This document shows, in pieces, positions 1-64,000 of a stretch of 64,000 bases of DNA (position 1 is its first letter; each line of letters opens with the position of its first letter). A program made the position numbers and the translations under genes. Under the pieces are notes generated by a model. That model had not been told where the DNA came from, made no database searches, and was given only the letters and a program-made list of their open reading frames with translations. Source of the stretch: an uncultured Verrucomicrobiae bacterium (GTDB lineage Bacteria > Verrucomicrobiota > Verrucomicrobiia > Chthoniobacterales > Terrimicrobiaceae); assembly GCA_963706955.1 (NCBI GenBank), contig CAVPOC010000008.1, positions 512,001 through 576,000 of the forward strand. The letters run 5' to 3'.

Positions 1-1012
1 CGACGGACCTCGAGACCCGCACTCTGCGCGCGATCGGAAATCCCGCGGAGCGCTTCGCTGAAGATAAATTGCGCCTTCTGCGGGCGGTGCGCCTCGCCAC
101 CGTGCTCGACTTCACCATCGAGGCTGGCACTTGGAATGCACTCTGCGCCGAGGTCGAGACCATTCACGACGTCAGCGCCGAACGTGTCCGAGACGAACTG
201 GTCAAGATTTTTGCCTCACCTCAACGGCTACGCGGATTCGACCTACTGGATGCCAGCGGATTGATGGCGGAGATCCTGCCGGAAATGCTTTCCCTAAAAG
301 GCTGCGAACAGCCGCCGGATTTCCATCCAGAAGGCGACGTGTTCGTCCATACGCGGCTGATGCTTGCGTTCCTGCCCGACAGAGGCCTCCGTGCCTCTGG
401 TCTTGGCAACACTCTTCCATGACCTGGGCAAGCCACCGACAATGGAACGCGACCAAACCGGACGCATCCGCTTCAGCGGGCATGAATCGGTGAGCGCGCA
501 AATGACCGAGGAAATCATGCGGCGACTGCGTTTTTCGAATGAGGAAATCGAGGCAACCACAGCCATGGTCCAAAATCACATGGTCTTCAAGGATGTCCAA
601 AATATGCGCGTCTCGCGCCTCAAGCGCTTCCTGGCGCGTCCAACCTTCGACGACGAGCTCGAACTGCATCGGGTCGATTGCCTGGCAAGCCACGGCAATC
701 TTGACAACTACGAATTTCTGAAACTCCGTCGCGAAGAACTTGCCAGTGAACCACTTATCCCACCGCCACTCCTCACCGGCCATGACCTCATCGCCCTTGG
801 GGTGGAAGCCAGGACCAAAGTTCAAGACCGTCCTCGACGCCGTCCAAGTGCGGCAGCTCGAAGGGATCCTGCGCACCCGCGAAGAGGCCATCTCCTGGGT
901 GGAAAAGGAGTTCGCGGCCAACACCCCTGGAGTAGAGCGCCACTCGGGGTCTCGCCGGGATGTGAATCTGGCGCTTCCGAGATTTCCTCTTTCAACCCTA
1001 AAGCGGTCCTGA
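1..1012 (+). CDS. cca: CCA tRNA nucleotidyltransferase with HD domain (5' partial; apparent frameshifts near 380 and 800)
   Basis: Motifs RAIG..ERFAEDKLRLLRAVR, SAERVRDEL, HPEGDVFVHT and LFHDLGKP are spread over ORFs 69-422, 364-1035 and 740-1012, which join by single-base shifts. Confidence 0.85.
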
Positions 1013-1043
1013 TAGAGAAGGAAGCTGGCAGTTGAACGTTGGT

Positions 1044-1073
1044 TTGCTTGCCTTATATTAGTTAATCTAATAT
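1044..1073 (+). promoter_or_regulatory. Putative sigma70 promoter with overlapping palindromic operator upstream of sdhC
   Basis: TTGCTT (1044-1049), N18, TAATAT (1068-1073); inverted repeat ATATTAG-N5-CTAATAT at 1055-1073. Confidence 0.45.
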
Positions 1074-1077
1074 CAAA

Positions 1078-1821
1078 ATGTCTGTCTCCTCCGCTTCCAC
1101 TACGACCTCCCCAGGAATTTCGAATGCATTAATTCGCTGGATTTTTTCCTCCATCGGCAAGAAGACCGTTGTCGCAGTCACTGGCATCGTCCTGGTGCTC
1201 TTTGTCATCGGACACATGATTGGCAACATGACGGTGTTCTTTGGCCCTGATACAATTAACGCATACGCGATGCATCTTCGCGATCTGGGTCCACTACTTT
1301 GGCTGATACGGCTCTTCATGTTGACCTCGGTGGTCCTCCACATTTGGTTCACGATGCTGGTGTGGAAGGAAAATGTGGAAGCTCATCCTCAGAAGTATGC
1401 AGTTTTCGCTCCGATGAAGACGACGATCTTCGCGCGGACGATGCGCCTCACCGGTCTGATCCTCCTGGCTTTCATTGTGTTTCATCTGGCCCATTTCACG
1501 CTGCTCCTCGTCGATCCCGGCTACGCCAATTACCACACAGATCTCCATGGGAGAGAAGTGCACGATGTCTACCGAATGGTCATTGTCGGTTTCCGCAATC
1601 CGTTCGTCAGCCTTTTCTACATCGTGGCCATGGCGCTTCTGGCATTCCACCTGAGTCACGGGGTCGCGAGCTTGTTCCAGACCTTGGGCGTCACGGACCA
1701 GAGGATGCGGTTCTATTACGAGACTGGAGGGCAAATCCTGGCCTGGATCCTCTTCGTCGGATATGTCGCGATACCGGTTTCGATCCTTGTCTTTGGCTTG
1801 GGCAACGGAGTTGTAAAATGA
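1078..1821 (+). CDS. sdhC: Succinate dehydrogenase/fumarate reductase cytochrome b subunit (b558 type)
   Basis: [13 protein letters not shown], five TM helices, heme-ligand His residues (GHMIGN, LHI, FHLAHF, FHLSHG); its stop overlaps the sdhA start (ATGA). Confidence 0.93.
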
Positions 1822-3737
1822 CACTCGACGCACACATGCCTCCTGGTCCGCTGGAAAGAAAATGGACGACCTACAAGAATAACGCCAAGATCATTAGCCC
1901 GGCAAACAAGCGGAAGTTCAAGCTGATCATCGTGGGAAGCGGATTAGCGGGAGGCGCAGCTGCGGCGACACTTGGCGAGCAGGGATTCAATATCGAATGT
2001 TTCTGCTATCAGGACAGCGCGCGCCGCGCCCACTCGATTGCCGCACAAGGGGGAATTAACGCGGCCAAGAACTATCAGAACGACGGCGACAGCGTCTATC
2101 GGCTCTTCTACGACACTATCAAGGGCGGAGACTTCCGCGCGCGGGAGGCGAATGTCTACCGTCTGGCGGAGGTCAGCGCCTCGATCATCGATCAGTGCGT
2201 GGCGCAAGGGGTTCCATTTGCACGCGAATACGGCGGTCTTTTGGCCAATCGTTCCTTTGGAGGCGCGCAGGTCTCACGCACATTCTATGCGCGCGGCCAG
2301 ACTGGCCAGCAGCTTCTTTTGGGCGCATATCAGGCGCTTTGCGCACAGATCACCGCCGGCCAGGTGAAGATGTTCCCGCGCACCGAAATGCTCGATCTCG
2401 TCATTGTCGATGGACATGCCAAGGGCATCGTCGTTCGGGACATGGTGAGCGGCGAGATTCGCAGCCATGCCGGTGACGCAGTCCTGCTCTGCACGGGTGG
2501 TTACGGCAATGTCTTTTACCTCTCCACCAATGCCAAAGGCTGCAATGTGACCGCCACGTTCCGCGCCTACAAGCGTGGCGCATTGTTTGCCAATCCCTGT
2601 TACACCCAAATTCACCCCACTTGCATCCCGGTGGCCGGAGACTATCAATCGAAACTTACCCTGATGAGCGAGTCGCTCCGCAACGACGGCCGGGTCTGGG
2701 TTCCCAAGCGTAAGGAGGATTGCAACAAGCCTCCTCACGAAATTCCGGAGGAGGCGCGCGACTACTATCTTGAGCGTAAGTATCCAAGCTATGGAAATCT
2801 GGCGCCGCGCGATATTTCCTCCCGCAGCGCGAAGGAAGCCTGTGACGAGGGCAGAGGAATCGGTCCGGGCGGGCTTGGCGTTTACCTTGACTTCTCCGAT
2901 GCGATCAAGCGCCTCGGGCGGAGTGTTGTCGAGGAGCGTTACAGCAATCTCTTCGAAATGTATGAAAACATCACCGGCGAAAATGCTTTTGAACGGCCCA
3001 TGCGCATTTACCCGGCCGTCCATTACACCATGGGAGGATCGTGGGTGGACTACAATTTGATGAGCAACGTTCCCGGTCTGCACGTCATGGGCGAAGCAAA
3101 CTTCTCCGACCACGGCGCCAATCGCCTCGGCGCCTCGGCACTGATGCAAGGTCTCGCCGACGGCTATTTCGTGATCCCCTATACCATCGGCAACTATCTC
3201 GCCGGCGAATTCAACAAAAAGCGTCCCCAGCCCAGCGATCCCGCATTCCAGCAAACGGAAAAGGAGGTCCGCGAACGCGTTCAGCGCCTGCTCAGTATCA
3301 ATGGCACCCGAACTGTCGACAGCTTCCACCGGGAGCTTGGCCTCCTCATGTGGGACAAATGCGGGATGGCCCGCGATAAGGCTGGCCTGGAGGAAGCCAT
3401 CGCCCGGATGCCCAAGCTCCGTGACGAATTCTGGTCGAATGTCAAAGTTCTTGGCGCCGGGGAAAACATCAACCAATCGCTGGAAAAGGCCGGACGGGTC
3501 GCCGATTTCCTCGAGTTCGGCGAACTGATGTGTCGCGATGCCTTAGATCGCAATGAATCGTGTGGCGGGCACTTCCGTGTCGAATATCAAACTCCGGAAG
3601 GCGAGGCGCTGCGCGATGACGAGAATTACGCCCACGTCTCCGCGTGGAAGTACGAAGGCCCAGACAAGGAACCAACGAGGATCAAAGAACCGCTCGTCTA
3701 TGAAACCGTGAAACTGGCGACGAGAAGCTATAAGTAG
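1818..3737 (+). CDS. sdhA: Succinate dehydrogenase/fumarate reductase flavoprotein subunit
   Basis: GSGLAG FAD motif, [13 protein letters not shown] covalent-FAD His motif, [26 protein letters not shown]. Confidence 0.97.
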
Positions 3738-3768
3738 GTTGATGGCTGAGAGTTGATGGTTGATGGAC
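3738..3768. repeat. Left arm of heptamer inverted repeat (4 x GTTGATG-like + GAC)
   Basis: gttgatg gctgaga gttgatg gttgatg gac, starting directly after the sdhA stop codon. Confidence 0.9.
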
Positions 3769-3784
3769 ACTTCCAAAGCAGCTC

Positions 3785-4138
3785 ATGTTTAACTTTGAAA
3801 AATTAGAAGCTTGGCAGCGAGCCGTTGATTTTGCGGATCTCGTTTACGCCACAACACGCGGCTTTCCGCGCGAGGAACTATTCGGGCTTGCGATGCAGAT
3901 GCGGAGGGCTGCTGTCTCAGTGTCTTCGAATTTAGCGGAGGGAAGTTCGCGGTCCTCGCGCGTGGACTTCGCCAGATTTACCGAGATCGCTACCGGCTCA
4001 CTCTTCGAGGTGATTTCACAGAGCGTTATCGCAAAGCGCCAAGGACTTCTTAGTGAAACGGATTATCTTAAGGCCTATCAAGCCGCCGAAAAGCTCGGAA
4101 GAATGTTGAGTGGGCTTCGAGGTTCGCTGCTTTCGTGA
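3785..4138 (+). CDS. Four helix bundle protein (23S rRNA intervening-sequence protein family, TIGR02436-like)
   Basis: [10 protein letters not shown]...[40 protein letters not shown] is the family signature; 117 aa. Confidence 0.92.
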
Positions 4139-4145
4139 TGAGCGC

Positions 4146-4176
4146 GTCGATCAACCATCAACAATCAACCATCAAC
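4146..4176. repeat. Right arm of heptamer inverted repeat (GTC + 4 x CATCAAC-like)
   Basis: gtc gatcaac catcaac aatcaac catcaac; its reverse complement matches the left arm at 27/31 positions; ends 5 nt before the sdhB ATG. Confidence 0.9.
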
Positions 4177-4181
4177 TCTCC

Positions 4182-4940
4182 ATGAACTTTACTTTACGCG
4201 TTTGGCGCCAGAACGGGCCCAAGGAAAGCGGACGTTTCGAAGAGTACCCCGCGCATGATATCCCCGCGGATGCTTCCTTTCTGGAGATGTTAGACATTGT
4301 CAACGAAGGGCTGATCGAAAAGAACGTTGAGCCGATCGCCTTTGATCACGATTGCCGTGAAGGCATTTGCGGAACCTGCAGTCTCACCATCAACGGAGTG
4401 CCCCATGGTCCAGGCAGGGGCACGACATGTCAGCTTTACATGCGCAAGTTCCACGATCGCGATGTGATCACGGTGGAGCCATTTCGGGCGGCGCCGTTTC
4501 CGGTATTGCGTGATCTCACCGTCGACCGCAATGCCTTCGACCGCCTCATCCAGGCGGGCGGATTTATCACCGAGCGCTGCGGTGCGGCTCCGGATGCGAA
4601 TGCGCTCCCGATTCCTAAAACCATTGCCGACCTTTCCATGGACGCCGCTGCCTGCATCGGTTGCGGTGCATGCGCCGCTGCCTGCCCGAACAGCTCCGCG
4701 ATGCTCTTCGTCAGCGCTAAGACTGGTCACCTTGGCTTGCTGCCCCAAGGCAAAGCCGAAAAGTACCGCCGAATTCTTAAGATGGTTCGCACCATGGACG
4801 AAGAAGGCTTTGGCAATTGCTCGAACTATTATGCATGTGAAGCTGTCTGCCCGGCCGGCATTCCGGCGGCATTTATTGCGCGGTTAAATCGTGACTACAC
4901 CGTGGCCGCGGCGAGAGAATCGGTCGGCGCGACATATTAG
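4182..4940 (+). CDS. sdhB: Succinate dehydrogenase/fumarate reductase iron-sulfur subunit
   Basis: [13 protein letters not shown] (2Fe-2S), [12 protein letters not shown] and [12 protein letters not shown] clusters. Confidence 0.96.
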
Positions 4941-4995
4941 TTTCCATCACTCCTTCGTTGCTGCGGCGGGGTAATTGCTTTACCTGATTGCCCCT

Positions 4996-6042
4996 GTGAT
5001 CCCGGTTTCGGACACGCAAGCGAAGCAGACGAATGGCCCGCCGGCGGCCGGGTTCTCGCTATTGCACCATTCGCTCACAGTCCTGCAGGTCGCCGTCACC
5101 GTGGGGTTGCTTTGGTGGCTCTTTCATGATCCTGAGCGTCGCGGCGTGATGGCCGCGGCATTGAAGGTGGCCGATTGGCGTTGGATCATGCTGGCCATTG
5201 TCGCAGCGGGAATTTGCGAGTTCTTTGGGATCCTTCGCTGGCAGCTTTTCCTGCGCATGCTGCACATCGAAGTTGCCGCTGCGCAAAACTTCGAATTTGT
5301 TCTTCATTGGCGCATTCTTTAATCAATTTCTTCCCGGCACGACCGGCGGAGACGTCATCCGAGTTATTTTTCTTATGCAAGATCATCCGGAGAACAAGAC
5401 GGAGGGATTTTAAGTGTCGCCGTGGACCGTCTGCTGGCGGTGCTGGTGTTGGTGATCATGGGGCTGCTCTTTGCCTGGATGCGTAGCGACTGGTTCGCGA
5501 GCAGTTTTGCGGTCGGCCACCTGATGAAGTGGTTCGCGATTACCCTCTTCGTGATGGCCCTCGCACTGGTGGCTTCGTTTGTTTTGACCAGCCGTCACCT
5601 GGTCACTCTGCTCCCGAGGCGTTTTCCATTTCGCAGGCAAATTATTAAGCTTTCCAGGATTTGGCAGCTCTGCCTGGAGAATCGCCGCGAAGCTCTCCTG
5701 GGGACCATCTACACGGTCCCGATGCTGTTAGCTTATTTTGCAGCCTTCTGCTTTGCTGCGAAAGCCTTCACCGACAAAGTAAGCTTCTGGGATATGACAT
5801 CGATCATGCCTCTGGTGACGGCGATTTCTTCCCTGCCGATCAGCCTCAATGGAATCGGCGTGCGCGAGGCACTCTTCGAGGAATTACTGGCGGAACTCTG
5901 CGGCGTTTCACGCGGCACGGGACTCTTAATTTCCATCGCCGGAATGACCGTCTATCTACTTTGGGGATTGGTCGGCGGGTTCTTCTATCTTGGACGCATC
6001 ACCCGGCGCTATCGCGCTTCCAGTGAGACGGCAGGGAAATAA
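4996..6042 (+). CDS. Lysylphosphatidylglycerol synthase TM-domain / flippase-like (YbhN/UPF0104) membrane protein; apparent frameshifts near 5280 and 5410
   Basis: LRWQLFL, FFNQFLPGTTGGDVIR, DRL and LPISLNGIGVRE motifs across three consecutive frames. Confidence 0.8.
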
Positions 6043-7840
6043 ATAGCCGCTGGCTCGACGCTCCACCAAAGGCCCGTTCGTCTCCCCTCGGCCATGGTAG
6101 TAAAGGTATAGCGGTCACTCAGCGCCCTCACGAAGCGTGGCGGATTGTTCCCGAAGGGATTCTCCTCGAGCAAATCGGAGACGGCAGGTGAACCCTCGAG
6201 TGAGACGCTCGAGAAAGCGCAAGAACCACGGGATTTTGCTCAGCTGTTCCTAAGGCCGCAAACCACATTTGCCAATCGAGCCGCGGCATGTAGGGAGCGA
6301 CCCACGGGGGAGCGCGCCGCGGGTCGCCCGGTTTGAAACGGAAAGCATAGGCTTTCCAAGTAGCTCCGTCATCCGATCCCTGGACCAAAATTTCCCTGCG
6401 CTCCTTGGTCATGACGGCGAAAAGCCCATAGCCATTAATAGTGCGAAACGGAGCCACCGCTTGATAAGCCATCACCAGCGGCCCGAGTAAAGGCATTGGT
6501 CGACGGAACGCAGCCGCCAGCGGCACCAAGCTCAACAGAACGATCGCAAGCGCCCCCGCAAGAACAAGCTTCCTCGGGATAAAACGCGCCGGGTGGACGC
6601 GTTCACGATGGAGTTGCCGCTTTGATGAGGTCACTTGCCTCCAGACCGCATCGTCCACGCACATCAAACAGAGGACCAGCGTCAACAGATTGAAGAATCC
6701 ATAATTGCCGGTAAGCGCGATCAAGAGCTGAAGCGTTGCGATGCCTCCCACCGCGAACAATCGAGCGCGTCTCGGCCCAAAAAGAAAAAAAGGCAGCACC
6801 AGTTCGATGGCAAACATCGTCCAGACGCTAATCGTCTGCCAAATGATGGGTAACTGTTGGGCATACCAGGCGGGCGGAGTCGGAAGAGGCTGCGTGAAAT
6901 AGTGGTATTCAAGCGCAGTCCCATCGACCCAAGCTGGATCCCCACTCGTTAGCTTGACCACGCCGGAGGCGAAAATAAGTCGAAACAACAACCAGACGAG
7001 TAAGAAGCGTGCGGCACGTGGCGGATTGGCAGGGCTTCCCAAACGCGGAGTCAGTGGCGCCAGAAAGATGCTCATGAATCCCGCTTCGAGCAGCAGGATG
7101 TCCCACTGGTATTGATAGAACTGCTGTCCGGCAATCGTGAGCGAAAGGTAGTCGAACCATAGGAATACCAGGCAGGGCAACGGCACGAATCCAACAATCA
7201 AAGCGAGGGACGCAATAATCCCGGCACCAGACCAGGCATAGAGCGCTGTCTCGCCGGCGCCCAACCAGCAGATACTAGGAAACTGCAGGAACCCAGCCTC
7301 CCCGAGAATTTCGCGGACTCTGTCAAAAAACTCAGGGGCGGGAAGAATTCCCTTTGCTCCATTCAGTCCGGAAAGCTGAAGCAAATAGGAAGCAAACGCC
7401 AAGAGATACACCACGCCGAGCAGCCGCAGGAATAACCAACTGGAGATCGCAAATGTTGGCACTCGCACATCTGCACCCCAAAGGACTTGAGTCCCCCGGG
7501 AAAAGAGAATCCGATTCCGGGCAACCACACCATAAGCCGCGTCCGCGCTCCGGGCGAACCAAGGCTTCTCGTTGTAGAGCGAGAGAAGTGTCCGCCCGCT
7601 CCCAGAAGCCGTCGCCAGCGCTGCAAAAACCGCCGGCGCGCCCGACAATCGTTCGCCATTGGCTCCTACCCACTGGACCGCTTCATTTGATTCCTGCTCT
7701 GCGACCTCCGGGAATTCCGCAGCCGCCTCTTGGGACGTGACGTAGCGAACCCGCTCGCCAGTCGTCGCACGCCAGCGCTCGACCCACCGGGCGCAGAACT
7801 TGCAGTCGCCATCATAAATCAGGGTCGGAGGCTGCGCCAT
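6009..7840 (-). CDS. Lipase maturation factor family protein with N-terminal DCC1-like (DUF393) thiol-disulfide domain; apparent frameshifts near the C-terminus
   Basis: IYDGDCKFC at the N-terminus; FLRLLGVVY, YQWDILLLEAGF, HYFTQPLP, GNYGFFNLL, NGYGLFAVMT, PRLDWQMWFAAL; C-terminus PPRFVRA..RYTFT recovered in a shifted frame, ending TAG at 6009. Confidence 0.85.
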
Positions 7841-7964
7841 GGGCAGTCCACGCTCGGCGCTCGGCTCTGAACATTCAATGCAAAAGCTGGCGAGTGCGCC
7901 GGTCGAGCCCTCCACCTAACTTGGACGTTGAAGGTTATCCCATAAGAGCTGAGAATTGGCCCCT

Positions 7965-8744
7965 GTGACCTCACTTGACTGGCTCGAACGCCATCTCTCT
8001 CGTTTCGCTATTCCGCGGCTCATTCGGTATGTCGTCGCCCTCAACGCGCTCGTCTTCATCCTGCTAACCCTCGACCCGAAGTATGTCTCAGTGCTGGTCC
8101 TCGACCGCGACGCCATTCTTCAAGGTCAGGTTTGGAGACTCGTCAGTTGGATCTTCATTCCTGATACGCTTAGCCCGATCTGGGTAATTTTTTACCTGAT
8201 GGTTGTTTGGTGGACAGGCGAGCTGCTTGAGGGCACTTGGGGAACATTCCGACTGAACGCCTACTATTTCTTAGGCATGTTCTTCTGCGTCGCCTCGGCG
8301 CTGATTTTCGGCGCTTCCGGCGGCAACATGTTTCTCAACCTCTCTTTATTCCTCGCAGTGGCGACACTCGCGCCGAACATGGAGATTCTTTTCCTGCTCG
8401 TCATCCCACTTAAACTGAAGTGGGTTGCCCTCATCAGCTTACTCTGGCCGGCCTACATCCTTGTGACGGGTTCGCTGCCCGTTAAGATGATCGTCATCAT
8501 GTGCCTTGGCAATTACCTGATCTTTTTCGCTCCATCCATGATCAGGCGGTCGCGGGAAAATCGTCAAACCACGCAGCGGCGCGCCCGATTTGAAGCGGGC
8601 AAGGACCCTTCGCCAACTTTGCATCGCTGCGAAGCGTGCGGAATCACGGAAGCAACCGATCCCCACGCCGACTTTCGCGTGGCCAGCGATGGCAGAGAAT
8701 ACTGCACGCGCCATCTACCCAACGAAACCATCAAAGTCGGTTAG
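7965..8744 (+). CDS. Rhomboid/Der1-like membrane protein with C-terminal Cys/His zinc-ribbon
   Basis: GQVWRLVSWIF motif, multiple TM helices, C-terminal HRCEACG...EYCTRH. Confidence 0.7.
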   Translation: MTSLDWLERHLSRFAIPRLIRYVVALNALVFILLTLDPKYVSVLVLDRDAILQGQVWRLVSWIFIPDTLSPIWVIFYLMVVWWTGELLEGTWGTFRLNAYYFLGMFFCVASALIFGASGGNMFLNLSLFLAVATLAPNMEILFLLVIPLKLKWVALISLLWPAYILVTGSLPVKMIVIMCLGNYLIFFAPSMIRRSRENRQTTQRRARFEAGKDPSPTLHRCEACGITEATDPHADFRVASDGREYCTRHLPNETIKVG

Positions 8745-9597
8745 CTTCTCCCTGTTGGGATATCGAAGCCTTCGTTTGGGCGATGAGGTCCTCCGGCGAG
8801 TAGCCTTGCGCTCGCAGGCCTCGCAAGCTCAGGGCCGCATTACGTTTGGCCAGCCGGCGTCCATCGTTATCCAGCAGAAGAGGACAATGAAAGAAGGTCG
8901 GCGGTTGAGCCTTAAGCGCTCGATAGATCAGGATTTGCCTTGCGGTCGAGGTGAGAAGGTCCGCTCCGCGGACAACTTCGGTGACCCCCATCGCCAGATC
9001 ATCAACGACAACAGCAAGCTCGTAGGCAGGTATATCATCTCGATTCCAGATAAGAAAATCCCCGAAATCGCGCGAGGCCATGCGGGTGATGGCGCCGTAG
9101 TTTCCATCGTGAAACGCGATCGACTCTCCGTCCGGAACGCGAAATCGCCAGTTGGTGCCGCGTGGTTCCAAGAGGTGCATCCCCTCCCCGACGGGTGTTC
9201 GCCATTCGATCGGAAAGATGGGCTCTTCCTCATGAGGAGCGAGAGCTGCCTCCGACACATCCCTTCGGGAGCGCAGGCAGGGATAAATGCAACCAGCATC
9301 GCGCAGTTTGCGCCAAGCGTTCAGGTAGAGCTCGCGTCTCTGGCTCTGATAAATGGGACCCTCGTGCCATTCGACTCCCAACCATTCGAGGTCTGCGATG
9401 GCGGCCTCGGCATAGCTGGGCTTGCAGCGCTGCGGATCCAGATCGTCAATCCGCAAATGGGTGAGGCCTTCGAATTGTCGCGAACGCTCGTGGGCTCTCC
9501 AGAAAGTGGCCGCATGTCCCAGATGAAGGTAGCCGGTCGGTGTCGGTGCGATCCGACCGCGATAGCCCGATCTTGGTATTGAAACACTGCCAGACAA
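8731..9597 (-). CDS. gluQ: tRNA glutamyl-Q(34) synthetase GluQRS
   Basis: GRIAPTPTGYLHLGH, LRIDDLD, YQSQR, YELAVVVDD, VVRGADLL, RLAKR; no anticodon-binding domain. Start codon uncertain. Confidence 0.88.
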   Translation of the reverse strand: MSGSVSIPRSGYRGRIAPTPTGYLHLGHAATFWRAHERSRQFEGLTHLRIDDLDPQRCKPSYAEAAIADLEWLGVEWHEGPIYQSQRRELYLNAWRKLRDAGCIYPCLRSRRDVSEAALAPHEEEPIFPIEWRTPVGEGMHLLEPRGTNWRFRVPDGESIAFHDGNYGAITRMASRDFGDFLIWNRDDIPAYELAVVVDDLAMGVTEVVRGADLLTSTARQILIYRALKAQPPTFFHCPLLLDNDGRRLAKRNAALSLRGLRAQGYSPEDLIAQTKASISQQGEANRL

Positions 9598-9623
9598 GGA
9601 GACGCTTTTGCTCGGCCGAAATT

Positions 9624-12600
9624 CTAGTCAACCCGTTCGAGGATCACAGCGCCATAATCTGGAATATGCAAGGCATGGGAGCGCCCGAGCCGAGCGTCGC
9701 GGCCGCCATTGGAGTGCTCGCCCTCGTTTTCGCCAGAAATCGCAAACGCCGGCCAAGTCGAGTTCCAGAGCTCGCGGTAAGTTCCGTCAGGCAAATTGAG
9801 GTAGCCAAGGTTGTGAAATCCGGCCCATCCGCCAAAGTTGAGCACGACGAAGTAGTCACCGCGCTGACCTCGAGAAATCGCCAACAGCTGGCCATCAGCA
9901 AATCGAACATCAATCGACGCGGGACCCTTGATCGCTGGACGGGTTCGGCGCAAGTCGCAAAGAATCTTCCACCAAGCGCGAATCCGGCCGCGGTCGGCAT
10001 CGGCCAGGTAGCCGTCGAGGTCGAGCGTCGTCGACGAGCCGAATTCGAACTGCTTATCCTCACCGGCTTCGGCACCCATGAAGGCCATCGGAATTCCTCG
10101 CGAAAGCAGTGTGCCGGCCGCCGCAACCTTGGCCATCCGAAAACCCTGGCCCCAACCGGCAACGTAGGCGATCCGATCGCGGACGTTTCCCACCTCATCG
10201 TGGCTCTCCGCGTAGTTGGTGACGTTATACCATTCATCGCACTCTGTCTGACTCAGCTTGAAGGCCTCCGCCAGTCGCGACATTCCAACCTGCCTTCGAC
10301 AAGCGTCAACCATTCGGTCATGGAAATCGTCGCACCATTGCGTATCCATAGGGCCGCCGAAATTTGTCAGTGGCCATTCGTTGGGCAGGTGTTCGGCCAT
10401 CAGAATGCAACGCGAATCGACCTCTTCCCGCAGAGCCTTCCGGATGGCATGAAGAAAGTCCCACCCGCCGCCCGAGCCTAACTCGCGCACGAAACCACTC
10501 CACGGATCCCAAGCGCTCGAGTGAACGATCGTGGCGGTATGATCGAGACGGAAACCATCCAGATGGTACTCGCGGGCAAGGTAGACAAGGTTCTGCGCGA
10601 AAAAGTGTCTGCATTGGGGTTGATCGAAATTGATCATTGCGCCCCATTGTGTGTCGCCATCGAAAAAGCTCTCTTTGGCGATCGACCAGAGGATGTTGTC
10701 CGTCGATCCCGCGTGATTGAAGACGACATCAACCAGCACGGCTAGTCCGTTCCGATGACAGGTATCCACCAGTTCTTTGAGGGCATCGGGCCCGCCGTAG
10801 CTATTTTCGATCGCGTAAAAGTAGGCCGGGTCGTATCCCCAGGAATTCTCGGTTCCGACTTCGTTAAGCGGCATCACCAGGATGGCGGTGGCACCGAGTT
10901 CGCGAAGGTAACCGCCATCACGATCAATTTCGCGCGCAACGCGCCGCAAGGGAAGTTCTTCGCCAAAGCGATTCGAAAACCGCCTCACATGAATCTGGTA
11001 AACATTCAAGTGCTCCCAACCGGGACGGCGCCAACTTGCATCTTGCCAGGCGAATTTGTCTGGTTGCACCAGTTTGGACAGGTCCTGGTTCCACGAACTC
11101 TTCACCCAGCCCGCCGCCGGGTCTTGAAGCTTTTCGGAGTCGTTGAGGAGGAATTGGTACTCGACACCGTGATAATCGGTGCGACCGAGGTTCACCTGGA
11201 TCTCATTGATGGGAACACGGGCCCACCAATAAGCCCCGTCGAGCGTTGAGCGCATCTCCACCGCATTCTGCTCCCAGTTCGTCCATGGACCGATCACGCG
11301 CAGGCGAGCGGCTCCGGGCGCGTGCACGGCGAAGTGAAGGTGACCGTCTTCCGCATGTGCTCCCGGACGGCGGATGTGAAACGGTGGATTTTGGAAGATC
11401 TCGGGCGGCGGTTTAGACTCGAGCAGAGGGGAGCGTTCCAAGACGATAAAACGCTCGAGTATTCCAGGAACCTCGGGCCCTTTGACTGAATGGCGATCAA
11501 TCGCCTCCCATCTCCCCCGCTCATCACGGAACTTGAGCGAAGTTACGACCTGCGAGTATGTGAAAACGGTAAGCCGCCCATCTTCTCCGACCTCTTGTGA
11601 TTGAATGATGGCGGCGCGGGCCCGATTGAGCCAAACGTGAACAAAGAGCTTCCCACTAAGAGCACTCCCGGGAGGCCGCGCGACGATTGTCAGATCAAAT
11701 TGCATGCTTCGCTGAGGCTCGACGTCAAAAATCGCCGAGTCACCTTCCAGAGTCCAAATCTCGGAGTCGCGCCGGATATTCACTCTGCGAATGGCTTCGC
11801 GACTCTCCCATTCCGCGTCCGCTCCGGGATTGCGGAACTGCAATCTGTATCCCAAGCCCGTGTAGAGCGCTGCCTCGTAGGTAGCCCAGCCAGATGCGTC
11901 GAGGTTGCCCTCGACATCCGCGCTGAAGTCGGAATTGTCTTGCCAATAGTGAAGCTGTGCCCTCTGTGAAAGCTCCTGCCGAAAGTGGACTAAAAGGGTC
12001 TTTTTCTGCGGGATCGCGCTGGCGATCTCAGCGGCATCGCCATGCGTCCAGATTTCGGGTCCATCTTCCGCGGACCAGAGGCGGTTGGCAAAGTCGGGCT
12101 CGAAGCCGGTAAAGTCCCTATCCACGCGCCGAATGAACTTAAAGAGAAAAAAGGACTGTTCGTCAGCCGCAAGATTCAGATCGAAAAACGGCCCGAGATC
12201 GTCTTCGCCTGCCTGCGCGATACGACGCTCCGCGCCTTTGACGGGATCCCACAAAAAAAGCTCACTGGGGCGATATCGGCTCCGAGAAATCAGATGCAGC
12301 TTAAGAGCAAGTGCCGACCGGCCCAGCGGATCGGAGGTCAAGACGCGCTGGGTGTCCTGGGCGAACCATACTTCTTCTGCAAGCGCCCCGCCCGCGCTGC
12401 GCGGAAGTTTGCGCTGATGCGCATCCTTTTCCCAGTTGCCAGGGCGGCCCGCTTCATTGAAATCGAACAACATGAAGCAGACATCGTTGAGGATTCCAGG
12501 CTCGAAACCGTAATCGAATTCGACCCAGCCGGGCCCTGCTGCGCCCGACGAGGGGTGCAAATGAAGTCTGGTCGGGGTCCCCTCACGCCAGACGTGCAAG

Positions 12601-12641
12601 CCAGGGTTCCTAAAGCGGGTATAAGCGTAGAAACGTGACAT
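9624..12641 (-). CDS. GH13 alpha-amylase-family enzyme (GlgB/TreZ-like) with a long N-terminal array of CBM-like modules
   Basis: SWGYDP, DVVFNH, DGFRLD, AEH and ESHDE catalytic regions; CBM48-like FAVHAPGA..LRVIG; about 400 aa of repeated modules upstream. Confidence 0.88.
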   Translation of the reverse strand: MSRFYAYTRFRNPGLHVWREGTPTRLHLHPSSGAAGPGWVEFDYGFEPGILNDVCFMLFDFNEAGRPGNWEKDAHQRKLPRSAGGALAEEVWFAQDTQRVLTSDPLGRSALALKLHLISRSRYRPSELFLWDPVKGAERRIAQAGEDDLGPFFDLNLAADEQSFFLFKFIRRVDRDFTGFEPDFANRLWSAEDGPEIWTHGDAAEIASAIPQKKTLLVHFRQELSQRAQLHYWQDNSDFSADVEGNLDASGWATYEAALYTGLGYRLQFRNPGADAEWESREAIRRVNIRRDSEIWTLEGDSAIFDVEPQRSMQFDLTIVARPPGSALSGKLFVHVWLNRARAAIIQSQEVGEDGRLTVFTYSQVVTSLKFRDERGRWEAIDRHSVKGPEVPGILERFIVLERSPLLESKPPPEIFQNPPFHIRRPGAHAEDGHLHFAVHAPGAARLRVIGPWTNWEQNAVEMRSTLDGAYWWARVPINEIQVNLGRTDYHGVEYQFLLNDSEKLQDPAAGWVKSSWNQDLSKLVQPDKFAWQDASWRRPGWEHLNVYQIHVRRFSNRFGEELPLRRVAREIDRDGGYLRELGATAILVMPLNEVGTENSWGYDPAYFYAIENSYGGPDALKELVDTCHRNGLAVLVDVVFNHAGSTDNILWSIAKESFFDGDTQWGAMINFDQPQCRHFFAQNLVYLAREYHLDGFRLDHTATIVHSSAWDPWSGFVRELGSGGGWDFLHAIRKALREEVDSRCILMAEHLPNEWPLTNFGGPMDTQWCDDFHDRMVDACRRQVGMSRLAEAFKLSQTECDEWYNVTNYAESHDEVGNVRDRIAYVAGWGQGFRMAKVAAAGTLLSRGIPMAFMGAEAGEDKQFEFGSSTTLDLDGYLADADRGRIRAWWKILCDLRRTRPAIKGPASIDVRFADGQLLAISRGQRGDYFVVLNFGGWAGFHNLGYLNLPDGTYRELWNSTWPAFAISGENEGEHSNGGRDARLGRSHALHIPDYGAVILERVD

Positions 12642-12864
12642 GCAGCAGGCTTAGCTAAGCCGAAGCTGATTGCTCAATCTCCCGGCGTCTCGCCCTGTCC
12701 AAACAGAACCCGATGAATTCCCATAGATTGCTTCAGCAGCGTCCCGACGCTTAACAAAGGCTTCGTTAGATGCAAGGAAAACTAGTCGCGCGCCGGTGTT
12801 TCAGAAGGATGGTCAAGACAAGAGAGATCGTCTTCTATGAGCCAAGGAATAGCTGCCCGATGTA

Positions 12865-14313
12865 ATGGATCCTCTTCGCGCAAAACAAACCGACTTTGAC
12901 GCTGTCGTCGTCGGATCTGGCCCGAACGGCCTCGCCGCCGCCGTGACCCTCGCGCGCGCGCAGCTTTCGGTCCTGGTGCTCGAAGCGAGCGAATCGATTG
13001 GTGGCGGAACCCGTTCCATGGAACTAACCCTGCCTGGATTTATTCACGACGTCTGCTCCGCCGTGCATCCACTCGCGGTCGGTTCGCCATTCTTTCGCGA
13101 TTTGCCGCTGCGCGACCATGGACTCGAATGGATCCACCCAGAAATACCACTGGCCCATCCTCTGGGAGGAGATAGGTCTGTTTCGCTGCGGCGATCCTTG
13201 GCTGAAACCGCCGCCCTCATTGGAAAAGACGGCGCCGCTTACCGGGCTCTCATGGAACCGCTCGTCGACGACTGGTGGGGATTGACTCGTGAATTTCTGC
13301 AACCGATGATCCACCTGCCGCGGAATCCCCTCGCCTTTATCCGTTTTGGTCTGCGGGCGATTCAGCCGGCGCAATGGCTGGCCAGGCGCTTTTCCGATGA
13401 GCCCGCTCGCGCACTCTTCGCCGGATTGGCTGGGCATTCTTTTCTGTCACTGAGCGCACCGGCTTCCGCCGCCTTCGGGCTGGTGCTCGGCGCGGCTGGA
13501 CACGCCGTCGGCTGGCCTTTCCCCCGTGGCGGCGCACAGAAAATCGCCAACGCTCTCGCCAGTTACCTCCAATCCCTCGGAGGCCAGATCGAAGTCGGGA
13601 GAAGAGTGACTCAACTTTCCGACTTGCCATCTTCGCGCGCGGTGCTTTTCGACCTAACGCCCCGAGCGCTTCTCACGCTTGCTGGAAACATCTTGCCCCC
13701 TCGATATCGTCACGCGCTGGAGCGCTTCCCTTACGGTTCCGGGATTTTCAAGATTGATTATGCCTTAAGCGCTCCGATTCCTTGGAGTGCCGAAGAATGC
13801 CGCCAGGCCGGGACGGTCCACGTCGGCGGAACCGCTGCTGAGATCGCCGCCGCCGAGGACACGGTTGCGAGGAGGCGCTCGATTGCACCTAATCCTTTCG
13901 TTCTCCTGGCGCAGCCGACGCTAAGTGATCCATCGCGCGCCCCGACCGGCAAGCATGTTGCCTGGGCTTACTGCCACACTCCCAGCGGATCCGTCACAGA
14001 CCTGACTGAAAACATCGAGACTCAGATCGAGCGCTTTGCTCCAGGGTTCCGAGATTGCATTCTGGCACGCCACAAGATGAATGCCGTCGACCTCGAACAT
14101 CACAACCCTAATCTCATCGGCGGGGCCGTAAACGGCGGCTCTCTCGATCTTAAACACCTGCTCGTCCGACCCGTCTTCAGCGCAAATCCTTACCGGACGC
14201 CGCTGCGCGGTGTCTATCTATGTTCCGCCTCGACCCCGCCCGGGGGTGGCGTCCACGGAATGTGCGGCTATCACGCGGCACGATGGGCATTGCAGGAAGT
14301 TTTTGGCCATTAG
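12865..14313 (+). CDS. Phytoene dehydrogenase-like FAD-dependent oxidoreductase
   Basis: VVGSGPNGLAAA, HDVCSAVHP, YLCSASTPPGGGVHGMCG. Confidence 0.9.
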   Translation: MDPLRAKQTDFDAVVVGSGPNGLAAAVTLARAQLSVLVLEASESIGGGTRSMELTLPGFIHDVCSAVHPLAVGSPFFRDLPLRDHGLEWIHPEIPLAHPLGGDRSVSLRRSLAETAALIGKDGAAYRALMEPLVDDWWGLTREFLQPMIHLPRNPLAFIRFGLRAIQPAQWLARRFSDEPARALFAGLAGHSFLSLSAPASAAFGLVLGAAGHAVGWPFPRGGAQKIANALASYLQSLGGQIEVGRRVTQLSDLPSSRAVLFDLTPRALLTLAGNILPPRYRHALERFPYGSGIFKIDYALSAPIPWSAEECRQAGTVHVGGTAAEIAAAEDTVARRRSIAPNPFVLLAQPTLSDPSRAPTGKHVAWAYCHTPSGSVTDLTENIETQIERFAPGFRDCILARHKMNAVDLEHHNPNLIGGAVNGGSLDLKHLLVRPVFSANPYRTPLRGVYLCSASTPPGGGVHGMCGYHAARWALQEVFGH

Positions 14314-14427
14314 CGCGGCGCAAGGGTGTTTGCGGAGCCGGCCGCATTAGACCTTGTAGAAGTCCTCCCGAAGAATGGACTTTTATTTCTGCATCTTCTC
14401 GGCGAGCTCGTATGCGAATTTCACTTG

Positions 14428-14659
14428 TGAGTCGCACCTTCAGCGCTAGGTGCGTGAGGTGTGGATTCCTCGGGCGGTGCCCGAGGCTGACATGAGTCGC
14501 GCCGTTGGCGCTGGGCCTGCGCGCGACCGAGCAGGATTTCCGTCAGTCAGAAGGTGAGTCTATCGGTTAGCGCCAGGGGCGCGATTCAAGTTTAGACTGC
14601 GGCACACGCCCCAGGCAATGGCCCACACACATGCGAACTAGCGCTGAAAGCGAGATTCA
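14428..14659. repeat. Long imperfect inverted repeat pair (REP/REPIN-like)
   Basis: 14428-14512 (tgagtcgcaccttcagcgct...gcgccgttggcgct) aligns with the reverse complement of 14569-14659. Confidence 0.75.
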
Positions 14660-14852
14660 AGGTATGAGAGACGTCAGCGGGCTCACTTTTTCAGGATATC
14701 GCCGCTACGGAGTGTCTAGAGCTACCAGCCCAGGCCTTGGTCATAGCAGATAGCAAGGGTTCTCCTGCTTTTTCTTGCTCCACTAAAGAACCGGCTGTCC
14801 GCGTGACTAGCTCACTGGTAATTCCCTGAGCCAACGCTTCCCTTAGATCACC

Positions 14853-16160
14853 GTGAGCTTCGACCTCTTATATTTGCTGCTTGGCGTGCTGCTCGTGGCG
14901 GTCGCCATGCTCGCGTCCTCCGTCAAGCGGTTGCCGCTTTCCGAAGGGATGATCTATCTGGCCGCCGGAGCCGCTTTGGGGCCACTCGGCCTCCACTTTC
15001 TGTATGTTGATCCACAAGCACACTCCGAAATACTCGAACGCGCGGCGGAGATCGCGGTCATCATCTCGCTATTCACGACCGGACTGAAATTACGCGTGTC
15101 GCTGCGTGATCCACAATGGTGGATACCTCTCGGCCTGGCTTCCGGTTCGATGGTGCTGACTGTCGGCATGATAGCGCTCGTCGGTGTGTTTGGACTTGGT
15201 CTGCCACTCGGCGGCGCGGTCCTCCTCGGTGCAATCCTCGCGCCAACCGATCCGGTTCTCGCTTCCGGCGTTCAACTCGAGGACATTCGCGACCGCAATC
15301 GACTACGCTTCAGCCTTACTGGTGAGGCGGGCCTGAACGACGGCACTGCCTTTCCGCTGGTCATGCTAGGTCTCGGGCTCTGCGGCCTTCATGATCTTGG
15401 CGCCTGGGGGTGGAAGTGGTGGACTCTTGATGTCCTCTGGGCAATTTTCGCGGGTCTCGGCGTCGGCGCGCTCTGCGGAACCCTCATCGGGCAAGGGGTC
15501 ATTTACCTTCGGCGTGAACATCATGAAGGCATTGGAAGGGATGAACTGCTCGCACTCGGGCTGATCGCTCTCTCTTACGGCGCGGCGCTGCAGCTCCATG
15601 GATATGGATTTCTCGCCGTCTTTGCCGCGGGACTTACTTTGCGGTCAGTCGAACGGAAGCACACCGGGAAAGAGCCGCCACCCGAAGAGCTTGCCGTGGA
15701 GGCCGCCTTGAAGCCCGATGAAATCGCAACCCACCCAGAGAAAGGGCCTGCACACATGGCCGGCGCTATCCTAACGATCAACGAGCAACTGGAACGCGTC
15801 GTTGAAATCGCGCTCGTGCTCGTTGTCGCCGCAGCACTTTCACCGCAGTATCTCCATTTCGAAGCGACGTGGTTCATCGCGATCCTTTTCCTGGTCATCC
15901 GACCGGTTTCGGTAAGCCTCGGATTGCTCGGACAGAAGATGCCCGCATCAGAGCGTCGCCTCATCTCCTGGTTTGGCATCCGGGGGATTGGATCACTCTA
16001 CTACCTGATGTTTGTGCTCAATCGCGGAGTGCCACAGGATCTGACATCACAACTGATCTCCATCACGCTGACCACTATTGCCATTTCCATCGTCGTGCAT
16101 GGCATTACGGTGACGCCGCTCATGAATTGGCACCAAAAGCGTCGAAGAAGACACACTTGA
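14853..16160 (+). CDS. Cation:proton antiporter (CPA1/NhaP-like)
   Basis: [26 protein letters not shown]; about 12 TM helices. Confidence 0.9.
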
Positions 16161-16311
16161 GCCCGCACGAATCCGACAACTGACGCCCGGCGGCCTGCGC
16201 CGCCGTGGGATCGTTTGTGCTCCAGGGCGCGAATACCGACGAACTTCGGAGAAGCTGGTCAGAGACTTAGCTTGCGGCATCCAGGCCGGCCAAGGCCTGC
16301 GAAATATCAGT

Positions 16312-16497
16312 ATGACAAAACTAGAACTCAAGGGCAATTGGAACGAGATCAAAGGCAAGCTCAAACAGAAGTACGGGCAGCTCACCGACGATGACCTGAC
16401 CTTCGCCGAGGGCAAGGACGACGAACTACTCGGTCGTCTGCAACAACGGCTTGGCAGGACCAAGGAGGAAATCCGGAAGGAGCTCGAAGGCCTTTAA
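16312..16497 (+). CDS. CsbD family stress protein
   Basis: [34 protein letters not shown]. Confidence 0.93.
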
Positions 16498-16594
16498 ACG
16501 CAGTCCCTAGCGTTCTCTCGTAGAAAACCCTCAGGGTAAGCGGTTTCGTGTGCGCATTGACGCGCCACGGCAGCGCTGTCTATGTACTGTTACT

Positions 16595-17482
16595 ATGAAA
16601 GCCGCTCTTGATCTTTTAAAACAAGCCGCTTGGGATTGGTTTGACGATAGCGCTCCGACCTTGGGAGCGGCCGTAGCTTATTACACCGTCTTCTCACTTG
16701 CCCCCCTCTTTGTTATTGCTGTGGCCATCGCGGGCTTGGTCTTCGGCCGGGAAGCAGCGCAAGGTCAAATTTTCGAGCAATTGCGCTTCATGATCGGAGA
16801 GACCAGTGCCGCCGCCATGGAAGACGTGGTGGAAAGTGCCAATTCAGAGCCGAAGACCGGTGTGTTCGCCACAATCGTCGGATTCGTCGCTTTAATCGTC
16901 GGCGCCTCGGGAGTCTTTGCGCAACTACAAGCTTCGCTCAATGCGATCTGGCGCGTGGAACCAAAGCCTGGACGAGGCATCTGGGGACTTATTCAGGACC
17001 GCGTTCTTTCCTTTGGCTTTATTCTCGTCGTCGGGTTCCTTCTTCTGATCTCCCTCCTTCTAACAGCGATCATCGCGTTTATAGGAGAGTGGGTTGGCGG
17101 CTTTGTGCCGGGTATTGAAACGCTCATCCAGATCCTGAATGCGATCCTCTCGTTGGTGGTGATTACGCTGCTCTTTGCAATGATTTTCAAGTTTCTGCCT
17201 GATGTGAAGATCGCCTGGCGCGATGTCTGGATCGGCGCGCTCATCACGGCTGGGCTCTTTACCGCCGGCAAAGAAGTCCTGGGCCTTTATTTAGGAAAGA
17301 GCGGAGTGGCTTCGTCGTATGGGGCGGCGGGATCGCTGATTGTCTTGCTCTTGTGGGTCTATTATTCGGCGCAAATCCTTTTTTTCGGAGCCGAGTTCAC
17401 CAAGGCTTATGCAAATCAATTCGGCTCGCGTGTCACCCCAGCAGACAATGCGGTCGCGGTGTCGAAGCAGCGCTTGACCTGA
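16595..17482 (+). CDS. YihY/virulence factor BrkB family membrane protein
   Basis: GAAVAYYTVFSLAP, LNAIW, YGAAGSLIVLLLWVYYSAQILFFGAE. Confidence 0.92.
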   Translation: MKAALDLLKQAAWDWFDDSAPTLGAAVAYYTVFSLAPLFVIAVAIAGLVFGREAAQGQIFEQLRFMIGETSAAAMEDVVESANSEPKTGVFATIVGFVALIVGASGVFAQLQASLNAIWRVEPKPGRGIWGLIQDRVLSFGFILVVGFLLLISLLLTAIIAFIGEWVGGFVPGIETLIQILNAILSLVVITLLFAMIFKFLPDVKIAWRDVWIGALITAGLFTAGKEVLGLYLGKSGVASSYGAAGSLIVLLLWVYYSAQILFFGAEFTKAYANQFGSRVTPADNAVAVSKQRLT

Positions 17483-17541
17483 GCCTACGAGAAGGGGAAA
17501 GCCCTGAGGTGTGCTCTACTTGCGACGGCAGCGCCATGACA

Positions 17542-17700
17542 TTCTGGGGAGCGCACGCGTCCCCGCGTCCCGCGTGCCCCGTTCGACGACTCTCGCCGAA
17601 CGCATTCGTCACGCCCAAATGCCCTTTGCGAAAAGAAAGTCCTTCGGTCGCAAGCGCCTTTGGCTAAAGATCCTTCGGCGGGACGCCGAAAACTCGTCAC
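17542..17700. repeat. Degenerate REP-like palindromic element
   Basis: ctggggagcgcacgcgtccccgcgt...cgcgtgc followed by short hairpins (ttcggcgggacgccgaa) in the intergenic space; resembles intergenic repeats common in this lineage. Confidence 0.45.
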
Positions 17701-17976
17701 ACCACGGGATTCGCCCGGGCGAATGGTCCCGCAGAAATCTGCGGAGGCCCGTAACTCAAGAGTTCCTTTCGTCGCACCTGAGCGGCGCACAGGCGCGCGA
17801 ACCGAAAACAAGCTGCTTCGACTGCACGACGCCGATTCGACTAAAGACATGACCGAACGAGATAGCGGATGAGGCGAATTGTCGGGGCAGTTGTGTCAAG
17901 CGCCCAAATCAACAGGTCACAAGGGCTCACAAAATCCTTCGCAGCTCTCAGCACCCGCGGAAGCGATCATGCCATG

Positions 17977-18684
17977 TCAATACTCATCATGACGACGCCA
18001 CCACTCGTAGGGCGGTGTCTGCGGCCATCCCGCTGGAGAATCCTCCCACTGCTCTTGCCGTCCGAACGGCGTCAGATCGAGCAGGACGAAGCTGCTGACG
18101 AGGACTTCAACGCCTCGGGCATTGGTAAAGTAGGTCTGGAAAACAGCATCGTCCTGTCGAAGGAAGACGCTCAGCCCGAAGGTTTCGCCCTCAGGAGTGG
18201 TGAGTCCGAAATCGTCATTGAAATCCGTCCCGGCAGAGGAAACCCATGGAATACTCCATCCCATCCGCCGTTTGTACGACTCGAGGTTTGCCAGCGGGGC
18301 GCGCGAGACCAAAACCAGGGAAGTGTTGCGAGCGTGCAGGTGCGCAACGGGACCCAGGTGGTCCACCACCATCGAGCAGCCTGGACAACCGGCCGCAGGC
18401 CACCCCTCAACATTTGGCGCAAACATGAAGTGATAGATAACGAGCTGGCGACGTCCGCCAAAAAGATCAAGCAAGCTCGCTTTGCCCTCGGGTCCATCAA
18501 AGACGTAGTTCTTCTCAATCCGGAACATCGGAAGGCGCCGCCGCTCAGCCGCAAGGGCATCGCGCGCGCGAGTGGCTGCCTTCTCCTTCACCAACAATTG
18601 GTCTCGAGCTCGCTGCCACTCCTCCCGCGAGACGATCGGCGGATGGCTCATCAGTTTCTCGTCGTGTGATTCTGTAACCTGCAT
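17977..18684 (-). CDS. DUF899 family thioredoxin-like protein
   Basis: IVSREEW..AR..LL.KEK, LLDLFGGRRQLVIYHFM, GCPGCS, LDLTPFGRQE.WEDSP.GWPQ. Confidence 0.92.
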   Translation of the reverse strand: MQVTESHDEKLMSHPPIVSREEWQRARDQLLVKEKAATRARDALAAERRRLPMFRIEKNYVFDGPEGKASLLDLFGGRRQLVIYHFMFAPNVEGWPAAGCPGCSMVVDHLGPVAHLHARNTSLVLVSRAPLANLESYKRRMGWSIPWVSSAGTDFNDDFGLTTPEGETFGLSVFLRQDDAVFQTYFTNARGVEVLVSSFVLLDLTPFGRQEQWEDSPAGWPQTPPYEWWRRHDEY

Positions 18685-18979
18685 GAATTCTCCTTGATGC
18701 TCTTTATCTCCTGACGAACAACTTTACTCCAAAAGGACAACGGATGCAGCTGTCCGCTCGGATGAACTCCGCATCGTTTGAGCCTATCCGGTCCCGGTCG
18801 GCCGGGCCTGATAGCTGGCCATTCCAGCCCGCGGACACGCGAGATGACAGGTAGAGGACGAAGCGTGCCCCGCTCAGATATCTTGAGATCCGCAAACCTA
18901 CCCTAAGGTCCGGCGATGTTCTGCCACTTGATGAGTATGGAGCAAATGTAGATTTCCGGGGCCGGATGAGGTTGCCTAA

Positions 18980-19278
18980 GAGACTGTTGAAAAACTCACG
19001 CCTGTCACGCGCGAGCTCTTTGGGGTAGATATCGGTGAAGCGACGAGGGAGCATCCCCTGAAGGGGCTGTAACTGAGGAGCGACGCGGAGGTGCCCAAAG
19101 AGTTCGCGCCCTCCGGTTGCGCTAATTTTCGGCCCTCGCGGTGTCGCCAAGCTTGTCCGTAGCACTGCGGCTTGCGGGGAGATGGGGTCCCCGCAACCCC
19201 ATCAAGCCTGCGCTTGGCTCTTTGCGATCTTCCGAAAATTGGCAGCAACGTGGCATACGTGAGTTTTTCAACAGTCTC
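18980..19278. mobile_element. 299-bp MITE with perfect 21-bp terminal inverted repeats and 4-bp CTAA target duplication
   Basis: GAGACTGTTGAAAAACTCACG (18980-19000) and CGTGAGTTTTTCAACAGTCTC (19258-19278); CTAA at 18976-18979 and 19279-19282; no transposase inside. Confidence 0.9.
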
Positions 19279-19298
19279 CTAAGCAGGACGAGCTTGGC

Positions 19299-20024
19299 TT
19301 ATCGCCAAAGGATGACGCGATGCAGGGGCAACCGAGTCTTCTTCGGTGGATCTCCCTTGGCGTAGCCAACGGGAACGACAAGAATCGGTTCCCACGAACG
19401 TGGCAAGTCAAGTGCACGCCGCAATCTCCCTGCATCGAAGCCTTCCATCGGCACCGTTCCCAAGCCCGCCGCCTCCGCCGCCAGCATGAAATTCATCGAG
19501 CAAAGCATGACCTGTTTCGCGAGCCAAAAGCGCTTGTGGACTGCCATCATCTGCGGAATCGGAACGAGCCGCCTTGCAAGCGGGATTAGGGCTGCTTTCC
19601 AAAGCCAATTGATGCCGAGGGGTCCCTGTTTAAACATTAGGCGCACAATCTTACGCAGAAAGTTGGCGTAATCGGGAGTAATCGCACCAGCTGCAAGATC
19701 GTGGCTCAAAGTCTCCTCGAGTCGGTCGAATGCGAGATGGTCTCCCGCGAAGACGATCACGATGGGCGCCTCTGCTATCGATTCTTGATTGAGGCATGCC
19801 CGTCTGATCCGCGAGCGGACGCGGGGATCGGCGACGACAACGAAACGCGTCGGCTGGAGGTTATACCCACTGGGTGCCCATTGTGCGATGCGCAGCAAAC
19901 GTTCGATTAGGTCGTGCTCAAGCGGTTGCTGTAAAAAGTGGCGAGTCGCACGACGCTTCTGAGCCAACTCTTCAAATCGAGCGAGCATAGGTCTCGCTTC
20001 GTAGGAAGGAGAGTCCTCGCTCAT
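19299..20024 (-). CDS. Nitroreductase family protein
   Basis: RRATRHF, WAPSGYNLQP.RFVVV, FMLAAEAAGLGTVPMEGFD, PVGY. Confidence 0.92.
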   Translation of the reverse strand: MSEDSPSYEARPMLARFEELAQKRRATRHFLQQPLEHDLIERLLRIAQWAPSGYNLQPTRFVVVADPRVRSRIRRACLNQESIAEAPIVIVFAGDHLAFDRLEETLSHDLAAGAITPDYANFLRKIVRLMFKQGPLGINWLWKAALIPLARRLVPIPQMMAVHKRFWLAKQVMLCSMNFMLAAEAAGLGTVPMEGFDAGRLRRALDLPRSWEPILVVPVGYAKGDPPKKTRLPLHRVILWR

Positions 20025-20528
20025 GAACTCAAAGAAGTCATGGCATGAATAGTAATCAGCCGATTGATGGTCCTCAAGACCGACTGAATGGCCCACGACG
20101 TCGCACCAACAAATTCCTTTAGGAGGACGATTTTTTGCAGTCGGTGCAAACGAACCCGTTTTGACGTCTGCAGCTAACCTGCAGTGAGCTTTTCTCAGCG
20201 AGCACAGTCCGTAGCAGGAGCTCGCCAACGAAGGCGACTCGGCGGTCGGGAGTTGTCCTGGCAGAGACGCTTTCGGCACGCTGCTCAAGGTGTTAGTGAA
20301 TCGGTGACACCAAGGGACAAAGTGGGCATTAGGCTCAATTCATTGGTGAGGATTAAATGCGCAGAAGGATTGTTTTGCGCGACTGCCTGATCTTAAGCCG
20401 CGACTCTTCGTTGGCCAGCACGCGCGCGAGTGCCAAGACACTAAAGAGCCGAACCACGCGTCTGAAGGACAAACCCTGTGGACGACCATCCCCCGAGGAT
20501 GAGGTCTCAGACTGATCCCAAGAAAGCG

Positions 20529-20738
20529 CTAGGAATTGCCCGCGGCCACGCCTTTCTCGACACCGACCTCAGGATGTTTCATGGGATTTTGAGGCCTTTC
20601 GCTCCGGCCTGGGTTAATTCGATTCTTGGCTGATCGCTCTCTTCCATAAAACTTGCGCACGGCCAAGATAGTCAACCCACCGGAGGTCGCGGCACCGGCA
20701 CTGGCCAGCGCGACCGTCGCAAAACAAAATGGACACAT
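20529..20738 (-). pseudogene. Small MCPxC leader-type protein running into a degenerate DUF899 start
   Basis: MCPFCFATVALASAGAATSGGLT.L.V.K followed by MKHPEV and, in a shifted frame, VSRKAW, resembling the VSREEW start of DUF899 proteins. Confidence 0.45.
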
Positions 20739-20904
20739 GGTGACGGGTTCCTCTTAGCTCAGTATCGCCGATGATATCCAAGGCCCGCACCCCTTGAGGC
20801 TGACTCGGGTAATCGCGGTTTTCTTGATCATGGCTAAGGTTTACGGCTTCGATTCTTCGACGAACAACGCCTGTGAAAAAGGACACCGCTCTTAAAAAAT
20901 CAAA

Positions 20905-21152
20905 AGGGTCACTTTCGCCTCCACCGGAAAACCGAAGGCCGTGAAGCGGAAACGGCGCCGCGCTCAGCTCCGAACCGGATCCATCGTGAAAGCGGATATC
21001 CGAGGCGTTGCCAAGTAAGTCGGCCAGGCCGTAGTGCCGTTTAGGAACGGCCATACGTAGACGGCGCGCGGGCTGGCGACGATCACTTCGTTGGCAACAT
21101 AGTTGTCGGTGGTGCCTGGAAGATAGCCTTCCGGCCCGAGAATCTCCTGCAT
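20905..21152 (-). pseudogene. SRPBCC/polyketide cyclase family fragment
   Basis: PEGYLPGTTDNYVANEVIV..VWPFL, then GNASDIRFHDGSG.ELS and FRFTAFGFPVEAKV in shifted frames; truncated. Confidence 0.55.
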
Positions 21153-21540
21153 GGTAGGTTCAGAAAAGTCCCGACAATATCGATTGTCCGTTGACAGTGT
21201 CAACTAACGAGAGGATAGAAGACTTTGTCAACCAATCTCTCTGCCATGCAACTTCAACTAGTTTCTCGTTCGTGCAAGTTCACGTTCCTTTGCGAGCCGA
21301 AAGCAGTTTCGCTCGCGGGAGGAAAGCGCGCGACCGGATCGGCGCTCTCCTCCTCTCACTGATTGCGACCGCTTCCGTGAAACTGGCGGCGTCGCCGACG
21401 CTCCCACGAATACCGCATCTGCCGCTGACTCGTCTACTCCTCGCCCTAATCACGTCGTGCCACCACGCAAACTCGTTCGCATTCCCACAAACACCGCCCG
21501 TCTTAGGGGCGACCACACCTAACATTCACACACATACACC

Positions 21541-22221
21541 ATGAAAGATATGAACGCTCCGCAGCCGTGGATTGCCACGGACCAAGTTACCAAGCTTCTT
21601 AACGAACTCTATGCCGACGCGGAGCGAAACGATCCTCTTGCCCGTCGAGCGGCCATAGAAACCGCGTCGGATGGCGATTCCGTGCTGGGATTCTACCGAT
21701 CGATGCGCATGGCCTACATGGCCATCGGCTGGGAATTTGGCAAACTGCTCTACGGCCTCGCCCGCTCGATCCGGGCGGAAACCATCGTCGAGTTTGGCAC
21801 TTCGTTTGGCATTTCGACCATTTTTCTCGCCTCCGCGATCAGGGACAACGGCGCCGGCCGAGTGATTACCACCGAATTCGAGCCTGCCAAAGCGGAACGA
21901 GCCAGGGAGAATCTCGCCGCAGCCGGAGTCGAAGAATGGGTGGAGCTTCGCATCGGCGACGCCCGCGAGACGTTGTCGGATTCACCCCGAGAGATCGACA
22001 TGATCTTTCTCGACGGCGCCAAGGAACTTTACATTGACGTGCTCAAGCTCCTCGAACCGCACCTGCGCGCTGGAGGCATCGTCGCCAGCGACAACACCGA
22101 TCACGACGGTCTGGAGCCGTTCCTCAGCCATGTCCGCCATCCATCCAACGGCTACATCTCGTCGGCGATTTTCACGAGCGGTCCTCGTGGCAAAGCCCAC
22201 GAGATTTCAATCCACTGCTGA
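21541..22221 (+). CDS. Class I SAM-dependent O-methyltransferase
   Basis: IVEFGTSFGISTI, GDARETL, DMIFLDGAK, GGIVASDN. Confidence 0.9.
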   Translation: MKDMNAPQPWIATDQVTKLLNELYADAERNDPLARRAAIETASDGDSVLGFYRSMRMAYMAIGWEFGKLLYGLARSIRAETIVEFGTSFGISTIFLASAIRDNGAGRVITTEFEPAKAERARENLAAAGVEEWVELRIGDARETLSDSPREIDMIFLDGAKELYIDVLKLLEPHLRAGGIVASDNTDHDGLEPFLSHVRHPSNGYISSAIFTSGPRGKAHEISIHC

Positions 22222-22306
22222 GTTCAATGTTAAGTCTTGCGACTGTGAGTTTTAAGTAAGCCACCTCGCGCAGGCTTAAAACTTCAATCTCAACACTTAA
22301 AACTCA
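22219..22306. repeat. Degenerate heptamer-repeat hairpin (TRAGTTT-like units)
   Basis: tgagttc..taagtct..tgagttttaagt pairs with gcttaaaacttcaatctcaacacttaaaactca; abuts the duplicated tmRNA end. Confidence 0.6.
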
Positions 22307-22309
22307 TTG

Positions 22310-22335
22310 AGTGGAGGCGAGGGGGAATTGAACCC
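22310..22335 (-). repeat. Duplicated tmRNA 3' end (att site of genomic island)
   Basis: agtggaggcgagggg is identical to 35403-35417 and is followed by gaattgaaccc versus agttgaaccc in tmRNA. Confidence 0.85.
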
Positions 22336-22650
22336 GTGCGGAGCCACACCAACCCCGCTATTTGATGCCGTGTCAAAATAAACTAATCTTGCGCGTCGTT
22401 GAGCGGAGTTTGTCCGGACGAAGTTTGCCGCAGATTGTCATCGATTTCGGGGTTTCTGCAATCCGGATGCCGACCGCTGCCGACGGTGAGGAGCGTTCCA
22501 TCAAAGATACGCAGATTACAAGCTTGGCTCAACACCGACGATCAGCGCGGGTTCGTAATAGGCGCCCTTAAGGCTCACGGGTTCGATTCCGCCTTATCCA
22601 AGTCTGGATCGCGCACAGCTTGCCGGTGTGGCAAGGTCTATGCATTCCCT

Positions 22651-23604
22651 TCAGATCAGATTCGAGCAGGAGTCCAATTCCTTCAATGCAACCGTATCGC
22701 TAACCCAAGACCATTGTATATCCTTTGATTGGACTAAGAGCGCTTGAATTTCCGGAATTCCCAGATTTTCCTTAGTGACAACGGCTGCGCCGCTATCGAT
22801 AACCGCATCCACCGTTTCTCCCTTCATTTTGGCAACCAGCGCCCGCACAGCATCACGGCCCATCTTCCTGGGATTCTGGGCGACGAGTGCTTGAATCTCA
22901 CCTCTTTTCAAGCCTTCCACGAGTCCCGGCGACGTGTCGAAACCGACGAACTTCTTGCTGCGCGTCAGGTTATTCTGCTTGAGCGCGAGCAACATGCCCA
23001 AAGTGCTCGGTTCGTTTGAACAGAAAATTCCGTCCGCCTCCTTGAGCTTGTCCAGCATCTTCAACGCGGTTGAGTGTGCTTCGCTAATGGTTGTGCCGGA
23101 GTAGCGATTGTCGAGAATAACCTGAATGTCGGGAAATTTCTTGATCTCTTCGAGGAAGCCCGCCTCCCGCTGACCGGTGCTAGCCGCACCTTCTTTATAG
23201 CGAAAGAGCACCACCTTGCCTTTGCCGTCTAAAAGCTTTCCCAACTGCTCGCCAGCCATTTCTCCAGCCCGGTGGTTGTTGGTCGATACCGTGCAGACAA
23301 AGTCCTTGAGGGGCTTCCCCTCGAACGCCGAATCCATAATCACCACAGGGATTCCCTTTTGCATGGCAGCGGCGACTGAACGTCTGAGTGCCGTGTCATC
23401 AATCGGCGCCAGAACAATGCCGCCCACTCCCTCGGAAACGAACTGCTCAAAGATTTGGATCTGCTGTGCGGGGTCGTCTTCCTTTAGAGAGCCCTTCCAT
23501 ATCATCTCCGCGCCAGCCTCTTTTGCCCCTTCACGCGCTCCTCCTTCAACCGCTTTCCAAAACCAGTGCGTCGTGCTCTTGGGAATTACAGCGATTGGAC
23601 TCAA
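22651..23604 (-). CDS. RbsB-like sugar ABC substrate-binding protein lacking a signal peptide (possibly 5'-truncated)
   Basis: IAVIPKSTTHWFWKAVEGGA, GIPVVIMDS, STGQREAGF, FVGFD, LVAQNP..MG; in-frame TAA upstream. Confidence 0.75.
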   Translation of the reverse strand: MSPIAVIPKSTTHWFWKAVEGGAREGAKEAGAEMIWKGSLKEDDPAQQIQIFEQFVSEGVGGIVLAPIDDTALRRSVAAAMQKGIPVVIMDSAFEGKPLKDFVCTVSTNNHRAGEMAGEQLGKLLDGKGKVVLFRYKEGAASTGQREAGFLEEIKKFPDIQVILDNRYSGTTISEAHSTALKMLDKLKEADGIFCSNEPSTLGMLLALKQNNLTRSKKFVGFDTSPGLVEGLKRGEIQALVAQNPRKMGRDAVRALVAKMKGETVDAVIDSGAAVVTKENLGIPEIQALLVQSKDIQWSWVSDTVALKELDSCSNLI

Positions 23605-23879
23605 TGGGAGAAGAATTTATAGAGGATAGGACTGAGTTTCGAGACTGTCCATGTTCTTGTGAGCCAAGCTTTGGCGGCCCGCGAAATGATCAGTCCAGGC
23701 CAAGTTCTGTTCCTCGCAGCGCAAAGCCGAGCCTGAAGACCGGATCATTCGTAGCCCGCTGGACGATGATGCAACCTCACGCGCTTCGCGGCGCTACTTC
23801 AGCATTTTCTACGACAAGTTGCCCCCTCTCGGTGCTCCCATTTTCTTGATGTTAGTTGTTCGGTTCTTCTCCGAATCAT

Positions 23880-25184
23880 TCAGGCTGCGAGCAATTCTCT
23901 TTTGAGTGCTATTGGCGCGGCCTCTCTTGGTTCGACATGAAAGGATGGAACGCCTGAAACACTCTCCTTGAAGCTTCCTGCACCGTTGATCGAGAGCCGA
24001 CGGGCTAGAAGCAGGCTCGTGAAGAACAGAACTGCTGCTCCAAGCAAGGTATGACTTGTTCCAGCTATTGCCCCAGCCGAACCCCAGAGCACCCCTCCAA
24101 GTGCCATCGCCCCCTGCGAGATCATTATCACTGTGGCGTTCATGCGCCCTCGCGCCCAGGTCGGCATGGCGCGCTGCGCGGCCACCCAAAGTTCGGAAGC
24201 CGACATCGTCCATGCCACGCCGGCAAGCGCCGCAATAACAAAGAATGCCTCCGTCTGGCGAACAAACGCCATTAACACGTAAACCAAGATAAGCAGCAAA
24301 TTCGCCAAGAAGGTGAGGCAATCAGGCGTCAAACGAGCTCTCAGCCACGGAACAGCGAACACCGCTCCGACAACCGATCCAGCTCCCAGGCTAGTGAACA
24401 ACAGCCCCAAACTAGACGAACTGAGGTGCAGCACTCTCAAGCCCACCACCGGCATCAATGCCGGAATTACTGAGACGAACAGAGCAAACAGGAAATTTCG
24501 GGCCAACACGACCTGAAACCCAGGCGCGTTTCGAACGTAGCGAATTACTGTTCCGAAAGATTGGAAAAAGGTCTCCGACGGAAGCTTTGCCGGCCGGGGT
24601 GGTTGTTTCCATTGCCAAGTTGCCACCACGACCAGGAGGAAGCAGGCGGCATTTAGGGCAAAGACAAAACTCGCTCCGGCGACCCAGACTAACAAACCGC
24701 CGAGCGCTGGACCAATAATTCCCGCGATGCTGAATTGTAAACTCCCCAAGATCGCTGCGGACGGCAACTCCGCGTCGGAGACGATTTGGCGCACGATCGA
24801 CGTCCAGGCCGGTGCGTTAATAGCAAATCCGACGCCGATGAGAAATACGTAACCCAGGATCAGGTAAGGATTGAGTAGATGGATCCAACCAAGCACTGCT
24901 AAAGCGGAGGCTGTGGCTGCCATGCAGACATTGATCGTGCAGACCAGCTTCTGACGATCGACCCTATCGGCGAGGGCGCCGGCGGGCAGTGTGAACAGAA
25001 AGAAAGCCAGCGACGCCACGGTCGACATCAGCGAAAGCAATAGGGGAGACCCCGTAGAAATATTCATCATCCAGGTCGCTGCGTTGTCGTGAGCGACCAC
25101 GCCGGTCCCAGAGATGACCGCGGCAATCCAGAGTTTCCTGAATGCCGGGTTTTGAAGTGCCGCCCAAGTGGAGTTCGTAGTCAT
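23880..25184 (-). CDS. MFS transporter
   Basis: FRKLWIA, LPAGALADRVDR, GPALGGLL, RGRMNA; about 12 TM helices. Confidence 0.9.
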   Translation of the reverse strand: MTTNSTWAALQNPAFRKLWIAAVISGTGVVAHDNAATWMMNISTGSPLLLSLMSTVASLAFFLFTLPAGALADRVDRQKLVCTINVCMAATASALAVLGWIHLLNPYLILGYVFLIGVGFAINAPAWTSIVRQIVSDAELPSAAILGSLQFSIAGIIGPALGGLLVWVAGASFVFALNAACFLLVVVATWQWKQPPRPAKLPSETFFQSFGTVIRYVRNAPGFQVVLARNFLFALFVSVIPALMPVVGLRVLHLSSSSLGLLFTSLGAGSVVGAVFAVPWLRARLTPDCLTFLANLLLILVYVLMAFVRQTEAFFVIAALAGVAWTMSASELWVAAQRAMPTWARGRMNATVIMISQGAMALGGVLWGSAGAIAGTSHTLLGAAVLFFTSLLLARRLSINGAGSFKESVSGVPSFHVEPREAAPIALKRELLAA

Positions 25185-25298
25185 GATCGGAGATGAGAGT
25201 CTTCATCCGTTACAAACGCGGTGGGGTTGCAGAGTTTCAGGAATTTTGTTCCTAAAGATGCTTTCAGCCGATATTGTCGGTAAAAGACCCAATTCTTC

Positions 25299-26069
25299 GT
25301 GAAACGCGACAATGGTCCGCCAGCGGAGGGCGCAGCGAGCTTTCACACCACGCGCTGGACGATGGTCATGAGGGCGGCGCAAAGTCAGGCGCAAGGGGGG
25401 CAGTCCGCTTTAGCCGAGTTGTGCCGGCTCTATTGGTATCCGCTCTACATTTTCGCTCGGCGCCGCGGGTATTCTCCGGATGACGCGCAGGACTTGACCC
25501 AAGGTTTTTTCCTGCACCTGCTGGAACGCCGGGCGCTTAGGGGCGTTGACCGGCTCAAGGGTAAATTCCGGTCGTTCTTGCTCGCCTCTTTTCAGAATCA
25601 CCTCTCCCATGCAGTCGACCGTGCCCACCGCCTCAAAAGAGGAGGCGGCAACGAATTCGTCCACCTGGATGCACAAGAGGCCGAAGAACGCTACCAACGC
25701 GAGCCGGTCGAGTTTTTGACAGCAGAAAAAATCTTCGATGCCCGCTGGGCGATGACGCTCCTGGGAGAAGCGTTGAAACAACTCCGCCAGGAGTACGCCA
25801 CCGCGGGAAAGATCTCCATGTTCGAAGCGCTAAAAGTTTTCCTAGATCCTAATAACAGCGTCGCTCCGCCCTCGTACGAGGAGGTGGCGAATCGGCTTGA
25901 GCTCAGCATCGGCGGGGTCAAGACACTCATCCACAGGTTGCGAAAGCGGTACACCGCGCTGTTGCGAGAGGAGGTCGGTCGCACGGTGGTAGATCCGACA
26001 GAGATCGACGAGGAGATTCATGCGCTTTGCGACGCGCTGGTTGCATCCGAGGGGCGATTAGGCCCATGA
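25299..26069 (+). CDS. ECF-type sigma-70 factor (PVC type, kinase-associated)
   Basis: FHTTRWT, ALAELCRLYWYPLY, DAQDLTQGFF, KFRSFLL; region 4 YEEVA..L.LS.GGVKTLIHRLRKRY. Confidence 0.9.
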   Translation: MKRDNGPPAEGAASFHTTRWTMVMRAAQSQAQGGQSALAELCRLYWYPLYIFARRRGYSPDDAQDLTQGFFLHLLERRALRGVDRLKGKFRSFLLASFQNHLSHAVDRAHRLKRGGGNEFVHLDAQEAEERYQREPVEFLTAEKIFDARWAMTLLGEALKQLRQEYATAGKISMFEALKVFLDPNNSVAPPSYEEVANRLELSIGGVKTLIHRLRKRYTALLREEVGRTVVDPTEIDEEIHALCDALVASEGRLGP

Positions 26070-29000
26070 AAACAGACGCCAGACGCGTCTGCCCGTGTTG
26101 CGGAAACGAATTTCCCGGAGCAGTGGAGTTCTGTCCAGTGTGCATGCTCCATGGAGCGCTCACTAAAAGTGGGTTCGAATCCGGCGAGTCTTTTGCTGAA
26201 CAAGACCGCGGTGAATCAACACCCACGCGCGTATCGCATCGGTTCGAGCATTATGAGCTGATGTCCGACAAGGATGGAAAACCGGTCGAGTTGGGTCGCG
26301 GTGCGATGGGGGTCACTTACAAAGCGTTCGATGTCGATCTTCGATGTCCCGTGACCTTGAAAGTCATCAACGAGAAATACCTCGGTGACGAGTCAGGTTG
26401 CCTTCGTTTCTTGCGCGAAGCACGTGCGGCGGCCAGCGTGCGCCACCCGAACGTTGCCTCGGTCTTCCACTTGGGCAAGCGGGGCAAGAACTATTTCTAC
26501 GCGATGGAGTTTTTGGAGGGGGAAACGCTCGAGAAACTCGTCAGACGCACGGGCCGGCTTGAGGTAAAGCTGACGCTGGACATTGCGGCGCAGGTCGCCG
26601 CGGGTCTGGCTGCCGTGCACAAGAAGGGCCTCGTTCACCGGGACATCAAACCGAGCAATATCATGGTGAACTTCGAGGATGACGGGACAGTGACCGCAAA
26701 GATCATCGACCTGGGCCTGGCAAAGACGGTCAATGAACCAGGTGCTCAGACTGCGATTTCAATACCCGGAGGCTTTGCCGGGACACCGGAGTTCGCCAGC
26801 CCCGAGCAATTTGCAGGAGTCGGCGTGGACATCCGTTCGGATCTCTACTCTCTAGGCGTGGCGCTCTGGAAGATGGTGACCGGCCATGCATTGTTTAGCG
26901 GCTCTCCTGCTGAGCTGATGTATCAGCATCAGCACGCACAACTCCCGCTTAGACAACTCGAAGATGTCCCGCAGCCGGTGGTTGTTCTACTCGAAATACT
27001 TTTGGAGAAGGACCCTGGGCGGCGTTTGCAGAACCCGGCCGAGCTCTCTAAATTGATACCGACGATAAGAGACGCGATCGACTCACGGCGTAGAGTCTCT
27101 CGCCAGAGCTTCCAGAAGACGGCCATTGCCAATTTGCGCCTCGGAACTCGCATACCGCGAGCGAGACGAGGACCAAAAAAAATTTCCGTAGCCAGATTGC
27201 CCGTAACAGGGAGCGATTTGTTTGGTCGAGAGGAGGATATCGCTTTCCTAGATGCTGCATGGGCAAACCAAGATGTAAATATCGTTACCATAGTCGCCTG
27301 GGCTGGCATGGGGAAGTCTACGCTGGTTAATCATTGGCTTGGAAGGATGGCGGCTGAACATTATCGATCCGCGCAGCTCGTTTTCGGCTGGTCCTTTTAC
27401 CTGCAGGGTAGCAGTGGGGGCACTTCGTCGGCAGATCAATTTCTTGAGGCTGCTCTCACTTGGTTCGGTGACCCAGATCCACGGATCGGAACGGCGTGGG
27501 AGAAGGGCGAGAGATTGGCGAAACTGGTCTCACATCGTCGAACGCTACTGGTTCTGGATGGCCTCGAGCCGCTCCAAAATCCGCCTGGTCCACAAGAAGG
27601 ACGCCTACGCGATCCTTCCCTTCAGGCGCTCTTGCGCGAGCTTGCTGCCTTCAATTCGGGGCTTTGTGTAATTACCACCCGGCTGCCCATTGCGGACGTT
27701 GCAGATCACGAGCGCAGTTCAGCTCCGCGGCGTGACCTGGAGCAACTATCCAGCGATGCCGGTGCAAAGCTGCTGGGAGCGCTGGGCGTCAAGGGCGATC
27801 AAGCGGAGCTGCGAAGTGCCAGCGACGAATTCAGTGGCCATTGTCTCGCGCTGACGCTTCTTGGCAGTTATCTGACAGATGCCTACAGCGGATCCATTCG
27901 TTGCCGCAAGGAAGTGTCAGAACATCTTTCTCATGACGTCCGACAGGGAGTTCATGCTCGGAAAGTAATGGAATCTTACCAAGCCTGGCTTGGCGAGGGA
28001 CCGGAGCTATCGGTTCTTCGCATGTTAGGTCTGTTCGATCGACCGGCTGACGAAAAGGCGCTTGAAGCTCTGTTGAAACCACCCGCTATTCCGGGCCTTA
28101 CAGAGTCGTTGACGGATTTGAGCTCAAGCGAGTGGCAAATGATTCTTGCCAGGTTAAGAAGGGCAAAGCTCCTCCTGGGAGAAGATCCGCACAATCCTGG
28201 ACATCTCGATGCTCATCCTCTTGTCCGTGAATACTTTGGTGAACAGCTCCGGGATCGCCAAGCGGAGGCCTGGAAGGAATGTAACAGGCGGCTGTATCAC
28301 TATTATCGAACGCTTGCGCCGCAGCTGCCGAATAGCTTCAGGGAGATGGAGCCACTTTTCTTAGCCGTCATCTGCGGCTGCAACGCCGGTCTGTTTCGGG
28401 AAGCGCTGCATGAAGTTTACATTCCCCGGATTCAGCGAGGCAATGCCTACTTTGTGGCCAACGTTCTTGGAGCCAGAGGAGCATTGCTCTCGGCTTTGGT
28501 TCATTTCTTTGAAAGTGGACGCTGGAGTTCACCCGTGAAAGTGGGTGTCGAGGCGCAGCGTCTCACCGCGGAAGATCAGCTTTTCATCCTCATGCAGGCA
28601 GGGCTTTATCTATCGTCTACGCGAGGGTTCGCCGCACCAGAGCCACGAATCTGTTACGAGCGCGCGGCGCCTTTGTGTCATTCTCTTAATCGTCCCCTGC
28701 TCCTGTATTCCGCGCTGATGGGACAGTGGCGCTATCTCTACATCGCCGACAAGCTGAGTGCAGCGCTGGGGGTCGCACAACGAGTCCGTTCGTTGGCAAT
28801 GGAGCAAAACAACTCCGCGGTAATGATTGGAGCCTGTCAGGCTTTGGTATCGACGCTCTACTATTTGGGCGAGTTCGAGACCGCGCGACAATATGCGATG
28901 CACGGTGTTCAGATATGGCGGTCGGGGGGCGTACAGTATAATGCAGAAGACCTCGACGCTCCCGCCGTCGTTTGTTTGTCCTATGAGGCGCTGTGCCAGT

Positions 29001-29623
29001 GGCATTTCGGAGAGACCGCCTCTTCTCACGCGACCATGGCAGAAGCAATCTCACTAGCGAAGGAGTTGAATGAGACGAACTCATTAGCCGTGGCACTTCA
29101 TTTTGCTGCCTTTCTCGCCCGCTATGAAGGCAATCCTGCTGAAGTGGAACACGTGACATCGGAGTTAATTGAGTTGTCCACACGCCAGAATTTTGCGTTT
29201 TGGCTGGCTTGCGGAGCAATTTCCCATGGCTGGGCGCGTAGCGCCTTGGGTGACACAGCTCAAGGTATCGCGTGGATCGAGGACGGAATCCGAGAATATC
29301 GGGCAACCGGCTCGGTTTTGATGTTGCCGGATTCGCTCGTGCTAAAGGCTGAGGCTTTGCACCTTGCGAATCGTACGTCCGAGGCTCTTGCGGCGATAGC
29401 AGAGGCGGAGACAGTTGCCAACAGAACTGAAGGGCGGGAGTGTTTTGCCGAACTGCATCGGCTCCGCGGCGTGTTTCTTGTGGCTGTGGGTGCCGACGAG
29501 ACCCAAATTGAGGCTTCGTTCTGCGAAGCCATCCGCACCGCACAAGAGCAAAAGTCGACTTCACTGGCGAAACGCGCGGAAGCCACGTATACAGAATATC
29601 GCAGTCGAAAAGCAGAGCGTTAG
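26066..29623 (+). CDS. Ser/Thr protein kinase fused to STAND-type P-loop ATPase and TPR-like helical repeats
   Basis: N-terminal CPCC..CPVC; LGRGAMG, HRDIKPSN, DLGLA, SPEQ; Walker A AGMGKST, Walker B LLVLDG; helical C-terminus; ATGA overlap with the sigma gene. Confidence 0.9.
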   Translation: MKTDARRVCPCCGNEFPGAVEFCPVCMLHGALTKSGFESGESFAEQDRGESTPTRVSHRFEHYELMSDKDGKPVELGRGAMGVTYKAFDVDLRCPVTLKVINEKYLGDESGCLRFLREARAAASVRHPNVASVFHLGKRGKNYFYAMEFLEGETLEKLVRRTGRLEVKLTLDIAAQVAAGLAAVHKKGLVHRDIKPSNIMVNFEDDGTVTAKIIDLGLAKTVNEPGAQTAISIPGGFAGTPEFASPEQFAGVGVDIRSDLYSLGVALWKMVTGHALFSGSPAELMYQHQHAQLPLRQLEDVPQPVVVLLEILLEKDPGRRLQNPAELSKLIPTIRDAIDSRRRVSRQSFQKTAIANLRLGTRIPRARRGPKKISVARLPVTGSDLFGREEDIAFLDAAWANQDVNIVTIVAWAGMGKSTLVNHWLGRMAAEHYRSAQLVFGWSFYLQGSSGGTSSADQFLEAALTWFGDPDPRIGTAWEKGERLAKLVSHRRTLLVLDGLEPLQNPPGPQEGRLRDPSLQALLRELAAFNSGLCVITTRLPIADVADHERSSAPRRDLEQLSSDAGAKLLGALGVKGDQAELRSASDEFSGHCLALTLLGSYLTDAYSGSIRCRKEVSEHLSHDVRQGVHARKVMESYQAWLGEGPELSVLRMLGLFDRPADEKALEALLKPPAIPGLTESLTDLSSSEWQMILARLRRAKLLLGEDPHNPGHLDAHPLVREYFGEQLRDRQAEAWKECNRRLYHYYRTLAPQLPNSFREMEPLFLAVICGCNAGLFREALHEVYIPRIQRGNAYFVANVLGARGALLSALVHFFESGRWSSPVKVGVEAQRLTAEDQLFILMQAGLYLSSTRGFAAPEPRICYERAAPLCHSLNRPLLLYSALMGQWRYLYIADKLSAALGVAQRVRSLAMEQNNSAVMIGACQALVSTLYYLGEFETARQYAMHGVQIWRSGGVQYNAEDLDAPAVVCLSYEALCQWHFGETASSHATMAEAISLAKELNETNSLAVALHFAAFLARYEGNPAEVEHVTSELIELSTRQNFAFWLACGAISHGWARSALGDTAQGIAWIEDGIREYRATGSVLMLPDSLVLKAEALHLANRTSEALAAIAEAETVANRTEGRECFAELHRLRGVFLVAVGADETQIEASFCEAIRTAQEQKSTSLAKRAEATYTEYRSRKAER

Positions 29624-29781
29624 AGAAGCACGGGTTTCCGACCGCCTGCTTCCTAAAGCTTCCGGCAGCTCCCTGCCTTTCGTTCCACACTCCGCCCGCG
29701 AAATCCTTTTTGAATGCCGGGGTTCGCAGTGCCATCCAAGTGGAGTTCGTGCGCATGAATGGAGATGAGGGTCGTCACCCA

Positions 29782-30077
29782 CGTTACAAAGGCGGTGGGT
29801 CCAGACTTTCAGGAATTGTGTTCGTAAACATGCTTTCGCCCGCTATTGTTGGCTAAAGACCCAAGTTCTTCGTGAGACGCGACCATCGTCCACCAGGGGA
29901 GGGCGCGATGGCGAACGATCGTCAGGAGGGGGATTTTGCTTTAGCGGATATCGACGAGGAGATTCATGCTCTTTGCGACGCCCTCATGCATCCGGCGGTT
30001 AGACCCATGAAAACGTCATGACAGACGCGTCTGCCCGAGTTGCGGTAGTGAACTTTCCGGGACACTGGCATTCTGTC
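29782..30077 (+). pseudogene. Internally deleted relic of a second ECF sigma-kinase module
   Basis: 29782-29907 resembles 25208-25333 (upstream region and sigma start); 29950-30077 resembles 26004-26135 (sigma end and kinase start). Confidence 0.8.
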
Positions 30078-30108
30078 GCGAAAGGCGCGAAGGCAGCGTC
30101 GAAAAAGG

Positions 30109-31220
30109 GGGTCAGTCATGGTTTATTGATAGCTATAAGGAGTTGGCTCCGAAGTCTGGTCTGCAAGCCGCCAGCCTTGAGTAGTCGGGCTTGCCTGATG
30201 AGGCGGCAACAGTGGGATCGATCTCCCATGGCCAGGGTGTCGCGAATCCAGTCAAGGCGCATAACGGTGTGGCTTTGCACAAGCTCGGCGAGGACGGCCT
30301 TTCTCCAATCGCCCTTTGGAGCGCCACGAAGTTGCGTGAGCGAGATACCCAGCTTGCGGCATCCGGCCGAAATGATCCTCTGAGCCTTCTCAAGGCCATG
30401 ATCCTTGATTTCGGCTCCATGGTAACCGTCCTCCCGACGCCGGGTCCCGGGTGTTGTCTTCCTTGCCAGCAAGCCAAGCATTTTCTCGCGAAATGCCTGT
30501 GATCCAAAAAGCCAGCCTCGTCGCAAAGCGCTCTGGATGGCCAGCTCGGCTCTTGCCTCTTCCTCGGAAAACGACAGGCCGGCCATCGAGGGTTTGCGCC
30601 AGTCCACGCGCCTTTCCAGCATTCTAAGAAACTCGCGGCGGCCGGCGGCACTATCCTTGCAGCCCGTCACCGAGAATCCCATCGCGGTCTCCATCCACGG
30701 CGGTCGCTTGCTCGGCCAGCCGAGATAGGCCCGCAGGCTGCTCCAGGCAAAAGCTTCCAGCCCGTCAGGATCGCCGACCAATCTGCTTCGCACCGGGTTG
30801 AGGTGGATATAGTCCAGTAAAGCCCAAAAGCAGTTTCCGGGCTCCACCAGGATCGCTTTGTAGCGCCCACCAAAAAGGTGACCCCACCACCGATGTCGGG
30901 TGTTGATTCGCCTGGTATAGGCGTTCTGCAGCCAGCCCATCCCTCGGGAGAGATTGGCTTCGGGCGTTTCCAGCAGCAGGTGATAGTGGTTGCGCATGAG
31001 CACCCAGGCGTGAACCCGGAAGCCAGAACGCCCGCAGCCCTCTCCCAGTGTCCGCACGAAGGTATCTCGGTCTTCGTCATCCTTAACAATCGGCTCCCTT
31101 CTGTCCCCGCGCGCCATCACATGATAGATGGCCCCAGGAAACTCGATCCGAATCTGCCGCGCCATCGCCGACGACTATCGACCGCTTGCTCGCAAAATGT
31201 CAAGAAACCATGACTGACCC
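30109..31220. mobile_element. RAYT element delimited by 23-bp inverted repeats
   Basis: GGGTCAGTCATGGTTTATTGATA (30109-30131) versus the reverse complement of TGTCAAGAAACCATGACTGACCC (31198-31220), 21/23 identical. Confidence 0.8.
30116..31165 (-). CDS. REP-associated tyrosine transposase (RAYT, Y1/HUH) with C-terminal extension
   Basis: MARQIRIEFPGAIYHVMARG, AWVLMRNHYHLL (HUH), GHLFGGRYK, YIHLNPVR, WSS. Confidence 0.92.
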   Translation of the reverse strand: MARQIRIEFPGAIYHVMARGDRREPIVKDDEDRDTFVRTLGEGCGRSGFRVHAWVLMRNHYHLLLETPEANLSRGMGWLQNAYTRRINTRHRWWGHLFGGRYKAILVEPGNCFWALLDYIHLNPVRSRLVGDPDGLEAFAWSSLRAYLGWPSKRPPWMETAMGFSVTGCKDSAAGRREFLRMLERRVDWRKPSMAGLSFSEEEARAELAIQSALRRGWLFGSQAFREKMLGLLARKTTPGTRRREDGYHGAEIKDHGLEKAQRIISAGCRKLGISLTQLRGAPKGDWRKAVLAELVQSHTVMRLDWIRDTLAMGDRSHCCRLIRQARLLKAGGLQTRLRSQLLIAINKP

Positions 31221-31317
31221 GTTTTCGTTGACCCGTTTTCGTTAAACACCGTTTTCGGAAACAGATTGACAATTTCCGTGCCGTCCTCAGTCTCGGCGAA
31301 GTTACCGGGCCAAGGTC

Positions 31318-31995
31318 ATGAGTACAGTCAGTCGTCCGCCGGAGCCACCGTTCAACGCGGCGGAATTGACCATGCTCGCCCATCTGTATCGAGGCGAGAT
31401 GTACCGCAGCAAGGTCTGGCGCACGCGACTGGACGCGACGACCAACTGGGCTGTAGTGACCACCGGCGTGGCGGTCTCGGTTGCCTTTAGTAGCCCCGGG
31501 AGTTCACCTCTCCCTCTCGTTCTGGTCGTGCTGTTGGATCTGGTGTTCCTTGCCATGGAAGCCCGTCGCTATCGGTATTTCGACATCTGGCGCACGCGCG
31601 TGCGCATGATGGAAGTTTCCATGTACAGCCCACTTCTCCGGCTCAAAGGGGTTCGCGTTGACGACGGCTGGAACGAGGCACTGGCTCTCGACTACGAGGA
31701 GCCTCACTTTAACATCAGCATGTGGGAAGCATTGGGACGCCGCTTGCGACGCAACTACTCTTTCCTGTTTTTGATTCAAGGGGTGAGCTACGTTGCCAAA
31801 ATATGCATTCACCCAACGCCGGTCACGGCGCTCGAGCAACTGTGGGCGCGCGCGGCAGTTGGCCCGGTTCCTGGCGAGATCGTGTTGATCATAGGCTTTG
31901 TTTTCCACGCCGGATTGATCGCGCTGGCGCTTCTCACCCTAAGAGGACAGCTCGCAGCCGGGCGTGTCAAGGAACGAGGCGCTCGCTCGCAATGA
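31318..31995 (+). CDS. DUF2270 family integral membrane protein
   Basis: AHLYRGEMYRSKVWRTRLDATTNWAV, EARRYRYFD, EALGRRLRRNY. Confidence 0.9.
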   Translation: MSTVSRPPEPPFNAAELTMLAHLYRGEMYRSKVWRTRLDATTNWAVVTTGVAVSVAFSSPGSSPLPLVLVVLLDLVFLAMEARRYRYFDIWRTRVRMMEVSMYSPLLRLKGVRVDDGWNEALALDYEEPHFNISMWEALGRRLRRNYSFLFLIQGVSYVAKICIHPTPVTALEQLWARAAVGPVPGEIVLIIGFVFHAGLIALALLTLRGQLAAGRVKERGARSQ

Positions 31996-32028
31996 CTGCC
32001 GGCCTCAGCAGCGAGCCGATCACGGTCA

Positions 32029-32147
32029 GTCCCCGCGAGCCATCACATGATAGACGGGCCTCAGGAAACTCGATGCGAATCTGCCGTGCCATCGCCGACG
32101 ACTATCGACCGCTCGCTCGCAAAATGTCAAGAAACCATGACTGACCC
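32029..32147 (-). repeat. Second copy of the RAYT upstream end (IR, promoter and first ~20 codons)
   Basis: Near-identical to 31103-31220. Confidence 0.9.
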
Positions 32148-32212
32148 TTTTTATGATATATCCACGAGCGATGCCGCCTTACATACTTTGCCGCTGACGG
32201 CTAACGAACTCA

Positions 32213-32559
32213 TTACCGCAGGATCCCTTCGAGTGGCTTTCCCTTTGCGAGCTCATCGATCAGCTTGTCCAAATAGCGTATTTTCTGCATCAGCGGATCT
32301 TCGATTTCTTCCACGCGAACACCACACACTACGCCTTTGATAAGCGAACTATTCGGATGAATGGCTGGCGCTTGAGCAAAGAAGGTTTGAAGTCGTTTTC
32401 CTTTTTGATTTGCTGCTGTAGTCCCGCTTGGTCATAGCCCGTCAACCAGCAGATGATTTGGTCAACTTCTTCTTTCGTACGATTCTTGCGTTCCGCTTTT
32501 TGAACATACAGCGGATAAACCTTTGCAAATGTCATCGCGAAAATGTGATGCTTAGGCAT
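32213..32559 (-). CDS. DUF2200 family protein (integron cassette ORF; one apparent frameshift near 32390)
   Basis: [34 protein letters not shown], then [45 protein letters not shown] upstream. Confidence 0.85.
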
Positions 32560-32606
32560 CGTCATTCCTCCTGTGTGTCGGGACCCGAGACGCATGCTCT
32601 TCAGCA

Positions 32607-32736
32607 CGCTAACAATCAAGCTCACCTATCCCGAGCAAGTGAACAACTCTAAAACCGGTGTCCATCAGGCAGACGGATGCTCGAGAGAAGGCGAACCGCT
32701 CTGCTGGTAGGGATTCGGTGCAGCGCCTTGTTCGGC
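32607..32736 (-). other. attC integron cassette recombination site (130 bp)
   Basis: Minus strand GCCGAAC (R'') AAGGC GCTGCACC (L'') ... GGTGAGC (L') TTGATT GTTAGCG (R'); the arms pair with one extra base in L''; lies between two co-oriented short ORFs. Confidence 0.8.
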
Positions 32737-33158
32737 CTCTGTTGATCCGTCGGGCTTAAGAACTAACAGCGTTCCTTCGTCCGCAGAAAATCCGCTCGGG
32801 TAACCGAGACTTGCATCTCTATCACAAATAACAAGATTGCCGTCCTTTATCGTATATATCCCAAAGATGTCTGGCTTGGTCGGATTGGATGGCAAATATC
32901 CAACAATCAAATTGCGGCTCCCTACTCTGTCCACGACGTAAACGTGCCGACGACCTTCGCTCTTCCATCTCCAGCGTATCTCATCACTGCGGAATTCAAC
33001 GTAGTCCCCATGGTGGACTCTGGCCCATCGTTGGTCGTCTTTGAGACATATCGCCACTTGCCAAGGAGCTGATCCCTTATCTCGCCGGCGAATGCCCCCG
33101 AAGATGCCAAGATCAAGAGCAAAAGCGCTGCACGGAAATGATTCATCGCTTTCTTCAT
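32665..33158 (-). CDS. Secreted TIGR03067-like domain protein (integron cassette ORF; apparent frameshift near 33020)
   Basis: Signal peptide MNHFRAALLLLILASSGAFA, LLGKWRYVS, GIYTIKDGNLVIC..YPSGF..LLVLK; the C-terminus reads through the attC. Confidence 0.65.
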
Positions 33159-33382
33159 GGCCTAAAAAGTGATTGAACCTATCTGTTGAACTCCGGAAAC
33201 TGCGTGGTTAGCGAACGCTTTCATGGTTGTCGGATGGATTGCACTCAGCGCCGAGATGAAAGTTCGGGTTCAGAGTGCAAAGAGTTACTTCCGCATTAAA
33301 GGAGCTTGACGCCTGCAGGGCACTTTCTGATCGATCTGTCGGTAAACACGTGGAATTGCGAGATTAACCACAACAGATCAAA

Positions 33383-33763
33383 ATGCTTGTCGTGGCCAAA
33401 GATTTGCAGACTCAGCACGAAAAGGCGCTCGATTCCGCATCAATCAGCCGCGAACTGCGCCCGCACTTCCACGAGTGGCTGCGCTTCTACCTCGATTTTT
33501 CCTCCAACTACGGACATCCGCCCGGATCGCAGTCCAGTTTGCCGCTTTTCATGGCCAAGCTCGCCTTGAAGAGCCAGCCGGAAGCCAAGCGCAACGAAGC
33601 TTCAGTGGCGGTCACCCTTTACTTCAAGATGGCCGATATGGGGCAGGCTAATGCTCTATCCAGGCGGCAGGCCCCCCGGCTCCCCATGTTTAGCTGCTCT
33701 GCACTCCAGTCCAGCCCGACGTTGATGAGGACTGCGATGTCGTCATTGACGCCTTATTCGTAG
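33383..33763 (+). pseudogene. intI: Truncated integron integrase (N-terminal region only)
   Basis: EWLRFYLDF..Y..PP....SLP.F..KL..K.Q....EA..AVTLY resembles, from recall, the N-terminal extension of long integron integrases; divergent from the attC array; no tyrosine recombinase catalytic domain follows. Confidence 0.6.
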
Positions 33764-35109
33764 ATATGCCGGATCATCTTCTTCAGATCCGATGTGTATG
33801 TAGGATAGGCCCAAGTGACGCATTCGAGATCGTTGGCCGTCATGTCAAACTTAATGGCGAGGGCAAAGACGTTGATAACCTCAGATGCGTTGTGTCGCGC
33901 GAGGTGCGCTCCGAGAATTCCGTGGGTGCCGTTCTCAAACAGGATCTTGTAGCCGCCATGTTTTTCACCGATACGGATCGAGGATGCCCACTCTTCGGTC
34001 GTGCCCTCGTGCACATGGAATTCCAGTCCGCGCTCTTTTGCCCCTGACTCCGTCAACCCGACAGTCGCCAACTGCGGAATCGTAAAGACTGCACTCGCGA
34101 CTCCAGCGTAATCCATTTTCCTCACGTTCCCACTGGCGATGTTCGTCGCCGCCACCATGCCTTCAAGGTCAGCCACTGGTGCAAGTTGATAGGGCGTTGC
34201 GGCCACGTCGCCGGTGGCATATACTCGCGGATTGCTCACACTTTGGAGAAACTCATTTACGATCACGCCTTTCGGCCCTGACTCGACGCGGCCGAGGTCA
34301 CCCTCGAGGACGGAAAGATTCGGGACGCGACCGCTCGCTTCGATCACCAGATCCGCGCCGTACCGTTCTCCGCTTCTTCCGATCACGGAAAACCCCTGAC
34401 CATTACGCTCGACTGCCTGCGCGGGCTCATTCAGGACAATGTCGATTCCGGCATCCCGCGATGCTGCGATGATGATGTTTACCATGTCCGGATCGAAGGC
34501 TTTCAGGGGGCGCTCGGAGCGATGGAGAATCGTCACCTTCGCGCCGGCCCGCGCCGCGACGTGTGCGAATTCGAACGAAATATAGCCTCCACCAATAAAG
34601 AGAATTCGAGCCGGCAGTTCCCGCAGGTTGAGGAAGTCGTCGCTGGTCCCGACATGTTCCTCTCCGGGGATGCCGGCCTTGCGCGGTGTCGAACCGGTCG
34701 CGAGAACGATGTTGGACGCCCGAACAATCTCATCACCTACCTGAACCGCATCTGCAGCCATGAAGCGCGCATGGCCTCGAAGAACTTTGATTCCTGCCTC
34801 CTGGAAATTTTTCACGGTGTCCTCCGGAATGCCGTCCAGGAACTCGTTTTTGAGTCGTTGCAGCGCCGGCCAATCGCAGACCGGTGCGCTCGCAATTCCC
34901 CGTCCGACCAGATGGCTCGCCATCGCGATCGCCTCGGCGTTCGCGACGAGGTATTTCTTCGGCCGACAGCCCCGCAGTGCGCACGTTCCGCCAAACTCGC
35001 GTTCATCCACGATCGTCACCGTCCTTCCAGCCTCGCGCAGCCCATGCGCGCAATAATGGGCTGAAGTGCCCGACCCGATCACCAATACGTCCAAGGTTCC
35101 TTCGCTCAT
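33754..35109 (-). CDS. Pyridine nucleotide-disulfide oxidoreductase (glutathione reductase-like)
   Basis: VIGSG, GGTCALRGCRPKK redox disulfide, IGGGYISFE, ATGD, AYPT. Confidence 0.92.
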   Translation of the reverse strand: MSEGTLDVLVIGSGTSAHYCAHGLREAGRTVTIVDEREFGGTCALRGCRPKKYLVANAEAIAMASHLVGRGIASAPVCDWPALQRLKNEFLDGIPEDTVKNFQEAGIKVLRGHARFMAADAVQVGDEIVRASNIVLATGSTPRKAGIPGEEHVGTSDDFLNLRELPARILFIGGGYISFEFAHVAARAGAKVTILHRSERPLKAFDPDMVNIIIAASRDAGIDIVLNEPAQAVERNGQGFSVIGRSGERYGADLVIEASGRVPNLSVLEGDLGRVESGPKGVIVNEFLQSVSNPRVYATGDVAATPYQLAPVADLEGMVAATNIASGNVRKMDYAGVASAVFTIPQLATVGLTESGAKERGLEFHVHEGTTEEWASSIRIGEKHGGYKILFENGTHGILGAHLARHNASEVINVFALAIKFDMTANDLECVTWAYPTYTSDLKKMIRHIYE

Positions 35110-35404
35110 CGCACAAAGTCTGACTCCCTCCTCGTGCAACTTAACAGTTGAAAAGTTAACAACTCATCGGATTCGCTTGTCGGTATTTGGTGGCTCTATC
35201 GGAACAGGACCGCCGCTTGTTGTCATGGCGGATGCAACGCATGATTTTCCTTGCGAGATCCGCCTTGGGTTCGAGCGCCCGCCCAAGCGAGGCGGGCGCA
35301 GTATTCTTTTTCTTTCGCCCGCCGCGGTGCTAACGATGACTGCTACAAGGTGGCAAGCCTCACATAACTCACATAACTAAAGGAGGGGCCAATCCACCGA
35401 AAAG

Positions 35405-35758
35405 TGGAGGCGAGGGGAGTTGAACCCCTGTCCATAAAGCGGTCAGCAAGACCTTCTACATGCTTAGGCGATCTTTGGTGTCGGAGCGCTGCTGCGGACC
35501 GTCACGCCACAGGCTCCCAAGCGTCCACGAAATCGAATTCACCCCACACCGCGGTCACCCCGGCGGAAGGCCAGCCTGCTGCCATCGTATCCGTTCTTAG
35601 CAGGCGTCAGCCCGGACACGTCACGGCACGTTAGGCCGCGAGAGCTAGATCTTCGTGATCTGCGTTTATTTGTTTGATTCGATTTTTAGCGAGGCCAACG
35701 AATCATCCTCGGCATGCGAGCCTGGCATCGAACTTCATGTCGAAACCAATACGCCCCC
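35405..35758 (-). ncRNA. ssrA: tmRNA; tag peptide (A)ADHEDLALAA at 35631-35663
   Basis: 5' GGGGGCGTATTGGTTTCGAC, 3' GGGGTTCAACTCCCCTCGCCTCCA with G3-U pair; resume codon GCA after AATAAAC; tag ends LALAA-stop; upstream TTGATC-N16-TATCTT promoter (35772-35799). Confidence 0.96.
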
Positions 35759-35914
35759 AAGTAGAGGACTTAAGATACTGGAAAAGGTGGAAAGATCAAG
35801 GCAGGGAGCGGCGGTCGTATCAGCGCGACGCGGGGTGAACACCGCCTCCAGGATGCTATCGGGCGTAGCTAAACGGCACCGGGAAATCGCCGCTACAGAA
35901 TTTCGTAAGACGCT

Positions 35915-36340
35915 CTATTGTAGAAACTTGATTACGTAAGGAAATTCGTAGGTCTCGCCGTTACTCTCCTTGACTGCGCCGATAATGGTCAAAATTAGCC
36001 AGGCAACTCCGACGATGGCGTAGATGGGCAGGAAAATAAATCCAATCACCAGCCACCAGAGGAGCCCGAAGAGAGTGATCGCCGCAAAACCGTAAAGCGA
36101 ATAGGAGAGCTGGAAGTTCAGGACGCGTTTTCCAACGGAGTCTAAGTAAGGGCTGTCCTGTTTTTTGATCAGCCAAATGATCAGCGGCCCAATGACGTTG
36201 AGCAGGTGAGGACCGGCGAAGCCGAGCAGAGCGCTCAAATGAAGGCCCAGTGCCCACTGTCGTTCCGTGGCGTCTACCCCCGAGGCCGGCGGCAATGTAG
36301 GAGGTGCGTCCTGGGGAGGTGGCGGTGGCGGAGTGTCCAT
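35915..36340 (-). CDS. DUF4870 domain membrane protein
   Basis: ERQWALGLHLS, GPLIIWLIKK..SP, LNFQLS, IIGAVK..GE.Y.FP. Confidence 0.9.
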   Translation of the reverse strand: MDTPPPPPPQDAPPTLPPASGVDATERQWALGLHLSALLGFAGPHLLNVIGPLIIWLIKKQDSPYLDSVGKRVLNFQLSYSLYGFAAITLFGLLWWLVIGFIFLPIYAIVGVAWLILTIIGAVKESNGETYEFPYVIKFLQ

Positions 36341-36426
36341 TGGGGGCACTATGCAGGATCTCTGCCTGACACTGAAGCCCATTCTGACTGTTGCGGCTGG
36401 GAAAATCGCTGCTAAGATGGAAGCTC

Positions 36427-37296
36427 ATGCGAAAAGTCGTGTGGGCCTGCGCCTTGGCCCTTTGGTCTAGCTTGCAGGCCTCGACGCTACCGGAGAGCAT
36501 CATCTTCGTAGGTCCGACGAGATATCAGGCGTTGGTGAGCCGCGGTCTCAATGAAAATTGGAGGGAGCTTCCGGTCGGGGAGCGCACGACCAAAGTCGGT
36601 CTCGCCTTATTGGGGACACCCTACAAGAACTACACGCTGGAGCTCGATGACCGCATCGAGGCCCCGAGCGTAAACATGGCTGGAATGGACTGCTGGACGT
36701 TCTTCGAGATTGCCCTCGGCACTGCCCGCGCATTGAAGACGACCGAAAGCCCGACAACGCAAGATCTCCTGCGCATGATCGAGCTCGATCGATACCGCGG
36801 GGGAACGTGCAACGGTATCTTCACCTCCCGGCTGCACTATCTCGAACAATGGCTTTACGATAACCAAAAGCGTGGTCTGGTCTCGAACGTGACGCCTTCG
36901 CTTCCTGGCGCCAGAAGGCTCAAGCGCGACCTGAAACAGATGTCTGCCTTCTGGTACAAAAGCAGGCAGCTGCGCGCAAATCCGTCGTTGGTTCCGGAAA
37001 TGTCCCGCATTGAAGACCAGCTTTCCAGACGCGGAATCTGGTATGTTCCCAAATCGAAGGTCGCGGCTGCCGAAAAATATCTGCGCAATGGCGATATCGT
37101 CTGCATCGTAAGTACCTGGCCGAGCGGATACACTTCGCACGTTGGCCTTGCTTACCGGGACACGAACGGCGTCCTAAGATTCATGCACGCTTCCAAGAAT
37201 GCCGGCAAAGTCATCATTGATTCACGGCTGAGCAGCTATCTTAACCGCTATCGCACAAACGCCGGCATCATGGTCGCAAGACCGAACGACGTGTAA
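36427..37296 (+). CDS. DUF1460 / N-acetylmuramoyl-L-alanine amidase-like protein (permuted NlpC/P60)
   Basis: Signal peptide, LGTPY...TLE, MDCWTFFE, RLHY, GDIVCI, SHVG, FMHAS. Confidence 0.85.
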   Translation: MRKVVWACALALWSSLQASTLPESIIFVGPTRYQALVSRGLNENWRELPVGERTTKVGLALLGTPYKNYTLELDDRIEAPSVNMAGMDCWTFFEIALGTARALKTTESPTTQDLLRMIELDRYRGGTCNGIFTSRLHYLEQWLYDNQKRGLVSNVTPSLPGARRLKRDLKQMSAFWYKSRQLRANPSLVPEMSRIEDQLSRRGIWYVPKSKVAAAEKYLRNGDIVCIVSTWPSGYTSHVGLAYRDTNGVLRFMHASKNAGKVIIDSRLSSYLNRYRTNAGIMVARPNDV

Positions 37297-37424
37297 TCCG
37301 AACAGCCTGGGCAAATCGCCCCTTTTTGCAGATCCTGACCGTAGTCACTGGCGGCGGCACCCTTTTTGTCCTCTCGGAGAGTAGCGAGCAACAGGTAAGC
37401 GCCTTCTGGGGCGTCAATTCTCGT

Positions 37425-37453
37425 TTGCGTTGACGCCACGGGCTCCGTATTCT
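37425..37453 (+). promoter_or_regulatory. Putative sigma70 promoter of yajC-secDF
   Basis: TTGCGT-N17-TATTCT, 11 nt upstream of the yajC ATG. Confidence 0.5.
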
Positions 37454-37464
37454 GCGCGGTTCTC

Positions 37465-37812
37465 ATGAATCTCATCGACTTTCTCCTCCTCGCGCAAGCA
37501 GCCACCCCCGGCCCAGAGACGCCACAGCCGTCGTTCCTGGTGTCGATGATGCCGCTGATCTTTGTCTTTGTGATCTTTTATTTTCTGCTAATCCGCCCTC
37601 AGCAGAAACGTCAAAAAGACCACACCAAGCTGGTGGCATCAATTAAGACGGGAGACAAGATCGTCACGAGTTCCGGCATCCACGGCATCGTGGCCAACGT
37701 GAAGGAAAAGACCCTCCTCGTGAAGGTCGCCGATAATGTTAAAATAGAGTTTGACCGCTCTTCGGTCGCAGGGGTGGAGAAGAGCAGCGAAGTCGTAGAA
37801 GAGGTCAAGTAG
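37465..37812 (+). CDS. yajC: Preprotein translocase subunit YajC
   Basis: IFYFLLIRPQQKRQK, GDKIVTSSGIHG. Confidence 0.96.
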   Translation: MNLIDFLLLAQAATPGPETPQPSFLVSMMPLIFVFVIFYFLLIRPQQKRQKDHTKLVASIKTGDKIVTSSGIHGIVANVKEKTLLVKVADNVKIEFDRSSVAGVEKSSEVVEEVK

Positions 37813-37894
37813 AGCCCTCCAATCGCGTCCCAGATGCCCAAGCCAATTCACCTCCGAGCTTTGCCGTCTTTCTGAGGATCGCCTTTCCCTTGCC

Positions 37895-40216
37895 ATGTCC
37901 CCCGCGCTGACGTTCTTCGTTGGGCTTTTGCTCCTGATCCTGTTCGGGTGGTATTTCGCTTCCGACCTGCCGGTCCGCAAGCGTTGGCTTGGTTTAGTCC
38001 TCTCGGTTTTGCTGGTAGCCTTCTGCCTTGAAGCAGCACTGCCTCCGTCGAAAAAAATCAAGCTGGGACTCGATCTGCAAGGAGGCACATCATTTCTGAT
38101 CAGACTCACCCCGCAGGCCGATCAACCGATTACCTCCGATCTCCTAGATCAGGCGGTCGAGGTAATTAGAAAGCGTGTCGACGCCTATGGAGTGAGCGAA
38201 CCTTTGATCACGCCACAGGGGCGCGACCGAATCCTCGTGCAGATTCCCGGACTGGATACCGGCCAGATCGAGACAACCAAGGGCGAACTGCAGCGTGTGG
38301 CCAAGCTCGAGTTGGCCACGGTTGCCGGCGGGGGAGACCGGATCGCACGCATTGAAGCTGGCGAGGAAATTATGCCGCCAGGCTACGTGATAAAAACCTA
38401 CAAGGATCGCGTCGAAGGGAAGGACCAGGAGTTCAAGCTGCTCGTTAAGCGGCGTCCGGAGCTCTCCGGTGAACACGTCAAACGTGCCTACGCCTACTTT
38501 GACCAGCAGGGTTACGGTGTCTCGCTCTCTTTGGATTCCGAAGGAGCGAAAATCTTCGGCGACCTGACGCAATCGCTCGCTCCGACGCGCGGACAGATCG
38601 CCATTCTACTTGATGGCGATGTGCAAAGCGCGCCCCACGTCAATGAGCCAATTTACGGCGGCAGTGCCGTGATCACCGGTCGGTTTTCCGAAAAGGAAGC
38701 ACGAGACCTCGCGAGCGCCCTGGAAAACCCCCTTCGCGTGCCCGTAGAGGTTGAAGAAACCCGCAGCGTCTCTCCGACGTTGGGAACAGATTCGATTCGG
38801 AGCGGAATCCTCGCAGGTCTCACTGGTCTCGTGCTCGTCTTCGGCTTCGTGATTGTCTATTATCGCTTCGCCGGCGTCGTGGCATTCCTAGGCTTGCTGG
38901 TGAACATGGTGATCCTCTTCGGAGCGATGGCGATGTTCAATTTCGTGCTGACACTTCCCGGCATCGCCGGAATCATCCTCACGATGGGCATGGCGGTGGA
39001 CGCCAACGTTCTCATCTACGAGCGGCTCCGAGAAGAGACATCGGCCGGTAAGTCGCTCAAGGCTGCACTCGAAGCCGCCTACGACAAGGCTTTCAGCGCG
39101 ATCTTCGACGCCAACGTGACGACCCTCATTACGGCGGTGATTCTTTTCTGGCAGGCGACCGGCTCAGTGAAAGGTTTTGCGGTGACCCTGACACTCGGCA
39201 TCATCGCCTCGATGTTCTCCGCTTTGCTGGTGACCCGCACGGCGTTCCGCTGGCTCATCGAGCGATTCGGCTTGAAGAAGCTCTCCATGCTCGACCTCAT
39301 ACCGAAACGGAAGTTTGACTTCCTCGGAAAGCGCCGTCTCGCGGCTCTTCTTTCCCTGGCACTGATTGGTGGATCCATGGGCATCTTCGCGCTGCGGGGT
39401 GAGAAAAATTTCGGCATCGACTTTCGCGGTGGCGATCTGCTGGTGATCGATTCCAAACAGCCCGTGAACATCGCCGAGGCGCGCCAGGCTCTGGAGGGCA
39501 TCGGGCTGGGCGATGTGGTTATTCAATTCGAGCGTGAAGGCATGCAAGACCGACTTTCGATTCGAAGCCCGCAAGGCAGTTCTGCCACCATCCTTTCCAA
39601 GTTGCAGGAGACTTATCGCGATCGCGACGTGATAGCGGTGGCGCAGGAAAACGTCGGACCCCAAATCGGCTTGGAGTTCGCCAAGAGAGCCGCGCTGGCA
39701 CTTGGTTTGGGCATGATCGGCATTCTCATTTATGTGACGTTCAGGTTTGAATTTTCGTTCGCCATCGGCGCGGTCGCTGCCCTGCTTCACGACGTGATCA
39801 TCACGATGGGAGTTTTTTCCCTGATTGGCGGCGAGCTTTCGCTCGTCATGGTAGGAGCCATCCTCACGATCGCCGGTTACTCGATCAACGACACCATCGT
39901 CGTTTTTGACCGTATTCGTGAAGGCCTCAAGCACCGGGAACGCGGTTCGATCCAGTCGCTGATGAACACCTCCATCAATGAGACACTCGGGCGGACGATT
40001 CTCACGGGCGGAACAACTCTTCTCTCGGTGGGGGCGCTCTACTTCTTCGGAGGCGCCGTGCTCCGCGATTTCTCCTTCGCCATCCTCGTTGGCATTCTCG
40101 TAGGAACCTATTCCTCAATTTTCATCGCTGCGCCAATCGTGCTCTGGTGGTCTAGGCTGCGCGGGAAGAGCATCCGGCGCGAAGTCCTCGAGGCCGAGGC
40201 GGTGAACCGCGCCTAA
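37895..40216 (+). CDS. secDF: Protein translocase SecDF fusion
   Basis: LGLDLQGG, GMAVDANVLIYER, FGIDFRGG, GYSINDTIVVFDRIRE. Confidence 0.96.
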   Translation: MSPALTFFVGLLLLILFGWYFASDLPVRKRWLGLVLSVLLVAFCLEAALPPSKKIKLGLDLQGGTSFLIRLTPQADQPITSDLLDQAVEVIRKRVDAYGVSEPLITPQGRDRILVQIPGLDTGQIETTKGELQRVAKLELATVAGGGDRIARIEAGEEIMPPGYVIKTYKDRVEGKDQEFKLLVKRRPELSGEHVKRAYAYFDQQGYGVSLSLDSEGAKIFGDLTQSLAPTRGQIAILLDGDVQSAPHVNEPIYGGSAVITGRFSEKEARDLASALENPLRVPVEVEETRSVSPTLGTDSIRSGILAGLTGLVLVFGFVIVYYRFAGVVAFLGLLVNMVILFGAMAMFNFVLTLPGIAGIILTMGMAVDANVLIYERLREETSAGKSLKAALEAAYDKAFSAIFDANVTTLITAVILFWQATGSVKGFAVTLTLGIIASMFSALLVTRTAFRWLIERFGLKKLSMLDLIPKRKFDFLGKRRLAALLSLALIGGSMGIFALRGEKNFGIDFRGGDLLVIDSKQPVNIAEARQALEGIGLGDVVIQFEREGMQDRLSIRSPQGSSATILSKLQETYRDRDVIAVAQENVGPQIGLEFAKRAALALGLGMIGILIYVTFRFEFSFAIGAVAALLHDVIITMGVFSLIGGELSLVMVGAILTIAGYSINDTIVVFDRIREGLKHRERGSIQSLMNTSINETLGRTILTGGTTLLSVGALYFFGGAVLRDFSFAILVGILVGTYSSIFIAAPIVLWWSRLRGKSIRREVLEAEAVNRA

Positions 40217-40230
40217 CGCCAAATAGATCT

Positions 40231-40290
40231 TGTGGCGGCCGTGTCCCCACGGCCGAGGAAGCCCGGCGCTGCGGACAGCGCCGCTACAGA
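40231..40290. repeat. REP-like palindrome (TGTRGCGGC...CGCCGCTACA family)
   Basis: tgtggcggccgtgtccccacggccg...gcggacagcgccgctacag directly after secDF; related copies at 35803-35898 and 42279-42295. Confidence 0.6.
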
Positions 40291-40375
40291 ACGAAAAGCA
40301 AGCCACCGCATGCTCGAGGGCCGGCAGTCACGAACCGCCGTCATCGCGTTGAAAATCGTTTGCGCCGATTTTCTT

Positions 40376-40731
40376 TTAGAACTCCACCGTAGGCTTGCCA
40401 AGACGTTGAACGGCGCCCCTGGGAGGAATTAGACTTCGTCATAAGCGCCCACGAAGTAACGACTGTTCAGAACCATTGTTGAAATTAACTCGAGCCCGAT
40501 AGCGGCCTCTCTGGTAATAGATAGCCGTATCCATCACCCCATAAGCAGATCTTGAGCGCCTTCGTCGTCGATTAGCTTGCGTGTCACGACGGAAAGCGCT
40601 TGAGGCGTTTCCAAGAGCAGAGTTCTCGTCTTTGTCGCCGTGCGCGATTCTCGTGCCGCGTAGCCCGTTCCCTCCTGATCGGTGCGGTCGGTAACAACCT
40701 CCTCCAGCGTAGGAACGGGTTCCGCAACCAA
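40376..40731 (-). pseudogene. Internally deleted TonB-dependent siderophore receptor relic
   Basis: N-terminal LEEVVT..GYAARESRTATKT...ETPQALSVVTRKLIDD joined to C-terminal DTAIYYQRGRYRARVNFNN..RYFVGAYDE..PGAPFNV. Confidence 0.7.
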
Positions 40732-41050
40732 GTCGTGTTTCTGCGACGCTTGGCTGCCTAGTTCACTCTACGCTCTCAGGGCACAGGGAATAGTAGCGGG
40801 CACGCCAACAGGGTTATTGTCGAGAGCAGGTTTGATATCGAGCCGCAGCGCACCGTAACTTGGTGTAGAGCCCGGCGACCACGCACGGATCGAGCGAGTG
40901 CGACTAACGCGCGCTTGCCAAGAATTGCCGTTCTCTTGCAGTTCGCAAGTGAGCGCTAAAAAAGCGCAAGGTGGGGACAGCGTGTTACGCGCGGCGGTCC
41001 CTACATTCACACGGGGTGAAGAAATTAGTGGGCCTTTCGTTTCGAACGCG

Positions 41051-42169
41051 ATGAGACGATTCTTATTTCACCTGCACTCCTGGATGGGATTGGCTGCCGG
41101 AGCAGCTCTTCTCGTTATCGCTCTGACCGGTAGTGCGCTGGTATTTCGGCGAGAGATCGAAAGTGTGGTGATGCCACAGCGAGTGCTAGCGACGCACCCA
41201 GTTGAAGTTCGACTTGGCCTCGATGAGTTGGTGATTCGGCTACGAGAGCAGTTGATTGGCTACGAACCCGTCGGTTGGCTGCCCGCGCAATCCCGGAGCA
41301 GAAATGATCAAGTTTCTGTCGCCGGAGAGGACGGTCGCCCACCGGAGGTCATTTGGATCGATGCTGCAACCGGGAAAATTCATGGCCAACCCACTGATTC
41401 GAACAAGACAATTACGGGGTGGCTTCTCGAATTACATTATTCGCTTCTCGGCGGACACATCGGAACGTTTCTGGCCGGAATCCTTGCCACGCTGCTCTGC
41501 CTTTTGGGAATCTCGGGAGTATGGATTTACCGCGGTTTCTGGAAGAATCTTGTCCGCCTGCGATTCAATTGCAGCGCACGCATCTTCTTCTCCGACCTGC
41601 ACAAAACGGTGGGGATTTCCTCGGTCGCCTTCAACTTGATTCTTGGCTTCACAGGAGCCTACTGGAACCTCACGCACGTCATCGGCCATCTTGTCCATGG
41701 ACCGGATCCGGAACCGCCCAAAGTCACCGGCCCAAGATTCTCCGAGACACTTTCGCTGGACGGTTTGCTCAAGGAGGCGCGCTCCAGGATCCCCGATTTT
41801 GAGTGGACCTACCTTTCATTTCCGACAAAGCTCGATGAGCCTCTCGTTTTCTATGGAAAACTGGCGAATCAACATGCCCTTCGCGGGGAGTATGGCTCCA
41901 CCGTGACGTTTAATTCTCAGACCGGCGCTTTCGAAGACCTTCTGGATATTCGCACCAGCGGCCTCTGGAACCAGATTAGCGATGCATTCATGCCGCTTCA
42001 CTACGGAACGTTTGGCGCCTTGCCGGTGAAAATTCTTTGGTCTATTGGCGGGCTGGCTCCCGGCATCCTTGCCGTTACGGGATTTCTGCTTTGGTGGAAA
42101 AGAAAGCGGCCGGCGCTAAAACATCGTTTCCGCCTTGCAACAATCGCAAGTGAGCAAATCAATCGCTAG
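41051..42169 (+). CDS. PepSY-associated TM helix domain protein
   Basis: FHLHSWMGL, LTGSALVF, LLELHYSL, SGVWIY, DLHKTVG, PLHYGTFG, TGFLLWW. Confidence 0.9.
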   Translation: MRRFLFHLHSWMGLAAGAALLVIALTGSALVFRREIESVVMPQRVLATHPVEVRLGLDELVIRLREQLIGYEPVGWLPAQSRSRNDQVSVAGEDGRPPEVIWIDAATGKIHGQPTDSNKTITGWLLELHYSLLGGHIGTFLAGILATLLCLLGISGVWIYRGFWKNLVRLRFNCSARIFFSDLHKTVGISSVAFNLILGFTGAYWNLTHVIGHLVHGPDPEPPKVTGPRFSETLSLDGLLKEARSRIPDFEWTYLSFPTKLDEPLVFYGKLANQHALRGEYGSTVTFNSQTGAFEDLLDIRTSGLWNQISDAFMPLHYGTFGALPVKILWSIGGLAPGILAVTGFLLWWKRKRPALKHRFRLATIASEQINR

Positions 42170-42310
42170 TTGGCCGACACGCTGACGCTGCTCGCAGCGC
42201 TTAAAATCGCCAACGAAGACTAGCTTAATACTAATACCGAGTATCCGGCGCGGTGAATCGCCCGTAGCACGAATCCAACTGTAGCGGCGCTACAGAGAAC
42301 CAAACAAAGA

Positions 42311-42342
42311 TGCCCAGCCCCATCTTTCGATAAGGCTGGGCA
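42311..42342 (-). terminator. Intrinsic terminator of the rRNA operon
   Basis: tgcccagcc...ggctgggca stem just downstream of 5S, followed by TCTTTGTTT on the minus strand. Confidence 0.7.
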
Positions 42343-42347
42343 TTAAT

Positions 42348-42462
42348 TCTGGCAATGACCTACTCTCGCGCAAGCTAGACAAGCACTACCATCGGCGCTG
42401 TGGCGTTTCACTTCCGTGTTCGGGATGGGAACGGGTGGGACCACCACGCAAGAATCACCAGA
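42348..42462 (-). rRNA. rrf: 5S rRNA
   Basis: CCCGTTCCCATCCCGAACACGGAAGTGAAAC and GCCGATGGTAGTG motifs; ends approximate. Confidence 0.95.
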
Positions 42463-42614
42463 CGATAGGAATCGTCATTCGACTCCTAGATGTCTGGCAT
42501 CTTACCTTCCTGCCAAAACTTGAAAGAACCTCTTGGTTCTCTGACAACCGCATACTAGGGCAAACCCGCAACGCCAACGATCTGAATCTGCATGAAGCTG
42601 ATCGAAGAATAAAA

Positions 42615-45581
<2,967 letters not shown>

Positions 45582-45810
45582 TTTCTTCGATATTTTGAAA
45601 TCTCTTATTTTTGTGCAATCACCGTGTCCGCCGATGGCGGAGCAATGATTGCGCAGACTCAGCAAATTGTTGAAGTTGCATTCTAAATTTGCCCTGTATG
45701 CGGATGTCAAAGAACTTGCCGCGGGACGAACCCGCAGCGGCTTGACGCCTGTCCGGTTCTCGAACCGGCGACAAAATTCAAAACGTTTTTCAAAGAAGTT
45801 TTCAGCACTG

Positions 45811-45884
45811 TGGGCCTGATAGGACTCGAACCTATGACCCTGCGCTTATCAAGCGCATGCTCTAACCAACTGAGCTACAGGCCC
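45811..45884 (-). tRNA. tRNA-Ile (GAT), CCA not encoded
   Basis: GGGCCTGTAGCTCAGTTGGTTAGAGCATGCGCTTGATAAGCGCAGGGTCATAGGTTCGAGTCCTATCAGGCCCA. Confidence 0.97.
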
Positions 45885-46001
45885 ATGGGGAAGTTGGTTG
45901 AGAGTTTCAAGTTTGATAGTTCGTTGAGAAGGAATTCTCTCCAAGCTCTCAAGCTTAGGAAACCTCTCAACTCGTTCGCCCTGTAAAACGGCGATTACGA
46001 T

Positions 46002-46074
46002 TGGAGGCAAGGGGACTCGAACCCCTGACATCCAGCTTGCAAAGCTGGCGCTCTACCAACTGAGCTATGCCCCC
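46002..46074 (-). tRNA. tRNA-Ala (TGC), CCA not encoded
   Basis: GGGGGCATAGCTCAGTTGGTAGAGCGCCAGCTTTGCAAGCTGGATGTCAGGGGTTCGAGTCCCCTTGCCTCCA; G3-U70 pair. Confidence 0.97.
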
Positions 46075-46080
46075 TCTAAA

Positions 46081-46143
46081 GTTGATGGTTGAGGGTTGAT
46101 GGTTGAGAGACTTTCACTCAACGCTCAACTTTCGACTCTCAAC
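46081..46143. repeat. 4+4 heptamer hairpin in the 16S-23S spacer
   Basis: gttgatg gttgagg gttgatg gttgaga gac tttc actcaac gctcaac tttcgac tctcaac. Confidence 0.85.
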
Positions 46144-46302
46144 TCGAAGAGCAGTTGCCAGCAGGTTGTGTGATTCAGGCAAACACTGGATAGTGCGTTC
46201 TTTCTTGATCTCGACCTCTGGAGCTTTCGGTCCAGAGAATTTGTTTCCGCCGAGGCGGAATCAGACTTGCCGTACCGCGAGAGTCTCGCGGGTTAGGCAT
46301 TA

Positions 46303-47837
<1,535 letters not shown>

Positions 47838-48190
47838 AAGTTTCTCCCCGCCTGCTATCGGCGGGAAAGTTCCGGCATTCATCTTTACTGATCCGCCGTG
47901 ATTGTGAGAAAACCGCGGATCAGGAATAGCCGTCAAATTTCGTTTCGAAATCGACGAAAGAACGCACTATCCAGCATTTGCTGAATGTGTTTGTGCTAAA
48001 AAACGTTCTGAATTTTGCCTTGCCGGCAAAACCAGAGTCAGGCTGTCAAAAAACGACGCTCAGCGAGCTACTCGCCGTGATCCGGCGACGACAATGCCGA
48101 TTTGGATCGGTAAGTCATCAACGCGAACCAGCGAGGTCAGCGCCCGCGAGAACTTTTGCCCACTCGACTTTTACATCGACTGGGATTGTC

Positions 48191-48218
48191 AGCATACCCC
48201 ATCAACGAACCTCGTCAA
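48191..48218 (-). promoter_or_regulatory. rRNA operon promoter
   Basis: TTGACG-N16-TATGCT with upstream A-tracts (UP-element-like). Confidence 0.7.
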
Positions 48219-48329
48219 CGGAGTTTTTGGAAATTTTCCGTGAAAATTTTCGCCCCTTTTCCGGTAGGCTAGACCATATCGTCCGGAGGCGAGATTCTGC
48301 AAAGTCGTTGTCGCCTGGCGACTACATTT

Positions 48330-49759
48330 TCACTTCTCTTCGGCGAGCCATTCGGTGTGAAAGAACTGTCCGGCTGGCTTGTCGACGCGTTCGTAGGTAT
48401 GAGCGCCGAAGTAATCGCGTTGCGCCTGCAGGAGGTTGGCCGGCAGCCGTTCGGCGCGGTAACTATCGTAGTAACTGAGGGCGGCACTAAACGCCGGCAC
48501 GGCAACGCCAAATTCGACGGCAGTCTGGATGGCGTAACGCCAGTTCGCTTGGGATTTGCCGATGATTTCACAGAAGTAGGGGTCGAGAATAAGGTTCTTC
48601 AGGTCTGGGTTTCGGCGGTAGGCGGAGGTGATATGATTAAGGAAGTGGGCGCGGATAATGCAGCCACCCCGCCAAATGGCAGCGATGTCTCCAAAATTCA
48701 GATCCCAGTTATAGATCTTGCTCGCCGCGCCCAATTGGACAAAGCCCTGCGCGTAGCTGATGATCTTGCTGGCGTAGAGGGCGTCGCGAACCGCCTCGAT
48801 CAGTTTGGCACGATCGCCGGAGAAGGGCTTGGGCGACGGTCCTGGCAGCACTTTGCTTGCTTGAACGCGTTCCTCCTTGAGCGAGCTCAAGATCCTCGCC
48901 TCGACCGCGCTACCGATCACCGATAAGGGCACCGCCATTTCCACCGCATGGCCGACCGTCCATTTTCCGGTGCCTTTTTGCCCGGCCTTATCGAGGATGA
49001 CGTCCACGAGGGGATTTCCGGTTTCCGGGTCCTTCCTCTTGAAAATCTTCTCGGTAATCTCAATCAGGAAGGAGTTCAGCTGGCCCTTGTTCCAGTCGCC
49101 AAAGATCTGAGCAAACTCGTCCGAGCTCGGATTAATCGGCCGCCTTGAGAATGGCATAGGCCTCGCAGATCAGTTGCATATCACCGTACTCGATGCCGTT
49201 GTGGACCATTTTCACATAGTGACCGGCCCCGTCTGGTCCCATGTGTCGGCAGCATGGCTCTCCCTCCGCGATAGCGGCAATTTTCGTGTATATCGGAGCG
49301 ATCGCCTGCCAGCCTTCCTTGGAGCCCCCCGGCATGATGGAAGGACCCTTCAGAGCGCCCTCCTCGCCACCGCTTACCCCGACTCCGAAGAAGTGAATTT
49401 CTTTCTCTTTGAGCGTCTTTCTCACGCCTTTGCGTGTCGGTCCAAAGCGAATTGCCACCGTCGATAATGATGTCTCCGGGTTCCATCAGGGGCACCAATT
49501 GGTCAATGACAGCGTCAACAGGCGCACCAGCCTTCACCATGATTTGCGCCTTGCGCGGGCGGCCGAGGGATTGCACGAATTCCTCGAGCGTTTTCGTCGG
49601 AGCGATATTCTTCCCGCGGGCGCGCCCCGAAGCGAATTTTTCGGTCACCGCAGTTGTTCGGTTGAAAACGCTGACTCGAAACCCTCGACTTTCCATGTTG
49701 AGAACGAGGTTCTCGCCCATGACGGCGAGGCCGATTAATCCGATATCGCTTTGCTTCAT
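48330..49759 (-). CDS. gnd: NADP-dependent 6-phosphogluconate dehydrogenase (apparent frameshifts near 49425 and 49145)
   Basis: [59 protein letters not shown]. Confidence 0.93.
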
Positions 49760-49828
49760 GTATTGTGCAGGAATGTGGGCGATAAGAGTAGTCGTTCGAA
49801 CCGAGGCAACGCAATCGACAACTTGCAC

Positions 49829-50401
49829 ATGAATCTGCCGAATATCCTTACGTTGCTCCGGCTCGGCTTGACAGTGCTTCTGGTTGCCAGCCTTTCCGTC
49901 GAGTATCCGTGGCGTTTCGCAATTGCGCTCGTCCTCTTTTTGCTCGCTTCCCTGACGGACTATTTGGACGGGGTCCTCGCCCGCAAATGGAACTTGATTA
50001 CCGATTTTGGCAAGCTGATGGATCCGCTTGCAGACAAGATCCTGACTGCCTCCGCTTTCATCTGCCTGATTCCGTTTGGGGCTCTGCCCGCGTGGGCCGT
50101 CATCATTATCATCAGTCGCGAATTCCTGATCACCGGACTACGGCTCCTTGCCAGTTCAAAGGGCGTGATTCTTCCGGCGGAGAAGCTGGGCAAACACAAG
50201 ACGGCTTGGCAGATGATCACGATTGTCTTCTTTCTTGCCCTCCTCGCCGCGGACGATTTTGCTCCGGAGGGTTCTGATGTCGTTGATCTGCTCTGGGGTT
50301 ATGGGGGAGCCGCGCTGGTGACTATCACGGTCGTGCTGACTGTCTTCTCCGGCTCCGCCTATCTTTGGAAGAACCGCATGCTCCTTGCGCCCGACACATA
50401 G
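49829..50401 (+). CDS. pgsA: CDP-diacylglycerol--glycerol-3-phosphate 3-phosphatidyltransferase
   Basis: NLPNILTLLR, TDYLDGVLARK..TDFGKLMDPLADK, REFLITGLR, GKHKT. Confidence 0.93.
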   Translation: MNLPNILTLLRLGLTVLLVASLSVEYPWRFAIALVLFLLASLTDYLDGVLARKWNLITDFGKLMDPLADKILTASAFICLIPFGALPAWAVIIIISREFLITGLRLLASSKGVILPAEKLGKHKTAWQMITIVFFLALLAADDFAPEGSDVVDLLWGYGGAALVTITVVLTVFSGSAYLWKNRMLLAPDT

Positions 50402-50944
50402 TTAAGCTCAGCGGCCGGCGACACGCTCCCGTTGAATCTAAATGAACTCAAAGCTGGCTTGAACTTGAGCAGCAAAGAATTCATCGTCGCCGAGATCATC
50501 ACGCGGTTGAAAATCAGCAAGGAAGTTGCCAAGCAAGGGCTATGTCAACTCGAAGAGCTCGGCTTTATCTTGCGGAGCCTCGCGAATGAAAGTGTAGCCA
50601 GACGGACATCCTCAGAATCGACTTCAGGTCCCTGATCGCCGGTTTCCTGCGGAAGCACCCCACCCCACGCCTTGCAACCGGCGCCGCGCATTTGAAGCAG
50701 CTGGAGAGAGTGCTTTCCAAGCCTGGACCGCGCTGCCCAAGCTGCACCTGAAGAAAGTTGCCGATTGGCATAAGCGTGATCGCGCCTTGCTCTCGCTGGG
50801 CTAAAACGGTTGCAAGCCGACCGATCCCCTCCGCTGCCTGCGGCTCGAATACCCTTGAAATTTGAAATGGTTTCCGCAAGCGGTGACCACCGGCGGCAGC
50901 TTGACTTTACTTCTACCCGCCTCCTTCCCCACACTTCGCTCGCT

Positions 50945-51778
50945 TTGACCGCTGAATACACGACACCTTGTCTGTCCGTTGTTATGCCCGTTTACAACGA
51001 GGAGGCGACGCTGGGCGCGATCGTGGAAGCGGTGCTCAAGCAACCGCTCGTGGCCGAGTTGATCTGCGTTGACGACTGCTCGGTTGATGGTGCGGTCGCC
51101 GTTCTTGAGCAGTATGCCGCTCTTGATGAACGCCTTCGCATTCTTCGCCATGCTGTCAATCGCGGAAAGGGGGCCGCCTTGCGCTCGGGCTTCGCCAAAG
51201 CCAACTCGCCTATAGTGATCGTGCAGGATGCAGATCTGGAGTATGATCCCGACGAATATCCGCGGCTGATTGCCCCGATTATGGAAGGCCGGGCCGACGT
51301 GGTCTTCGGGTCAAGATTTGTCGGCTCGGAGGAACATCGCGTGCTCTACTTCTGGCACTCGATCGGCAATAAACTACTGACCCTTGCCTCGAACATGTTC
51401 ACCAACCTCAATCTCACGGACATGGAAACGTGCTACAAGGTCTTTCGGCGCGAGATCCTTCAGGCGATCACCATTGAGGAAGATCGATTTGGCTTTGAGC
51501 CGGAAATCACGGCCAAAGTCGCACGCATGAATGCGCGCATCTACGAGGTCGCGATTTCTTATCACGGCCGAACCTATGCGGAAGGAAAGAAGATTCGATC
51601 GTGGGATGGATTCAGGGCGATGTGGTGTATCATCAAATACAACCTTTTCGACGTTCAAGGAGGTGACGCAGCGAAGACGCTCGCGTCCGTGCTTCGAGCT
51701 TTCATCGCTAGCCGTAAAGATAATCGAGGGGTTCGCGGAAGACGCGATGCTCGAGTTTTAGCAGACTGCTCCGGATAA
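50945..51778 (+). CDS. Glycosyltransferase family 2 (DPM1-like); start uncertain
   Basis: SVVMPVYNEE, VDDCSVDG, NRGKGAA, QDADLEYDP, TDMETCYK, FGFEPE. Confidence 0.9.
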   Translation: MTAEYTTPCLSVVMPVYNEEATLGAIVEAVLKQPLVAELICVDDCSVDGAVAVLEQYAALDERLRILRHAVNRGKGAALRSGFAKANSPIVIVQDADLEYDPDEYPRLIAPIMEGRADVVFGSRFVGSEEHRVLYFWHSIGNKLLTLASNMFTNLNLTDMETCYKVFRREILQAITIEEDRFGFEPEITAKVARMNARIYEVAISYHGRTYAEGKKIRSWDGFRAMWCIIKYNLFDVQGGDAAKTLASVLRAFIASRKDNRGVRGRRDARVLADCSG

Positions 51779-51788
51779 TCGCACCTTC

Positions 51789-52774
51789 ATGATTGCGCTA
51801 ATCACCGGGATCACCGGACAGGATGGTTCCTACCTGACGGAAGCACTGCTGGAGAGGGGCGATGTCGTCCATGGAACGGTCCGTCGAACCAGCACGCTCG
51901 AACGATCACGGTTGGCGCATCTCCACGCGGACCCCGCCATCTACAACAAGCAGTTATTTCTCCACTACGCGGAGTTGGAAGACATAACTACTCTCCGGCG
52001 GATCATTGACCGCGTAAAGCCGCAGCAATTCTACCATTTGGCGGGCCAAAGCCACGTGGGGCTGAGCTTCGAAATGCCCGAGACGACCTGCGAACTCACG
52101 GCGATCGGGACGCTTAAAGATACTGGAAGTTCTCCGAGACACCGCGTCCCCGCCAAAGTTTCTCCACGCCGGCTCAAGTGAAATTTTCGGCTCTCCGGAT
52201 GTATCTCCTCAAACCGAGAACACTCCGATGCGCCCGATAACCCCCTATGGATGCGCTAAGGCGTTTGCCATCGCAGATGGTCCGAATTTACCGCGACCAC
52301 CATGGGCTCTTCGCTTGCAATGCCATTTCGTATAATCACGAATCTCCTCGGCGAGGGGAGAACTTTGTCACGCGAAAGATCTGTCGCGTCGCCGCCGAGA
52401 TTAAGCTGCGCAAGCGAAACCATCTAAGTCTAGGGAATCTCGATGCGCGGCGAGACTGGAGCGATGCGCGCGACATCGTGAGAGGTTTCTTGATGATTCT
52501 CGATCACTCGACTGCAGATGATTTCATCCTTGCCAGCGGGATCACGCATTCGGTGCGAGAAATTGCGCAGACAGCCTTTGCGAGTCTCGGACTTGATTGG
52601 AAGCAATACGTGCGCTCCGAAGAGCACCTCTTGCGCCCAGCCGATCCGGTACACCTGTGTGGCGACGCCACCAAGGCTCGGACCGTTCTCGGGTGGCAGC
52701 CGCAATCGTCCGTGCACGAGTTGATCGCCGAGATGGCACATGCCGAGCTGGCCAGGCTCTCCTCGATGCCTTGA
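51789..52774 (+). CDS. gmd: GDP-mannose 4,6-dehydratase (apparent frameshifts near 52118 and 52270)
   Basis: ALITGITGQDGSYL, AGQSHV, SSEIFG, PYGCAK, NHESPRRGENFVTRKI, LGNLDARRDW. Confidence 0.9.
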
Positions 52775-53093
52775 GGCTTATACCCGCGCGTTGCGAAGGC
52801 TTTGGCCGCCGTGGCACTTTTGCCTGTGCATCGACTTGAAGCGCCCTGGCTCTCCGCAATGCTTTTCTCACCGTGTTTGAGTGTTTCCTGGACCCTGCAA
52901 GGGCTGGTAGGATCTCGCCTGCCGGGCGTTTCTGCACAAGCGCCTTGCCCTTTTCCAACTGTTGCTACTCCCTTCCTGTTGAACTTGACGCACACTACTC
53001 CTAGCCAGGAAACTACGTGACCATCGCCCGCGACTCGGCATTGCGCCGGGCGGCGCTGAGTGTGGCGTTTAAGCCAATGCCAGTCCATGAGCC

Positions 53094-53777
53094 ATGAAAG
53101 CTCTCTTGAAATCATTTGTCTCGCGACTGCTCTCTCCCGGAGAACTTTCTGCTTTGCGCCATCTTCTCTCAGAATTTCGCATTTCACGCCACCATCGATG
53201 CGGTCTGCGTAAGATTAAACGCATGTCTTGGTCAGCCCCTGCCAGGCTGAACCTGGGATCTGGCGCACATTGCAAGGACGGATATTTGAATGTGGATGTC
53301 TTTCCGGGCGGTGATTTGACTCTCGATCTTCGCAGAAATCTTCCCTTCGAGTCGAACTGCTGTGAACAGATCTTCTCGGAGCATTGCATCGAGCACTTCG
53401 ACTACCCAGACGCCGTTTCTCACCTGCTTCAGGAATGCTTGCGTATTCTCAAGCCGAGTGGAGTTTTTCGTTTCAGCGTGCCTGATACAGAGTGGCCTCT
53501 GTTGAGCTATGCCGAGGGACCTGCCGCCGAATATTTTCAGGCGTGCAAAGTGAACCCGTCGTGGCATCCCAGCTACTGCGAGACTCGTCTTGAACACATC
53601 AATTATCACTTCCGTCAACGTGATGAACACCATTTCGCTTATGATGAGGAGACGGTAAGAAAACTTCTGGAAGGAGTCGGATTTCAAGACGTCAAACGTG
53701 TCTCGTTTGATCGGAGCATCGATTCGCAGCACCGGGAGATTGGAAGCCTTTTCATGTCCGCACGCAAACCCGCCTAA
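53094..53777 (+). CDS. Class I SAM-dependent methyltransferase (glycan-locus type)
   Basis: LNLGSG, NVD, DLRRNLPF, SEHCIEH, RILKPSG..RFSVPD. Confidence 0.85.
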   Translation: MKALLKSFVSRLLSPGELSALRHLLSEFRISRHHRCGLRKIKRMSWSAPARLNLGSGAHCKDGYLNVDVFPGGDLTLDLRRNLPFESNCCEQIFSEHCIEHFDYPDAVSHLLQECLRILKPSGVFRFSVPDTEWPLLSYAEGPAAEYFQACKVNPSWHPSYCETRLEHINYHFRQRDEHHFAYDEETVRKLLEGVGFQDVKRVSFDRSIDSQHREIGSLFMSARKPA

Positions 53778-53875
53778 GTGTATCTAGACCTGGTCGTCAC
53801 CCCTGCGGCAGTGACCCTGTTACCATGATTCCTCGGCGCTGGCTGGACCTATTTGAAAACCGTGTGACATAGATC

Positions 53876-54439
53876 ATGACACACGAGTTCTCTAAGGAAA
53901 GCATCGTTCCACTTTGTGTGGACCTTGATGGCACCTTGATCCACACCGATGTCCTCTGGGAAGGGATCAAGTTCCTCCTGAGGCGTAAGCCCCTTGCCCT
54001 GCTCTGGATGCTTCCTTCCTTGCGGGGCGGACGCGCTCCCTTCAAGAAGGCAGTTTCGGCCAAATCGACAGTGAGCGTCGATTCTCTTCCCTGGCGCGAA
54101 TCCCTGGTTAGCTGGCTGCGCAGTGAAGCGGCGAACGGTCGACCGATCTATTTGGTCACCGCAGCTGACTCCGCCTATGCGCAAGCTGTTTGCGAGCGCC
54201 TTGGATTTTTTGCCGGGGCGCTTTCGAGTGACGGCGCTCTCAACCTGAAGGCGAAGAAGAAAGCCCGCCGGTTGGTGGAAACATTCGGGCGAGCTGGTTT
54301 TGACTACATCGGCGATGCACGCGCAGATATTCCGGTGTGGCGCGCCGCCCGACGCGGAATCTGCGTAACGGCCAACGCGCGCTTTGTCCGCCGGGCCGGA
54401 CTTGCCGAAAAGGTTGAGGAGCAATTTACCGGAAAATAG
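53876..54439 (+). CDS. HAD-like domain of the type normally fused to UbiA prenyltransferases
   Basis: PLCVDLDGTL..TD.LWE, LVTA, SSDG.LNL, FDYIGD..AD..VW. Confidence 0.75.
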   Translation: MTHEFSKESIVPLCVDLDGTLIHTDVLWEGIKFLLRRKPLALLWMLPSLRGGRAPFKKAVSAKSTVSVDSLPWRESLVSWLRSEAANGRPIYLVTAADSAYAQAVCERLGFFAGALSSDGALNLKAKKKARRLVETFGRAGFDYIGDARADIPVWRAARRGICVTANARFVRRAGLAEKVEEQFTGK

Positions 54440-54539
54440 CCGCGCTCGCTCTATCTCGTGGCCTAAGCATTAGCGCCTTGAATCTTCGAAATCTTGGCGA
54501 GGATTGACAGCGACTTCGGTGTCAGGTGACTTTGGCTCC

Positions 54540-55346
54540 ATGAGAACGGCGGCGATTTGGCTTCTGATGGTCGCCGGCACGTTGCTTGCGAGTGCGCAAG
54601 ATGAAGAATTCGGCGAGGCTGTAAAGCGAAGTCTCGACCGTTCGCGCATCCTTTACCCGGAATCAGCGCAACCCGACTCAGCACTTAGCAAAGCAATCCT
54701 CTCCCGCATCGAGTGGCTGCAACTTCACAATCGCGCCGCTTTCCTCGATTCAAACTGGCCGCTGCGAGTGACTGCGACAGAGGCCGCCGCTCTCGGGATC
54801 GCTCCGCAGAGGATTGGTTCTGCCCAGGCCCGAACAACACGAGGTCCTCGCTTTCTCGCGCTGGTGACGCGAAGCTTCAGCACCACCCAGGCATCCTTTC
54901 GGAAGGACCAGCAAATTCTCCTCGAGGCGATTCAGGATTACGGCAAGCGTGGGATCACGCTTGTCAACGGCGAGCCGGTCCTTCTTTGGCTTGATAACAT
55001 TAAAGTCCTCCGGGAATTAGCACCCGGCGAACTTGCCCCTGTTGTCGTCAAGGTGGAGTCCGCCCGCTACGGCATTCCTGGCGCGCAACTCTACAGCGTC
55101 ACCGGGATGGTTCAGTCGCTGATTGCCCCGGATCCAACGGGACGTTACGAAATCCTTGTTTCAGACGCATTACTCACGCCCGCGGCCGCCAAGAAGCTGA
55201 ACCGAAGCACCCAGGTGATGGCGGATCCCGTGACCGGACAAACCGCCGTGCACAAGCCGAATCGAGTCCTTACCGTAACTTACACGCTCAACGGGTTGAC
55301 CAAAACAAAACAGGCGATCGCCGGAGAACGCTTGGTCCTGGACTAA
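54540..55346 (+). CDS. Hypothetical secreted protein
   Basis: Signal peptide MRTAAIWLLMVAGTLLASA; C-terminal VESARYG...LTVTYTLNG beta-rich domain. Confidence 0.7.
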   Translation: MRTAAIWLLMVAGTLLASAQDEEFGEAVKRSLDRSRILYPESAQPDSALSKAILSRIEWLQLHNRAAFLDSNWPLRVTATEAAALGIAPQRIGSAQARTTRGPRFLALVTRSFSTTQASFRKDQQILLEAIQDYGKRGITLVNGEPVLLWLDNIKVLRELAPGELAPVVVKVESARYGIPGAQLYSVTGMVQSLIAPDPTGRYEILVSDALLTPAAAKKLNRSTQVMADPVTGQTAVHKPNRVLTVTYTLNGLTKTKQAIAGERLVLD

Positions 55347-55751
55347 GATGGACGAGGAGCTAGTTATAGAAGTTCATTAAAGTGCTCCGAGAATTAGTAC
55401 CGGGCGAACTTGCCCCTGTTGTTGTCAAGGTGGAGTCTGCCCGCTACGGCATTCCTGGCGCGCAACTCTACAGCGTCACCGGGATGGTTCAGTCGCTGAT
55501 TGCACCGGATCCAACGGGACGTTACGAAATCCTTGTTTCAGACGCATTACTCACGCCCGCGGCCGCCAAGAAGCTGAACCGAAGCACCCAGGTGATGGCG
55601 GATCCCGTGACCGGACAAACCGCCGTGCACAAGCCGAATCGAGTCCTTACCGTAACTTACACGCTCAACGGGTTGACCAAAACAAAACAGGCGATCGCCG
55701 GAGAACGCTTGGTCCTGGACTAAGATGGACGAGGATCCCGTCATCGAAGTT
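54998..55751 (+). repeat. 377-bp tandem duplication (54998-55374 and 55375-55751)
   Basis: Both copies start cattaaagt and end gaagtt; stop codons at 55346 and 55723 are exactly 377 bp apart. Confidence 0.93.
55382..55723 (+). CDS. Duplicated C-terminal domain of the upstream hypothetical protein (possible standalone ORF or pseudogene)
   Basis: 113 aa, identical to the end of 54540-55346 except one A-to-V change; GTG start. Confidence 0.45.
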   Translation: MLRELVPGELAPVVVKVESARYGIPGAQLYSVTGMVQSLIAPDPTGRYEILVSDALLTPAAAKKLNRSTQVMADPVTGQTAVHKPNRVLTVTYTLNGLTKTKQAIAGERLVLD

Positions 55752-56537
55752 CAGGACCTGGTGCGCAAGTTTGGAAACCGGACCGTTCTCAACGGCGTTA
55801 GCTTTACGGTCAATAAAGGGGACACTTTGGTTATCATGGGAAGCTCCGGTTGCGGCAAGAGTACCGTGCTCCGCCATATCATTGGGGCTCTCAAGCCGAC
55901 CAGCGGCTCGATCAAAGTCTTCGGCAAGGAGATAACCAACATGTCAGACCGAGAATTCGACGAGCTCCGCCTGCGTTTCGGCATGAATTTTCAGTTTGGT
56001 GCATTGCTGCAATCGCTGACCGTGGGCGAAAACATATCGCTGCCGTTGATTGAAAATAGCCATGTCGATCCTGAGATCGTCGAACTGGTGGTCAAGATGA
56101 AGCTGGAATTGGTCGGACTTACCGGCTTCGAGAATCTCAAGCCAGCCGAGCTCAGCGGAGGGATGCGCAAGCGAGTAGGTCTGGCCCGCGCGGTCGCGCT
56201 CGATCCGGAGTTGCTTTTCAGTGACGAACCTACCTCGGGTCTCGATCCCATCATGACGGCGGTCATCGATCAACTCACGCTCGACCTCACCCGTAAGCTC
56301 GATATGACAGCTGTCGTCGTCACTCACGACATGACCAGCGCATTTCGCATCGGCACCAAGATGATCGTGTTGGGCGCTGGCAAGCGCATCGGAACCGTCA
56401 TCGCGAGCGGCACGCCCGACGAAATTTCAAAACATCCTGACCCGGAGGTTCAGCAGTTCATCAAAGGGGAAGCCGACGGTCCGGTGCCACTCAAACTCGC
56501 TCCTGAAGACTATATCGAACGGCTGCTCGGCCCGTAG
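55725..56537 (+). CDS. mlaF: MlaF/Ttg2A-like ABC transporter ATP-binding protein
   Basis: GSSGCGKS, FQFGALLQSLTVGEN, ELSGGMRKRVGLARA, DEPTSGLDP, VTHDM. Confidence 0.85.
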   Translation: MDEDPVIEVQDLVRKFGNRTVLNGVSFTVNKGDTLVIMGSSGCGKSTVLRHIIGALKPTSGSIKVFGKEITNMSDREFDELRLRFGMNFQFGALLQSLTVGENISLPLIENSHVDPEIVELVVKMKLELVGLTGFENLKPAELSGGMRKRVGLARAVALDPELLFSDEPTSGLDPIMTAVIDQLTLDLTRKLDMTAVVVTHDMTSAFRIGTKMIVLGAGKRIGTVIASGTPDEISKHPDPEVQQFIKGEADGPVPLKLAPEDYIERLLGP

Positions 56538-56597
56538 GCGGCCACTTGGCCGGATCGACGCGCACCTGCCGAGCTTGTTGTCGGCCGACGATTGCGA

Positions 56598-58568
56598 ATG
56601 AACAATCCCGTCCTCTCCTTCCTCGCGCCAGGCATCGGCTTTTGGATGCGCAGCGATTCGGTTCTCCGCTGGAGGATTGTTTTCGGGGCTCTGGTCGGTG
56701 CGATTGTCATTGCTTTACTGGTGACAACCAAGCCGTGGGTGGCGGTCACCGAGATTCGCGGCAAGACGGATACCCTGGACTACGTCCGCATCTACGGATG
56801 GATTGCAGGCGCCATCAACGTCGTTCTTTTGACGTTCCTAATCATCCTTTGTCCTTGGTGGGCAAAATTACGAGACCTCACGCCCAATTCCGGCGCCTCG
56901 GTGGAAGGATCTGCCACGCCTCGATGGTTCTGGCCTTTGGTAATCGTTGCCATGGCAACAACCTTCTTCTACAGCCTGCCCCGAATGACGCATGGGTTTT
57001 GGGACGACGAGGAGCTGAACGTCCGCACCACTCTCTGGGGAAAGTTCAAATCAAACAAGAAGACCGGCGAGGTGGAATTCGTCCGGTTCGATTGGCTGGA
57101 GACCATCTACGGTTACAGCAAGGGGCCTAACACTCATACTCTCTTCAGCATCCTGTCGCGTGCATGCGAGGAGACTTGGAATCTTATCGCCAAGCCAAAA
57201 GGTTTTCCGGTGGTCGAGTGGCCGTTTCGTGTGCCGGCACTCGTTTTTGGCATTTTGGCAATCGCGGCCTTCGCCTGGTTGCTCAGAGACTTCGGAATGC
57301 CAGCCACCGGGGTGGTGGCGGCGTGGCTGCTTGCCGTTCACCCCTGGAGTATTCGTTATGCCAGCGAAGCGCGAGGATATAGCTTCGTCATCTTGATCGT
57401 TCCGGCTCTGTTTGTGTTTTGGCGAAGAGCGATGGTGATCGGGTCCTGGCGTTGGTGGAGCGCTTATGCTCTCGCTGAGTTTTTGCTTTTTTATTGTTAT
57501 CCGGGTTCCGCATTCATCTTGATCGTGCTCAACCTCCTGACGCTGGGACTTCTTGCGGCGGCCCCCGGCTGTGCGGAGCCGCGCTTTGCGCAAGCCGGTC
57601 GCTGGTTTTGCGTGAATGCCCTAGCAGCTATGCTCACGCTTCAGTTCATGCTGCCCCTCTATCCGCAAGCGAAGCTCTATTTCGATTTTGTCTCCTCGCA
57701 GGGATTCGTCTCCGGTGGGCAATGGGTTCGCAATACTGTTGCTTACATGGTCGGCGGAGGTCCCTGGACGAAAAGCGGCGAGCCATGGGCCGGCTACCCG
57801 GAGTGGCTGGCGCGCTACGTCGAGCACCCGGTTATTTTCGTGGCGGCGGCATCGTTGGCCCTCACACTCGTCGTGGTCGGTGCTTTTCGGCTGCTTTGGC
57901 GAAGCTGGCCCTCGGCAACGTTCGTCTTTGTCATGGCGATTTGCCCGCCGATTACTTTTACGGTCGCGTTCTTCAAGAAATTCCTGCTCTACGAAAACTA
58001 CGTCATCTACTCACTGCCGGGCGTGATCGTTTGTGCTGCTGCCGGACTTACGTTGGTGGCATCTTTGCTGGCCAAACTTTCCGGGAAGCAGACCGTCGGG
58101 TGGATTTTTACGGGATCCCTCCTCTTGGGCTACTTCGTTTTCACAAACTCATTTCGGCGATGGCTGGTCGAGAACCCGCTGCAGCAAATCCGAGAGTCTG
58201 TGATCTACTCACGCGGCACGCTCGATCCAGCGGCGGCCGAACAAAAGAATATCAGGACGGCCAGCTTCTGCATTCCGCCGTATCTTTACGATGCTCACAT
58301 GGAGCGACTCGATTCCGCCGGCGGCTTCATTGCCGCACTGCAACGTTCAGACGAGGACGGAATTCCCCTCTTCGTCAACATTGGCATGCCCTGGGCCGCA
58401 CGTGAATACAGCCCGCAGATGTGGACGCTATTCAACAACCAGGATCTCTTTGAGGAACCTGTCCATCTGCGCGGATTCGAACCAAGCCTCGACCGGCTCG
58501 TCGCCAAATATAAGGCCCACAGTGCGCAAACGTTTGATTTTAGCCGCTACAGCCTCGACCAGCGCTAG
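56598..58568 (+). CDS. GT-C fold (PMT/GT39-like) multi-pass membrane glycosyltransferase
   Basis: FWDDE loop motif, RVPALVFG, HPW.IRYASEARGY, many TM helices. Confidence 0.7.
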   Translation: MNNPVLSFLAPGIGFWMRSDSVLRWRIVFGALVGAIVIALLVTTKPWVAVTEIRGKTDTLDYVRIYGWIAGAINVVLLTFLIILCPWWAKLRDLTPNSGASVEGSATPRWFWPLVIVAMATTFFYSLPRMTHGFWDDEELNVRTTLWGKFKSNKKTGEVEFVRFDWLETIYGYSKGPNTHTLFSILSRACEETWNLIAKPKGFPVVEWPFRVPALVFGILAIAAFAWLLRDFGMPATGVVAAWLLAVHPWSIRYASEARGYSFVILIVPALFVFWRRAMVIGSWRWWSAYALAEFLLFYCYPGSAFILIVLNLLTLGLLAAAPGCAEPRFAQAGRWFCVNALAAMLTLQFMLPLYPQAKLYFDFVSSQGFVSGGQWVRNTVAYMVGGGPWTKSGEPWAGYPEWLARYVEHPVIFVAAASLALTLVVVGAFRLLWRSWPSATFVFVMAICPPITFTVAFFKKFLLYENYVIYSLPGVIVCAAAGLTLVASLLAKLSGKQTVGWIFTGSLLLGYFVFTNSFRRWLVENPLQQIRESVIYSRGTLDPAAAEQKNIRTASFCIPPYLYDAHMERLDSAGGFIAALQRSDEDGIPLFVNIGMPWAAREYSPQMWTLFNNQDLFEEPVHLRGFEPSLDRLVAKYKAHSAQTFDFSRYSLDQR

Positions 58569-58620
58569 CTAGAGTGCTTGGTCCCGTGGACGACATTGCT
58601 CACCCGCGCGGACGGCAAGA

Positions 58621-59340
58621 TCAGTCGGCCGCACGGAAGAGTGATGCCAGCAAACGTGCGATGCGCAAAGCATTCGGAGAATCGGCGTGAACACAGACCG
58701 TCTGGGCATCGAGCACCAGTAGCGTTCCGTCGATGGTGGAGACCGCGCCGCTCGCTCGGAATGTTTCCATTTGCCCCCTGATCTTCAGCCAGTCGGTGAG
58801 AACCGCACCCGGCTGGCTGCGCGGGACCAACTCACCCTGCGGGGTGTAGGCGCGATCCGAAAACAGTTCACCCCAAGCCTGGACGCCACAACGCCTGGCC
58901 GCGCCTATAAGCTCACCACGAGGAGAAGCAATAAGTCGGGTGCCAGGGAAACGCTCTTTGACGAAGGCGGCATAAACACTTGCCAAATCCTTGTCTCGTT
59001 CAACGACATGATAGAGTGCGCCGTGGAGCTTGATATGTGCAATCGGAATCCCCTCCGCTCGAGCTAGCGAGACGAGTTTTCCGACTTGAGATGAGATGAG
59101 CGCCCGCAATCGCGCCCGCGAGACTGCTTCTTCTTTGCGCCCAAAATTTTCGCGATCGTCGAATCCGGGATGTGCGCCCGCATTCACCCCAAGGTGATGA
59201 CATAGCTTCAGGCAGGCTCGCATGGTTCGCTCACCGCCCGCATGCGCGCCGCAGGCGATGTTGGCAGAGCTAACCCATCGTAAAATCTGGCGAGTTCGGG
59301 CCGCAGGCTCGCCCTCCCCAAGATCGCAGTTGATGTCCAC
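58621..59340 (-). CDS. pxpA: 5-oxoprolinase subunit A (LamB/YcsF)
   Basis: DINCDLGEG, SANIACGAHAG, GAHPGFDDRENFGR, KLHGALY, FSDRAY, CVHADSP. Confidence 0.93.
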   Translation of the reverse strand: MDINCDLGEGEPAARTRQILRWVSSANIACGAHAGGERTMRACLKLCHHLGVNAGAHPGFDDRENFGRKEEAVSRARLRALISSQVGKLVSLARAEGIPIAHIKLHGALYHVVERDKDLASVYAAFVKERFPGTRLIASPRGELIGAARRCGVQAWGELFSDRAYTPQGELVPRSQPGAVLTDWLKIRGQMETFRASGAVSTIDGTLLVLDAQTVCVHADSPNALRIARLLASLFRAAD

Positions 59341-60198
59341 TTACTCGGCCAGCGCAAAGCGAACACACGTTCCCGGAGCGCACTGGGTGAATCGAGATAC
59401 CCCCGAGGCATCCAGGATCGCCAGGCGCGGGTAACCACCTACTGTCGGTCCATCGCGGAGCAGCACGATTGGCTGGCCATTCGGGGGAATCTGGATTGCT
59501 CCAACAGCGACAGGCGCGCTGGGCATCCGTAGCCGCGACTCTAGGGCGATACCCTCGAGGCGATAGCCCGCCCGGTCACTCTGGGAGGATACCCGCCACG
59601 TTTGCCGTAAAAACTCACGCCGTGCTTCTTCGGTAAAGCCGTCCCACTCGGGACCGGGCCAAACCCGAAGGACGGGAGTTTGTGCGTATTCCTCCCGCAC
59701 CAACTCGGGCACAAAGCGCGAAGAGATCTCTTCGGATAGTAGCTTCTTCTCGCATGACAATCGAGCGCCGGGCTGGACGGCCTCGCCAAAGCCCGCGCGC
59801 AGATTCGCACTCGCGCTTCCAAACCATCTCGAAGCCGCAAAACCACCCCTGACGGCAAGATAACTCCATACCCCGGCACGGAGCGGCCCGAAAGAAATTT
59901 CACTGCCCGGTTCAACGTGAAAATTTCTCCAGGTGGGCCATTCGCACTCGACCTCCGCCCCAGCAATGGCCAACTCGGAAGAGCTCAGCACGAGGAATTT
60001 TGCCCCGGTGAACAGCAGCTCGACAACAGGCGCTCCCGCGCTGTTGCCCACCAACAAATTTGCCTGTCGCGCCGACTCGAGGTCCATCGCGCCGCCGGGC
60101 GGTATTCCGAAACGCTTCCAACCGCTTCTTCCAAGATCTTGAATCGTCATCCCCGCGCCGACTGCCAAAACCTCAAGAATAGGAGTTTCGGAGTCCAT
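59341..60198 (-). CDS. pxpC: 5-oxoprolinase subunit C (carboxyltransferase A/B-like)
   Basis: TIQDLGR.G...GIPPGGAMD, YLAVRGG, SDRAGYRL, GAIQIPPNGQP, PTVGGYP. Confidence 0.9.
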   Translation of the reverse strand: MDSETPILEVLAVGAGMTIQDLGRSGWKRFGIPPGGAMDLESARQANLLVGNSAGAPVVELLFTGAKFLVLSSSELAIAGAEVECEWPTWRNFHVEPGSEISFGPLRAGVWSYLAVRGGFAASRWFGSASANLRAGFGEAVQPGARLSCEKKLLSEEISSRFVPELVREEYAQTPVLRVWPGPEWDGFTEEARREFLRQTWRVSSQSDRAGYRLEGIALESRLRMPSAPVAVGAIQIPPNGQPIVLLRDGPTVGGYPRLAILDASGVSRFTQCAPGTCVRFALAE

Positions 60199-60212
60199 CA
60201 CGGGCACCTTTC

Positions 60213-60884
60213 TCAGTGACTCAACTCTTCCACCGGCAAAAACTTCACGGAATCGCCTTGTCGAAGGAGGAACGCGTCCGCACTTCCACCATCGCGCGCC
60301 TTCTCGGCCGAGAAAATTTCCGCGTTCGTTCGTCCGAGCAGCCACCACCCGCCGGGCGAGGCGATGCTGTAAATTCCTGTGTGCTCGCCCCCGATCGCCA
60401 CCGACCCGGCAGGCACCTGTGGCCGAGGATGGTCAAGTCTCGGTGCGTGTAAGCGGACGTCCAAGGGCCCTAGATAGGGAAACCCCGGTGAAAACCCGAT
60501 CAGGAAGACGCTATAGATGGGAGCGGTATGCAATTCTATGACATTCGAAACCGAAAGCGTATTGCGCCGCGCGAACTCCTCTAGATCAGGACCGTCATAG
60601 CAGACGGGAATCTCGAAAACCGGCGCTTCTTCCACGGGGTGTGCGCGTGCGGCTTTTAGCAATTGGTGAACTGTGTCGAATTGGTCCGAAGCATGTTCTG
60701 GATCGTCAAATTCCAAGAGCAGCGAGCAGTAGGCGGGCGTCACGTCCACGAGCCCCTCAAGACGATTCTCTTGAAAGGAACTGAGTAGGCCGCGGCATCG
60801 GGCCAGCGATTCAAGATCGACCTTCTGCGCAAACGCGACTAGCAAGGCGACCGGTCCAAATCTGGAGACCACGACATCGTCCAT
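60213..60884 (-). CDS. pxpB: 5-oxoprolinase subunit B
   Basis: PAYCSLL, IPVCY.GPDL, GFSPGFPYL, VPAGSVAIGG..TGIY..SPGGW..LGRT. Confidence 0.9.
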   Translation of the reverse strand: MDDVVVSRFGPVALLVAFAQKVDLESLARCRGLLSSFQENRLEGLVDVTPAYCSLLLEFDDPEHASDQFDTVHQLLKAARAHPVEEAPVFEIPVCYDGPDLEEFARRNTLSVSNVIELHTAPIYSVFLIGFSPGFPYLGPLDVRLHAPRLDHPRPQVPAGSVAIGGEHTGIYSIASPGGWWLLGRTNAEIFSAEKARDGGSADAFLLRQGDSVKFLPVEELSH

Positions 60885-61088
60885 CAGGAGGTCCGCAACC
60901 CGTTCAGAGTGCAAAAAGATACAGCCCGCCGCAACGAATGTTGCGACGGGCTGTTGTTCCCCCCAGAACAATCTTTAATGTTCACAACGATATCGAGCCC
61001 TCTCGGTTCCGCAAGCACTTTTTCAAGTTATTTCGGCGTTGGCTGTTTAAAAGGCCGGGTCGAAGGGCGATAAACGTGCCGAGAGGTC

Positions 61089-61571
61089 TCAGCCTAATTC
61101 GGAGAACACGCGGTGCGCGAGCAGAGTTTCTTGCTCAAAGTGGAAGAAGCCACGAATTCTCGAACCGGCTAGCAGGTCCGGTAACCAACGGATATCGTCG
61201 GCCCACATTTGATCATACGGAATCGCGTGCAGGGGTGTCCACATGGGAATTGCTTCGGCCGTTTCGATCGGCTCGCCAATACAATCCAAAGACACGAAAA
61301 CGCTGCAATGGAGACTATATCCATCGACAAACTGGAAGTGAAGCTCCCCGCGCAATTCGGGGGAGACGGGGACGATACCGAGTTCCTCACGCGTCTCCCG
61401 AACGGCCGCCTCGAGAGAAGACTCCCCGGCTTCGATTCGCCCACCTGGACCATTGATTTTTCCTGCACCGAGACCGCGCTTTTTGCGCATGAGCAGAATT
61501 TCTCCATTGCGAACCACAAAAAGCAATGTTGCGAATTCCTTTGGCCTCCAGTTGGCCCAATCGACCTCCAT
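61089..61571 (-). CDS. NUDIX hydrolase (MTH1-like 8-oxo-dGTP diphosphatase)
   Basis: KKRGLGAGKINGPGGRIEAGES..EAAVRETREELG Nudix box; MWADD..W. Confidence 0.9.
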   Translation of the reverse strand: MEVDWANWRPKEFATLLFVVRNGEILLMRKKRGLGAGKINGPGGRIEAGESSLEAAVRETREELGIVPVSPELRGELHFQFVDGYSLHCSVFVSLDCIGEPIETAEAIPMWTPLHAIPYDQMWADDIRWLPDLLAGSRIRGFFHFEQETLLAHRVFSELG

Positions 61572-61737
61572 CGAGAGCAGAGTCTAGCCGCCAAGCGCAA
61601 AAAGACAAACCTGCGATGGTCGGATTCGAGCAGCAAGTCGAGGTTCCAGGCGCGGGTCGGAGGGGCTGCAAATGGCAAAGACCTGTGGGGAGGATGCTGC
61701 CGAATGGCTCTTCCGGCAGCTCCTCCCCGATGATAAT

Positions 61738-62181
<444 letters not shown>

Positions 62182-62258
62182 TCATGATTGTCTAAATTAA
62201 GACATCCTGCCCGCTACACATTGCTTTTCTCTTCGACTCTGCTCTCTTGTTGGAGGCT

Positions 62259-63656
62259 GTGGATGGGATCGTTTTGAGGCAACTGAGAGAAGCGAGAAAG
62301 TGGCTCACGCTCCAGCAGTTCCTCCAATATGCTGTATGGACTTTGCTGGTCGCGCTGGGAGTGCTCGTGATCAGCCGAATGGGTCCACCACAGCTGCAAG
62401 CTTCTCTTCCCTGGATCGCCACGATTCTTACCTCGATAGCAATTGCCTTTGCGGGGGCACTCTGGCGGTGGAAATCGGTGCGAGTGGTCGCCAGAGAACT
62501 GGACGCGCGAGCAGGCACCAAAGATCGCTTCCTCACCGCACTTGACCTGCCGACAATCGAAGAGAGCCTGCTCTCGGACGCAGCACGCCGGGAGACTTCC
62601 AGATTTGCAGCGAGATTGCGGGTCGGCGATTACTTGCGTCCAAGGCTGCCTTGGCGAAACGCCTTGTGGCTGCTGCTGCCACTGGCGGCACTCGGCCTCA
62701 TCGAGGGATTGAAGGAGTGGCGCGCTGGGCAACTTGCTCCAGAGCTTGCAAGTGCCCGCCAATTACTGGAGCAAGTCCGCGAAATCGCGGAGCGTCAGGC
62801 AGAAGTTGATCGGGAGTTTAACGACGTTGCCGAGAAGCTCAAGGAAACCGAGCAAGAGCTCGCGGCATCCTCCGAACCGCTCCGAGAAGCTCTCCGAACC
62901 CTCGCCGAACTTGAGGAGAGACTTTCGCGGCCCTCGGAATTGAGCGAAGCAGAGAGAAGCGCCGTTGCGGACGCCCTCGCCCAAAATCACGCAGAGCTCG
63001 CCTCCGATCTGCGAGCCGGCAGGAATGCCGAGGCAGCGCGAACAGTCGCACAGTTGGATCCGGCTGAACTGGCGAAGGCTCTGGAACAAGCCGCACGTCA
63101 TTTGGAGTCAAGACGCCTTCGCGAGCTCGCCAACGAGGAAGGTCAAATAGTTCAGGTTCAGCTCGGGATGATGCTCGGCGCCTCAGGCGAACTCGGCAAG
63201 GAAGATGGTCGCCGTCAGTTCGTCGCAACTTTGCGGGAAATGAAGACAGGGTTGACGAGCGCTGCTGCTCAGGACGGTCAAAAAGGTGCGGGTTTTAATC
63301 CCTCGCAGCATGGAGATAAATCCCCGCCATCCGGCGCGGAGCAATCGCAACCGGCGGGTGCGCCCGGCTCGGAAATGGACCTTGGCCGTGGCGCCGAGTT
63401 GGGGGAAGAAGCCGAGCCTATAGTTGCGCAAGAAGGGAGTGAAGATTTCCTTGAAGGCGAGATCGGCGAAGGCGCCTCGCTCGTCCAGCTCTTCCGCGCG
63501 GCCGGCGGCGATGATCCAGAGGCCCGACGTGCCTACCGCTCGGCTTATCAAGTCGCCGCTCCCGCGGCTCTTGACGCCGTAAATCAGGAGAACATCCCAG
63601 CCGGATCCCGTCTTCTCGTGCGACGCTATTTCGAATCCATTCGCCCAAAGGAATAA
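62259..63656 (+). CDS. Membrane-anchored coiled-coil protein of MoxR/vWA loci
   Basis: N-terminal TM helices, [11 protein letters not shown], long coiled coil, C-terminal IP...R.LVRRYFE; precedes moxR. Confidence 0.65.
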
Positions 63657-63658
63657 CC

Positions 63659-64000
63659 ATGCACGTTGCGCCAGCCAGTAGTCAGATTTCAGAATCCATC
63701 AGTGAGGAGTATGAGACGCGCGCGGGGGAGTTCCGCGAAGCTTTCGAGCGCTTGCGCACGGAGATGGGCAAGATTCTTGTTGGTCAGGTAGACGTCATTC
63801 ACAGCGTGCTGACGGCGTTTTTTGCCGAAGGCCATGCCCTGCTTGAGGGAGCGCCAGGCTTGGGAAAGACCGCAATCGTTCGAACCTTGGCAGCCGCCGC
63901 CGGACTGAGATTTTCCCGGATCCAGTTCACGCCCGACCTAATGCCCTCGGACATAATCGGAACGAATCTCATCGTCGAGGACCAGCACGGCACCAAGCGC
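63659..64000 (+). CDS. moxR: MoxR family AAA+ ATPase (3' partial)
   Basis: [36 protein letters not shown]. Confidence 0.92.

Follow-up and report, generated by a model that had tools for sequence, protein, structure and literature searches.

A PF05635 gene between two complementary heptamer arrays fills the sdhA–sdhB junction of an uncultured Verrucomicrobiae bacterium

The gap between the sdhA TAG and the sdhB ATG of an uncultured Verrucomicrobiae bacterium was confirmed to be wholly occupied by a cassette carrying a gene of the PF05635 (IVP) family. The cassette was analysed in its window, the whole stretch of 64,000 nucleotides, and very probably belongs to a widespread class in which a PF05635 gene lies within two complementary arrays of 7-nt repeats. 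As the best explanation overall, we favour with moderate confidence an intervening sequence (IVS)-type cassette resident in mRNA, the stem of which would loop the cassette out of the sdhCAB transcript. An earlier note on this DNA had proposed an intervening sequence carried by an mRNA instead of by rRNA, and this proposal gained support from the anatomy of the Coxiella IVS, from hairpins of the same heptamer unit in the genome's own 23S rRNA gene and 16S–tRNA spacer and from an RNase III gene found in the source genome.

The features of the locus and of the related hairpins are collected in Table 1. The start of sdhA was read as the ATG at 1818, with the profile match beginning at residue 173 of the long 1299 ORF, and this ATG forms an ATGA overlap with the TGA of the sdhC-like gene. 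The sdhA stop codon is the TAG at 3735–3737, and the left arm follows directly, as the earlier note had described; the gene that it placed in the loop between the arms was likewise recovered, as an ORF matching PF05635. It had also set the end of the right arm 5 nt before the sdhB ATG, leaving tctcc. This part stood in the I1 register, in which the arm ends at 4176, but not in the other registers, among them I4, in which it ends at 4180, because tandem heptamers allow several registers and the 5-nt distance holds for one of them only.

Table 1. Coordinates of the sdh locus, its cassette and related hairpins in the window.
Feature	Position	Strand	Description
sdhC-like membrane subunit	1078..1821	+	ORF; Sdh_cyt E 7.1e-5, 23.3 bits, below the 25.8-bit cut-off
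sdhA, flavoprotein subunit	1818..3737	+	NF005749 (1165.6 bits), FAD_binding_2 and Succ_DH_flav_C
Left arm	3738..3768	+	G-rich GTTGAKR heptamer array; inverted repeat I1, direct repeat D2
IVP gene	3785..4138	+	117 aa; four-helix-bundle / 23S_rRNA_IVP family, PF05635 and TIGR02436
Right arm	4146..4180	+	C-rich YMTCAAC heptamer array; I1, I4, D1
sdhB, iron-sulfur subunit	4182..4940	+	NF005746 (391.6 bits) and Fer2_3
23S rRNA insertion	43738..43849	-	112 nt at hairpin tip; edges estimated from alignment
ORF-less GTTGAKR-unit hairpin	43783..43849	-	Within the 23S rRNA insertion
ORF-less GTTGAKR-unit hairpin	46081..46143	-	Spacer between 16S gene and tRNA; partner array 20/27

Inverted repeat I1 pairs 3738–3768 with 4146–4176 over 31 nt, with 377 nt between the arms, and the 27 complementary positions counted in the earlier note were reproduced in the inverted-repeat listing (87%). 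Since the arms consist of tandem heptamers, pairing is possible in several registers, 7 nt apart: register I2 (3732–3766 with 4155–4189) is 71% complementary, and register I4 comprises a perfect 17-mer (3748–3764 with 4164–4180). The direct repeats D1 and D2 have a spacing of 14 nt. The window holds 10 occurrences of the GTTGAKR pattern where 0.11 would be expected, a number that none of 100 shuffles reached. Folding of the cassette region (481 nt) gave −172 kcal/mol (z −3.03), a value matched by none of 100 shuffles, with the stem present in the minimum-free-energy fold. A chance inverted repeat or an assembly artefact, in favour of which only the state of the assembly can be cited (15 contigs, completeness 92.5%), has virtually no likelihood: it is already refuted by the pattern count and by the recurrence of the architecture in 14 junctions of 11 genomes with diverged sequences, and contigs from independent public runs extend over both borders.

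Scanning of the cassette returned no promoter-like sites, so that it is presumably transcribed together with sdhCAB. A single terminator-like site was found in the scan, which was weak and located inside the IVP ORF, against 0.8 expected, with none at the arms; directly downstream of the right arm comes tctccATG, without the U tract of an intrinsic terminator. Searches with Rfam covariance models at gathering score returned rRNAs, tmRNA and two tRNAs in the window and nothing at 3738–4181, so that the cassette matched neither self-splicing introns nor any other curated RNA family. Nor did it prove to be a transposon or insertion sequence. The earlier note had reported neither a transposase nor an obvious target-site duplication, and both observations held, the IVP gene being the sole ORF of at least 60 aa within the insert, named as IVP by Pfam, and no duplication being seen when filled and empty junctions were compared. 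In the 5 nt and the arm upstream of the sdhB ATG at 4182, no Shine-Dalgarno-like motif was seen. Genome-wide, such motifs amounted to 13.6% versus 10–11%, barely above background, in a crude survey that took the first ATG of long ORFs as the start and merely hints at weak use of these motifs.

The IVP protein belongs to its family at full length and above the curated cut-offs, with matches to PF05635 (E 7.5e-34; 116.6 bits versus a cut-off of 33.8; profile positions 1–106 of 106) and to TIGR02436 (E 1.2e-31; 109.1 bits versus a cut-off of 24). For PF05635 a protein structure has been solved, and we know of no function. The closest solved structure to the present protein is 2GSC (XCC0516; E 1.4e-20), which has five chains; its protein is described as a homopentamer in the cited passage of PMC4990558. 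Among orthologues, the IVP gene displayed dN/dS values of 0.11–0.16 (four pairs with dS < 0.7), and its dS was near that of sdhB, e.g. 0.415 versus 0.371 for the pair L008/L009. The protein is under purifying selection, which shows that it is translated here.

The sdhA–sdhB junctions, which the earlier note had suggested aligning across Chthoniobacterales, were compared within the family. Among 53 junctions, 14 contained a cassette of 424–487 nt, one a remnant of 205 nt, and 38 were empty (1–37 nt), which fits the claim that removal of the cassette leaves a normal tight junction. Within the genus, all 10 assessable junctions, from seven assessable genomes, contained the cassette, as did four further genomes of the family outside the genus. 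In every case the arms begin just past the sdhA stop and finish just ahead of the sdhB ATG. This flush geometry is trivially explained, since an insert in a junction of 1–37 nt necessarily abuts both codons. All 14 full cassettes retain the arms, and the gene was not found conserved without the repeats at these junctions. Arm-to-arm duplex energies ranged from −28 to −59 kcal/mol across the cassettes, with the remnant weakest. Own arm pairs averaged −43.1 (sdh) and −28.3 (metK), against −20.1 and −11.1 for cross-family pairs. Within the sdh group, cross pairs averaged −37.8 versus −43.1 for own pairs, the fine-scale covariation being weak because all members have one unit.

The cassette is old, as it is genus-wide, follows sdhB in its synonymous divergence and is patchy in the family with clean empty sites. 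Its presence entails at least six changes on the sdhAB tree of the 53 junctions, and the sdh-junction IVPs form one clade (SH-aLRT 89). This clade and the remnants favour old residence with repeated loss, with site-specific re-insertion at the junction kept as an admissible alternative history. Decay of the ORF with retention of the arms occurred independently in G000b, through a frameshift, and in the G029 remnant. Arms and protein co-diverge and move jointly to other junctions. An origin of the arms by copying from the target site was considered and discarded, on the grounds that empty sister junctions are without arm sequence (G002 versus G025; G001 versus G007) and that the unit moves with the protein to other junctions.

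Right-arm-like TCAAC heptamers were also observed ahead of the sdhB ATG at four empty junctions (L015, L036, L038 and L029). As such they count against the rejection of target-site copying; we read them as relics of lost cassettes, a reading that we cannot prove.

More generally, IVP genes at 80 loci in a wide range of phyla were found to be flanked by period-7 arrays. Most of these loci are junctions within operons, and those sampled include livG/livF, PDH E1beta/E2, guaB/guaA, hemCD/hemE and metK/ahcY. The lag-7 signal of the IVP flanks was 0.64 and 0.61, compared with 0.37 in control regions, and strict lag-7 was present in at least one flank of 32 of 78 IVP loci versus 1 of 149 controls. 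Median gaps were 3 nt from the stop codon to the left arm and 9 nt from the right arm to the start codon. The duplex between a locus's own flanks passed the 1% tail of cross-locus pairs at only 18 of the 78 diverse loci, in a test for which flanks of 110 nt make a strong null. Arm polarity relative to transcription was consistent, with a G-rich left arm in 66 and a C-rich right arm in 67 of 70 stems. The heptamer unit follows the clade of the IVP protein at unrelated sites: in pairs from different contexts, the units agreed within one mismatch in 76 of 129 cases at an IVP identity of at least 0.55, and in 30 of 1690 cases below 0.45. Verrucomicrobial relatives with 66–71% IVP identity thus carry GTTGAKR arms at livG/livF and ABC permease/ATPase junctions. 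Cassettes with cargo of the GxxExxY/PDDEXK_3 nuclease fold have their own unit, CACAGAN, in both of the two copies in the source genome.

Two other accounts of the heptamers were dismissed. They are not three-frame stop devices, since units such as TTCAGTK, the metK type, and GGCTGTT were seen by eye to contain no stop triplet. The core site of integron attC is GTTRRRY, and the resemblance of GTTGAKR to it was set aside because other cassettes have unrelated units. A literature search retrieved no published description of a hairpin-wrapped IVP cassette at an operon junction.

ORF-less hairpins of the cassettes' heptamer units are scattered through the source genome, and two with the GTTGAKR unit lie in the rRNA operon at 42347–47837, 38 kb from the cassette (Table 1). 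For the one inside the 23S gene, the cmscan alignment shows the 112 nt of the insertion in place of 2 nt of the model, around position 1763 of its 2925.

At the RNA level, mismatches in the 70 stems comprised 35 G·U and 52 A·C (binomial p 0.086), and so displayed no G·U excess. The mismatches thus reveal no selection for an RNA helix on the sense strand, in a test whose power is low because 110 further mismatches of other kinds stem from mixed heptamer variants. The public RNA data consisted of Logan contigs from four runs, with a best RNA share of words of 0.27–0.30; in such contigs starts, ends and strand are unreadable and uncovered stretches carry no meaning. RNA-library contigs cover 3384–3789 and 3972–4231, i.e. 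across both cassette borders; they can include DNA, and we regard them as weak evidence of transcription. A candidate spliced form was rejected, as the X3 contig that joins 3767 to 4150 with 26 foreign letters corresponds to a hairpin of another locus that has these arms but no ORF. Nothing in the analysis spoke for a circular RNA or for sdhA and sdhB transcripts being rejoined. The deep coverage of 3738–3769 derives from contigs continuing into unrelated sequence (share running on unlike 0.83–0.87), one of which is preceded by letters that by eye resemble a tRNA 3' end and was taken for the rRNA-spacer hairpin of a relative.

The tracking of protein clade by heptamer unit would be explained equally well by recognition of the repeats by the protein, in DNA or in RNA. 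In this rival reading the arms would not primarily be an RNA stem. They would be cognate recognition sites of the cargo protein, each subunit of a pentameric IVP taking roughly one heptamer, or else would delimit a unit that is mobile as DNA, with RNA pairing as a by-product and the whole persisting as a selfish or auto-regulated module. The recurrence of GTTGAKR arms at other junctions in relatives, the different unit of the nuclease-fold cargo, the absent G·U excess, the dispersal of same-unit hairpins in the genome and the five chains of 2GSC, called a homopentamer in the cited part of PMC4990558, all agree with it. We nevertheless consider it unlikely. Common descent of the whole element would also give co-variation of unit and protein, related loci not being independent, and the arms outlast the decay of the ORF in G000b and the G029 remnant. 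Moreover, rRNA keeps ORF-less hairpins without a cognate protein, and the consistent arm polarity suggests a strand-specific role at the transcript level.

Under the preferred reading as an IVS-type cassette in mRNA, the G-rich left arm and the C-rich right arm would form a stem of ~30 bp in the sdhCAB mRNA, with ~380 nt looped out. This stem would place the sdhA stop beside the sdhB start and could render the insertion tolerable in an operon otherwise tightly coupled; that it forms and matters in the mRNA is, in our judgement, an evenly balanced proposition. Two routes can be envisaged. In the first, RNase III would cut the stem, which would free a stem-capped IVP mRNA and part sdhCA from sdhB; this cleavage, put forward by analogy, is a tentative possibility. 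In the second, which would proceed without cleavage, a ribosome halting at the sdhA TAG would melt the base of the stem and thereby expose the sequestered sdhB start; we hold such coupling to be somewhat doubtful.

More broadly, the IVP and GxxExxY heptamer-arm cassettes might constitute one unrecognised class, phenotypically silent at the RNA level in rRNA, tRNA spacers and operon junctions. Their register-tolerant stem of 7-nt period would be cut out by RNase III or passed over by ribosomes in coupled translation, and the cargo would recognise its own array at about one unit per subunit. This generalisation is speculative and unlikely. If it were true, rRNA IVS, unexplained heptamer repeats ahead of genes and a protein family for decades without an assigned function would be three faces of one system. 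IVS elements are familiar as rRNA curiosities. Should this element also reside in mRNAs, the IVP genes in sdh, metK-ahcY, gua, PDH and cas operons would be inserts rather than pathway partners, and the stem would suggest in simple terms how 440 extra nt can be accommodated at a coupled junction of an operon. The match between unit and clade also suggests the binding target of the IVP protein, which is a testable lead. With filled, decayed and empty junctions, as well as two paralogous copies in one genome, the sdh locus is apt for comparison and represents a natural test case for how inserts avoid disrupting operons.

Among known arrangements, a 23S_rRNA_IVP gene is found inside cas operons, e.g. 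in the cmr3/cmr2 gap, a position from which a functional partnership with Cas nucleases has been deduced (PMC3936711). Like the sdh IVP gene, it is wedged between genes of one operon; the sdh gene has flanking arms, whereas the cited passage of PMC3936711 reports none. Such partnership would suit an ordinary accessory gene in the sdh operon, with the hairpin as a generic mRNA-stability or attenuation structure without an IVS link or a role in sdhA–sdhB expression, and both the abundance of IVP matches (59 of 61 family genomes) and the purifying selection on the gene are compatible with this. It is, however, very improbable. Period-7 inverted arrays surround the IVP family in many phyla and are also present in one experimentally studied rRNA IVS, according to the cited part of PMC4990558, and this sharing makes an origin unrelated to IVS unlikely; furthermore, the stem is not followed by a terminator-like U tract, and same-unit hairpins lie within the genome's own rRNA operon.

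Avd, an accessory protein of diversity-generating retroelements, belongs to the same four-helix-bundle superfamily as the IVP protein. The latter is nonetheless no Avd, as it scored far under the cut-offs of the bAvd profile PF22296 (E 2.8e-4; 21.8 versus 40 bits) and of NF033474 (E 1e-4; 22.5 versus 80) and is flanked by sdhA and sdhB, not by a reverse transcriptase.

Intergenic tandem heptamer repeats upstream of start codons are further represented by the cyanobacterial STRR. The TAACTGA repeats of Beggiatoaceae, cyanobacteria and Bacteroidetes are also intergenic and lie just 5' of start codons, with two to six tandem 7-nt units, the biggest class stopping 1 nt before the start codon (PMC4679880). 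They have been suggested to act in translation, and they are direct repeats, with an inverted partner in one case only in the passages cited (PMC4679880). They resemble the sdh right arm and the right-arm-like heptamers at the four empty junctions; unlike the cassette arms, they are connected in those passages neither with a gene lying between them nor with IVP.

The closest comparison is with the IVS of Coxiella burnetii 23S rRNA, for which the cited passages of PMC4990558 describe a terminal stem of ~28 bp, tandem heptamers (GACAGAT) and an S23p ORF in the loop. RNase III cuts the 28-bp stem at the first tandem heptamer (PMC4990558). IVS of the Coxiella/Leptospira type are characterised by excision from the primary transcript by RNase III without re-ligation, and the classical ones lie in 23S helix 25 or 45. 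The Coxiella study cites Leptospira among the carriers and argues that S23p is not made (PMC4990558). As far as these passages go, the Coxiella IVS and the sdh cassette share terminal inverted repeats with a stem of ~28–31 bp, heptamers in the stem region (GACAGAT there, GTTGAKR in the cassette), an S23p/PF05635 ORF that occupies the loop in sense orientation and the absence of a transposase, and ORF-less and ORF-decaying variants occur in both 23S IVS and the present type. The sdh cassette differs in lying between protein-coding genes of an mRNA instead of in 23S helix 25 or 45, and in having an ORF under purifying selection; with the protein made here and S23p argued not to be made, the mode of action may differ between the two. 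Cutting by RNase III is proven for the Coxiella IVS and conjectural for the sdh cassette. In its stem, loop ORF and heptamers, the sdh cassette thus corresponds to the ORF-bearing 23S IVS, from which it departs in its location outside rRNA.

The junction between sdhA and sdhB was read in the sequence from 3600 to 4320. The left cassette arm, GTTGATGGCTGAGAGTTGATGGTTGATGGAC, starts directly at the base after the sdhA TAG, and the right arm, GTCGATCAACCATCAACAATCAACCATCAAC, finishes at 4176, with five bases (tctcc) separating it from the sdhB ATG at 4182, as the earlier note had placed them. The inverted repeat described there was recovered by a repeat search, with 31-nt arms that are 87% complementary and 377 nt apart, together with two more pairing registers, offset by 7 and 14 nt, among them a perfect 17-mer (3748–3764 / 4164–4180). 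These slipped registers arise because the arms are tandem heptamers (unit GTTGAKR; direct-repeat families D1 and D2). In profile searches, the enclosed ORF (3785–4138) encodes a full-length PF05635 (E 7.5e-34) / TIGR02436 (E 1.2e-31) protein, IVP, whose closest solved relative is XCC0516 (PDB 2GSC), while sdhA is Bacillus-type (NF005749, 1165.6 bits) and sdhB matches NF005746 (391.6 bits). An Rfam search of the window yielded no match in the cassette, and a sequence scan detected neither a promoter-like site within it nor a terminator at its arms. Further features are collected in the table, where C denotes contigs of the source genome.

Features at the sdhA stop, at other heptamer-armed sites and in the rRNA operon of the source genome
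Feature	Position	Strand	Remarks
sdhA stop TAG	3735–3737		frame read in sequence 3600–4320
GxxExxY/PDDEXK_3 gene at metK/ahcY (L089)	C3:723830–724270	minus	inverted (CACAGAN)n arrays
Second GxxExxY/PDDEXK_3 copy (L088)	C13:45692–46045		CACAGAG arms
ORF-less (TTAAGTT)n/(CTTAAAA)n hairpins	C2:86525–86627, C3:429783–429883, C3:643787–643878
112-nt insertion, 23S hairpin tip	window 43738–43849 (approximate span)	minus	near Rfam model position 1763
Second ORF-less GTTGAKR hairpin	window 46081–46143		between 16S gene and tRNA gene

The sdh cassette has long resided at this junction and is conserved there. Genomes of the family Terrimicrobiaceae (61) were searched for sdhB, of which 55 matched, and all junctions with both genes on the contig were taken (53 in total), with three loci at contig ends dropped; in four genomes of the genus, sdhB was not matched by the query used. 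A cassette of 424–487 nt is held by 14 of the 53 junctions, comprising all 10 junctions of the seven assessable genus genomes plus those of G025, G013, G007 and G042. One further junction (G029) carries a 205-nt remnant, and 38 are empty (1–37 nt). In all cassettes, the arms start just past the stop and finish just ahead of the ATG, with duplex energies of −28 to −59 kcal/mol. Cassette presence requires at least six changes on a tree of the sdhA C-terminus and sdhB, and the IVPs of sdh junctions group in a single clade (SH-aLRT 89) apart from those of other sites. Synonymous divergence of IVP tracks that of sdhB (0.415 vs 0.371, 0.485 vs 0.830 and 0.661 vs 0.635), except for the two copies within the source genome. 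The dN/dS of IVP is 0.11–0.16 (four pairs with dS < 0.7); therefore, the protein is made and matters. Right-arm-like TCAAC heptamers precede the sdhB ATG at some empty junctions (L015, L036, L038 and L029), which, together with the remnant, favours repeated loss as the probable history of the cassette.

The second copy lies in another sdhCAB operon on the same contig (C8; operons at about 515 and 1075 kb), where a frameshifted IVP gene with (GTTGAGA)n arms is found between the sdhA TAG and the sdhB ATG. The two sdhB flanks are close (dS 0.32), whereas the cassettes belong to two types that have diverged to saturation, which suggests that the flanks may have undergone gene conversion or that the cassettes may have been exchanged. 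Two sdh copies were also noted in genomes G046 and G049.

Heptamer arms characterize a broader class of elements. IVP genes are common in the family (match in 59/61 genomes), and the sampled loci carry inverted heptamer arrays on both sides, with units other than GTTGAKR: TTCAGTK or CTTAAAA at a metK–ahcY junction, whose neighbours were confirmed by Pfam, and GTTCTTG, GAGTAAS, TCGAGRG and GTGGRCA at other loci. A wider sample comprised 80 IVP loci from many phyla, 78 with both flanks present. In these 78, the best-window lag-7 match was 0.64 upstream and 0.61 downstream of the gene, compared with 0.37–0.43 at other lags and 0.374 in control regions 600 nt away; under a strict threshold, a lag-7 array was present on at least one side in 32 and on both in 11, vs 1/149 controls. 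The Pfam-checked contexts are operon junctions (livG–livF, ABC permease–ATPase, DUF58–BatA, PDH E1beta–E2, guaB–guaA and hemCD–hemE), and both neighbours are co-oriented at 44/70 loci. Median gaps were 3 nt from upstream stop to left arm and 9 nt from right arm to downstream start (48 clear-stem loci; start choice favours the nearest). The left arm is G-rich in 66 and the right arm C-rich in 67 of 70 stems. By eye, in three loci from Pseudoxanthomonas and a related MAG (L128, L139 and L150), an IVP gene whose arrays are of the (GGGGACC)n type lies directly 5' of a putative carB-like start, and the flanks of an Omnitrophota MAG locus (L169) apparently set a heptamer-armed IVP cassette between two tRNA-like sequences.

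Unit and protein travel together. Left and right units lie within one mismatch in 21/26 loci vs 8.6% of cross-locus pairs, and among locus pairs with different downstream contexts, IVP identity is 0.61 at unit distance 0 and declines to 0.39 once the distance reaches 3 or more. Of 129 pairs with IVP identity ≥ 0.55, 76 have units that differ by at most one mismatch, vs 30 of 1690 below 0.45; shared 4-mers were the sole measure of context here, and related loci are not independent. As this co-variation holds across contexts, the arms belong to the element, not the target. The main rival explanation, that the IVP protein recognizes its own heptamer repeat, also fits: co-variation across unrelated contexts is equally compatible with such putative recognition.

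We favour a transcript-level stem because a 440-nt insert would break tight coupling unless looped out. Such coupling is what the operon context points to, with an ATGA overlap between the sdhA start (ATG 1818) and the stop of the sdhC-like gene, and empty sdhA–sdhB gaps of 1–37 nt. The stem would loop the cassette out of the sdh transcript so that coupling survives the insert, with RNase III excision or stem-mediated coupling as candidate consequences, neither of which is preferred; an RNase III gene is present in the genome. With its arms paired, the 481-nt cassette region folds at −172 kcal/mol (z −3.03), and none of 100 shuffles folds as well. Counting against the stem, G·U does not exceed A·C among mismatches (35 vs 52 in 70 stems), and the flush fit to stop and start is a trivial consequence of the small sdhA–sdhB gap. 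In line with tight coupling, no Shine-Dalgarno-like motif was found upstream of either sdhB or the IVP gene; genome-wide, such motifs are barely enriched in a crude test (13.6% vs 10–11%), and the 16S end has CCUCC. RNA-library contigs span both cassette borders (3384–3789 and 3972–4231; DNA carry-over is possible), a weak indication of co-transcription with sdh.

Other cargo occurs in the source genome. Here, a GxxExxY/PDDEXK_3 gene flanked by (CACAGAT)n and (ATCTGTG)n arrays occupies the metK–ahcY junction, a site where other genera have an IVP cassette; this gene and the second copy match PF13366 (E 3.9e-37 and 7.2e-41, respectively) and TIGR04256. After the C13 copy, a second such unit begins. 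A strict detector reported 26 period-7 arrays in the genome, where ORF-less hairpins built from TTAAGTT and GTTGAKR units occur at scattered sites. By eye, the hairpin at C3:429783 ends ~20 nt ahead of a putative rpsD ORF. GTTGAKR arrays at C8:972664–972831 and C8:470700–470800 enclose or adjoin a short repeated GACATAGGTAACAC-like motif in both orientations, which could represent either a further small cargo or a nested repeat.

The window's rRNA operon lies on the minus strand. The core of its 23S insertion is an ORF-less GTTGAKR hairpin between two smaller hairpins, and the hairpin bearing the insertion, putatively helix 63, is directly 5' of the conserved CGACUGUUUA..CAAAAACACAG stretch. 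The insertion may be cut out, which would split the 23S rRNA, or may stay in place as an expansion. In an RNA-run contig of a relative, a similar hairpin was seen by eye beside a putative tRNA 3' end.

In the openly accessible main-text literature searched, no description was found of inverted heptamer arrays enclosing IVP genes at mRNA junctions. Published work covers IVP ORFs within insertions of CPR bacterial 16S and 23S rRNA genes (PMC11270868), Avd homology in diversity-generating retroelements (PMC10053308), IVP genes between cas genes (PMC3936711) and TAACTGA heptamer direct repeats directly upstream of start codons (PMC4679880), with GxxExxY or PDDEXK_3 merely listed (PMC8934634, PMC3424549). 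To these, the present locus adds a series of filled, decayed and empty junctions, two paralogous copies, purifying selection, GTTGAKR hairpins within the rRNA operon of the source genome and a nuclease-fold protein as alternative cargo. The closest known system is the Coxiella 23S intervening sequence (IVS), described as a 428-nt insertion in helix 45 whose terminal stem spans 28 bp; it contains an S23p ORF and tandem GACAGAT heptamers, two or three depending on the strain, and RNase III cuts it at the first repeat (PMC4990558). Compared with that description on structure alone, the sdh cassette agrees with the Coxiella IVS in every structural respect except location.
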